Origin: Octopus vulgaris
Lineage: Eukaryota
Direction: 5' to 3'
Assembly (NCBI GenBank): GCA_951406725.2
Contig: OX597824.1
Span: 57,660,001 to 57,724,000 of the forward strand
DNA length: 64,000 bases
The position numbers and the translations under genes are program-made. Positions 1-64,000 of the stretch are shown here, one piece after another. The stretch's first letter is position 1. Each line of letters begins with the position of its first letter. The notes below the pieces were generated by a model. That model was not told the origin of the DNA. It did not search any database and saw nothing but the letters and a program-made list of their open reading frames with translations.

Positions 1-140
1 GCGAAGCAAAATCCTGCTGTTGGATATATGAATCGATTGAAATCATATTGGGAAGACCTGCATCCAGAATTAAATCATTTTACTACGAATCAATTACGCC
101 AACAAGCAACATTTGCGGAACATAGGAAGAGAGTTAATTA
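1..140 (+). mobile_element. Dong/R4-like non-LTR retrotransposon, N-terminal ORF fragment
   Basis: Frame 1 reads AKQNPAVGYMNRLKSYWEDLHPELNHFTTNQLRQQA, resembling the GY..RM...W...HP....T.Q.L..Q N-terminus of R4/Dong ORFs. Confidence 0.5.
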
Positions 141-351
141 ATGTAAATTTATTAAAACGTAGATCTGAAATTAACATTCTTCCCAAGACTATAAACGAAA
201 ACGAAAACAAAAACGTGAACACTACGGCGTTTCGCAGTTAGTGACATTCCAACAGATTCTAAACTGCCTGCCAGACAAACTACACAACTGGCTAAAGTAA
301 CTGACCACTGTCCTCCTACCACGACTACGGTAAGTAGCTGGCAAAAACGCA

Positions 352-518
352 ATACATACATACATGCATATATATATATATGTATATGCATACATACACA
401 AACACGCGCACATACATACATACATATATATACATACATACATACATACATGCATACATGCATACATGCATACATACATACATGCATGCATACATACATA
501 CATACATACATACATACA

Positions 519-549
<31 letters not shown>

Positions 550-552
550 GTA
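352..552. repeat. (TACA)n/(TA)n microsatellite
   Basis: Visible directly; source of the MYVC/HTYI pseudo-ORFs. Confidence 0.95.
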
Positions 553-940
553 TGCAAGACTGTAAACGGAGAGAAAATTTGGGAATGGCTTGGATTGTAT
601 GATTCCATATTCGTGCATCATTAGATTTGTTTAGAACTGCGAAGAATGTAATGTGTTTTCTAAAGAGAAGTATTGTGGGGTGGAAAACTGAGTTGACATT
701 CTACGGAAAAAGCTTGGGCACCCTGGGCATCAGAAGAGGGATTTTGCATGGTGATAGCTTATCTCCGTTGCTTTTTGTTCTCTGTATGATCCTTATGACC
801 TTGGTACAGAGGAAAATGAACCTAATATATCAGTTAAAGGGATAGTCTCAAGCAATTAACCACCTTCTCTTCATAGATGATTTTAAGCTGTCTGGCAAGA
901 ATGAGGCACAAAGGAATTTCTTGGTGAACGCTGTGTCTAA
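553..940 (+). mobile_element. Dong/R4-like LINE reverse transcriptase fragment (degenerate)
   Basis: IRRGILHGDSLSPLLFVLCM followed by INHLLFIDDFKL (QGD and YxDD motifs), with stops. Confidence 0.8.
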
Positions 941-1000
941 CATCCTCAATAACACCACCACCATCACTACTACCAACACATACCAAATATAATAATAATG

Positions 1001-1177
1001 GTTTCGAATTTTGACACGAATCCTGCAGTTTCGGAGGAGTGGGTAAGTCGATTACATCAACCTCAGAGTTTAACTGGACTTATTTAATCGCCCACGATTT
1101 TGAACTCAGAGCGTAAAGACGGACGTATGCCTAGCGGCTATCATCCGGTGTGCTAACGATTCTACCAGCTCGCCGCC
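1001..1177 (-). mobile_element. tRNA-derived SINE, family B
   Basis: Minus strand begins GGCGGCGAGCTGGTAGAATCGTTAGCAC and has the B-box-like GAGTTCAAA; homologous to 16437-16648 and 28077-28250. Confidence 0.8.
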
Positions 1178-1351
1178 TTTTCCGAGAATAATAATAATGT
1201 CACTAACACAGGAACATCAAAACCTTCTATAACACTACCAACATCACTACCACATCTTATAATACCACTACCAACACCAGCACAAACAACTCTGTTATCA
1301 TTAATAGCAACAACCAACATAATTAACAGCAGAGAAGGAAGCACTGGGGAC

Positions 1352-2650
1352 GTGCGAAATAAAAGTCGAGCCCAAAAGATGAAGGCTAGCAAGAATCTGC
1401 TGAGAAAGGAAGGCGACAAGATAATGTTGACGCCACCCGAAGAACTGACGAAAAGCGTTACGAAGCGGACGGTGACCTACAAGACCATGAAGATAGCTAC
1501 TAGAAACATTGAGATAGCAACGGTGGAAGAGATCGAGAAGGTGCTGGAAAGCATGAAAAATGTAATAATATTCAGAGCAAGAGGCAGGAAATATGCCACT
1601 GTGGACGTGCGTTTTACGTCAGAGGAGGAAGCGGTGAGGCATGCCACGAGGCAATCCGCTCAGAAGAGTGGATTCTTCTACCATCCTATTGCGGTAAACG
1701 GGTGGCGAGAGTTCCGGTGGGTCAGGTACCCCCTCATCTGGAGGAGGAATGGCTGATGACGGCTATCATGTATAACATGGAGGACGAGGCCAAAATTCTG
1801 AAGGCAACCAGAACAAACAAGGTGGACCACTGGGGCTATGGGCTGGAGTTAACAATCCACGCAACAGTGGAAGACCTCAACAGAATACCAGAGGAAAGAC
1901 CGCCTGTGTGTTATGAATGTGGCGAAAGGGTCACATGAAGGCGAGATGCCTACGAAAAGAACAGAGAGAGACTAACGAAAATGTTGAACAGGCAGTGACA
2001 GTTGAGAATAAGGAGAAAGCTGACGAAGAAGAATCCACACCGGTGGAAAGAAAAAGAAGGAGGAGCGATAGGGTAAACCCGCCGCCGACTAACCAAAAAA
2101 AAAAAAGAAGAAAGAGGTGGGAAAGAAAGAAGCGACGAGAAAGAAAGAGGATACGGAAAAGGAAAGTGATCAAATAATTAAGGTGTGTGACAATGAGTCA
2201 GAGAGGGAGGAAGCGTGTACAGGTGAATTGACGGAGGTCTTAGGAACTCAACTACAGGAGGATGAGACGGAGAAGCTGTTTACTGTGGAGACGGAGAAAG
2301 AGAAGGTACCAGACTCAGAGAAGAGTATAGAGGAGTTGTTGTTAGGAAAGGTAGTAAAGGAAGAAAGAAGAAGACCGAGAGGAAGTAAGAACCAATGGAA
2401 TTTTGTAATCTATTCGAAGAATAAGGAGGTGGAGAAGAAAATAGTTAAATTCAAGCACATCATAAGGGTAAAGCTACCAACTGACATTTACCTAGAGAGT
2501 GTAAAGGCCATTGTGGTCGAGAGAGAAACATACAGGAAGCTTAAGGACATGTGTGGAAATAGGATTGACCCAGCCGGAGCGTTGGTAGAGTTTAATGAGC
2601 TGCCACCGGTAATTGATCTGGTGGAGTTAGAGCTGTATATGAGGCGTTAA
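1352..2650 (+). pseudogene. LINE ORF1 (gag-like) pseudogene: RRM-like region, CCHC zinc knuckle, K/E-rich tail; frameshifted
   Basis: Overlapping ORFs 1352-1756, 1702-1938, 1917-2177 and 2117-2650 join into one protein. The knuckle CYECGER-GHMKARC is split by a 1-nt deletion near 1930. YATVDVRF...EEEA resembles an RRM strand-helix. Confidence 0.7.
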
Positions 2651-3206
2651 AAGGAGAAAAAAAGAGAAAAAAAAAGAAAGGAAAATGCTTGAAGAAATAA
2701 TTAAAGAAAAAAAGGGAAAATGAGCAACAGATAGTGTGTACAAACGTCCAAATGGTACTGTATGAGGAGTGGTGCCCATGCAGCCATTCATCTTCATTAT
2801 TATATAATTCATATTCATTCGTTACATGTTTTTTGTCCCCACTGTGGTGTTGTGTCTGTCCTTGTAGTGTCCCCTCTGTGTTAAGTGGCCTGAGCGCCAA
2901 AATAAAGAATCAGTACGTAGTAGGCGGCCAGAGATAGTCGGATCTTTACTGATTTTCCAAAGTATACTGTATACCAAAGTGGGCATTATACCAATCTAAC
3001 ATTTTAAGGGTATTGCACTCTCCCCTTTTTTTCTCGCTGATACGTATGTTGGCGTATTGTTTTCAATCATCGTAACACAGCTTTGCCTAAAAACATCTCT
3101 AGATAAGTTTAATTGTTCACTACACACATACAGACACGTTTGCGCGCACCGACAGTTTGTATATACATACACATTCACACACACATTCACACACACATTC
3201 ACGTAC

Positions 3207-3357
3207 ATTATCAGCTGTGTATGCACATGCGTGTCTTTTTCCATAAGTCCTCGGGTTTGCTGTTGTTCAAACTGGACATCAGTCCCATTGATCAACGTTG
3301 GCTCGGAGGGCCTCGCATGGTCCACCAAGGAGATGGATTCAGACCTTTTTCTCCAGT
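3207..3357 (-). CDS. Candidate host coding exon (151 bp), product unknown
   Basis: Acceptor TTTTTACTGTTTAG, donor AT|GTACGT, only one open frame (xWRKRSESISLVDHARPSEPTLINGTDVQFEQQQTRGLMEKDTHVHTQLI); single-copy in the window and GC-richer than its flanks. Confidence 0.45.
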
Positions 3358-3985
3358 CTAAACAGTAAAAACATAATCCTTCTACATTTCATTTCACACT
3401 TAGACGTGCCGAAATCTTACGAACCATCAGTCTCCATTCATTAGAGTGGGATGATGATTTCACACTCGATGTACAACGAATTCTCGTTCAATAAAAAGGA
3501 CAATATGAATTCTTAAATCCGTACAGAGTTATCTCAGTGAATATTCAGATGGTACATTTCATTCTCGGTGTCCCTACAAAAAATGTCAGACACAAGGTTC
3601 TGTTTATTCTACAAGAAATGGCTGACTTAAACTGATTCATTCCCCAACAATATAGATTTAAATCTGAACACATCATAAGATAGTTATGTGAACACCAGTC
3701 GTATGAATCACTGTTACTTGTAACGATATCTATATTTTTTAGTTTATCTCTGGAAGCTAGCATTAACAAAAACAAGATATATTAATTATCAGTCGGTGTG
3801 AAGCCATTCATCTAAATTCTCAGACAAACTGATGATGTACCCATCATGAGATTTAAAAGACTTGTAAAAAATAGTAACCAACTTTTCATTGAACCTTACT
3901 GAAGTATGTTAAAAGAAAGACACTATGGTATCTATGGTCTTGCTGTGGGGTTTTATAACTGATGTGGAGAAAAATATAAAACATA

Positions 3986-6691
3986 GGGGAGACCGAGGCA
4001 AGTTGACTCCAGGGGCAAGTTGATACATTTTCTCTAGAGAAAATGCGAAGCTACTTTCGGTCGATTTAATGATATCATAGTAATGCTGTTAGCATAAGCT
4101 TCTCCTTATTTGATTTCGTCTGCTACACGCAGACAACATTGGAATTTTCCACTTGGTAAGTTATTTTCGACATTTTTGATAATTAGTTATTTTGGATATT
4201 GTTCAAGACTGCATTATGTGTATTAAACCTTAAGGAGTTAGTAAGATATCTCTCACGACCCTATACAAATGGATTCTTGCGAAACCCTAGTGGTTTTCTC
4301 TCAGTGTTTACATTTACGAGGGAAATGAGGTCGGGGCAAGTTGACACATGTAAACAGGGGCACGTTGACACAGTTTGTCAACTTGCCCCGGCCTGTGATA
4401 AAGTTGTTGTAGGTTGCTTACATTGATTCACAGACTGTGCCTATCCCATTTTAACTAAAAGTGTTTGCTATTTGATTCATATCGGGTACAATGGATCAAT
4501 TCATTGAGTAATTTATGAATTGCTTGCTATAGTTTTAGATCAGCTATCTTTATCTATACCAATCTATTCTATCTTCATACCGCTACCTACTTAGTCAACA
4601 GCTTGTATACTGCCTCAGCTTTGTAACCTGTACCACTGATATATAAGCATGAAGTTATGCCGTGACCAGGCATGCTTGAAACTAAAAGGTAGGTAAACGC
4701 TCAGAGCTTCGTTTTGCTTTCACTGTTGGATTATGCAATAAGCTAAATTGCTTTTTTTCCTCTCCCTCTCTCTCTTTACAGACCTAGATCTACAATTGTC
4801 ATGGTGCGACACTACAAACGCAAAAGCGAGAAGGCAACCCTTCCACGGGATGTAATCCAACAGGCTATTCAACAGGTCCGAACTCGTGTCATCTCCTTGC
4901 AGGAAGCTTCGAGGACATTTGGCATCCCTTTAAAATCTCTATGTCGCTACTGCACCAAGGCCGCTGAAGAAAACAACAACGATCAAAGTCTTAGTGGATA
5001 CAAAAAGCCACGGCAAGTTCTCACCGACGAGTTCAAGAATCTGTTAGAAGCTTATGTTTTAGCTGCCGCAGAAATTTACTATGGTCTTGCTCCAAAGGAT
5101 GTGCAGATATTGGCTTTTCAGATGGCAAAGGCACATGGATGTAATATCCCTCCAGCCTGGCATGAGACAGAAATGGCAGGTGAAGACTGGTTCTCTAGAT
5201 ATCTTCAACGACAGAAGAATTTATCCATAAGAAGTCCACAGGCAACAAGCTTGGCACGACCAACAAGTTTCAACAAGACAAATGTTGCTATGTTTTTCAA
5301 CCAACTTGCTGAGGTGATGCTTCGGTATAAATTTGATCCATTCAATATCTACAACATGGATGAAACTGGCATAACAACTGTGCAGCGCCCCAATAGAATT
5401 ATTGCCAGAAAAGGAACAAAGCAAGTGGGAAAAATGACAAGTGCGGAGAGGGGAAATCTGGTCGCATTGGCATGCTGTGTAAATGCCGCTGGAAACAGCA
5501 TACCACCGTGCCTTCTCTTGCTGGACAATCACGATTCCCACCTTAGTATCGAGGGGCTGACTAATGCATAAGACAATGGCATCACCATGCTTTCTTTCCC
5601 ACCTCACTGCACAGACAGGTTACAGCCGTTGGACAAAGCGGTCTATGGACCACTGAAGAAGTACACAAACACTGCCATTGATGACTGGCATATCAACCTT
5701 CCTGGCCAGACCATGACTATTTATGACATTCCGTGTATTGTCAAAACTGCATGGTCATTGACTGCAACTCCGACGAACATTCTTAGTGGCTTTTCTTCTA
5801 CAGGAATATGCCCTTTTAATCGCAAAAATTTTCACAGACAGCGACTTTGCACCAAGCTATGTCACTGACCGACCGGATCCTGCACTTTCAGCACCTGGGC
5901 CTTCAGCACCTGCAACACCTGGGCCTTCAAGCAACACAGCCGCCAGATCTTTTCTTTCACCATTTCAAATCCGTTCACTACCCAAAGCAGACCCTACGAA
6001 AGAATTAACCAGAGGAAGAAAGAAACGTTGTTCTGAAATACTCACTGACTCGCCGGTTAAAAGAGCAATCATCGAAGAAAAGACAAAAAGTAAAAGTAAA
6101 AAGAAGACAAACATTGATAAAGGAACGATAGGAAAGGGACTCAGTAAGAGCAGATCAACGAAGGGAAAAGGTCCAACTGTTAAGAAAAAGGTTCAAATTC
6201 AAGAAAGTAATTCCTCTGATGAGGTAGAGTGCTATTGCTTAGTATGCTGCGAGCCTTTTTCCAACAGCAAAGGAGGGGAAGTGTGGCTTCAATGCTCTCG
6301 AGGCATGTACACCAGGTCTGACAATATTCACACGCCCAAATTGTGACTCTGCTGATGATATGTAATGAAACCGTAATAAAGGCCCTTGATCAAACCAGCA
6401 TGCTTATATCATGCGTTTCTGTCCACTAACATGTATGTTCCAAGAAAATGCATTCATGTGTCAACATACCCCACTATATGTGTGAACTGGCCCTGGTATC
6501 GGGGCAAGTTGACACATTTAAGTGGTCTTAGAAAATGCACAAAATGTAAATCCAGACAATAAGCAGATGAATCTCTAGCTTTGTAAGTCTTCTGCTTTGG
6601 TTGATTTATGCGTGTAATACAAGATACATTAAACAGTATTGCTCTGTCAGTGAATATGTAAAAAATGTAGTCAACTAACCCCGGCCTCCCC
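3986..6691 (+). mobile_element. pogo-family DNA transposon, full length, with TIRs and TA target duplication
   Basis: Left TA|GGGGAGACCGAGGCAAGTTGACT; right AGTCAACTAACCCCGGCCTCCCC|TA (19/23 match). Subterminal GGGGCAAGTTGACAC-like repeats near 4012, 4333, 4357, 4376 (inverted), 6459 (inverted) and 6501. Confidence 0.93.
4801..6346 (+). pseudogene. pogo transposase: HTH_psq/CENP-B HTH, DDE_1 domain, C-terminal PHD-like finger; inactivated
   Basis: Motifs AGEDWFSRYLQR, IYNMDETG, LLLLDNHDSH, PPHCTDRLQPLDKAVYGPLK, CYCLVCCEPF..GEVWLQC. In-frame TAA at 5569, frameshift near 5820, apparent deletion between GNSIPP and LLLLDNH. Confidence 0.92.
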
Positions 6692-6895
6692 TACAACATG
6701 GTACTAATACTAGTAGAGGGCTGGATTTTACAAAAGATGCTCAAGGGATTTGTCCTATAGTTAAAGATGGCAAAAGGTTAAGGATCGATCTCACAAATAT
6801 TGTAATCAGGTTTGTTCGATGAGGTTTGTTCGATCAGGGCTGATCTATGATTAAACAGCGACAACACAAAATTGCTGCTACACACACGCACGCGC

Positions 6896-6968
<73 letters not shown>

Positions 6969-7057
6969 TTGTTACGTAAATACTGCAAATAAATATATAC
7001 ATATGTATGGATGTGTGTGTGTATATATATATAGATCGATAGATAGATAGATATATT

Positions 7058-7125
<68 letters not shown>

Positions 7126-7379
7126 CACACACTCACACACTATAATGCAGTCTTAATACAGTTAGTATTCGTTACTAAACACAATATCATCATCGAAGAT
7201 GCCCTTATCCTATTTATGATTGTAGCCCGCCTCATTCACATTATCGCCACCCTCTACATACAAAACTTTATATATATAGCATACAGTTATATAAACAAAT
7301 ATTGCTACATACAAAATGAAAGTGAAGTGAAACAAGCAATGTAATCTTAATATATATGTTAAAGCAATGGGTGTATTTG

Positions 7380-8530
7380 CACAAGTATGCCACACCGATT
7401 TTGTTTCCTCACAACTTCAAAAAAATTTCTACAAATACGCTTCAAGTGGGCTAGATTCCAATCCTATCGGAATTTATGGCGCAAAAATTTTTTGAGGTTT
7501 GTGGGCCGAGGATTTTCAGAAAATTCACATGATTCAGCTTTGTTTCCTCATAATTTACTAAAAAGATGGGTATTTTGAAGTAAAAATTTCCACAAATAAA
7601 TTTCAGAGTGTGTAAATTAGGATTATATAGATATTTGGTGTGAAAAGTAAAATGGTGAGCACACACACATACATACTGATGGACATCACTATTTTCGAAT
7701 TTTCAAGTTTCATTTAGTAGATGTATGTGATGGCAACAGTATGTAAGTGTACTATCTCACCTTCTTTTTTTCATATTAAATTCTGATATAAGTGTAATCT
7801 ACATACTCTGAAAGATATTTGTTGAAAATTTCATGAAAAATATCCATATTACTGAAAGTTATGAAGTAACAAAGCCGACGCGTGTGAATTTTCTGAAACT
7901 CAGCTCATTACTATTGCAAAAATATTTTCAAAAATTCTTAAATCATCGGAATCTACACAATGCACAAAACTGTAGTCCGTTTATGAACACATAATAAACA
8001 TGTACTTTTTAAACATTATAATCAAAACTTCCTATGTTAAAACAGTGTGTATCATGCACAAAAGTACCCCATCGACTTTGTTTCCTCATAACTTCCAGAA
8101 AAATGTATAGTTTTAATGAAATGTTCTACAAATTTGCTTCAGATGTTATGGATTCCAATTATATCTGAATTTGTTCCGAAAAAAATATTTTCGGGAGATT
8201 TTGGTGATGAGTTTCAGAAAATTCACACGAGTCAGCTTTGGTTCCTCATAACTTTCTGAAAAATAGGGTTTTTTAAAGGAAAATTTCTACACATAACTTT
8301 CAGAGTGTGTACATCAAGATTACATCGGAATTTAATATGAAAATAAAAATTAGCAGTATAGCACACGCACATACTGACACATCACGTCTTTTTACGAAAA
8401 ATTTATTTCATAACAAATTCTGGCATAATGTGAATCTACACCATCTGAGGCGTATTTTATAGAAAATTTCATTAAAACATGTCATTTTTCTGGAGGTTAT
8501 GGAGGAAGAAAGTCGTTGGGGCACATAAAT
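7380..8530. repeat. Internally repetitive non-coding element with direct and inverted ~300 bp modules; probable DNA-transposon remnant
   Basis: TTTG(T/G)TTCCTCA(T/C)AACTT recurs near 7400, 7540, 8078 and 8237; inverted cognates near 7855 and 8495; block 7396-7700 resembles 8070-8400. Confidence 0.65.
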
Positions 8531-8705
8531 GTAGGTTGCTGCAGCTAACTCCGGCCGGTAACAATATATCGTTATGCATATATTACTGGAATTCAATAGT
8601 AAACATACAGTTTTAAAAATTATTACCGTGTGTGTGTGTGTGTGTGTGCACATACATGCATACATGTGTACATACATAATATATGCATAATACATACATA
8701 TATAC

Positions 8706-8860
8706 CGGCGTGACTGTAATAAGAAGCGAAGCTTGCTTCCTAATTATATGGTTCCGGGTTCAACCCCACTGCGTTGCACCTTTAGAAAGTGCCTTTTGCT
8801 ATAGTGCGGGGTCTTCTAAAACCTTGTGAATAGATTTAGTAGAAAGATGATTCTGGTGGT
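8706..8860 (+). mobile_element. SINE family A, 5' part
   Basis: GCTTGCTTCC...GGTTCCGGGTTCAACCCCACTGCG matches the head of the 17249 copy. Confidence 0.7.
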
Positions 8861-8879
8861 ACATATATGCATATATGCG

Positions 8880-8947
<68 letters not shown>

Positions 8948-9010
8948 CGTGCGTGTGTGTATGTGTATATTTATATATATTTATATATACATATATATTC
9001 ATATATATAT

Positions 9011-9073
<63 letters not shown>

Positions 9074-9175
9074 TATTTATATAGTTAGTTAATCCAAACA
9101 TAAAAACACAAAGAGAAAACACAACAAAGCTAGGACGTGGAAAGAAGGAGAGTTTAACGTCAGGAAAGAAGGAGG

Positions 9176-9210
9176 GTCTAACGTTTCGAGCGGAGCTCTT
9201 CGTCAGAAAC
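9176..9210 (-). ncRNA. Minimal type I hammerhead ribozyme motif
   Basis: Minus strand: GTTT-CTGACGA-A-GAGC(TCC)GCTC-GAAAC-GTT-AGAC. Confidence 0.7.
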
Positions 9211-9313
9211 ATAGGAAAAGGAAAGATCCAAGGAAGGGAAGACGGAGGAAGAAAATTGCCTACGGTACACACGCGGTCATACATAATTATATATATGTTT
9301 ATATATATATACA

Positions 9314-9373
<60 letters not shown>

Positions 9374-10530
9374 TGAGAATACTATCTTCATCAGCCAAAC
9401 ATATACCACGACAACATTTCAGATGTTACCACATTAATGCCAATACACTCGACTGAAACGCCGAAACGCGGAGGAACAAGCTATGGCAGGAGATAGTCAA
9501 TAATGCATCTTATCCCTGCGGCTGATCAGAAAGAAAGAAAGAAATTTAAGTTAGGAAAAGAAAGATGGCCGATTATCACGTGCTAGCAACGAGAGAGCAA
9601 AGGCAAAAGAATGTGGAAGAGAGAGGGACAGAGAACAACGAAGGGAAGAAGAATAGAATTAGATAAAGAAAAATCCTTATCTTTATCTTGAAAAATCTGA
9701 AACCGACGCCGGTCTCACATTATCCTTTTCTAGGTATTTCATCTTTCAGATGTTCTCCCTGGAGGTAAGACAATTTTTTTCAAGTTTGTTGCACTCACGC
9801 ATTTTTGCTAGTACATACGCGGTGAAGCTATACATTAGCGTCGTATTATTACGTTCGCCATATATACATAGACATAGACATATATTTATATATATATATA
9901 TATCGATGCGACACTTATCCTATCTCTCTCTCTGTTTCTCTTTCTTTATCTAATACTATTCTTCTCCACTTCGTTGTTCTCTGTCCCTCTCTCTTCCACA
10001 TTCTTTCGCCTTTACTCTCTCGTTGCTAGCACGTGATAATCCGCCATCTTTCTTTTCCTAACTTAAATTTCTTTCTTTCTTTCTGATCAGCCGCAGAGAT
10101 AAGATGCATTATTGACTATCTCCTGCCATAGCTTGTTCCTCCGCATTCAGCAGCTTAACTCGTTCAGGCTTAGTAGCCCTTCCTGTTTATTTTCCCCGTC
10201 CTGTTTTTGTTACCAACTTTGACCCTCCGACAACGTATCTTGTCACGAATTGCTCGAAATACAAAGTAGAAAAACAGCCGACAACTGATGAAGGGTCATT
10301 TTTTTATGTCTTGTTTTCCATTTGTTTCTTTCGTTGTTCGCAAACAAGTTCGTATTCCATTTTTTCGTATTTCATGTTTAAGTTCTGTGGGGTCCAGTGC
10401 CGATACATGCTTCTGTATATACATATATATGTACATATATGTAAGTATGTATGCATATATATTATATATATTTATATTTTCTTTATATTGTTATATATAT
10501 ATATATATATAAATGTTATATATATATATG

Positions 10531-10598
<68 letters not shown>

Positions 10599-10701
10599 CA
10601 TAATAAACATATATATATATATATATATATATATAAACACATATATATAAATATGATTTTTTCCCTCCGTCTACCCTTCTTTGGATCTTTCCTTTTCCTA
10701 T

Positions 10702-10736
10702 GTTTCTGACGAAGAGCTCAGCTCGAAACGTTAAAC
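10702..10736 (+). ncRNA. Minimal type I hammerhead ribozyme motif
   Basis: GTTT-CTGACGA-A-GAGC(TCA)GCTC-GAAAC-GTT-AAAC; stem I GTTT/AAAC; stem III reduced to the ACGT palindrome. Confidence 0.75.
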
Positions 10737-10961
10737 CCTCCTTCTTTCCTTCTTTCCTGAGCGTCCAATAATACTATACTTGTTCCACGTCCTAGCGTTG
10801 TTGTGTTTCCTCTTTGTGTTTTCATGTTTGGATTAACTATATATATACATATATATATAATTTCGTTATATATATATATATTTATAATTTCGTCATAGGT
10901 ATAAATATACCATACACAAATATAAAAAATGGAGGAAAAATGATGCTGAATTAAACATTAG

Positions 10962-11016
<55 letters not shown>

Positions 11017-11039
11017 CACATACATACATACATACATAC

Positions 11040-11070
<31 letters not shown>

Positions 11071-11196
11071 CATACATACATACATACATACATACATACA
11101 TACATACATAGTTGGAATTTACAAATAAAGAAAAGACGAAGACAGGTGTATAAACAAACAGGTGTATTAGTTTAACGCTCGGGAAGGTGAGAAAGT

Positions 11197-11232
11197 TTTT
11201 TTACTTTTCGAACCTACGCTCTTCAGTAGAAA
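11197..11232 (-). ncRNA. Degenerate minimal hammerhead motif in a PLE-type module (~11110-11260)
   Basis: Minus strand: TTTCTA-CTGAAGA-GCGTAGGTTC-GAAA-AGTA-AAAA. Confidence 0.45.
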
Positions 11233-11271
11233 GAACACGAGAAAATAAACAGAGAGACTAAAAAAGCTGAC

Positions 11272-11627
11272 ACTCCGACGGTTACGACAACGAGAGATCC
11301 AGTTGATCCGATCAACGGAACAGCCTGCTTGTGAAATTAACGTGCAAGTGGCTGAGTACTCCACAGACACGTGCACTCTTAATGTAGTTCTCGGGAGATT
11401 CGGCGTGACAGAGTTCGTGACAAGGCTGGCCCTTTGAAATAAACGTACAACAGAAAGATGAATAAAGAGTGAGAGAAAGTTGTGGTGAAAGAGTACAGAG
11501 GGTTCGCTACACAGCCCCTCGTGGAACTTGAGGTATTTTCGCTCAATAAACACTCATAAGATCCTGTCTGAGAATCGAAACTGCGATCCTACGACCGCGA
11601 GACCACTGCCCTTACCAGTTGGGCCTC
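11272..11627 (-). mobile_element. tRNA-derived SINE, family C
   Basis: Same body (CCAGTTGATCCGATCAACGGAACAGCCTGC...) and tRNA-like head as 53680-54058. Confidence 0.85.
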
Positions 11628-11673
11628 CACCTTTATATACATATACATACATCCATACATATATATAAATTCT

Positions 11674-11713
<40 letters not shown>

Positions 11714-11769
11714 GTGTATATATATTATTTATACACACACACACATATACATATATACTTATCCTTTTA

Positions 11770-12145
11770 TTTTTTATTCTTTTATTCGTTTCAGTCATTT
11801 GAGTGCGGCCATGCGGGAACACCGCCCTTAGTCGAAGAAATCGACCCCAAGACACATTCTTTTTAAGCCTAGTACTTAGAGTATCGATCTATCTTTTAAG
11901 CCTAGTACTTAGTGTATCGATCTATCCTTGTGTGACGTAAACATATCAATATCGGATATCAAGCGATGGTGGGATACAAACAGACACACACAAATACAGA
12001 CACACACATATTCGACGGGATTCTTTCAGTTTCCGTTTACCAAATCCACTCAAAAGGCTTTGTTCGGCCCGAGCCTATAGAAGAAGATGCAACGCAGTGG
12101 AACTGAACCTGGAACCATGTGGTTGGGATGCAAGCTTTTTACCAC
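11770..12145 (-). mobile_element. SINE family A with an internal ~31 bp tandem duplication (~11860-11925)
   Basis: Reverse-complement match to 17249-17672; TTTTAAGCCTAGTACTTAG.GTATCGATCTATC occurs twice. Confidence 0.8.
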
Positions 12146-12410
12146 TTATGCCTTTCCCTAGTTAAGTGATACGGCAAAAAGAGATCGATAGAAAAAGTAC
12201 CAGGTTTTAAAAAGTCAAATACTGGAGTCAAGTTATTTGTCTAAAACCCTTCAAGGCGGTGCCCCAGAATGGCCGCCTTCTAATGAATGAACAAGTAAAA
12301 AATAAAAGATATAACACATATATATATAGGTGTGTGTTGATGCACGTGCGCATATATGTATACATTTACGTATGAACGTATCTATTTGTGTGTATGTGTG
12401 TATATCTATA

Positions 12411-12478
<68 letters not shown>

Positions 12479-12520
12479 GATATATGTATGTATGTGAGTA
12501 TACACACACACACATGTATT

Positions 12521-12561
<41 letters not shown>

Positions 12562-13319
12562 ATAGTGTGTGTATAAGTGTGAGTTGGAGGAAGAAACAGG
12601 CCGATAGATTTATAAACAGAGATACAAGCTGGTAGATGTACACGTATAATCACACACCCAATACATGCACATACACAAACACATGCACATATATATACAA
12701 GCAAAAAGATACACACATACATTCACAAAACACGTATAGATACAGTGGAGACATATTTCTGAAGGTTTTGCTACACTGATGCCACCTGGTGGCAAATAAA
12801 GACATTCCAGATAATGTCTAATAGTTAGATAGTAGTTGATTCCGTGGACCACCCAATGGGGAGACAGATTGTCAAAAGATATCCCTACTCTGAACCACCC
12901 AGAGTGAGGGGAACTTGCAACATCCACCCACGCACCTCCGTTTTCTTTCTACACAGAAATGTCTTCAAGACATCTCGCTAGCTCCGGTATTCACGATCTC
13001 ACGACCACCACACCTTCTCTCTTTCTCTCTCATTCAGTCATTCACCTTCGCTTTCATTTAGTTACTAACTATATACTCTCACCTTCACCCAAATTCACTC
13101 TCTCTTTCTCACCCATTTAAACTCACCCCTCTCCCTCTCCCCATATTTCTCTAGTGATATCTTTAACCCTCTTTCCATTTCTTTATCTTTATCTCTTTTT
13201 TTATCGACTTCTTTCTTTATCCTCTCTACAATTAATCGCGTTTCTGCCTTTCATAATTCATTATTTCTCTCTCCCACTCTTCTCTCTCAAGATGTTTTTT
13301 ATATATTCGCATATCTTTA

Positions 13320-14020
<701 letters not shown>

Positions 14021-14189
14021 CATGATATGATAGCTTAGATATAAATTGTGATTATGACACTTACAAATGCAGCCTAAGTCCGAAAACTGAAAACAGATAA
14101 CAACAGGTGAATTCTGCCAAACATTTCTTGCTTTTACGATGTGCCCCAAATGGAAAGAGTTATTTTTATTTTTATTCGTATTTATTCGT

Positions 14190-14400
14190 ATTGAAGTGAC
14201 AAAATCATTTGCATGCCGGACAAAATGCATAGCAGAATTTGTCCGTCTTTATGCTTTGGGTTTAAATTCCTCTGAGGTCGACTTTGCCTTTCATCCTTTC
14301 AGTGGTCGTAGAAATAAGTACCAGTTGAGTAATGGGGCCGATGTAATTGATTTCTTCATCCCTTCAAAATATACTAGAATTGTGTTAGATCTAGAAAGAA
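14190..14400 (+). mobile_element. SINE family B (diverged)
   Basis: TTTAAATTCCTCTGAGGTCGACTTTGCCTTTCATCCTTTC...AAATAAGTACCAGTTGAG. Confidence 0.7.
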
Positions 14401-14426
14401 TTGCAAAAACAAAAACAATAGCAATG

Positions 14427-14491
<65 letters not shown>

Positions 14492-15263
14492 AACTACTAC
14501 CACCACCACAACCACCACCACCACCTTAGTAAAATAAGCCCATCGTATCGTACAAACACTTGTTTCTGTCTATAAAGCTATTTTTGTAGAGAAAGATTTT
14601 GATGTATAAATTAAACCATTACCATTTTCCCCCATCACCTTCTCTCTTCCCCACCTGTCTTTTAACTCCACATAAATACAACCCCTTCACCTAATTATAG
14701 TACTTTCTACATGCTTTACCCACTAAAGTTTTACACTGACATCTACAGTGTTACCACATCAACTGAGGAATGAACCTTTATCTTGTCGCTAGACCTGCTA
14801 TAAACAGAAGCTAAATCACATCTTGCATCCTCGACAAAGTTAAGACGCATTAAATTATAAACTTCCTAACATACAAAAGGGCAGCATAGTCATGTCTGGA
14901 ACACTTTTAGCAAAAAGACTACTAAATTATGCCTGACCTGAACAACAACAGCTCTCTTTTATTTCATTACTGACATACGATCACATTGCCACTTGGTAAT
15001 TACGTAAACTCTCCTTGGCGACACCGAAATTACGTCACCACGTGACAACGTGAACGTCACCACATGATTAAGTTACGCAGCACATGTTAATTATGTAGTT
15101 AGTAGTACATTATAATGTCCACTCAGGTATGGTGTTGCTGGAGCTACATTTCTACGATGTCGTAGCCTCTCAAAAAAACACTTGAATGTAGAGATTCTCT
15201 GAACAGAAATGCAAGAGAGAACATGGTGGTGTACCAGCCATCCCAGATTATCTATCTACCTAC

Positions 15264-15383
<120 letters not shown>

Positions 15384-15439
15384 TTATCTATCTATGTATC
15401 TAGCCAGCTATCTATTAATCCACACACACAAACACGAAA

Positions 15440-16200
15440 GATGCGAGAGGTATTTGAGCACATACTTGGTAATTCAATTTTTAAAAAAAATTAAATATAT
15501 TTGTACACATGTTCCCGATGAAATATCTTATGAGATAATTTTATCAATCTTCAGTTTCAATGCCAGCTCAACGTTATTTATATGCCTGCGCTAGATGGTC
15601 CAAATTCATTTCAGACGTCACCTGGACAATGGTGGCTTCAGTGAAGCTATGATATTTTGATAAAGTGGATTAGTCTCCCTTTCAACAACGCTCGAAACCT
15701 AAAAGTCCATAGGATGCCTGGCATCCATTCTTGAATCGCTTTGGCTTTGTGAGAAGGTACTAAGTTTTGTTGAAGCACATATGTCCTTTCACTGCGTACT
15801 TCAACCATCTAGGGCTTAACAACTGTCTCCAGCGTCTCAACGTAATTAGCAGCATTAATTCTAAGACCTTTACAGAGAAAAATTGAGATAACATGATATG
15901 ATCTTCGTTACATATCTCTCCTAAGTCCATTCCTCTTGGAACATCTGCATTTAACCATCTCTTATTTCTCGTGCTACACTTTTGATCTTCGTCGAAGTTT
16001 TTTTCAGCAGAAAAGAATAAAAGCATGCCATTTCGTAAGGATTTTAATCATGTTAAGTAACTGCTTGACACGAATTGGCCTCTCCTCAATATATACGACT
16101 TGTATTTTATGACCTCGCGCACCACAGTTCCGATAGTCCAATCGGACACCTGAATTTATTTGGCGATGGCCAAAGTTTCCTCCGTGAAATTAGAGTAACT
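15440..16200 (-). mobile_element. Tc1/mariner (maT/DD37D-like) transposon fragment
   Basis: Reverse-complement homology to ~54900-55320, including the terminus and ATAGCTTCA.TGAAG...CCATTGTCCAG. Confidence 0.6.
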
Positions 16201-16436
16201 AAACGTTTACAATGTTTTTTTTTCTCATTTGTACCCGTAATTATCTAGGTAATTGGATATTACTTCAACACCAGACTAACGAGGATCCTGTAAGAACGCG
16301 GCCACTTGAGAAATCACAATTACAATGCATTAATGGAACTGTGAATATATGTAGAACATCGCCGCCATTTTGAATTGTAATAAGCAGACATATAGAGTAT
16401 GCGGTGGGAAAAAAACTTCTCAGTTTCATTATTCTT

Positions 16437-16648
16437 GATGGCAAGCTAGCAGAATCATTAACACTCCGGGCAAAATGCTTAGCAACATTTCGTCCGTCTT
16501 TACGTTCTGAGTTCAAATTCCGACGAAGTCAGCTTTGCTTTCATTCTTCCGGGTTCGATAAAAGATTATATCTGCTAAGTACTGGGATCGATGTAATAGA
16601 CTTAGCCCTTCCCTGAAATTGCTGGCCTTGTACCAAAATTTGAAATCA
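16437..16648 (+). mobile_element. tRNA-derived SINE, family B
   Basis: GGCAAGCTAGCAGAATCATTAACAC...CTGAGTTCAAATTCCG...GCTGGCCTTGTACCAAAATTTGAAA. Confidence 0.85.
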
Positions 16649-17248
16649 TTATTGCTTCAACAGCCAGCAGATAAAGAAATAGCTATTTGAAAGCACCATC
16701 ACCACCTGTCTAACTTCATCAGTACTACAGCAGTGACCTTGTACACTATGGCGCAGTCTGTAAATAAAGAACATATAATCGCTAACATGTGTATATACTC
16801 ATATATGAGTTAAACCAAACTCGGCCATAATAATATAGATAAATGCATCCACGCTTACCTACATTTGCATGCTTTCTCTCCCTCCCCTCTCTCTCCTTCC
16901 CTCTCTCACTCCTTCCTTCTCTCCCCCTCCCTCCCCCTTCCTCTTTTTCTTTTCCCTCTCTCTCTCTCTCTCTCTCACTCATACACACATATATGTACGT
17001 AGACAATTACTTAGTTGATGTATAAATTCCGATGTATAATCTTTGTTTCTGGATTTGCAAACGGCAAATTGGTTAGAAATTTAAAAATAATATTCGTACA
17101 TACATACTGAACAGGCACACACATGACACAGGAATGCATATTTAGAAATATATATATATGTACACTCACACACACACACTCACACACATATATATATATG
17201 TGTACAAACACACTTATGTACATACATATACATTTTATATATATATAG

Positions 17249-17408
17249 GCGTAGGAGTGGCTGTGTGGTAAGTAGCTTGCTTACGAACCACATGGTTCCG
17301 GGTTCAGTCCCGCTGCGTGGCACCTTGGGCAAGTGTCTTCTACTATAGTCTCAGGCCGACCAAAGCCTTGTGAGTGGATTTGGTAGACGGAAACTGAAAG
17401 AAGCCCGT

Positions 17409-17449
<41 letters not shown>

Positions 17450-17672
17450 ATGTATATATGTTTGTGTCTGTGTTTGTCCCCCCCCCCCCCAACATCGCTT
17501 GACAATCGATGCTGGTGTGTTTACGTCCCCGTAACTTAGCGGTTCGGCAAAAGATACTGAGAGAATAAGTAATAGGCTTACAAAGAATAAGTCCTGCGGT
17601 CGATTTGCTCGACTAAAAGGTGGTGCTCCAGCATGGCCACTGTCAAATGACTGAAACAAGTAAAAGAGTAAA
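17249..17672 (+). mobile_element. tRNA-derived SINE, family A, full length with internal microsatellite
   Basis: A-box TGGCTGTGTGG, B-box GGTTCAGTCC, CORE-like CACCTTGGGCAAGTG, tail GGTGCTCCAGCATGGCC...AATGACTGAAACAAGTAAAAGA; about 10 whole or partial copies in the window. Confidence 0.9.
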
Positions 17673-18476
17673 ATAGTATATATATATACATAAGCACATA
17701 CATATATACATACATGAGTATTCTAAGAGAAAGAGACGGCAGTAGAGAGAGTAACGCATACACATGCACAAGTGTAATGCTATCCTTAGCTGATTCGATG
17801 TTTGGTTATTAATCTAATAGACTTTTATTCTAAGATGAAATTATCAACTGCTATTTCAGATGTATTGTACCGTATCTTCCACATTATAACACCCCCCACA
17901 CATACACGTTCTTGCACTACCAGTTAAGATAGATGGGCGTGGCCGATGGAGATATGAAACGTGAAATATGATGCCCATTCATCAACCATATTTTCGCCTC
18001 CCATCAATTTTCTGCTCTGCTATCAAAACTTGCCATTCTACCATATAATGGAGCCTTTATATATTTGACATTTGAAAATATCTTTGGTTTTCTTCCGAGA
18101 CATTTTACTTACAGTTCCACACAACAAAAAGTAAAGAAGAGAAAAACTAACATTTTAAATTTTGTTCGCTTTTTGTTGTTGCTTCTTTGTTTTTAGCTTG
18201 CTTGATTTACAGTTAAAAAATTATATCTTTATTTTATCTTTCTGCTATCAAGTAAAAATGTTTCTGCCTTTCATTTTCTGCCATTGATAGGAAATTGACT
18301 GCAGTTACGCCACGTCTTTTGCTTGCTTTGCTTTCTCTTCTTCTCGTCCACCACACCACTCCTAATATTTTTCGTTTAACTTCTCGCAATTTGCTATTAA
18401 GGGGAGTTTTGTGTGGACATAACTCTCACTACTCTCACTCCCTCTCTCACTCTCTGTCTTACTTTCATTTCCTTGC

Positions 18477-18477
<1 letters not shown>

Positions 18478-18526
<49 letters not shown>

Positions 18527-18591
18527 TGATGATGATGATGATGCTGATGATGATGATAATGATAATAAAAATAATAATAATAATAATAATG

Positions 18592-18679
<88 letters not shown>

Positions 18680-18690
18680 TAATAATAATA
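18478..18690. repeat. (AAT)n/(GAT)n microsatellite
   Basis: Visible directly. Confidence 0.95.
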
Positions 18691-18691
18691 A

Positions 18692-18816
18692 GGCGCAGAA
18701 GTGGCTGTGAGGTAAGTAGCTTGCTTGCAAACCACATCGTTCTGGGTTCACTCCCACTGCGTGGCACCTCGGGCAGGTGCCTTCTACTATATCCTCGGGC
18801 CGACCAAAGCCCATCG

Positions 18817-18875
<59 letters not shown>

Positions 18876-19012
18876 ACATCCCGCAACTTAGCGGTTAGGC
18901 AAAAGTGTCCAATAGAATAAGTACTAGGCTTACAAAGAATTAGTACTGGGGTTGATTTGCTCGACTAAAAGCGGTGCTCCAGCATGGCTGAAGTCAAATG
19001 ACTGAAACAAAT
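18692..19012 (+). mobile_element. SINE family A
   Basis: Homologous to 17249-17672. Confidence 0.88.
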
Positions 19013-19027
19013 ATAATAATAAAGCAG

Positions 19028-19112
<85 letters not shown>

Positions 19113-19116
<4 letters not shown>

Positions 19117-19642
19117 GTCCTGATGCAGTGCCAGACAGTGGCTTTCGTGGCTTCTCATCTTAACTGATTGGAAGTGTTATCATGTACATTGTTTTGTCTT
19201 GATATAAAAGATGGGCTACAGCAAATATTTGTTTGACCTTAACCAGTTGAGCATATCCTTTAGTGGCTGGCGATATATGCATCTCTGATCACGTGCAGAA
19301 GTATTGGGTGGGGGTATCATAGCCATGTGTTGAGAGGAATTCTTTGGAGTTTCAAAAATTTATCTCTGGAAACAGAGGTGGTTCGTTCAACATCCTTAAA
19401 CAACTCTTATTCAGGGACCTTTTGAGCAGGATGGGCTACTGGACCTAACGAAAATTCTAACTGGGCCCCACCTGCAATGCCATGCTCTGTTAACGTTGAT
19501 AGGAGATCACCATGTCGCGCACATATGGTTGTGATGCATGTGACTGGTATACCCTTATCAGACGGATAGTCATGATGGGTATAGTGGGCTTCGTATATTA
19601 TACCTCAATGTCGCTTTGATGGCATGCACTGCTCTCTCACTC

Positions 19643-19643
<1 letters not shown>
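19113..19643 (+). mobile_element. (AAT)n-flanked retroposon 3' segment, copy 1
   Basis: Closely similar to 22280-22680; both end CTGCTCTCTCACTC-(AAT)n but have different 5' starts. Confidence 0.75.
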
Positions 19644-19675
<32 letters not shown>

Positions 19676-20258
19676 CGATAGGTTATACTTGTCCAGAAGA
19701 AAGGGTAGGATAGGTTTGATCAGCTACCAGTACTGTATTGGATCAACGGAAAACAGCTTAGGGTGTTATATAATAAATGCTGTGGAGCCACTGTTGAAGC
19801 ACACGAAGAAGGTTGGCTTCATTGAAAGCTGAAAATTATGTAACTAAAGAAAAATTAAACTAGAAATGAACAAAAAAAAGAGAGATAATTATGGAAGGGA
19901 AAGAAAATGTATGGTCAGTTTGCAAGAGATGTGAACGCCAAGACAAATACAGAGGACCGACAGCTATAAATGAGGAGGAGGGACTTGAAAATAGACAGAA
20001 ACACTCATATGCGCAGCTCAGGAACAAGCGTCAAGAACCAACTATATGAAGTGCAGAATAGACAATACCGATAGTGACAAATTCAGAATGTGTGGTGAGA
20101 GGAATGAAACGATATGGCACATCGTTAGCAAACGATCGAAATTGGCACAACAAGAATACAAAAGACGCCATGATAATGTGGCAAGAATGATCCATTGAGA
20201 GCTCTATGGAAATCACGGCGTGTAATGAGCGAAGACGTGGTGCGAGAAAACTCCAGAG
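19676..20258 (+). mobile_element. Dong/R4 LINE fragment (thumb to zinc-finger region), upstream part of an interrupted copy
   Basis: RLYLSRRKG, MYGQFARD, ICAAQEQASRTNYMKCRID...FRMCGERNETIWHIVS, LAQQEYKRRHDNVARMIH. Confidence 0.85.
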
Positions 20259-20259
20259 G

Positions 20260-21700
20260 AATTTCAACCGTGTTTCGTGGTCTGCTACCACAACAGCTCC
20301 TTTATAGGATCCAGTTAGCTCAACATATTATCAGGAGGAACCACGTCCGGTTTTGCCCCCTACTCGTTTTGACGTGGCCGCCCCACCCTTTCGGAGGTGT
20401 CTTCAGCTCTGGTGTTGGGTGCATGTCTTCTTTCCCTGGCCTCTTCGATGCAGCGTCAACGAGTGTCAGCGGGCGACTGACTGTCTTGTCAAATTTCCCT
20501 TTAAATACCTGCTGCTAGACTCCAGCAGGCAGCCCCAGGAAGGTGTCACGTGACACTGCCTCAACTTTAACTGACCAATGAAGGCGCGTAGTCTTAACCC
20601 ACGCATTCTCTAAACGAGACCGTCACCTGTCAATCAGCGAAACTAATTCAGTGTCAACTTGTTTCACCAAGTGATGTTATTTTCCTGCCGGCATGTTATG
20701 ACTTTCAAGCCATTTTTGGTCTTCCCGCTTCAGCCATATATAGAAGCTGGCTTTTTCGACCGCCTCCTGTACTCTCCTTATTAGTTTTCTCAGCTCCGAG
20801 CTAGAAAAAACAAATCTTCTTTTGAATAACGTTGTCCTTTTTTTTTTCAAGGAAGCCTCTAAGCCCCCACTGCCAGGTGGTAATACTCGACAGTTCATCC
20901 CTGTTCTCTGCCCTCTCCGATTAGTTTTTCGTACATCTTCTCCTTTCGCTTCTCTGCGTTGTCGATGTTCTCTTCCCATGGCACTGTCAGTTCTATCAAA
21001 ATTCCTATTCTCTGTTGTCTGTTCCATAGGACTAAATCTGGTCTTTTTGTTGTTTTTATGAGTGGAAATATTACTAGTCTTTACAAATCTGTGGCCACCT
21101 CCTAGTATCCCTTTCATCTTTCGTCTATCTCGTATATTTTATATAGGCCTGGTCTTATGTCCTTTTTCCTCCTTCTGGAAGTATACTTTCCTGCGTTTTT
21201 CCACTTTTGGGTACTCTCCCCTATTGTATCTCTCGATCTTCTTCTTGAGTGCTGCGCTTATGACGCCGAAGACTTGATTATGACGCCATGTATACCTTTC
21301 TAGTGCTAGACTTGATCAGGAAGGATGTTCTTGTTTGTCTCCAAGCCCAAAGTTCCTTCCATGATATTCTGCGACTGATCACATATACCTCCCATCTCAG
21401 GCACTGTCCCTTTCTTATTCCTCCTTCCTCACTTCGTGTACCATTGCCTCTTTCATCTCTTTTATACTGCTCTTGCAAAATGGCCTGAAATTGTGCGACC
21501 CTAGGCCGGCTCTTGCTTCTTGCGCCGCTCCGACTTTATCGGCGTGCCTTAGTTTTCCGATCGCCCTGTTTACTGCTTCTTCCGCCTTCCATTTCCTCCC
21601 TGTTCGTACCTTTGGAGGGTTTTCCCGGATGCTCTGATCTTTTGAATACCTTAACATCATTACTGTCCTTGCCTTTCCTGCCTTATATTCTTCGGCGATT
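20260..21700 (-). mobile_element. Hero-clade LINE 3' fragment inserted into the Dong copy
   Basis: KVRTGRKWKAEEAVNRAIGKLRHADKVG...AGLG, GQCLRWE..RRISWKELW...TSFLIKS and AVEKASFYIWLKR, typical of Hero ORFs. Confidence 0.75.
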
Positions 21701-21771
21701 AATGTTATTGGTAGGATTTACCAAAAATGGAGATTGCAAAATCCTTATATTCTTCGGCGATTGATGTTATT

Positions 21772-22180
21772 GGTAGGATTTACCGAAAATGGAGATTGCA
21801 AAATCTTGTGGGATGCAATGATCCAGTGCAATCACCCGACCAGACATGGGAATGCGAACATTGTTGGGGTGAATAAAAAAGAAAGAACATATTTGATAAT
21901 TGACATAGGGAGCCCAAGTGATAACAGGATCAATGTGAAAGAAGGAAGAATAAACAATTATGACGATTTGAAGTGGGAAATACGAAGGTAGTGGTCAATG
22001 AAGAGAGTAGACGTGATATTAGGGAGTATCAACACTCAACTACGAACATGGCTAAAAAAGATTGCTGCAAGTGTGAAGGTAGAACGCCTACAAAACTCAG
22101 CATTGCTTGAAACTGCAAGAATTCTTCGAAGGGTTCTGAAAAGCATGACCTTAATCTGCCGGATGTGAGTTTTCGTAAAA
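21772..22180 (+). mobile_element. Dong/R4 LINE 3' end (REL endonuclease) ending in (TAA)n
   Basis: ENGDCKILWDAMIQC...IIDIG.PSDNRI...YDDLKWEIRR...LQNSALLETARILRRVL, then a short UTR and (TAA)n. Confidence 0.85.
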
Positions 22181-22200
22181 TAATAATAATAATAATGATA

Positions 22201-22278
<78 letters not shown>

Positions 22279-22279
22279 T

Positions 22280-22679
22280 AACCAGTTGAGCATGTCCCTT
22301 AGTGGCTGACGATATTTGCATCTCTGATCACGAGCAGAAGTAGTGGGGGAGCATCATAGCCATGTGTTGAGAGGGATTCTTTAGGGTTTGAATAATTCAC
22401 CTCTGGAAACATGGGTGGTTCTTTCAACATCCTTAAACAACCCTTATTCAGGGACCTTTTGAGCAGGATGGGCTACTCAACCTGAAGAAAATTCTAACTG
22501 GGCCCCACCTGCAAGGTCATGTGCTGTTTATCTTGATATGAGATCACCATGTCGCGCACATATGGTTGTGATGCATGTGCCTGGTGTACCCTTATCAGAC
22601 GGGTAGTCATGATGGGTATATTGCGCTTCGTATATTTTACCCCAGTGTCACTTTGATGGCATGCACTGCTCTCTCACTC

Positions 22680-22680
<1 letters not shown>
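22280..22680 (+). mobile_element. (AAT)n-flanked retroposon 3' segment, copy 2
   Basis: Homologous to ~19243-19643. Confidence 0.75.
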
Positions 22681-22759
<79 letters not shown>

Positions 22760-22782
22760 TGATGATAATAATAATAATAATC

Positions 22783-22935
22783 CTTTCTGCCAAAGGCACA
22801 AGGCCTGAAATTTTGGTGGTAGGAGTAAGTCGATTGCATCGACCTCCAGTACTTGACTGGTATTTTACTTATCGACCCCAAGATGTGAATGGCAAAGTGG
22901 ACCTCGGTGGAATTTGAACTCAGAACGTAAAGAGC
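22783..22935 (-). mobile_element. SINE family B (partial)
   Basis: GGAATTTGAACTCAGAACGTAAAG and GTAAGTCGATTGCATCGACC match family B in reverse. Confidence 0.75.
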
Positions 22936-22953
22936 TCGAAGCAGTTTGATGCG

Positions 22954-23014
<61 letters not shown>

Positions 23015-26000
23015 AACTTTCATTGTTAATGTTTAACATGACATTTTATTTTATTGTATTCCTTTGTACATCTAATTTGACTTTTACCATAATGATGAAT
23101 GTGATGACATTGACGATGATGATGAAGATGGTGGTGGTGGTGGTGGTAATGAGGTTTGTGGTGGTTGCAGCTATGGTCGCAGAGGTGATGACGACGTCGA
23201 CCGACGACGACGATGGTGACGATGATGATGATTAACTTTGAAGATGATGTGAACTATCACGATGAAGCTAATGATAAAATTGATTGTATTTTGTGCCACA
23301 GACGAAGGAACCGGATATCAATCGATATTGTAAAATAAACAACACCAACAAACGCACATCAATAATTATGCCCCACCCTGGCTTCTATATAGACAGAAAT
23401 AATAAGATTTATTAGCAACAAATAAATAGAGCAGCGGAAATACCAAGCACAGTCTCCATTAACCTGTGTTTACAGTTGAAGACATGATCTGACTCAATTT
23501 CCAGTGCTCACCGCTTATAGATATTTTGATGAAAGTTATTGATATCAATTGACAGCGCTGATAATGTCACAAATATTTATAACTAGATATTTTTGAAATG
23601 GACTCTCATAAATCTACATTGATCTATGTACAATTTTGGGGTATTAAATTAATGTTTCTTTCATAACTTCTTCGGTAATTACAGTGATGTCGATCCTTAG
23701 CTGATGAGGTCATGATATAACTGAAAGGCTCCACATAGTCTCCCTTAGCGAAATAAAATGCTAGTCATTTGCTGGTATTGTTTTCGGTTCTTACCGCATA
23801 GTTATTCCTTTATAACCTTTTAATAATGTAGGTTTCCTATATCAAGTACGCTTTACTGATTTTGAAGCAGTTAATGTTTCCTATTTTGCTATATCAGCTT
23901 GTGCCCATTCTCCTACATGTATGCAGCGATTCTCTCATTACCACTTTAATGCATTTAATACATAATATGTTTCGCCAATGAGTTTTTAATAAGAGATTAA
24001 AACGTCTGCAATGTTATCTCCTATACTTGCGTAAATATGGGAAGCATTTAAATCTGTGAAGCATTTTAGTTTTGTGCTTTACCGGTTCTGACATTCAGCG
24101 TTCTTGTATAAATGATTCTTAAATTGAATCAACCTCGGTGAAGATTCTAGCGTTTATATTATCGATCCTAGAAGGAAGAAATACAATACCCCACCTGACA
24201 GAATTTTGGAGGAAGCAGATAATTGAATCTAGAACTGCATAGATTCCTAAACCGCACCAACCTTAATACGAGTCAGAAATATGTGGGGGTGGGAACTGTC
24301 GATTTTAATGAGTCCAGTATTTGAGTGGTACTTTCTTTTAACAACCTCGAAAAGATGAAAGTAAAGTTGACCTCGGCAGGATTTGAACTCTCTTAGCATT
24401 TCCATACTGATTCATTTTGTATATTCTTTTAGTGTGATATATTAACAGAGCAGGTAGAGCATTGGACAGAATATGCTACGATAGTTTAGTTCATTCTTGT
24501 TCAAATTGCATTAAGACTTCCCTTTGTCTTTTTTCAACTTCCGGTGTTGATAAAATATCAGTCCAATAATGGTTTCCCTTTTATGGCCCTTACACCGCCT
24601 TAAATTTGAAGAACTACTATTTGTATAAGAAATCTATATTGATTGCTTTTCAGAGCGATAAATGGTGGACTAAGTAGAGCAAACAACATGTGATATTGAG
24701 ATAATTTTCATTCCGATTTCAAATCCTAGCAAAGTGAAATTTACTTCTTTCAGGAATTGATGAATCGTCTATACGCCACCTACTTCTTTTATCTGTGAGA
24801 TCCTGTACAATGATAGGGACACAGCAGACTCAGATGAGTATCAGAGGAAATGCATGGCACTCTTTAAGTAGATTATTTTACATTACCACTGAAACAAGAA
24901 ATGAGCTGTATTTTGCCCTTATAAAATAAATATCAGCAAAATGCGTGGACTTGATGATTCAATGGTATATATATTAGACTACGTGGGTTTGTGTCAATGC
25001 CAAAAATAAACATTTTATTGTGTTCAAATATGTCTTTCCTCAAATAGATTCAACATTGAAATCTTAAGATGTGTGGCCGTGAGCAAATATAAGACATCGA
25101 CGAAAAAAAAACATCACAAATTCCATTCCCCTAAAGTCGATAAAAATTAAGAATCAACCAAGAACCGTTGGTTTATTTAATCGACCCCACACTTTCCTTA
25201 AATATTCTTTGTTTTGTGTCTATTTTAGCAATATCATTCATTATCGATCAGAATCAAATCCGAAACAATGGATTCACAGTGATTGTCAAGCAGAAGTTGA
25301 GTTTTATTATTCATCAATCGTTCAGAGGACAGTTTTAATTATGTTATTAAAAAGGTCCAAAACAGGAAAATGCTGTTTGGCTCATTAGGGTTCTTCGAGC
25401 CTAATATATCAGAAAACTTTTAAGTTTGGTTCCAACAAGTCTTCTCTTGTGAAAAAACATTGATCGCATTGAAGATATAACATGACATTCTAAGGTACAA
25501 ATGTTTTGAAAATTCCTAGCCCCTATTTCTGCTGCTGATGATGTTACTGTTCTTGTTGCTATTTAATTCGCCTGATGATCATGGTCATGCAGCCTTCGCG
25601 AAAGCCATCTCCAATAACTCTTAAGTTAAATATGCCTTTGCTATTCTTGTTAGTCTCTATTTACTCTTATACATTCCTGACTGTCTTTCCTTTATGCGTT
25701 CTTATATACTTTCCTTTGTTCCTCACAAGCCTTCCACCCATAATCTACTTCAATCTCTCTTCGACGATGGAGCTGGTAACTAGTAATATCTCTTAATAAG
25801 GAGATTCTTTAATTCTTTCTCTCTGAAGACGATATAGTTGGCAATGTTAGTTCGGTCAAACATGCAACATATGCGCAGCTAATCTGGAAGTAGGTGTTAG
25901 AGACTTTATGCACAATTTCCTCCAACCTTTTTCTACAAAAGCTTCATTGTAACAAATCTATAATTATGTTTGAATTCCATGTTCTAAATTGGTACCACAT

Positions 26001-26169
26001 ATTGTGTCTGTTCATTCATTCTTTATAATATTGCCAACCAAGTGTGGCGTCCTGTACAGGACAGTGCTACTGACGTTCATAGCCCCAGGAAGACATTTCT
26101 TCCAGCTGGCTACCGACACATTCTGTATCGGATTAGTATTTTCGAGGGGAGGTCATATATATATATACA

Positions 26170-27990
26170 CTAGCAGTATAGACCGGCGTTGCCTAGGATT
26201 AAGTTAGGATTATTATGCTAATCAAGCGCTTTGTTTCATACCAAACTAAGACCGACGTCAAATTTGAGTGAAATTCACTCATCGATCGTTTTTTTGGGGG
26301 TGGGGGGAGAACTTGAACCATTCAAAGATCCCATGAATCCTAAGTAACGCCGGTATCAAGTTTGAACAAAAGACATAAAAATTGGTTGAAAATGTGGTGT
26401 AGCCACTTTTACGGAGAAATACTATAAGGAATCGGTCCATCGATTTTTCATCCTGATTGAATGGGAAACCCCATAAGGAATCAGTTTATTGATTTTTCAC
26501 CACAAACAGGACTTAACCGAACACAACATTACTGATTCAAAAAATCTATATTTATACTTTAAAGTTGGTTTTCACACCCAACCTAGTTCTGCAGAATATG
26601 TCACGACGTGAACGCGTGGGCTGGGAGTTTGACCGGAAGAGGTGATCAGGATGTACATGCTAGACCTTTCGACCCCTCCCCATCATCTAACACCCCTTGG
26701 CCCATATTTTATATATATATAGGTTCAGCAAAAATTTAGATTCAAATGAATATGGTACTTAATTTAGATGCACCAGAATTCTGTATGGTGTTATCCATAT
26801 AAATCCGTGGGGTGGTTACAATCAAAATAAGCAACAAGAATGACTCCGGTAATTTGGTACGATCGTTTCGTACTACATCATTTTATTAAATGCTGTAAGT
26901 ATTACAACAGTTTTAAAATGCTGAGTACACACCAGCCAATTATAGTGGTTTTCCACTTGATATGAACATTTTTGTATTAATGGAAAACCTCTATAATTGG
27001 CTCTATATCAGCATTTTAAAACTGTTGTAATACTTACAACATTTAATAAAATGATGTAGTACGAAACGATCGTACCAAATTACCGGAGTCATTCTTGTTG
27101 CTTATTTTGAGTATATATATATATATATATACACACAATATGTTACATTCTCTGCTATATATATATATATATATACTTTTAATAGCGAATGTTTATCTAT
27201 GTAAAATGTTGGGAGTGGGTAAAATTTCCGAGGCTTCCACCTCACCCCAACTCGTTTTTCGGAGGTCACAAGAATTCATTCAACGAAAAAGAAATTCTCA
27301 ATGATTCCGGGATGGGGGGGAGGCCTCGTCCCACCCCATTTTCTCCGAACGAAAATAAGGGATTTGCAGCATATTAGGAGGTCAGGGTACTTGATTTCAC
27401 GCAAAAAAAAGTCCGATTTTTATTTTTTTCGCTAGTGAAAATCCTATGGGTGGAAAGATCGATAGGGGTGGGGGTGAAATTTTTGAGGCTTCAATCTCAC
27501 CCCACCCCGTTTTTGGACCCCCAAAAGGATTTTGTAGAACATTAGGAGGTCACAGGAATTCATTCAATAAAAAAAAAAGATTCCAATGATTCTGGGATGT
27601 GGGGTCCCCCTCGCCCTACCCCTCTTCTTTCCGAACCAAAATAAGGGATTTGCAGCATATTAGGATTTCAGGGTACTTAATTCCACGCAAAAAATCCGAG
27701 TTTTTTTCTTTTTTCTCAGTGAAAATCGTGCGGCTGTTAATCTAAAGTTTTTCCCTTTGTTTTTCTTTCTCGCCTTTGCTAGACAGGGGAATTAACTCAT
27801 GTTAGCAAACTTATGGATTTCACCGACGTGGAAATTGGTAAGAGTTATGGTTGAAAATCGATTTTTACCATTATCCGCGGACCCTCGGGGAAAATAAGTT
27901 GACAAAAACACAGCCATGATCGTGACCAATGTCCTCCTAAAATTGGAGCGACGTGCGTGCTAATTTGTGGACGTGCATAAATTACATTCA

Positions 27991-28053
<63 letters not shown>

Positions 28054-28074
28054 CCTGCCTTTTATAGATATAGA
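26170..28074 (-). mobile_element. Non-autonomous Helitron containing a PLE module and ~270 bp internal tandem repeats
   Basis: Minus strand starts A|TCTATATCTATAAAA and ends with hairpin GGC-AAC-GCC then TATACTG-CTAG|T: canonical TC...CTRR ends at an A/T site with no TSD. Confidence 0.75.
26720..27110. mobile_element. PLE pseudo-LTR inverted-repeat module with two decayed hammerhead copies
   Basis: Arms ~26822-26955 / ~26981-27110; each has GTAC-GAAAC-GATC-GTA-CCAA; same family as 36680-36815. Confidence 0.85.
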
Positions 28075-28076
28075 TA

Positions 28077-28250
28077 AGGCGAGCTGGCAGAATCGTTAAC
28101 ACGCCGGGGAAACAGCTTATTAGCATTTCGTCCGTATTTACGTTCAAATACCAACGAGGTTGATATTGTCTTTCATTCTCTCGGAGGTGATAAAATAAGT
28201 AGCAGTTGAGCGCTGAGTACTGTGGTCGAATAACCCTTTCCCCGAATTGG
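28077..28250 (+). mobile_element. SINE family B
   Basis: AGGCGAGCTGGCAGAATCGTTAACACGCCGGG head. Confidence 0.8.
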
Positions 28251-29899
28251 TGTGTGTGTGTGCGAGTGAGAGAGAGAGGGGGGAAACATACGCACACATA
28301 TATAGGTATATGAGTATATATCCCTGTGTTTTTATACACCTCGTCACAATGCGCTCTCTTGCATTGTTATAGCTTTTGAAAGGTGAAACCTGCTGGCTAA
28401 GCGGGCAGTCTAGCATTCCCACTCAGCAAAACACCGATCCTGCGCAAGGATTTCTGCAAACCCAGGAGAAACGGCACTGATGTCGGGCGTTGCAGTCATC
28501 CACGTCATCTTACAAACTGTCCGATTCTGACGCCAACGCTCCTCAATGCATCGCTGCCGAACTTAGTCTATTCAATCAACTGCACTGGTCTGGTTTATGT
28601 ATACATATACATACATACATACATATATATATATACATATATGTATATATGTATTTATACATATACATATACATACACACATATATATGTGTATATATAT
28701 ATATATATACACGTATACATTTATATATATACACATATATATATATATATATATATTTATATGCACACACACATGCATGTGTATGTATACATATATGTAT
28801 GTGGAGAGAGAGTGATACATAAACATATATAGACAGATATATTATACGTGTAGGTGTGTGTTTGTGTGCGTGTGTATGTATTTATGCATATGAGTTTGTG
28901 AGTGTGAGGGAGAGAAAGAAGAATGTTTCACGGCCAGTAATAGATACCTAAATATCAAGAGAAATCTGGTATGTTTAAATTAACGTCTTTCATTGGGCAA
29001 TGTGTTGAAATATATTTGTTAATTCTTTAAACTGGTCGTTCTTTGTGTTAAAGGATGGAGAAATTGTGTTCGTGTTAATATCAGAGATATGAAATAAACA
29101 TTTACTCTTGTTTGTTTCTACGAACGTGTGTATGCTGCTGAACTTGCAATTACATACATACATACATACACACATAATTGCACACCCAAATACACACATA
29201 CGCATATATTTTAAGTTGTTTAAATACAAAATAAGGGAAATTCGCAATTCACGGCAAAGTACTCAATACAAAAAGTGAAGTGGAAATAGGTTTTATTGAT
29301 ATATTAAGATGGTGTTTCTTAGACAATTATTCCTATTTTTATAGGGAATTCTTCTGTGTGTGTGAGGAAGAAACGTATATGAACAGAGTGTAGTTAATTT
29401 TCGTTTAAATTATGCTACGTACGTTTTGATAGCAAAGCTCATTATTTGTCTACAATGTTTTACATATGAGGTTACGTAACACGGATTACTTTATATAAGT
29501 TACATATTCACCCATCATTTTAGGCATTTTGAACGGTTGATACTTCTATTTGGTCTGTGATTTTTTCAATTCGAATTTTAGGGAATATTTCGAGGCGGTT
29601 CAACATAATCTCACCACCTACTGGGGGGGGGGTGTAACACACATAATATAATTCATGTTATGTAATCTAAAGTAATAAAAATAATAAGAAGGCTCAAAAT
29701 ACATTCCAACTCCTAATTTTATGAATTGGACCAAGTAAACAAGACTATAAAATGCTGTTATAACAAAATATAACAGATTCAGCATAAGTAAACGATATAC
29801 AAACATACATACCTACCTATTTACCCACCAACTTGCATATACATACATACATACATACATACATACATACATACATACATACATACATACATACAACTT

Positions 29900-30660
29900 C
29901 CACAGAAACAGTGATGTTGACAGGCTCTACCTAAGAAAAAATGAAGCTCGTAGAGGCCTTGAATGCCGTATGGTATCACTCAAGCAGCACCTGTTAAACA
30001 ACAGCAGGAAAAATATATATATTAATGCAGTCCTGAAAAGTGGAGTGAGCAACATTGTACAGGTTGGCAGTGAATTCCTTCCTGATCACCTCCTATACAG
30101 CCCCAAAACAGCTGGGCTCTCTGATGAGCAGACCTGAATGGAAAGCACACAGCATAGAAAAAAAAGACCATGCATGGGTATGTTGACTGGAAGCTTGAAG
30201 AAGACAGTAGAATTGACACGAAGCGCAGCCTCTCTTGGACACAAGACCACTAAATCACATCGCACTTTGAAGGCTATGCGTTTGTAATCCAGGAACAGGG
30301 AATTGCCACAAAGTACCTGGTGAACAAGAGAAACAGTGACGCTCTTGTAATCCCAAGACGCAACCGCATGTGTAGACTATGTCATGTTTCTATGGAAGAC
30401 ATTACACAAGTGATTAGCAGCTTTCCTAAAATGTCGTCACAGTACTACTTCCTTATGCGCTAAAACAATTGAGACAAATGTCTATGTCTGCAGGGCAGCT
30501 AACCTCATTGAGGTTAGCTGCCCTGCAAGACATAGACATCACTTTGAGAATCTAAGACAAAGAGGATATCTATGGACAACTTCTTCCAAACCTGCAGCTT
30601 CTATATCCAGACTATGAATTCATATTCATACCAATAATAATTGGAGCACAAGGTTTCGTT
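29900..30660 (+). mobile_element. Dong/R4-like LINE 3' fragment with internal deletion
   Basis: MHGYVDWKL, FEGYAFVIQEQGIATKYLVNKR, CRLCH...EDITQVISS, then YGQLLPNLQLLYPDYEFIFIPIIIGA. Confidence 0.75.
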
Positions 30661-30713
30661 GGTAAATGGAGACATGCCCAACACACACACACATACACAC
30701 ACACAAACACACA

Positions 30714-30781
<68 letters not shown>

Positions 30782-31388
30782 TCACCAGTTAGTTGTCCAT
30801 TTTTATATTGTGTGTCTGAAGCGTCGGGAACATTGTATAAGTGCAATATGCGACGTGAAACCGACAATAACATTTTGTCCAGTTATATACCAAAACTAGT
30901 GACATGTGTATATGTGTGTGCACGTGTGTGTGAGAGTGTGTGTTAATGAGAGAGTGTGTGTAGGGGGAAGGAAGTGCGTGTGTTCGCGTGTGTGTGTGTG
31001 TAGACACAAATACAAATGTGTGTAAGATTGAAAGCAAGGGCAAGAAAATTAATGCCAATAAAATGCACAAGAAATCTTAGATTCAATTCATCTAGTTACT
31101 ATAAACTTTAGTTAAACCCACCAATTCCTGAACAGTGTTTATAGAAACAACAGTGTCGGCAATTACTACAAAAATGAACTAGACTTAACGTTAAGGAACT
31201 GTTCAAAATATTGCATGGTAATAAGTTAATGATAAAGGCATTCATTATAAAAGTTTGTGGAAAATGCCATAATACAAAAACAAAGTAGTTAACGATAGAA
31301 AATAGCTTTATTAAATATCGCTGATCATGCGATATGCATATATATATGTATGCATACATATTTGTATGTGTGTGTATACTCGTATATA

Positions 31389-31429
<41 letters not shown>

Positions 31430-31754
31430 CTTTATATTTCTTTATACCCCCTTTACATCTCCTTACAACTCTTTATATCTTTATCCTCTACATTTTTATA
31501 TTATTCTATACTTACACTTTTTATACATTTTTTATCCCTCGTCCCGAACTCTCGCCCCTCCATCTTCACCTCTATATATGTATTTATTTATTTACATTAC
31601 CTCAACATCCAATTTTCCTCATTCTACATTGAGAGAAGAGATGGACGCTTCAATTCTATGCTGCTGCCGCATTATGTCGTACGTGAATGAGAGGATTTGC
31701 ATCCCCAACCCAGAATTTTTGATGTAACACATGTCCTTGCGGAAGCTGTTGTGC

Positions 31755-31832
31755 GCGGCTGAAGAAGGCCACAGACATACATTATGCATTGTTATAAATC
31801 TGTCTAATAAAGGCCCGAAACATATGTACCGC
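31755..31832 (+). ncRNA. Type I hammerhead ribozyme, long stem II (family H1), in PLE 3' module ~31430-31945
   Basis: GCGG-CTGAAGA-AGGCC...GGCCC-GAAAC-ATAT-GTA-CCGC; 51 nt between core boxes; predicted cleavage after GUA at 31828. Confidence 0.85.
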
Positions 31833-31944
31833 TGAATCCTTCGCATCATGTTTTTATTTTATTTTGATCAATTTACTCCACCACCTACACCACCAAACGG
31901 TATACACAGGTGCTTATAATCATCAAGTACTCACCCCGAATTCC

Positions 31945-31986
<42 letters not shown>

Positions 31987-31993
31987 TATATAT

Positions 31994-32078
<85 letters not shown>

Positions 32079-32534
32079 TATAAAACTTACTTGGAAGAGG
32101 ATGAGTGGTGTTCAATCATATAATATATATATATATATATATGTATACCTTCGACACACGGAGTAGTCGAAGCAGGGGCAGCTGAAGAAGGGGAATGTTC
32201 CTTGTGTTGTATGTCTTGTTTGTTTTTTCGTTGTTTGAAAAAGTCCGTTTCCATGTTTTTGTTTTTATGTTTTCGTTACTCGTGTTCTACGATTTTTTGG
32301 TCTCCTGTACCCATATATGCATGTATATATACATATAGATGTAGGTATGTATATATATATGTATGTATGCATATGTTTTATTTTTCAATTTGTTATATAT
32401 ATGTATATGTGTATATATATATATGTGTGTGTATATATATATTTATATATATGTATGTATATATATATGCATATATACATACATATATGTACATACATCT
32501 ATACGTATATATATATATATATGCATAAGTGCAC

Positions 32535-32850
32535 ACAGGACGTCACAAAACGTGTACAACAAAAAATACGAAGCACGAGTACATGGAACATGAACTGGAA
32601 AGCAAAACAAGCAACATAAAGAGCGACTCTTCATCAGATGTTGAGTGTTTTTCTAGTCTCGTATTTCGAGCATTTTGTTTTAAAATGCTCGAAGTACGAG
32701 ACTAGAAAAACAGCCAACAACTGATAAAGGGTCGTTCTTTATGTTGCTTGCTTTGTTTTCCATTTATGTCTTTCTTAGATCGAAAGAATAGTTCATCTTC
32801 CATGTACTTGTGCTTCGTATTTTTTGTTGTACACGTTTCGTGACTTGTAC
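32535..32850. repeat. Fold-back inverted repeat of a PLE-type module in (TA)n
   Basis: Arms ~32540-32676 / ~32682-32845 around a short T/A spacer; related to ~10250-10410, ~32147-32315 and ~57048-57162. Confidence 0.85.
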
Positions 32851-32857
32851 CCTCATA

Positions 32858-32938
<81 letters not shown>

Positions 32939-33264
32939 TTGTGTGTATGTGTGTGTGTGTGTGTGTGTATAAATGTAAGTACGTACATATACATATGTAT
33001 ATATGCATATATATATATCAAACTAAAATCATTGAAAAGCAAATACAAGGTCAACCGCATGTCATTTCATAATTCGAACATTTAATTATAGAATAAACAT
33101 ATAACCCGCAAGATGGAACAAAATTCATATGTACAGCACGTAATAATAATAATATGGTATGGTGCGAGAAAAATTCTTATCATTAAAACTTAGAATTAAT
33201 ATTCTAGCGATTCTAGCGATTTTTATATATATATTTTTATATATTTATTTATATATATATTTTT

Positions 33265-33341
33265 TCCCCTGACGAAGGAGGTATTATCTGAATGCACCCT
33301 AGTGCTTTAAACATAATACACCCCTGAAATGGCCATAGGGA
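33265..33341 (+). ncRNA. Type I hammerhead ribozyme, long stem II (family H3)
   Basis: TCCC-CTGACGA-AGGAGGTATTAT...ATAATACACCCCT-GAAAT-GGCC-ATA-GGGA; predicted cleavage after AUA at 33337. Confidence 0.85.
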
Positions 33342-33799
33342 TAAGTAAACATGATTTCCTTCTTATACATAAGGCTTATTTTACCTGATTAAGATTTCTA
33401 AACGATGAACCTTATTTTACTTTATTTACACGATATATATATATATATATATTATATTTTTTATATGCTCCTATATGTATATATATTTATATATGTTTTA
33501 TATATTTTTATATGCCTATATTTTTATATACCTATATATTTTTATATATTACTTATATTATATTTTACTTTCTACGTCCTTTTATAAATGTATTCTCTTT
33601 GAATCGCTAGAATATTAATTCTAAGTTTTAATGATAAGAATAACATTTTGTCCAGTTATATACCAAAACTAGTGACATGTGTATATGTGTGTGCACGTGT
33701 GTGTGAGAGTGTGTGTTAATGAGAGAATATCCTATTGCACTTATACAATGTTCCCGACGCTTCAGACACACAATATAAAAATGGACAACTAACTGGTGA

Positions 33800-33867
<68 letters not shown>

Positions 33868-34505
33868 TGTGTGTTTGTGTGTGTGTATGTGTGTGTGTGT
33901 TGGGCATGTCTCCATTTACCAACGAAACCTTGTGCTCCAATTATTATTGGTATGAATATGAATTCATAGTCTGGATATAGAAGCTGCAGGTTTGGAAGAA
34001 GTTGTCCATAGATATCCTCTTTGTCTTAGATTCTCAAAGTGATGATGATTATCAAACTAAAATCATTGAACAAGCAAATACAAGGTCAACCGCATGTCAT
34101 TTCATAATTCGAACATTTAATTATAGAATAAACATATAACCCGCAAGATGGAACAAAATTCATATGTACAGCACGTAATAATAATAATATGGTATGGTGC
34201 GAGAAAAATTCTTATCATTAAAACTTAGAATTAATATTCTAGCGATTCAAAGAGAATACATTTATAAAAGGACGTAGAAAGTAAAATATAATATAAGTAA
34301 TATATAAAAATATATAGGTATATAAAAATATAGGCATATAAAAATATATAAAACATATATAAATATATATACATATAGGAGCATATAAAAAATATAATAT
34401 ATATATATATATATCGTGTAAATAAAGTAAAATAAGGTTCATCGTTTAGAAATCTTAATCAGGTAAAATAAGCCTTATGTATAAGAAGGAAATCATGTTT
34501 ACTTA

Positions 34506-34582
34506 TCCCTATGGCCATTTCAGGGGTGTATTATGTTTAAAGCACTAGGGTGCATTCAGATAATACCTCCTTCGTCAGGGGA
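34506..34582 (-). ncRNA. Inverted identical copy of hammerhead H3
   Basis: Exact reverse complement of 33265-33341 within the ~33170-33635 / ~34200-34680 inverted duplication. Confidence 0.85.
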
Positions 34583-34838
34583 AAAAAATGTATATATAAA
34601 TAAATATATAAAAATATATATATAAAAATCGCTAGAATCGCTAGAATATTAATTCTAAGCTTTAATGATAAGAATTTTTCTAAAACGCATAGCCTTCAAA
34701 GTGCGATGTGATTTAGTGTTGTATTTGCTTGTTCAATGATTTTAGTTTGATATTTTTGTCTCTTCCAATAGAGCACTTCTATTGCAATCCTATTAAACCT
34801 TTTTTTGTTCCTGACAAGAAACAATTATTGTATCGATA

Positions 34839-34890
<52 letters not shown>

Positions 34891-34908
34891 AATAAATGAA
34901 AGAATGAG

Positions 34909-34995
34909 GTTGAACGACATATGTTTCGAAGGCTGCATATTCCTAATTTCGAAGGAATAAGGGGTGCATTATGCCGCCTTCTCATCATGAAAAAC
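34909..34995 (-). ncRNA. Hammerhead motif, long stem II (family H5); core C3 mutated, stem I weak
   Basis: Minus strand: aTGATGA-GAAGGC...GCCTTC-GAAAC-ATAT-GTC; perfect 6-bp stem II base and GUC triplet. Confidence 0.65.
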
Positions 34996-35086
34996 AAGGA
35001 ACTTATGTCAGCATCAAGGTGCACAAAAACTTTTAGATGGCTGCCCACACGGGGCCCATAGCGATAATGATATATATATATATATA

Positions 35087-36815
35087 GATTTTAAAAAACG
35101 TCTAAACAATCATTTTTTCTCTTTTAGGCTCAAACATAAGGCAAGTTGCACAACATTATGTAGTAAAATTTGGGAACTAAAAACAAATAATATAGAATTC
35201 AACCTAAAATGGAATATAGTTAGAAGAGCGCAATCTTATAGAAATAATAGGGATGGTTGTCAACTATGTTCTATGGAAACTTATGAAATTTTTGAAACAT
35301 CAGAGTAATACAAATCTGTTGAATAACCGTTTGGAGCTGGGATCATCTTGTATACATCGTACGACCCGAACGTTTAAATACTTTAAATAATAATTTTGTG
35401 AATATTCCTATATTTTTCAAATTTTAATTCTTTATAACCAAATAAGAAGGAATATACTATACTAGTTTTCAATTTAACATTTATAGATGGTTAAAATAAC
35501 TTCACTTCAAACTTAAAATTGAATTCTTTTTTCTAAAATTAAACTGTATGAATCTAAATAGTTGGAATCCTAAATAGTATGAATCCCAAATAGTAGGAAT
35601 ACTAAATAGCATGAATCCTATGTCCCTAAAGAAACTATTCAGTTCCCCTTGATTATCTCACTTCCGTTTCTTAATATATAATTAGTTTAAGATATATCTG
35701 CAAAATATATTTAACCAAATAGGAACGAGTATACCATACTGGTTTTAGTTTGACACCCATAAATGATTAAAAAACTTCATTGCAAACTTAGAATTAAATT
35801 CTTCTTTTTTATAATGTTCTCCAATACTAAGTAGTATTAATCCTATGTCCCTGGGAAACTTGGTTCATCTTGATTATCTCACTACCATTTCTTAATATAT
35901 AATTAACCTAAGATATTTTTATCTAACTAATTAACTTTTATCCGCAAGTAGTAAATTTTATTTCCAATTGATTCTATATTTTAATTCATTAATATCGACT
36001 CACTATCCATGAAATTTGAATAATTTACTCTTCTAAATTACCTCTCTTCATATTATAAAATATCGCCTACTAAACCTATGAATATCTTCCTTCTTTGATT
36101 TTCCCTCTTCCATCTTTCTTAGTATATATTTTGACCCCTAATATGTTTACATGATTAATAAAGCTTTTCTCCCCAGTTAATAAGTACTATGCCTACTCAC
36201 AATAAGTGATAGTCTCTTTCTCCAAATTTGAATAAATTCTAGATTTATATTTTTTCCTTTATTCTAACATGTCAAAGTACTTGGAACTTATAGACCAACT
36301 GTTGTGATGATATGCATAGGGTCTGTAAGGTCTCTGCATTCTCTGTGAATGTTATTCTGACCATTTGACATTGACCTAGTTCTCCTAACGCCTAATCAGT
36401 TCATCAAATACTAGTAATTGGCATTTAGTTGTGACAATGCTGTCTTCTACATAAATTCCTCATATGGAGCTATGACACCCCCTTTACCCCATTTCTATAA
36501 TTAGAAAATCTTTATTGTCTCCTTTCATTTGTTCTTCCCTCTCAGAACATTACAGTAGTCTGGAATAACTGAATCTTAGTCAGTCAGTTGATGGGCTCCA
36601 CTACCTCAAATGTTCTTAAAATTTAAATCACATCTTTGTCTATGTATCTACCTTCTCTATAATGTTGCCACTTGTATTAATGGAAAACCTCCATAATTGG
36701 TTGATGAGTGCTCAGCATTTTAAAACTGTTGTAATACTTACAACATTTAATAAAATGATGTAGTACGAAACGATCGTACCAAATTACCGGAGTCATTCTT
36801 GTTGCTTAATTTGAT
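35087..36815 (+). mobile_element. 5'-truncated Penelope-like element: GIY-YIG endonuclease C-terminal half, long 3' UTR, hammerhead-bearing pseudo-LTR
   Basis: 35087-35390 reads FKKRLNNHFFSFR...TTLCSKIWELK...FNLKWNIVRRAQSY...CQLCSME/(frameshift)NLLNNRLELGSSCIHR...YFK*. Not in the ORF track. (TA)n on both sides. Confidence 0.85.
36697..36782 (+). ncRNA. Hammerhead motif, long stem II (family H2), C3 to U mutation
   Basis: TTGG-tTGATGA-GTGCT...AGTAC-GAAAC-GATC-GTA-CCAA; the sister copy at 26854-26939 (minus) keeps the C. Confidence 0.75.
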
Positions 36816-37247
36816 TATATATATATATATAAATCTTAGAGCGAGTTATAAACTGTAGCTGCAACACATCGTGACGTATATTTGTTATTTAAATATGGCT
36901 AACGACTAAGGGTGGATGCTACTGTAGTTTGTAGCCCCAGAAGGACACCTCCTCCAGCTGGCTTTAGACACACTTTCTGTGCCCTATCAGTATTTGCAAA
37001 AGGAAGCCATCCTTCCCGTCTTCAACTTATGATACACACGGACTCGAGTTTCTGGGTATTGACCCGTCATATATATATATAGTGTGTGTATCTATGTATA
37101 TGTGTGCCTTATTGTAAACATACAAGTGTATCTATATATGCGTTTGCGTGTATGAGAGAGACTATATCTTGCTGTTCGTTGCCTCTAAACGTGACCTTTA
37201 ATTCCAACCCTAACACTTCTTCATACTAAGTCAATAGAGCAACCTCC

Positions 37248-37500
37248 AAGTGGGCGTTTGACCTGCTGAAAATACGTGCCAAATACCAAGCAACTAAGTG
37301 GACACTTGACCTGCTAGAAATACCTGCCAAATACAAAGCAATCTCAAAGTGGATGCTTGACCTGCTAGAAGTACCTACCAAATCTTTCTCAATATTCAAC
37401 AATATAGTTTGGGAGAAATATCCGGATATATGGGCTTACCCAACCAGAACTGACCTTGGGATAAACAAAAACAGCAACAGCAATAACAACAATAACAACC
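37248..37500 (+). repeat. Retroposon 3'-tail-like fragment with three tandem ~50 bp units, ending in an (AAC)-rich tail
   Basis: AAGTGG....TTGACCTGCT..AA.TAC.T.CCAAAT three times; similar tail at ~14785-14950. Confidence 0.6.
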
Positions 37501-37606
37501 ATTGCCATATTCAAAATAATCATCGCTAATGGACATGATAGCCTTTTATGATAACTGACAAAAACGATTATGGTCACACAAACATGCGCATATGTATACG
37601 CCAACG

Positions 37607-37653
<47 letters not shown>

Positions 37654-38454
37654 GCGCACATACGCACACGCACACACAGATGTATATATATATACACATA
37701 TACATATATATTTGTTCATATATCTCTCTCTTCTTTTTCTATCTCTCTTTTCTCTCTATTTCTTTGTCGGTGCTGAAGACAAGTATAGACGAGAAAACTC
37801 ACTGATAAATATCTTCAAAAGGATAGCACCCCTTCATACACACACCACTCACATCATCTAAGCTACGCCTCCTACCACACATACCCCCGTCAGCCACACC
37901 ACACTTTTCGATGACATTCAAAATTGAACGTCAAAAGTATTAACAACGAGAACAAGAATAACAACAACAACAACAACAATTGCAGCATAAGATAACAATT
38001 ACTTTAAGAAGGAAGGGAAAATGACAGAAAGAATGCAAGAAACAAAGAACAGGCAAAGAAGAAAAGGAAGAAAGATGGTGACGTTTGATTGAAAGCGTCC
38101 ATATTAGAAAATATTTTGGGAGTGGTGGCAACTAGTTATAAAATAAAATAATGACAACAATATAGTTGAAGGCAATGATGGTGATGATGATGATGATGAT
38201 GATGATGACGATGACGACGACGCTAATGACAACTAAGACGGTGATATTATTGATAATGATTACTATTATCATTGAGGTGATAAATGTGATCCGTGAAGTA
38301 TAAAAAGAAAACTGATTAATATGGAAAAATTCACTAAGTGTAATATATTATTTTTCCATTAGAGAGAGCAAAAATCTGACATTTTATGTAGGATTCTGTG
38401 ATGAACGGCATCAGACCAAAACGTCAGTTTAATCTTTTCCATTCCATATCATAT

Positions 38455-38742
38455 TTTATAAAGCCTAGTACTTATTTCTATATTCTATTTTGCAGAACCG
38501 CCAATTTACGGGAACGTAAAAATACCAACACCGGTTGTGGGGGACAAACACAAACACAAAGGTACACACATAGATATATACATATACATATTTATGACGA
38601 GTTTCTTTCAATTTCCATCTACCAAATCAACTTGCAAAGCTTTAATCGGACCGAGGCGATAGTAGAAGACACTTGCCCAAGGTAACATGCAGTGGGACTG
38701 AACCCGGAAACATGTGCATGAGAAGTAAGCTTCTTACCACAC
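38455..38742 (-). mobile_element. SINE family A
   Basis: GTAGAAGACACTTGCCCAAGG...GCAGTGGGACTGAACCCGGAAAC. Confidence 0.8.
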
Positions 38743-39534
38743 ATCGACAACATTATAAACATTTACCACCAACGCACGCCATCACTAGTTCCCCGATTTC
38801 TAATGCTTCATTCTCTTAAATATATGTTTTCCTTGGGGACAAGGCCACATTACTTGGCTGTTATTCTATTTTTTCCTGTGTTCTACCAATACTCACATCC
38901 GCCTTTCTAAACTATTACTTTCAGCTAACCAAACAAATGCTTTAAGTACGATCCAATCCCCTACTAGTACTAAAGAGCGGAATGTTCTTAAGATTCTTAG
39001 ACGTCTACAGAAGACTGACCGTCCTGTACCAGTGGGTGCTTAAACGGACGCTAGTCAGAAGGCATAGCCTTTTACTATCATTCACATCTACTATTATTGA
39101 CTTACCTGCCAGATCCAGAAAGACCCTTTGTATCTACAAGCCTAATTCTTTTCGGAAAAACACTACTACCCACCGTCCAATCCCATCAGACCACTAGATG
39201 AATTCGTTTTGGGGTTGAATGCGTGCGTCCCAGAAATTTTGGTTTCATTACTGGATATTACATCTTGAGGTCGTTGAGCAAGTAGTCTTGCGTCCAATCT
39301 GACCCCAGACCACGTGCATTCATACATCTTACTCTAAGTGATATTATGTTTATTGAAGAAAATAGAGAACGCAGTTACATAAATTATCTCTTGTGGGGTG
39401 GAAGTCTGTGTTCGTTTTAAGATGGGTGTTCCTTGAAAGACCCTTGTAAAAACGTTTTGCTTACCGATTTTCTGAAAATCCCAGTTGTCCGAGTCAGTAT
39501 GACAAATTTAATTTGTTTTTTTTTATTAGTACTC

Positions 39535-39636
<102 letters not shown>

Positions 39637-40059
39637 GAGTTTACGGAGTGAATTTTTCAAAACTTCTTTTTGTAATGTTTGTCTATGTTGTCAATCAACT
39701 TGTTTTTGTTTATCCCTGTGATATTTTCTACGTGTATACGTCGTTGTCTTTGTTGTTATTTCTTTTGGTGCTTCTTGTCGTTGTGTTTTGTTGTCGTTGT
39801 AGAGTTAAAGTGACAGGTTTGGTTGTTGTAATGATGATTTTATAGTTTGTTGTTTTTATTGTTTTGGGCGTTGTTTCGGTGCATGTGCTGGTGTAAGACA
39901 ATTTGGTGTATTTTGGGTGTTTCGTCTACGTTAATGTTTTGTGGTGGAGACATGGCTTGTCGCCCTTTGTTTTGGGGCCTTTCTGCTGACTACTTGCCAC
40001 TCCCTGTGTTCCTCCGGTGTGCTAACGATCGTGCCAGTTTCTCAATAATAATAATTAAT

Positions 40060-41955
40060 GACTGCAAAAAAAAAATGGAACACCAGCGCTTATACAGAAG
40101 GACAATGAAAAGAGAAGGGAAGTCAGCAAATATAGACCTGTTACTTGCTTACCATTATTCTGGAAACTATTAACAGGTCTCATAACAAATGAATTATATA
40201 ATTTTCTGGAAAAGGGAAATCTATTGTCAGAGGAGCAAAAAGGATGTAGGAAGAAATCAAGGACAACTGCTCAACTGCTATATACTAATAGCAGAATATT
40301 AAATGAGGTACAAGTTTGGAAGAATTTATCAAATGGATGAATAAATTAGAGGACGTTTTACGACAATGTCCCGTACAACTAGGTTTTAGAGTACCTGAAG
40401 ACACTGGAGTCAATGAGAAGAAAAGCAACTTTTTAGAAAAAGCAAAGGAAGTGTTGGAAAAAGAACAGACATGTGCTAGGTAACGTGAAAAAACGCAAGG
40501 GCATTTTCTAGGGAAACTCGCTCTCTCTGTTACTCTTCATCATTGCGCTAATGCCTCTGTCAAGTATACTGAGAAAGTTCAGGCCTGCCTATGAGTTTAT
40601 GAATATCAAGATGAGAATAAATCTCCAACTTTATATGGATTACCTAAAGTTATAAATAAAAAAAATGAGGCATACATGTATTATTAGATCCAAACAGTGA
40701 AAGTATTCAGTAAAACTATTGAAATGCAGTTTGGGGTAAATAAGCACGCAGTATTAATTATGAGGGGAAACCGGGAGATAAAATCTGATGGCATAAAATT
40801 AACACAAGACATCATTAGATCGCTGTGAGATAATGAGAGGTACAAATATCTGAGTGTACTGCAAGACGATAAGATAATGAAAAGAGTAGTGAGGGAGAAA
40901 GTCACTAAAGAGTACAAGAGAATTAGGAAGGTAATCGAAACATGATTGGAGGGAATATCCTTAATGCCATAAATACATGGGTTATGTCAGTACTGAGATA
41001 CTCTGCTCCCATCTCGAGATGGACAAAGATCGAGCTACAGAACTTGGATAGAAGAACTAGAAAGCTACTCACAATGCACAATGCACTCCACCCTAAAAGA
41101 TTATACCTATCAAGAAAGGAAGGTGACAGAGAGTTACTAAACGCAAAAGGTACTGTGAGTACTGCGATACTGGGTCTGGAAATTTATGTTCTGCAGAGTA
41201 AAGAAAGAATACTATCGGCAGCTAGAGATACCTAAAAGGTTAGAGAATTCAAAGAGAAAGGGAAGAGCAACTAAGAAAGAAATGGCAAGAAACTGAATTA
41301 AATGGTCAATTCATACAATAAACCGAGAATGTTAGAAGTAAAATCGCTGACTCTGGTTGACGGACGGTAACTTGAAACGAGAGGTAGAAACGCTAATTAT
41401 AGCTTCTCAGGAACAACCTTTACAAAAATCTGATAAAAGGTAAAGATCGACAAAACTCAGTCAGACAGCAAATGTAGAATATGCAGAAAAGGAGACGAAA
41501 GAATCACTCTTTGAGTGAGTGCAGTATACTAACACAAATGAATATAAGCGCAGACAACTATGTAGGCAAAAGAGTGCATCGAGATGTTAGGCGAGTATGT
41601 GGCTAAAAACGTGGTTTGAACATGAACTAATAAAGTCAAAGCAAGAAGACCTGATATGATTATAGAGGACAAAATAAACAAACAGTATAACATCATAGAT
41701 TTTGCAATTTCTTATGATAGCAGAGTCGATACCAAAGAAATGGAAAAAAATTGCGAAATATCAGGATCTAGCCAGAAAGCTGAGGAGACTGTGGAAGACC
41801 AAGAAAACAATTGTTTCTGTAGCCATTGGTGCACTTGACACAACACCAAAATGCTACCTAAAAGACTGAAAGAGATTTGAATTGAAACTTGCATTACTAA
41901 CCTGCAGAAAAGTACCATCCTATATTCTGCAAGAATCCTCAGGAAATCCTTGAGG
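40060..41955 (+). mobile_element. Dong/R4 LINE, degenerate RT to REL region
   Basis: YRPVTCL, EEQKGCRKKS, GIF.GNSLSLLLFIIAL, LYMDYLKL, YKYLSVL, GNILNAINTW...LDRRTRKLLTMHNALHP, RPDMIIEDK...IIDFAISYDSRV, LQKSTILYSARIL. Confidence 0.9.
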
Positions 41956-42014
41956 TATGTTATTGTTGCTGTTGGGTGTTATTGATGTTGCTGTTGATGC
42001 TGTTCCTTGATTGT

Positions 42015-43022
42015 TTTTGACACATTTAACCTGTTGGAAGAGAAAATTATCTTCTATCTGTTCTCTAATATGGGCCAAAGCTCTTGTTTGCAACAGCTAG
42101 ATGTATCTTATTCTATTCTGTCTTCCTTTCAGCCACTCTGATCAAAAATATCCACTTGAACAGGCCATGCTCCATACCATTATTCTCCCTCCGCCCATCT
42201 TCATTTTATATAGCATCACTGGTTCACCTTTCGTCGGATCCATCAAAATTAAATCGCTTCTCATCAGTTATAATTACTTTGGTAAAATCAACATAAGTCG
42301 CCAACCATGATTTTGCGCAGTCTAAACTTGCCTTCTTAACGTTTTTGCTTAAATGAATTCTCCTCTTGTCCTTTCAATACTTGGATCCAATTTCTTTCAG
42401 CGTTCTTTGAACTGTTCAAATATTTACATATATTTCAGATTTCTCCTTCATTCTCCGTGCCGTTACCTTTTCTCCAGCTTCTGGTACATGGTTCACAGTC
42501 ATCTTCATTTACCTTTGAATTCTCTTCCCAACGACTTTTTCCTTCTTCGTTCAGTTATAGTCATTATTTAACATATATTCCCCTGTAGACTTCAAAATCT
42601 TCAAATCAACAGCTATTTTTTCAGCTTTAGACTATCTCTCTTCCTTTGAACTAAAGAAATTATTTCCTTTGAATGCATTTTCATCAAAAAAATTCTCAAG
42701 TAAAGATTCCTTGAAGGATAATGCTTATTGAACTACTGCTTGCTGCCTCTGTACTAGAAAATTTGCATAAAAATGCTTGAAGAGATTTCCAAGATGATGC
42801 TAAAGTAAGCATTTTGTTATATCTGAAAAATAGTGTCGTGTAATTTATATCAAAATATGCTAAAGGTTGTCGCAGTACAGAAAAGACTGAAACACGCATC
42901 TTACTAACAGTCGATTTAAAGTTCACAAGTAGGTGCTTAGCTTCTCAAAGTAGCTCCACGAAACAAACTTTCTAGACGTATAATTTCTCCGATGTCTGAA
43001 AAAAAATGGTCGACCCCCAGTA
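42015..43022 (-). mobile_element. Tc1-like transposon fragment
   Basis: Minus strand: ...CAKSWLATYVDFTKVIITDEKRFNFDGSD, GGGRIMVWSM, DNFLFQQ. Confidence 0.7.
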
Positions 43023-44189
43023 CTTTCAATAATATTATTATTAATAGTGTTAACTTAACTAAGTAAATGTTAAAATCAGTGTTTGGTTGATAAAAAAGAG
43101 GAAGTCTTTGTTTTAAATATGGAGTGGCATTTTGGGAATTAAGGGATAAAAACCAAAGAACTGTTTAAAGGAATTATAAGAAACATAAAGTGGAAAAGCG
43201 AAAAGAACATCAAACAAAAACATAAATAAAAAATAAATTAAAAATAACATGCAAATTTGTCAATGACGAGAAAGAGAATGAAAGAGACGAGTATTTCTTC
43301 AAATGTTTGAAGTCAGTTAATACATATTACGATTGCTCTTGTAGATGAAAGAGTTTGGGATATTGGACAATTAACAGAAGAAATCAAGGAGAAATTGGTA
43401 GGGATACAGGGTGGTGGTGCTGGGGATAATGGTGGTAGCGGTGATTGTGCTGTTGTTGATGGTACTGGTTATATTGCTAGTACTAGTAGTTGTTATCATT
43501 ATTGTTGTTGTTGGTGGTGGTGGAAGTGACGTTTCAAGGGGCAAGTAGGGAAAAAAAGGAACAAGGGCTTGATTTAGAAGGTGGATATATATCTATGTGT
43601 AAAAATGGTTTGAAGCATGAGAGTGGGGCTGAGAAATGAGGGGATTGAGGTGGTTTGTAGTTCATAGGTGGTGGACGGGGTAGAGAACTGGAGAAGAAAT
43701 GTGATTTATAAAGGTTAGAGTAATAATGAGATGTAGAAACGTTCAGTGAGGTAAGATATTTATAAAAGACATGCAAGCACACATACAAATATACACACAG
43801 ATAGCCCCCTTCCCCACATATGGAGGAAATAAATATCAGAGATGCTTTTCTCCGTGCTCCGTGCTGCATGAACTTTCCAGAAGTATTACAAGCTCTTTTG
43901 AATCTATGGCGACATTAAAAATCTTTCCGGATCATTAGCAGTTGTACCAAGTTCCAGTCCGGAAAAATAAAAAAATATCGATCCTTCTCTCTCTTTCTTT
44001 CTCTCTCTTTCTCTCTCTCTCCCTCTTTCTCCTCTCTTTCTCCCCCTCTCTCAGTGATTGAAAGATCCTGCCGTGTCACGCTAATTTCATGGATAGAAAA
44101 TTGTTTATCAGACTGTTAAATATTGTTTTAATATATACACATATTTGTTAAAAAATATATATTGGAGATTATTTCTTCACACTGCTAAT

Positions 44190-45590
44190 ACTCAACTTCC
44201 ATACAACTATCAACATGGTAGAATTCACTTTCGACGAAGTGAGGGCAATAATGGAAAAAACTGGAGCAAGTTCTGCTCAACGACCATCAGGTAACACATA
44301 GGATTTGCAAAAAACTGCTCCCTGTGGCCGAGAAAGCTAACAAGACTTTAACGTTCACTCTAGAAGAAGTAGGGACCTTGCCACCTTGCTAAAGCTGCTT
44401 TTCTCCCGAAAAAAAACTCAGCAGGACTTGATCGGTTTCAAGAGATCTCTCTATTAGATGTCAAGAAAAATATCTTTTGGTCTGTCATGACCAAAAGATT
44501 AACATCATATCTACTGGTCAACGAAAACAACACGAGTGTGGTAAAAGGGAAAGTCCCAGGTTATTCTGGAAGCCTTGAACATACATCAGCAACCAGCCAC
44601 ATTAGTAAGGAGGCAGAGAGGAAAAACAGAGTCGAGAAGTTCCTAAGTCGATGACAACACAAGGTATCTAGTTTTCAGAGCCTTCATGGATGAAGAATTT
44701 AAAACAAGACAGGCAAGAACAATCAGCACACAGCTTGTATGAGGATGATTAAGTCAGACATGCCAACAAACCATGAAGTGGAGGGACTAGAAACATATTG
44801 GGGGCACCCGGAAATTGTTGGAATAGTCTGTTAAGCACGGCTAGAACTTGGCAACTAAAGAGCCAAGAGGTGGAAAATACCAATGCCAGGTAGAAAACCC
44901 CCCAGATCAGAGTGCAAAGAATCCGGGATTCAACAGAAACGATTCTCGGTGTGAAGAGAGAAGTATTTGCCCACCAGGGACAAACAATATAGTGGGGCCA
45001 AGCACTCAAGCGCCCACTGTCGTGGAAAGAACTCTGGAATACTGACCAGGGAAAATTGTCCTCCCTCCTGCGTGCCGTTGCAGATCTTTTGCCAAATCCA
45101 GATAACCTTAATATATAGGACAAAGAGGCAAGCAACTCTGAACTAAATTTTGTGTGTAGCAACTCTGAACCAAATTTTAACTGTATGCCCGATAGCAATG
45201 AGAAAGGACCAATGTAGGTAAGAACACGGAAAGGTCCTTGCAGAAAATGCCAACTGGACAGACCCGCAAAGGGCTAAGGCCAACGAACAGTTGCCATCAC
45301 CACTCAAAGGTATCAGATTCCTTAGAGAAATTAACATGGGTCCTAAGACGTAAGCAACAATAGAAGACATATTTTCTATCTTGCATCTAGTCTCAGACTT
45401 GTAAATACAAATCGTAAGGCCAGGATCGTTTTCCGTGAGGAGGTTGCCGTAACATCACTCAGACCAAACATGCACCTGCTCCCCAAGAGTGCGAAGAAAA
45501 CTCATCATGGTTGAAATTACAGTGTCCTGGGAAGACAGACTTGATACTTCTTTTCCACCAATGGAAACCTAATTGCAAGACTTGGTCCTC
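44190..45590 (+). mobile_element. Hero-clade LINE, degenerate with deletions
   Basis: KRLTSYLLVN, KGKVPGYSGSLEHT, LSSLLRAVADLLPNPDNLNI, VTSLRPNM, LIMVEITVSWEDRL. Confidence 0.8.
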
Positions 45591-45843
45591 ATATACATAA
45601 GCACATATCTACATACATACATGCATGCATGCATACATACATACATAAATACATACATACATACATACTTACATACATATGAGTGTGTGTGTGTGTACGT
45701 GTATGTGTGTTTGTGTATGTCTGTGTGTATGTATGTATATATATATATGTCTGTGTGTATATATGTACATACATACACACAGACATACACAAACACACAT
45801 ACACAAACACACATATATAGATATATATAGATATATATGTATA

Positions 45844-45903
<60 letters not shown>

Positions 45904-45914
45904 ATGTAAAAACA

Positions 45915-46505
45915 ATTAAGATTCAAGTGAGTTCCAATGAATTCACATGAATGCGGTACTTAACTTAGATGCACCAGAAGTTAATACTATATAGTATTAA
46001 CAATAAAATAATGTGGGGTGATTATAGACAAGAAAAAAGCAACAAGAATGGATTAGTTGTTCAGTACAATTGTTTCATACGAAGAACAGCTTTATTAAAA
46101 GCTACAAATATTGCAGCAAATACATCTACATTATTATGGATACATTCATCTTCTCTGAGTATAAAATATCTCCTCATATCTCCGGAAATTACACCTGCAT
46201 TATTATGGATGGATTTACCTTTTCTGTGAAGCTAACAAACTTTTTTAACAACCTTTTATAAAACTGTGCATGATTAGAGAACATTTGAAGTCTGCTTACA
46301 ATGTAACTTTGCTTTTCATAGAACTCTCTTCGATACTTCATGAGTGTAGCCTCACCCCTAGGATGTTTGGAAAACTCATATGTGTTTTGGCTGATGAATA
46401 CGGGACACTTGTATTTGCTGCAATATTTGCAGCTTTTAATAAAGCTGTTCTTCTTATGAAACAATTGTACTGAACAACTAATCCATTCTTGTTGCTTTTT
46501 TCTTG
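45915..46505. mobile_element. PLE pseudo-LTR inverted-repeat module in (TA)n
   Basis: Arms ~46029-46124 / ~46411-46505; ~45945-46050 resembles ~26745-26842 (GGTACTT...TTAGATGCACCAGAA, GTGGGGTG, AGCAACAAGAATG). Confidence 0.8.
46386..46474 (+). ncRNA. Type I hammerhead ribozyme, long stem II (family H4)
   Basis: TTTGG-CTGATGA-ATACG...CTTAT-GAAAC-AATT-GTA-CTGAA; the inverted arm reads CGTAT, restoring stem II. Confidence 0.78.
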
Positions 46506-46536
<31 letters not shown>

Positions 46537-46576
46537 GTATGTATATATATATATGTATATATATATATACACACAC

Positions 46577-46616
<40 letters not shown>

Positions 46617-46959
46617 TATGTTTGTATGCCTGTGTGTCTGTATGTGTGTGCGTGTGTGCTTGTCACCGACTACTGCTTGACAACCGGTGCTGGTGTGTTT
46701 TGACGTCCCTGTAACTTAGTGACCGATAGAATAAATACCAGGCTTAAAAAAATAAAAAAGTACTGGAATTGTTTCACCCACCTCAGATTTTTCAAGATGG
46801 GGGTCCCAGCATGTCCGAAGTCTAATGACCGAAATAATTAAAAGAATATATATCCAGTGGGCATCAGTTTTTGAAGTCATTTCTATGAATTTGGACACAG
46901 AGCTCATCAAAGACTGCGCTTGAGAACAAATCGGTACAAATGATCTTGAGAATCCTTTT

Positions 46960-48035
46960 ATCATACCGAATCAATGTATTTACCGTCAGCATCGGTGGCT
47001 GCTTCAATACAGGTCGGAAGCGTTGACATGACCGAATTAGATTATCAATTTTGGATACAGTGATTGATATGGTGGACTTGTGAGGTTAAATGGTGTCATG
47101 GGAGTGTTGATTGACTCGGCTCTTGATTACATCCCATAAGTAATTGTCCAGTGGATAGTGGTCTGGTGACCTAGGAAGCCATGTGTCTGAGGGAACATAG
47201 TCATGGGGATTAGCCGCATTCATTCTTGAAATATTCTAGCCTTATGAAACGGTGCAGAGTCTTGTTGGAAGAAGTACGGTCTTCTTTTGCATACTTCGTC
47301 AGTCTGAGACCTCACAACCTTCTTCAACACCTCTGAACAGACTGTGACATTTACTTTTAAGCCCTGTGAGAAATAACATATCCTTCATTGCAGACGGACA
47401 GTTGCTGAGAACTTCGTATACATGACTGATGAAGCCTCATTTGGGTCTTTCCATAACCATCTGTCATTTCTTCGGTTTTCTCAAAAGTTTTCTCACTGAG
47501 GGAAACCATAGAATTCCAACCTTTTGGTGTTTCAACTTGTTTAGTAATCGCTTTGCACGAACCGAGCGACTCTCTCTTGTCATATCCAACATAAACTGAC
47601 CACTCCGCATCAAATACGATTCGTACAGGATGTCCTCATCCACAACTCTTCTGATGGTTCATTCTGAAACCTTGAGATCCTTTACAATGACTCTGACTTT
47701 TTTTTATCGATTATCGATTATTTCTTGGATTTTTTTTTTGTACACAATTATGTGTTCTGATTGTATAAGGGTTCTTTGCATGCGTTTTGCTGTTGAAGTT
47801 GGATCCCTGTCAGGAGCTTTCAGCTCCTTTGAACTTTGACAACGAAGGAACGGGCAACTTCCAGGAAGCGAGCTTTGTATCACTATACTGCGCTTCTAAG
47901 GCAATGCTTTTTCTTTTGCTGGATCAGCTTTTGTCTGACATTGTTTATCTGAAGAGTAAGGTAAAACACTTAAATTTTGAAAAAGGTAGGAGCTCCTAAA
48001 AGAGGTACCCTAAAAAACTTATGCACTCTGTATCT
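46960..48035 (-). mobile_element. Tc1/mariner (maT/DD37D-like) transposon, degenerate
   Basis: Minus strand: FSQGLKVNV, PYFFQQDSAP, WLPRSPDHYPLDNY; terminus near TACAGAGTGCATAAG. Confidence 0.8.
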
Positions 48036-48249
48036 ATATATTTATACACGTATATGCAGGTAGATAAAAATGGAAAGAATCTGTAGTCCTTGATACACAG
48101 TCTGAAAAGAATAGACCAACGGAGAAGCGATGTTCACTTGGAAAGTCTTTTATGTCAGATTGGCTTCATGAGGGCTGACCTGGGGTTAGATTTAAATTTA
48201 GGTCTGTCATAAGCCTCTGGAGTCATAAAGTCGGAGTTTAACCCTCTTT

Positions 48250-48440
48250 CCAACACACGTCTCTGAGTGAAATGCCGGTCCATCCCACGGCTAACCTGGA
48301 ACTCATTTAGAGATACGTGAACTGGAACAACATGAAATGAAGTTTATTGCCAAAAAACACAACGCATCACCTAGTTTGAGAATTGAAACCATGATCTTAC
48401 AGTTATGAGTGCAACACCCTAACCATTAAGCCACTTTCCT
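48250..48440 (-). mobile_element. tRNA-derived SINE head (family D-like)
   Basis: Minus strand GTGGCTTAATGGTTAGGGTGTTGCACTCATAACTG...GGTTTCAATTC, similar to ~56120-56250. Confidence 0.65.
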
Positions 48441-51400
48441 TCACAGCTGGGATTAAGCAAGTGGAAAATAACTCTTGAGAAGGTCATGGAGACTACGGCG
48501 TTTCAGTTGAGCCAACTTCCTTTAAAAATCTACAGATTTACAGGGAAATTTTCATAATTTCTCCATTTCTCTTGCTATTTTAATTTCAGTCTGTGTAAGA
48601 TGTATTTTTTAAACTTCTTTTTCATCAAAAGAAAGTGTGGTGGTTGTTTATATCTCTACCGGCGTGAACATGAAATATTTTAGTTTTCAGAAATACTTAT
48701 GGATTTTCCAGACATCTAATATACCAACACACTCTTATTCTGTTCAATATTAACATGGTCGTAGATTTAAAAAAAACTTTTTTAAAGACCTTCTCATCCA
48801 CAATTTTCCCTTGGTCTTCATTCTGTTTGTATTAAAACGATATTGGCATCTGATTTTTGTTTACATTGCTAAATATTAACGGTGTAAGTTTCAAATAATT
48901 TTCTCTAATTGAATCTAGCAGTTGCTTGGTTTATTCGTCTATATTGGAGTAATTCCTGTCAAAAATCCTTCATCTTCCCCCACTTCATCTGAAATTTACA
49001 CTTTAGACTCTCATCCTTTCAAAATGTTTCGCAAGTCAGTTTCTATTTGGAAATATATTCTTGTTTGGAGAGTCGGCTAAGTTCTAAATGTGTATTTTTT
49101 TTTCTTGTTATTCTTCGTTTCCTTCAACTCAAAATTTTTTCATTTAAAAGTTTTTATAAAATTTGATATATCCAAATAGCTCTTGGTGTAGTATACTCAA
49201 TGTAAATAAATCGCGAAGGCAAATTAACTGCCGTATTTGCTCGGAGATAATATCGCTTATGTAGGTGTCGTGTTTAAAAACCAAACTGAAATCGGAAGCA
49301 AACTGAAAACATGCTAGAAGTGACTGGTAAGTATGTTAGAAGCATTTCCACTGGTGGAATTACCAATAGCGTCTACTCTAGCCAACTGCATGCAAAGGTG
49401 AGATTTGCTGCCATCGATTCAGGAAAACTGGATACAGAATCATTGGTGTTTCAAATAATCACCTGGCTGAATAAATATCCGTTCATGCAACAGAAACTGA
49501 ACTGGAATAAAATAGCCATCTATGTATTACACTTAATGTAAATACATCGTGAATGCACGTGCTGTATTTATATATTTACACAATATATATTGGATGCATG
49601 CGAAAAGTGTCCCAGCAGAGACTGGTGGAAATACTCGCGATCTATTAACATTAAGTATAATACACAGATTGCTATTTTAATTTAATCTGCCTCTGTTGTA
49701 TATAACGGATTAATGTCTTCAATTTCTTACATGGGGAATAATAGAGTGATATTAGTTTCATGGCTAGTTTATTTCTTACTTCTTTAAGTGTGGATTTTTG
49801 TTGTCTGAATATGTTTTTCATGGGCAAGGGCGAGCACCTGTTAGCTACTACAGATTCCGTTGAAATCTTGGGCTGCAACATGGTGGATATGAGTTATTTC
49901 GGCAGATTAAATTATTGAGTCAATGTTGAATATAACTAGATGCTGAACGGATGAACAGTTGACACACTGTCAGCGGTCAGGATCAACCAGATCAGTTACC
50001 GAACTACTGCTATCATATGTAATCGTAGCGTAGGCAGACGAGACATTCAGCTATTAAAAAACCAATATGACTTATGGATCCAGGCAAGTCACCCGATAGG
50101 ACAATGATGATGAAATACGTCTCTCTATGGATTATGGGATATGGGAGAATTTGATTCAATTAATGTTCAGTCCGAACCATTTGCTGGATGTCTGTTGTGA
50201 GTTTGTTGTGTACAGTTTAGTGATAGGAGGGACAAATGAATATACAGCCTATAGATCGATGCTACAACAGAAAGCAAAATATTAAGAGAATGACTTAGTG
50301 ACTCTCAAAACGAAGACTCAGTCGAAACACATGTAACAGTGCGTGTGCGTGCGTGGTTGTATGCGAACTAAATATTTTCTCTCTCAAAAAAATTCCAGTT
50401 TTAGTGATGATGACGATGATGACTGTTATGTAGCTATTTGTCTGGATAGTGAATTGTGGCTGGTGTCAGAAAGAGCGCAAGGACATTTTGTTCAAGACTC
50501 TTTACAGTGATGCACTACAAAAAATTGTTGTATGTTTAAAAATAATGGTAGAACTGGGGTAGAAACGGCGGTAGAGTCGGGGTAGGAACACTGATTGAGT
50601 TGACGGATATTGGTACGATTGGAACAGAAACATTGATAGAATTGCAGTAGAATCAGTGATGGATTTGGAGTAGAAATAGCGATATGTGTAATAAAGATAA
50701 TTTTGAGAGATAAGAGATCGATTAACTACTGCAAGGTGGTGGAGAATTTGCAGAATGTCGTTGAGTGAATACAAGTCCGTTAACAACTAACAACAGAAGT
50801 GATATACATTATAGTTTACCATGAAAAGTGAAGTGGGACCGAAGGCGTTTGAGAAGGAATATAAACTAAGTATCATGAAGTACTTGTGTTTTTAGTGATT
50901 TTAAGGCAAACCAATGGCCGATTTTAGCTGATTTTACATCAATACATAACCCTTTGTTAGAGTCCATTTTCCTGTTGCAAACTTTCAAACCAGGTCACAT
51001 GTGTGTATAACATAAAGAATATAGCAACTAGAGTCGTAAACATTGAGTGTTTAGCTCAGATTGAATCAGGGAGGAAAGCTAAAATAGAACAGACATATAT
51101 AATTACTAATTAACATTTGAATTGTTCCTTTTTGTATGTTCACCTTTTGTATAAAAGGCTGAGGTGTTCTTAGATAAGATGGTACATGATATTTCTTCTT
51201 ACACAAAGTAAAACTTCCTCCTGGATGTTACGCATCCGTTATTCAATGATGAGAACCTTTTCATGATGCACTCCATCCTACAATCTCAATGAAAAAGCAT
51301 CTTTTCTAAAGGAACCATAAAGTATAGTTAAGATTCAGTTCGGTTAGATAAATAAGATACCAAATATCATAAAGGGTTATAACGCAAGTATTGTGTAGCC

Positions 51401-51557
51401 ATATCAATGACAGCAACAATATCTGACATGAAATCACCGAGGAATGGGAGTATCCTCCCTGAAAAGCACAATCCTGGAAATATTGTATATGTCACCAACA
51501 CATTCGCCATCTACACATCACTCTGCTACATAGTGCTGAAGGCATCCAGATGACAAA

Positions 51558-51713
51558 TTGGTTTCAAAGTTTTGGCGCAAGGCCAGAAATTTTGAGGAAG
51601 GAGCTAAGTCGATTAGATCCTGAAGGATGGAAGGCAAAGGCTGAATTTGAACTCAGACTTAATGCCGTTAAGCATTCTCCCAGCATGCTAACGATTCTGC
51701 CAACTCGTCGCCT
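51558..51713 (-). mobile_element. SINE family B
   Basis: GCTAACGATTCTGCCAACTCGTCGCC and GAATTTGAACTCAG. Confidence 0.75.
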
Positions 51714-52508
51714 TTCATCCAAATAACATTAAAGTAGTTTCACCAAGACAACTCATGTTTTTCCATCGACAACTTATTAGCAGCACCTCTTCATTTCGAA
51801 AACATTTAGAAATTAGTGATTGCTGGATGGAATATGAATGTCACATGAAGAATTAAAGACATTGAGCGCCGATGATTACAAATGATCAACGTTTGAGGAC
51901 TGCTATTTTACAGAGAAGCTCTAGCTCCATTTTTACCTGACCCTCCTTTAATCTTGAAAGAAATGACAGGGCTTAGCTCAACTTGCCACATTATATGTCA
52001 ATGTTCTTATTGATTGAATTTAAAGGAGGAACACCTCCTGTTGCTTAGTGAAAAGAATATTGCCGGCATGACCACGCAGGGTCGAACGTTTTAAGATATC
52101 ACAACTACTATTTTAACTTCTCTCACTGATGAATCCTGATGATCGCACAAAACCATCAGGTACGATGGAATAAATGTGTTTTCAACATACATTTATAGAT
52201 ATAAGTTTTCTGATGTTTTATAACATAAAATTTATTACAAAAAACATCATTGGTGAGTCTTCGAAAATAGTTCAGAAATGGAAAAGCTTTGAAAAAAATA
52301 GTTATATTTACGCACAAGTTCATACCTACATAATATGCACACACACACACACACACCCACTATGCAAACAAGTGTATACTTATAGACACACATTCGCGCA
52401 TACAGAATAAATCACGCTCTTTCTCGCTGTCTCTCGCTATCAATTACACACACACACATACACACTAGTATATTTGTATGTGTGTGTATGTGTGTGTGTG
52501 TGTGTGTT

Positions 52509-52600
<92 letters not shown>

Positions 52601-52933
52601 CATGCATATCCACGCATAGTAATGTGTAAAACTAACAAAGCAAGACTGACATTTGAGTCCCACAGGTATCCATGTCGGAAGCGTCTCTGATATCTCACCC
52701 TCTCCCTCTTCTCTTCCTCACCCACCTTCTCTTCTCGACCTCTCTCTCCCCCTCTCTTTCGCTTCACTAACAGACCTGACAGGAACAAGGGCGGAGGTTA
52801 CTTATCCGTTTTCTCCGCTTTTCTTCGTGTTTGATGACCTTCTCAGTTGACGATTGGGTAAAAAGACACTGGAGAAAAATGCTTAATAGACAAGGAGGTC
52901 AAAGGTGGGAGCAACATGTTTTTCAGGTGTGTA

Positions 52934-52969
<36 letters not shown>

Positions 52970-53019
52970 CTCTTGTGTGTGTGCGTACGTATATGTGTGT
53001 ATATATATATATACATACA

Positions 53020-53067
<48 letters not shown>

Positions 53068-53106
53068 CTCTTGTGTGTGTGTGCGTACGTATATGTGTGT
53101 GTATAC

Positions 53107-53177
<71 letters not shown>

Positions 53178-53679
53178 TATACGTATGTATATGCATATAC
53201 ATACATATGCATATTTATGTGTGTATGTGTGTGTGAAGGATACACGGAGTGAAAGAGAGGGGGAGCAGAACGAGAATAAATGTTAAATACTGTGCAGGTA
53301 AAAACGAAAAAAGACCGATAGTGGTAGTGGAAGAGGGAGAGAGAGAGGGAGGGAGAGGGAGAGAGGAGAAAGAGACATAGAGAGTGTGAGAGAGAAAATA
53401 ATAACCTGATCCTTGGGTATCAAAAATTTAGTGACTTCAAGTTCAAAACTAACAGCTTGTACACACAGAGGTAATGTAAATAATGACGAAGAAATGACAA
53501 CTTCTCTCCCTCCCTCCCTCCCTCTCTCCCTCTTCCCCTCTCTCTTTGTAATATACAGTTGTGTGTGTGTGTGTTTGTGTGTGTCTGCGTATGGAAAGAT
53601 GAATTCATAGTTGGATACACAAGCACAGGTATATATATATATATATAGCATTAGTGCATGTGTGTGTGTATGTGTGTGG

Positions 53680-54058
53680 CACTCCATCGGTTGCGACGAC
53701 GAGGGTTCCAGTTGATCCGATCAACGGAACAGCCTGCCCGTGAAATTAACGTGCAAGTAACTGAGCACTCCACAGGCAAGTGTACCCTTAACGTAGTTCT
53801 CGGGGGAGATTCAGCGTGACACAGAGTGTGACAAGGCTGGTCCTTTGAAATACACGTACAACAGAAACAGAAAGAAAGAGCGAGAGAACGTTGTGGTAAA
53901 AGACTACAGCAGGGTTCGCCACCACCCCTTGCTGGAGCATGGTGGAGCTTTTAGCTGTTTTCGCTCAATAAACACTCACAACGCCTGGTCTGGGAATCGA
54001 AACCAAAATACGATCCTACGACCGCGAGTCCGCTGTCCTAACTACTGGGCCATTGCGC
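53680..54058 (-). mobile_element. tRNA-derived SINE, family C
   Basis: Minus head GGCGCAATGGCCCAGTAGTTAGGACAGCGGACTCGCGGTCG...GTTTCGATTCC. Confidence 0.88.
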
Positions 54059-54068
54059 CTCTACACAT

Positions 54069-54120
<52 letters not shown>

Positions 54121-54239
54121 GTATATATATATATATATACACACATACATATATATGTGTGTAATTGTATGTGCGTGTATGTATTTATGTATGCGTGTAT
54201 GTATGTTTGGATGGATGGATGGATGGATGGATGGATGGA

Positions 54240-55322
54240 TGCTAACACCAGTAATGAAAAGAGACGCAATCAATGTTGTTTTGTTTGCAGAACACAGCAA
54301 CTTGGAAATTGTTAACATTCTAAATAAAGGAAAGTATATTGTACTCGAAGATCTGTTGTAATTGGAAGCTTCTGTCGTGAAAAGATTCAACTGTACACAA
54401 GGCTGAAAAAAATTGTCTAGACATTTGGAGTTTATGAGGAGGAGACATATCTTCATCCAACCGTTCAAAATATGATCAATGAGGATACTGGAAAATAAAT
54501 GAGGGCCTTCGCCGAAGGACTTCATGGGTCGGAGTGGTCTATCAGAACCGTGGTACACGAAGAAAGTCGATACCATCATATCAAATGAGGAGAGGCCAAT
54601 TCATACTACAAACAAACAGGAAAATACTTTGTCTGTGTCAAATGGTTACTTAATAACGTTAAAAACTCTCATGAACATGATATGCTTTGGTTCTTCTCTG
54701 GCGAGAAGTCTAATAGGAAAAATGACAGATGGTTATGTGTTGAACCTTCTGCTGTCCCGGGTATGGTATACACAAAATTTCCACCATCTGTGATGGGTTT
54801 AAGAGTGATGACTAATGAAGGTCATGTTATGACACCCTGAATCTTTCCACGGGCTCATAAATTAATGCTGTTGGATACTTTGAGGTTATTAAGCCAGTTA
54901 TTAAGTCTTGGATAATACGTAGAAGGCTGAATGGGTTTCAACAAGACTCAGTACCTTCTCACAAAGGCCACGTAACCAAAGAATGGATGTAATACAAAAA
55001 AATCTCCAAACTCGTCAAACTTAAATCCGAAGTTCTACAAAGTTTGGAGTGTTGTTGAATCGACATCTTCACAATAGCATAGCTTCAGTGAAGGCTGCCA
55101 TTGTCCAGACGATGTCTGAAACGAATGGGTACCATATCAACGATTCTAGTCTGGCATTAATGCAGTCATCGAAGCTGTAGTCGGGTTGGTAAAAATATCA
55201 TGCAAGAATGCTTATCGAGAATATATTCACAATTTTTTTATTAAAATACATTTGGATTTCCTTAGTTTAGAGTTGTTTTACTAAATTACCAATTATGTTC
55301 CCAAATATACCTAGCTCCCTGT
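54240..55322 (+). mobile_element. Tc1/mariner (maT/DD37D-like) transposon, degenerate
   Basis: FFSGEK, EGHVMTP.IFP..LIINAVGYFEVI, FQQDSVPSHK...TKEW; homologous to 15440-16200. Confidence 0.75.
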
Positions 55323-55929
55323 TTATATATATGATACTCAGCGTTTGTGCCTATCTCATCTGCTACAACGAAAATCATGCTGAAAATCAAAGGTTTGTTT
55401 AGTATTACAGTGCACATCTCACGAGCCAATATTCTCGAAGAGGCTCTCTGTATATTTGCTATCCCTGACTACTTCATCCAAGGAAATAGTAAATGTTGCC
55501 TTAGTGGTTAAAGAATTTTGGATGCGTGACACGAGAAGGCAAAATGTAATGGTGGTTCTATGTTACCAATTTATAATCTTGGGGGAAACAATTGCTAATT
55601 TCGTAAATATTGGGAAACAATAATTGCAAAACTGTTACTGTTTCGGCAACGGTTGAGAAAGTTATACAAAAAACATCTATCTATCTATCTATCTATCTAT
55701 CTATATCTGTTTATCTATCTTTCGACATATATATACACACTTTGAAGCACGCACATACGTGTGTACGTACGCGCGTATATATGTATATATGCATGTATGT
55801 ATATATGTATGCATGTACGCCTGTATGTGTGTGTGTGTATATATATATATATACATATATATATATACATATATATTTATATATATATACATACATACAT
55901 ATATATATATATGAATTTTTTTTTTTTTG

Positions 55930-56250
55930 AGCACTCCGTCGGTTACGGCGACGAGAGTCCCAGCTGATACGATCAACGGAACAGCTTGCTCGTGAAATTA
56001 ATGTGCAAATGGCTGAGCATTCCACAGACACGTGTACCCTTAACGTAGTTCGCAAGGAGATTCAGCGTGACACAGAGTGTGACAAGGCTGGCCCTTTGAA
56101 ATACAGGTACAACTCACTTTTGCCAGCTGAGTGGACTGGAGCAACGTGAAATAAAGTGTCTTGCTCAAGGACACAACGCGTCGCCGGGAATCGAACTCAC
56201 AACCTTACGATCATGAGCCGAATGCCCTAACCACTAAGCCACGCGCCCTC
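55930..56250 (-). mobile_element. tRNA-derived SINE, family D (different head, family C 3' body)
   Basis: Minus head GGGCGCGTGGCTTAGTGGTTAGGGCATTCGGCTCATGATCG...GAGTTCGATTCC plus GTGTCCTTGAGCAAGACAC; 3' ~170 bp shared with family C. Confidence 0.85.
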
Positions 56251-56441
56251 ACGAATATGAATCTATATATGAATATATATATGTGTGTGCTTACAAATAG
56301 CATATACATTACGCTATTCAATTTAAACATTACTTTTTAAATTAAATTTTGTTTTAGGATTTATGCTATAATGATCTTCAATACACATTTCGATGATGCT
56401 TATAAAACTGTTAGTTTCTTTATACACAGCTTATCTATCTG

Positions 56442-56560
<119 letters not shown>

Positions 56561-56668
56561 TCGGGGTGAGTACTTGATAATTATAAGCACCTGTGTATAC
56601 CGTTTGGTGGCGTAGGTGGTGGAGTAAATTGATCAAAATAAAAATAAAAACATGAGGCGAAGGATTCA

Positions 56669-56746
56669 GCGGTACATATGTTTCGGGCCTTTATTAGACA
56701 GATTTATAACAAAGTATAATGTATGTCTGTGGCCTTCTTCAGCCGT
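56669..56746 (-). ncRNA. Hammerhead H1, inverted copy
   Basis: Reverse complement of 56891-56968 with one stem I change (ACGG). Confidence 0.8.
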
Positions 56747-56890
56747 GCACAACAGCTTCCACAAGGACATGTGTTACATCAAAAATTCTTGGTTGGGGAC
56801 GCAAATCCTCTGTCGTACGTGAACGAGAGGATTTGCATCCCCAACCAAGAATTTTTGATGTAACACATGTCCTTGTGGAAGCTGTTGTGC

Positions 56891-56968
56891 GCGGCTGAAG
56901 AAGGCCACAGACATACATTATACTTTGTTATAAATCTGTCTAATAAAGGCCCGAAACATATGTACCGC
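56891..56968 (+). ncRNA. Type I hammerhead ribozyme H1
   Basis: GCGG-CTGAAGA-AGGCC...GGCCC-GAAAC-ATAT-GTA-CCGC. Confidence 0.85.
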
Positions 56969-56991
56969 TGAATCCTTCGCCTCATGTTTTT

Positions 56992-57045
<54 letters not shown>

Positions 57046-57649
57046 TACATGGGTACAGGACATCAAAAAAACCGTCAACGAAATGAGAAACGAGACAGGC
57101 AACATAAAGAACAATACCTTCATCAGTTGTCCCCTGTTTTATCAACTCCACCTTTCGAAGGTGTGTGTGTTGTCCGCACAACATCACTTGACAACCGATG
57201 CTGATATGTTTACGTCCTCGTAACATAGCGAAGTAAAAGAAACCGATAGAATAAGTCCCGGCTTCGATTTGCTCGACTAAAGGCGGTGCTCCAGCATGGG
57301 CGCAGACTGAAACAGGTACAAGAATAAAAGAGTAAAATAATATATATATATTTGATTTTTTTGATTTTTTCAGTTTCAGCTCATGAGCTGTGGCCATGGC
57401 CGACTTACTACCAATTTAACAACCTAAAGGCAAATTTAGAGACGTCACTAAAATGTCAGAGGGTACTAAGTGGTACCGACATTGCAAGAAATAAGAGTCA
57501 ATAGCCACAAATGCACTATCCTAATAACTGACAAAACGAGATAATTTCGCTAGCGGTCGTATCCAGGGTATAAGAGTACGTGTGCGTGTATATGCGTTTA
57601 TGTATTCATATGTATGTATATACAAATATGTATATATATACTATTACAA

Positions 57650-59310
57650 TACTGAAGATGACTTACTAGTCAAAAGCAAAAGTGAACACATCCTCAACAA
57701 GGGAAGAAATAAAAATCTTGATGAATTCTGCAACCACATTGAGAACTTTCCCTACAACACCACGCATAAACTGACAGTTAACTGAAACTTTAGCACTACA
57801 CAATGGAAGGAACTAACAGAACTTTAAAATAATGAAGATATAATGATTAAGGAAGCAGATAAAGTAAGTGGACACATTATACTATAGAAATCTAGTAATC
57901 TCCATGCTTAATGACAGGCAACATTACGAAAGAATCACTAACTAGACACCGCAAAAAATATTGAAAACTCTGTCCTCACTAATTAAAACCCATGAAAAAG
58001 AACTGACAACCAAAGAAATTGACTTTCTAACAAACTTTAATTGCAAACCTAGCTTTTTCTATGGTCTACCAAAAATCTACAAAAGCTAGATTATAAAATA
58101 AACTATTAAAAAATCACCAAAGACGTACATACACCAAATCCAGGGGGGAAATGACGACCCATTATAGCTGGCCCAGCCTGAAACACACAGACTAAGTCTA
58201 CTTGTGGACATCCTCCTGAAACCCTTCTTTAAGCACATCAATAGCCATATCAGAGATGAGTTGGGTATGTTAAATCACCTCCCAAAAAAAGTCAAGGAAG
58301 AAACAATCATGGTTTCATTTGATGTAATTAATTTATATACCAGTATACCTCATAATTATGGACTCGAAGCAATTCAGTTCTGGCTGGACCAATTTCCGGA
58401 AGAAATACCAGAAAGGATCAGCAAAGTATTCATAATTGAATCGGTTGAATTCATTCTACGAAACAACCACTTCATGTTTGACAATACATTTTATCGACAA
58501 AAATCCGGAATTGCCATGGGCACTAGGGCAGCCCCAGTCGTTGCGAACCTAACAATGGGTTCTCTGGAAATAATAAAATACCAGGAATCTTTATATACCT
58601 TTGGAAACCCCTTTCCAATACATAAAAGAAAATTAGAAAAGATTCCTAGACGACTGTTTCATACTGTGGAAAGAAAACACAAACTCTTGAAATTCAAAAG
58701 ACTATTGAACAGCGTCAACCCAAACATACAGTTCACAATGGAGTACAAGCAAAAGGAGCTCCCATTCTTGGATATACTAATTAAAAAAATAAACCTAAAA
58801 ATAGAGACGGGCATATTTTACAAAACCACAGACGCCATACAATATCTAGTATTTAATTCATGCCACCCAAGACACACCAAAACAAACATCCCCTTCAACA
58901 TTGCAAGAAGGATATGCACAATAGTGTCAGAAAAAATACCAAAGACTGCAAAAATTCAAAAACAGCCTAACTGACAGACACTACCCAGTTCAACTCATAG
59001 AGGATAGAATCAGACGTGCAACACAAATCGACATAGAAACCTTAAGAAAAGGTCAACACAGCAACACACCTTCCCCGAAACATATCCACATACAACCCCA
59101 GAAACAAAGAAGCCTTCAACATCATCACCCAAAATTTACCAATGTTCCATAAGGACCCCAAATTAAAGAAAATTTTTAACACACATAATATCATTTAAAG
59201 CCACTAACAACCGAAATCACTAAAAAAAAATCACAAAGGTAAAATTATTTTCTAAAATAACGGACGACCAAATTGTGCAACATGCCCAAACCTTCTAGAA
59301 GGATCAGAAT
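57650..59310 (+). pseudogene. Penelope-like element reverse transcriptase, degenerate
   Basis: IKEADK, FYGLPKI, RPIIAGP, MVSFDVINLYTSIP, QKSGIAMGTRAAPVVANL, frameshifted RFLDD, LPFLDILI, YLVFNSCHPRHTKTNIPF; RPNCATC linker near 59270. Confidence 0.9.
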
Positions 59311-60179
59311 TCCTTAACTATTTCTAACATTCTATTCCTTCTAAACCAAATCATGTTAAATTAATCAAACCTGGTCATTCCTAACATTTTTGATTATCTG
59401 CCTTATACTGAAAAAAAAATCCTTGATTACCTTCCCCTGCATGGAACTCCATATTTCACAACATAGCGAAGACATGACACAATACAGGTGATAAAATTTG
59501 AGAAATTTGAAAAGAAAATACGAAAGCGGTTATTTCTCCAAAAGCAATGTTACTATACGCAAAATTTTATAACATATTTCTAACATAACGATTTAAATAT
59601 ATTATTTAACCATATAACACAAGCCTTCTCTAGTTTTTTCACTCTATTTTGTCTCTAATCAAATAACATTTTCTGAAGAATTTCGAATAGGAGTTGTCTT
59701 AGATGTTTCTCCCAGGTGTGCAGCGTGCGATTTTGTAATTCCTATTAGCAGATCAGACATGTGTGATGGTAAATAAATAAGACCATTTTTTTTCAATCTC
59801 CTGTTTTGATATACATACACAAATACACACACACACTCATAGGTTTTAGACAATCATATAAACATGTGAGAATATATGTGTAAGAGATGGAGAGGGAGAG
59901 AGAAAGAGAGAGAGAGAGAGCAAGAGAGTGAGAGAGATAGAATCAATATATACTCAATATACACCAACTAAATGCATTTCTCAATTAATATCTGAATGCA
60001 TGTTTAATTGACCATGAAACTCTAATATGTGCATACACATACACAGGTGTATGTGTATGCACTCATGCACGCAGTCAGGTCTGCACGCATAAACATACAC
60101 GCATACAAACACACCAACGCAGTGGTCTGGTAATTTTTTAACGCCACACATGATAATACAAATATACTATATCATAAAT

Positions 60180-60580
60180 GCAGGCTTGGCTATGTAGAAG
60201 GAAGTTTACTTCTCAAGAACATGGTTCCGAATTCAATCCCACTGTGTGGTACGTTGTACAAGCCAACAATTTGTTAGTGGATTTCGTAGACTGAAATTGA
60301 AAAAAGGTCGAGGTATCTACACACACATACATGCATGTGTTTGTGTGTACACACACACACACACACACATATATACATATATATGTGTGTTTGTATGTGT
60401 GTATATCTATGTTTGTGTTTGTCCTCACCAACGCTTGATATCCGATGTTGGTTTGTTTACGCCCCTGTTCCATAGCGGTTCGATAAGGGAGGGTGATAGA
60501 ATAATCACCAGGTTTATAAAAATTCATTAAAGGCGGTGCTGCATCATGCTCATGATCTAACGACTTAAGAAAGTAAACGA
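60180..60580 (+). mobile_element. SINE family A (diverged)
   Basis: CATGGTTCCGAATTCAATCCCACTG...AAAGGCGGTGCTGCATCATG. Confidence 0.75.
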
Positions 60581-61116
60581 TATATATATAGTGTAACAGT
60601 TATAAATGTTGTTCTTTTTTTCCGTTGGGCGTTTATAAACCCCAAAATTAGGCTATATTTCGTAGTCAATATACGGTGAAAACTTACATTTACAAAATTT
60701 TCACTTGTCACCGCCTCTTAACTTACGCAGATATCCACATGTTTCATATAAAAATATATTATACATGGTACGAATATAATCTTTTGATATTGAACTCAGT
60801 GCATTCGGTAGACTGGTTACGTGTGATTATTACATCACAATTTGTGGATTATCACGACGCATATGAACTCGAATCTCAGGGAATGGAGTCAAATTTAGAT
60901 GAATTAAACGCGCATAAACATTATATGTATATTCAGACGATGGCTTCGAAATCACTATCAATCACATTCTTAAAGAATAATATATTTGTGCCCTTACAAA
61001 AGAATACAGTAATCTATTAGATAATTTAAAATTGTTTGTATTAGAAATGAAATTAAAAACAAACATTAATACCATGTATATGCGTGTACATGTATGTGCG
61101 TATATATATATATATA

Positions 61117-61161
<45 letters not shown>

Positions 61162-61211
61162 TAGCTAGAGAGATAGACAGACAAATAAATAGATATAGAT
61201 TTATATAAATA

Positions 61212-61438
61212 CCCAGTGGTTAGGGCAGCGGACTTGCGGTCGGAGGATCGCGGTTTCGATTCCCAGACCGGGCGTTGTGTGTGTTTATTGAGCGAAAACA
61301 CCTAAAAGCTCCACGAGGCTCCGGCAGGGGATGGTGGTGATCCCTGCTGTACTCTTTCACCACTCTAAAGGCGGTGCTCCAGCATGGCCGCAGTCAAATG
61401 ACTGAAACAAGTACAAAAAAAAAAAAAAAAAAAAAAAA
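61212..61438 (+). mobile_element. Chimeric SINE: family C head plus family A tail plus poly(A)
   Basis: CCCAGTGGTTAGGGCAGCGGAC...CTTTCACCACTC joined to TAAAGGCGGTGCTCCAGCATGGCCGCAG...AAGTAC(A)n. Confidence 0.8.
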
Positions 61439-61439
61439 T

Positions 61440-63120
<1,681 letters not shown>

Positions 63121-63274
63121 ATTGGAAAAGCAAATGATTACGACCTCCCAGCCATATGTTTCGACAATTTTGTGGTGCTTATTTTAAATAGGAGCAGGCT
63201 CATTTTGTTATATATGTATATAGATTAACTGATAACAAAGTTTTGCTAAATATTCTTGTTCATCGTCCTTTTAC

Positions 63275-63337
<63 letters not shown>

Positions 63338-63750
63338 CACATATTCTGATAGACGCTCAGTGTAATACCATGAATTTGATGCAGATCTCAGAAAGTGCCT
63401 CTCCTTTGCCTGAACCCGCAAATATTACATCATTTTCCTCTTAAAATTTTCGCGTAAACTGGAGAGGCAAATGGAGATTGTACGGAAAAATTTGTAATTT
63501 ATAATTAAAGATGTGTTTAAGAATTTTCTTTGTTTTTTTTTCTTTTCATTGGTATATATATATATATATATATACTTACATGTACGTATGTATGTATGTA
63601 TGTATGTATGTATATATGTATGTATGTTTGGATGTATGTATGCATGTATGAATGTATCTATCTGTCTATCAATCGGACTAGCTCTCTATCTGTCCATCGA
63701 TCGATCTGTGCGTGTGTGTGTGCTTGTGTGCTTGTATGTGCGTGTGTGCT

Positions 63751-63797
<47 letters not shown>

Positions 63798-64000
63798 CGT
63801 TTACTACTTCAGTTGTTAGACTGCTGCCGTACTGGAGCATCACCTATCATTTTTTATCATTTTATCTTTTTAAGTTATTTTTGACCGCAACCCTGCTATA
63901 GCACTGCCTTACACGGTTTTAGTCGAATACATTGAAACCAGGACTTTTTATTTAGTCCATTGGTTCCTTCTGCCGAACCACTTTGTTACAGGGGTGTAAA

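Follow-up and report, generated by a model that had tools for sequence, protein, structure and literature searches.

A recent, probably single-event patchwork insertion in Octopus vulgaris that interleaves two inverted element units with copies of its own left flank

How does a stretch of less than 2 kb come to consist of nearly identical, mutually inverted pieces of one element and, between them, perfect copies of DNA lying a few kilobases to its left? This question is raised by positions 33016-34752 of a 64,000-nucleotide stretch of Octopus vulgaris DNA (contig OX597824.1), in the following called the window, which is AT-rich and packed with tetranucleotide, (TA)n and (CA)n repeats, carries many hammerhead-bearing repeats and contains no N. 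A preliminary description made from the letters alone had proposed one recent event, in which a polymerase switched repeatedly between an element of the Penelope-like (PLE) type, carrying a ribozyme module, and the local DNA. We were able to assign every base of the 1737-bp stretch and find three copied flank pieces, termed X1, X2 and X3 (together 436 bp), interleaved with two inverted units of 626 and 632 bp. Our data indicate that the patchwork is real in the sequence, recent and probably the result of one event, and suggest a way of assembly that differs from the one first proposed. The flank pieces, their sources and the joins next to them are the following:

30248-30283, plus strand: source of X3 (36 bp), within a decayed LINE-like remnant; 36/36 identical to 34718-34683
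30537-30848, plus strand: source of X2 (312 bp), with an interrupted (CA)n tract; 312/312 identical to 34044-33733
30866-30953, plus strand: source of X1 (88 bp), starting 17 bp past the end of the X2 source; 88/88 identical to 33639-33726 in exact-match and alignment checks
33639-33641: junction of unit 1 and X1, overlap AAT (3 bp)
33639-33726, plus strand: captured X1, direct copy
33727-33732: six untemplated bases at the junction of X1 and X2
33733-34044, minus strand: captured X2, inverted copy
34045-34049: five untemplated bases, repeating the last triplet of X2, at the junction of X2 and unit 2
34683-34718, minus strand: captured X3, inverted copy, with one untemplated base before it (junction with unit 2) and a blunt join after it (junction with the right arm)

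All direct and inverted copies of 88, 312 and 36 bp that had been claimed do exist, and X1, X2 and X3 show 0 differences over 436 bp to their sources in 30248-30953, the (CA)n tract included; a 56-nt pure CA run lies inside the X2 match. X3, the shortest piece, is not a chance match (BLAST E 4.8e-11 in the self-comparison of the window). Across the whole window there are 31 pairs of non-simple exact duplicates of at least 30 bp, and the 23 other pairs represent, by our reading, dispersed repeat families or arms of fold-backs. The distance of the sources, previously given as 3-4.5 kb, has to be corrected to 2.07-2.77 kb when measured from the likely target site at 33018. The sources do not overlap and are separated by gaps of 17 bp (X2/X1) and 253 bp, a spacing that random pieces placed in a 3-kb flank would show with a chance of 0.03, and the orientations of the copies are mixed, with X1 direct and both X2 and X3 inverted.

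Decayed non-LTR ORF remnants are located at 29900-30680, which supplies X3 and part of X2, and at 40050-41960. Judged by their motifs both resemble Dong/R4; PDB and protein searches with the remnant at 29900-30680 returned no support for this identity. Two further LINE-like 3' ends (19240-19674 and 22279-22711) lie 3 kb apart, are 89.6% identical and both end in (AAT)n. Their shared parts, 19240-19642 and 22279-22679, were considered as an older capture of similar kind and rejected, both being LINE-like 3' ends with (AAT)n tails.

The pieces of the element, which frame the flank copies, are arranged as follows:

33001-33018, plus strand: left copy of a candidate 18-bp target site duplication (TSD), ATATGC followed by (AT)6, at the end of the left flank; identical to 34836-34853
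33016-33213, plus strand: left inverted arm (T and I, 198 bp), abutting (AT)n, tail-less, opening unit 1; direct copy at 34050-34248, inverted to 33601-33641 plus 34719-34752
33214-33259, plus strand: 9-bp stutter of the arm end, then T/AT-rich filler sharing an 18-nt low-complexity word with 33533
33433-33600, plus strand: (AT)n run and T-rich tract R; inverted copy in unit 2
33601-33641, plus strand: opening 41 bp of the right inverted arm (I'), unit 1 ending here in the 3-bp overlap with X1; 41/41 inverted to 33173-33213
34050-34681, minus strand: unit 2 (632 bp by self-alignment), beginning with T and I, continuing with R, the hammerhead module and the filler in inverted form, and ending 47 bp into the second arm
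34719-34752, plus strand: last 34 bp of the right inverted arm, 34/34 inverted to 34050-34083; 123 bp of the arm are missing between 33641 and 34719
34753-34835, plus strand: 83-bp one-sided extension, by the layout of three other fold-backs a probable PLE "tail" (or native right flank)
34836-34853, plus strand: right copy of the candidate 18-bp TSD; identical to 33001-33018

The element repeats reported for 33017-33210, 33170-33635 and 33017-33050 are thus present, at refined coordinates. The segment 33016-33213 recurs directly at 34050-34248 with one 1-nt indel as the difference; 33167-33641 is inverted at 34681-34208 with four difference events, namely two substitutions, a T6/T7 change and one AT unit; and 34719-34752 is an exact inverted copy of 34050-34083, 1 nt off relative to 33016-33048. 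Unit 1 (33016-33641) runs in the order T, I, core and 41 bp of I', unit 2 (34050-34681) in the order T, I, inverted core and 47 bp of I'. Both units begin at the same nucleotide despite different neighbours, and within the second inverted arm they end after 41 and 47 nt. The join of arm and hammerhead side found in unit 1 is present in unit 2 as well, which argues that unit 2 was made from, or together with, the structure of unit 1. An extra C in unit 2 is also found in the right arm and is missing from the left arm. The near-identity of all copies, together with the common start and the near-common stop of the two units, backs the earlier claim of one recent event.

In total five events over 673 aligned bp separate the element copies: unit 1 has lost 1 nt, two bases are substituted, the T6/T7 change lies beside one of these substitutions, and one AT unit differs. 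The arms of the fold-back diverge from each other by 1 in 198. The chance of all five differences falling in the element copies is P about 0.08, the asymmetry to the X pieces not being significant. Two of the three non-slippage differences (33036/33037 and 34660) sit about 20 nt from a junction; they may reflect error-prone synthesis directly after a join and are too few to test. At the outer borders, the left junction shows a 4-bp AT overlap, and the 18-bp TSD match is low-complexity and weak, since among the 20 other (AT)5+ arrays between 31.0 and 35.1 kb two are likewise preceded by ATATGC. The extension 34753-34835 has no second copy longer than 11 nt in the window.

To what extent the element belongs to the PLEs was assessed by layout and by homology: the layout is PLE-like, whereas most of the pieces previously labelled "PLE-type" have no detectable PLE homology. 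A PLE origin of the outer arms would rest on architecture, i.e. inverted ends on (AT)n, a one-sided tail of 83 bp and the weak 18-bp target duplication. Typical PLE insertions are described as having inverted pLTRs, a one-sided tail and a TSD (PMC3846280; PMC8557442), and inverted terminal arms on an AT-rich target are present here. Three other fold-backs of the window also have one arm on (AT)n and a one-sided gap before (AT)n on the other arm, the gaps measuring 101 nt (26.7-27.1 kb), 119 nt (45.9-46.5 kb) and 85 nt (56.5-57.0 kb) next to 83 bp at the focal locus; two further fold-back candidates in the same comparison do not have a clean layout. The extensions of 85-119 nt in these three are two to three times the tails of 30-40 bp given in the published descriptions. 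The same three PLE-type fold-backs have arm identities of 149/150 (56558-56997), 95/96 (26720-27110) and 99/102 (45905-46511), which suggests recent activity. For Octopus vulgaris, Penelope families with recent activity have been described (PMC13282606).

Searches for coding homology returned little. No ORF with RT and GIY-YIG lies in 33016-34835, and with an HMM of 120 relatives, which sample one clade with Neptune and Naiad outside it, arms and tail were not among the top non-remnant windows for a PLE ORF. That T, I and tail are a decayed PLE ORF, as hinted by a tblastn match (E 0.45), was rejected, the frameshift-aware profile score being 22 against a null of 22.6 +/- 3.0 (238 windows; control 110); this rejection likewise covers one PLE clade. 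The antisense peptide gave no candidate in the protein search, and the sense peptide gave one weak HMMER match (E 1.3e-4) to five repeated stretches in an unnamed protein of 1183 aa. Compared with seven other element copies of the window the arms show no homology, at least 26 of 200 shuffles scoring as well, and two exact-pattern scans of prokaryotic genomes found 0 related loci. A decayed PLE ORF is located at about 57650-59315; it comprises the RT, the linker and the start of the GIY-YIG region with frameshifts, is 70% identical to its best match among 165 relatives, of which few are named and two of these come from bivalves, and is not linked to any hammerhead module or to the focal element.

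Within the core of both units we identified a ribozyme module by descriptor scan:

33260-33432, plus strand: hammerhead-bearing module, solo pLTR-like, 173 bp, ending on the (AT)n run 95 nt past the predicted cut
33269-33337, plus strand: type I hammerhead motif of the PLE type with intact core, 4-bp helix I, long helix II and palindromic helix III; GAAA is preceded by U in place of C
34510-34578, minus strand: second, identical copy of the hammerhead motif

The motif claimed by the preliminary description is real. The module is, however, restricted to 33260-33432 and its copy, accounting for 346 of 1737 bp (20%), and is a small passenger; we propose that it was cargo within the template and not the cause of the event. 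A relaxed type I descriptor finds seven motifs in the 64-kb window compared with 0.2 per shuffled window (40 shuffles). The descriptor was relaxed after the motif had been seen by eye: an uninterrupted helix II was required originally, a stricter form that missed the focal motif, and helix II was later judged by folding. The core CUGANGA ... GAAA ... UH is conserved, the inner segment folds at -14.1 kcal/mol, and helix III and loop 3 are formed by an 8-nt palindrome after GAA, in line with reported PLE hammerheads, which have a type I core, a short helix I (4-5 bp), a long helix II and a palindromic helix III (PMC4209133). The G10.1-C11.1 pair beside the core is not intact, owing to the U before GAAA, where three F1 copies and the motif at 36701 have C; the position may instead form a G-U pair or pair in a shifted register. 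The predicted hammerhead fold of the monomer (-14.1 kcal/mol) compares with -18.4 kcal/mol for the best fold, self-cleavage usually taking place as a dimer. Rfam reports no family at gathering score in the 64 kb and, at weak level, 87 matches in 31-36 kb with no hammerhead among them, nearly all being microsatellite hits to miRNA models; it also misses the other hammerhead motifs of the window.

In the five other motifs of the window the module ends 33-117 nt after the predicted cut. For an Anolis element, reverse transcription is reported to start 111-118 nt into the ORF, with the cut site at +26 (PMC11167929). The end of the focal module 95 nt after the cut, viewed with this start, delimits the ribozyme module proper to about 33260-33432. 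The module weakly resembles two of the seven other element copies of the window (3 and 6 of 200 shuffles score as well). The outer arms contain no recognisable hammerhead motif in the descriptor scan of the window, and the distance from the focal hammerhead to the arm end is about 460 nt, against 33-37 nt in the local families. PLEs without a hammerhead exist, Naiad being the described case (PMC8557442).

The surroundings of the patchwork form a nest of repeated insertions into (AT)n. Solo pLTR-like modules are present within 1.5 kb of it, at 34895-35075 (minus strand) and 31675-31942; the module at 34.9-35.1 kb resembles, by eye, a decayed hammerhead, which failed the descriptor scan. Another family, its ends passing into ATATGC(AT)n, contains hammerhead-like CTGATGA words and no clear GAAA half; it occupies 32140-32870, 57047-57160 and 10248-10400, and 32513-32870 is an older palindrome (141/189 identity). 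Nested fold-backs at 9086-10839 have outer arms of 85% identity, a hammerhead-like core seen by eye near 10707 and an inner pair at 9465-9671 and 9941-10147. Broken pogo/Tigger-like transposase frames with an HTH_psq match lie at 4747-6346.

The joins bear most directly on how the pieces came together. One of the five internal junctions shows microhomology (3 bp), and in simulation at least 3 bp arise by chance with a frequency of about 0.085 per junction. Untemplated or blunt joins make up four of the five, and more than 2 bp of microhomology or untemplated bases are likewise seen at four of the five. Microhomology-mediated template switching, as formerly suggested, is therefore not supported, since one junction in five is at chance level, three have untemplated bases and one is blunt. 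A templated origin of the 5-6 nt linkers was rejected, only scattered matches of 8-12 nt over the window being found, which we take as chance. Captured fragments of the flank fit the near-tiling, non-overlapping sources of mixed orientation better than a polymerase hopping between templates.

We favour, with a probability of roughly 0.4, a single recent non-autonomous insertion by a PLE protein acting in trans. It would have gone astray at a stage when the two ends were still open, its cDNAs being end-joined to pieces of the resected left flank. The endonuclease would have cut both strands in the (AT)n tract, and reverse transcription from both ends at the two start sites of the element would have produced the tail-less left arm (33016) and the tailed right arm (34719-34835). 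Copying may have halted 41-47 nt into the second inverted arm as the new strand folded back on itself. The open left end would have been resected over at least 2.8 kb, releasing X1, X2 and X3 as non-overlapping pieces of one strand, which would have been end-joined into the gap; X1 might have annealed by its 3 bp and then been copied. Priming by the 3' end of X2, after addition of a few bases, could have yielded a further cDNA from the same start site, namely unit 2, and a refilling of the resected flank from the intact strand would make the pieces appear as duplicates. All these mechanistic steps are inferred from a single sequence, from which the direction of synthesis is not readable. An Anolis PLE protein is reported to cut and extend both strands and to use two internal RT start sites without primer homology (PMC11167929), and start sites of this kind would explain why units 1 and 2 begin at the same base beside different neighbours.

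This two-ended insertion is supported by the outer layout, which resembles three other hammerhead-type fold-backs and the published PLE pattern, by the untemplated or blunt joins, by sources that do not overlap and in two cases lie 17 bp apart, and by the decayed RT/GIY-YIG PLE ORF in the window. The five differences in the element against none in the flank pieces point in the direction expected if the flank pieces had been transferred as such and not synthesised by an error-prone enzyme, the asymmetry again not reaching significance. The insertion also has a precedent in L1-expressing cells, where a complex insertion contained two neighbouring genomic pieces (35 and 258 bp) that were read as cleaved flaps and three insertions held sequence templated near the site (PMC11702581). 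Against it stand the arms, which have neither a hammerhead nor PLE-protein homology nor likeness to the element families of the window, the long distance between hammerhead and arm end, the low-complexity and locally common TSD and a candidate tail that exceeds the 30-40 bp published. Moreover, unit 1 and 34719-34835 can simply be read as a fold-back in which 123 bp were replaced by 1077 bp, and an explanation in two steps needs no extra steps for this.

According to that explanation, the main rival and somewhat less probable than the favoured one, a PLE fold-back with 198-bp arms and a 387-bp AT-rich core was inserted earlier, and a later break in its right arm, at a hairpin or cruciform, was patched by host end-joining with a 1077-bp chain of X1, X2, a 632-nt piece of the bottom strand of the element and X3. 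It accounts for unit 1 and 34719-34835 as collinear halves of one fold-back and for the extra C that unit 2 shares with the right arm, every inserted piece could be a non-overlapping bottom-strand fragment, and a partly extruded cruciform that was cut symmetrically could account for the stops at 41 and 47 nt. Near-tiling pieces of mixed orientation with untemplated joins are the signature described for chains built from ssDNA fragments of resected ends (PMC12807874). On the other hand, unit 2 must then begin exactly at the base of the hairpin, and a native strand fragment should equal unit 1, yet there are four events in 475 bp as opposed to none in the X pieces (P about 0.07); the arm divergence of 1 in 198 gives no sign that the fold-back predates the patch. 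That the host alone built the structure is improbable. Here the hammerhead module, tract R, right arm and 83-bp extension would be old residents, and template switching by a host polymerase (FoSTeS/MMBIR or polymerase-theta-like) at the fragile (AT)n would have made everything, the 198-bp left arm included. The module is indeed flanked by ordinary AT-rich DNA and ends like a solo pLTR, the U before GAAA may be decay, all pieces have a template within about 3.5 kb, and the left junction has its 4-bp AT overlap. The chance-level microhomology argues against such switching, however, tiling and mixed strands are argued in PMC12807874 to be incompatible with MMBIR, and the PLE-like outer layout and the identical unit starts would be coincidences.

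Slightly less probable still is an artefact of assembly or library, i.e. chimeric amplified or long reads, or gap filling, from neighbouring sequence. Inverted chimeras derived from amplification are reportedly documented. The perfect identity of the X pieces including the long CA tract is what polishing or re-reading of one molecule would yield, the unit differences include homopolymer and dinucleotide indels typical of read error, and complex PLE structures are described as troubling assemblies (PMC8557442). Yet k-mer or overlap misjoins can, by reasoning, hardly yield five junctions at which overlaps are 0-3 bp and untemplated bases occur, the pieces do not follow the order of a simple read-back, two substitutions separate the units, and the termini make up a coherent element. 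Mixtures, such as an RT copying a local transcript, for which X1 and X2 lie in exact twin-priming geometry, appear very improbable.

Among known systems, complex LINE-1 insertions (PMC11702581; 10.1101/2024.08.27.596794) are alike in joining retroelement cDNA to short genomic copies with inverted pieces and untemplated or microhomology joins, and in containing adjacent fragments with a gap of <20 bp, read there as cleaved ssDNA flaps. They differ in that the reported cases are human, from cultured or tumour cells and with poly(A) and L1 endonuclease signatures, whereas here a PLE-type element lies in a genome assembly. Moreover, templated pieces in L1 insertions typically stay below 250 bp and come from DNA at most 15 bp off the site (10.1101/2024.08.27.596794), not 2.1-2.8 kb away as here, which also counts against the two-ended PLE insertion favoured above. 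Short-insertion chains arising in breakage-replication/fusion share piece size (36-312 bp here; published median 184), sources within 10 kb of the break, near-tiling, mixed orientation and microhomology or untemplated joins. As published they lie beside large duplications after chromosome fragmentation, whereas none is visible in the 64-kb self-comparison, only two of our three pieces tile and our chain lies inside a retroelement-like fold-back. The focal locus is unlike FoSTeS/MMBIR in that microhomology at the switch points is absent beyond chance.

The PLEs of Adineta vaga (PMC3846280) and the Anolis element PAc (PMC11167929) resemble the focal locus in their inverted termini, in a one-sided extension (a candidate tail here), in the AT-rich target and the type I hammerhead, in unrelated sequence lying between pLTRs and in proposed template jumps. 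The DNA captured in Adineta vaga is, however, long contiguous gene or spacer sequence, and no origin as fragments from the flank of the new target is described for it; in contrast to the PLEs in these publications the element here is ORF-less, has a candidate tail of 83 bp and outer arms without hammerhead. Metazoan minimal hammerheads and non-LTR retrozymes (PMC4209133; 10.64898/2026.07.22.740005) share the type I core, short helix I, long helix II and palindromic helix III, and opposite-strand hammerhead pairs within short distance are already described. By the definition given in the latter, a non-LTR retrozyme was rejected, the two hammerhead copies lying on opposite strands and not in head-to-tail tandem. 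In the open-access literature searched, largely outside of which are the subscription papers on Drosophila virilis Penelope, we found no PLE insertion patched with fragments of its own flank, and the available text of Chlamydomonas mutation-accumulation work mentions only short PLE insertions (PMC9977147).

Taken as a single locus, the patchwork is a well-preserved case of something already known, namely complex insertions that capture local DNA. For rotifer PLEs, host DNA enclosed by pLTRs and jumps between templates have already been reported or proposed (PMC3846280). The locus would matter more if the favoured mechanism is right and recurs. PLE integration after first-strand synthesis is stated to be unvalidated (PMC11167929), and the origin of tandem and inverted PLE structures is named as an open task (PMC8557442). 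We consider it doubtful that PLE proteins routinely prime with the 3' ends of ssDNA fragments from the resected flank, kilobases off, at a start site independent of homology. If they do, PLE insertion would be a general source of local duplications of mixed orientation, and young insertions in a PLE-rich genome would record later steps of PLE integration that have so far not been resolved. In a genome with many young PLE fold-backs, the frequency of flank capture, the reach of resection and the restarts of cDNA at the same site would then be countable.
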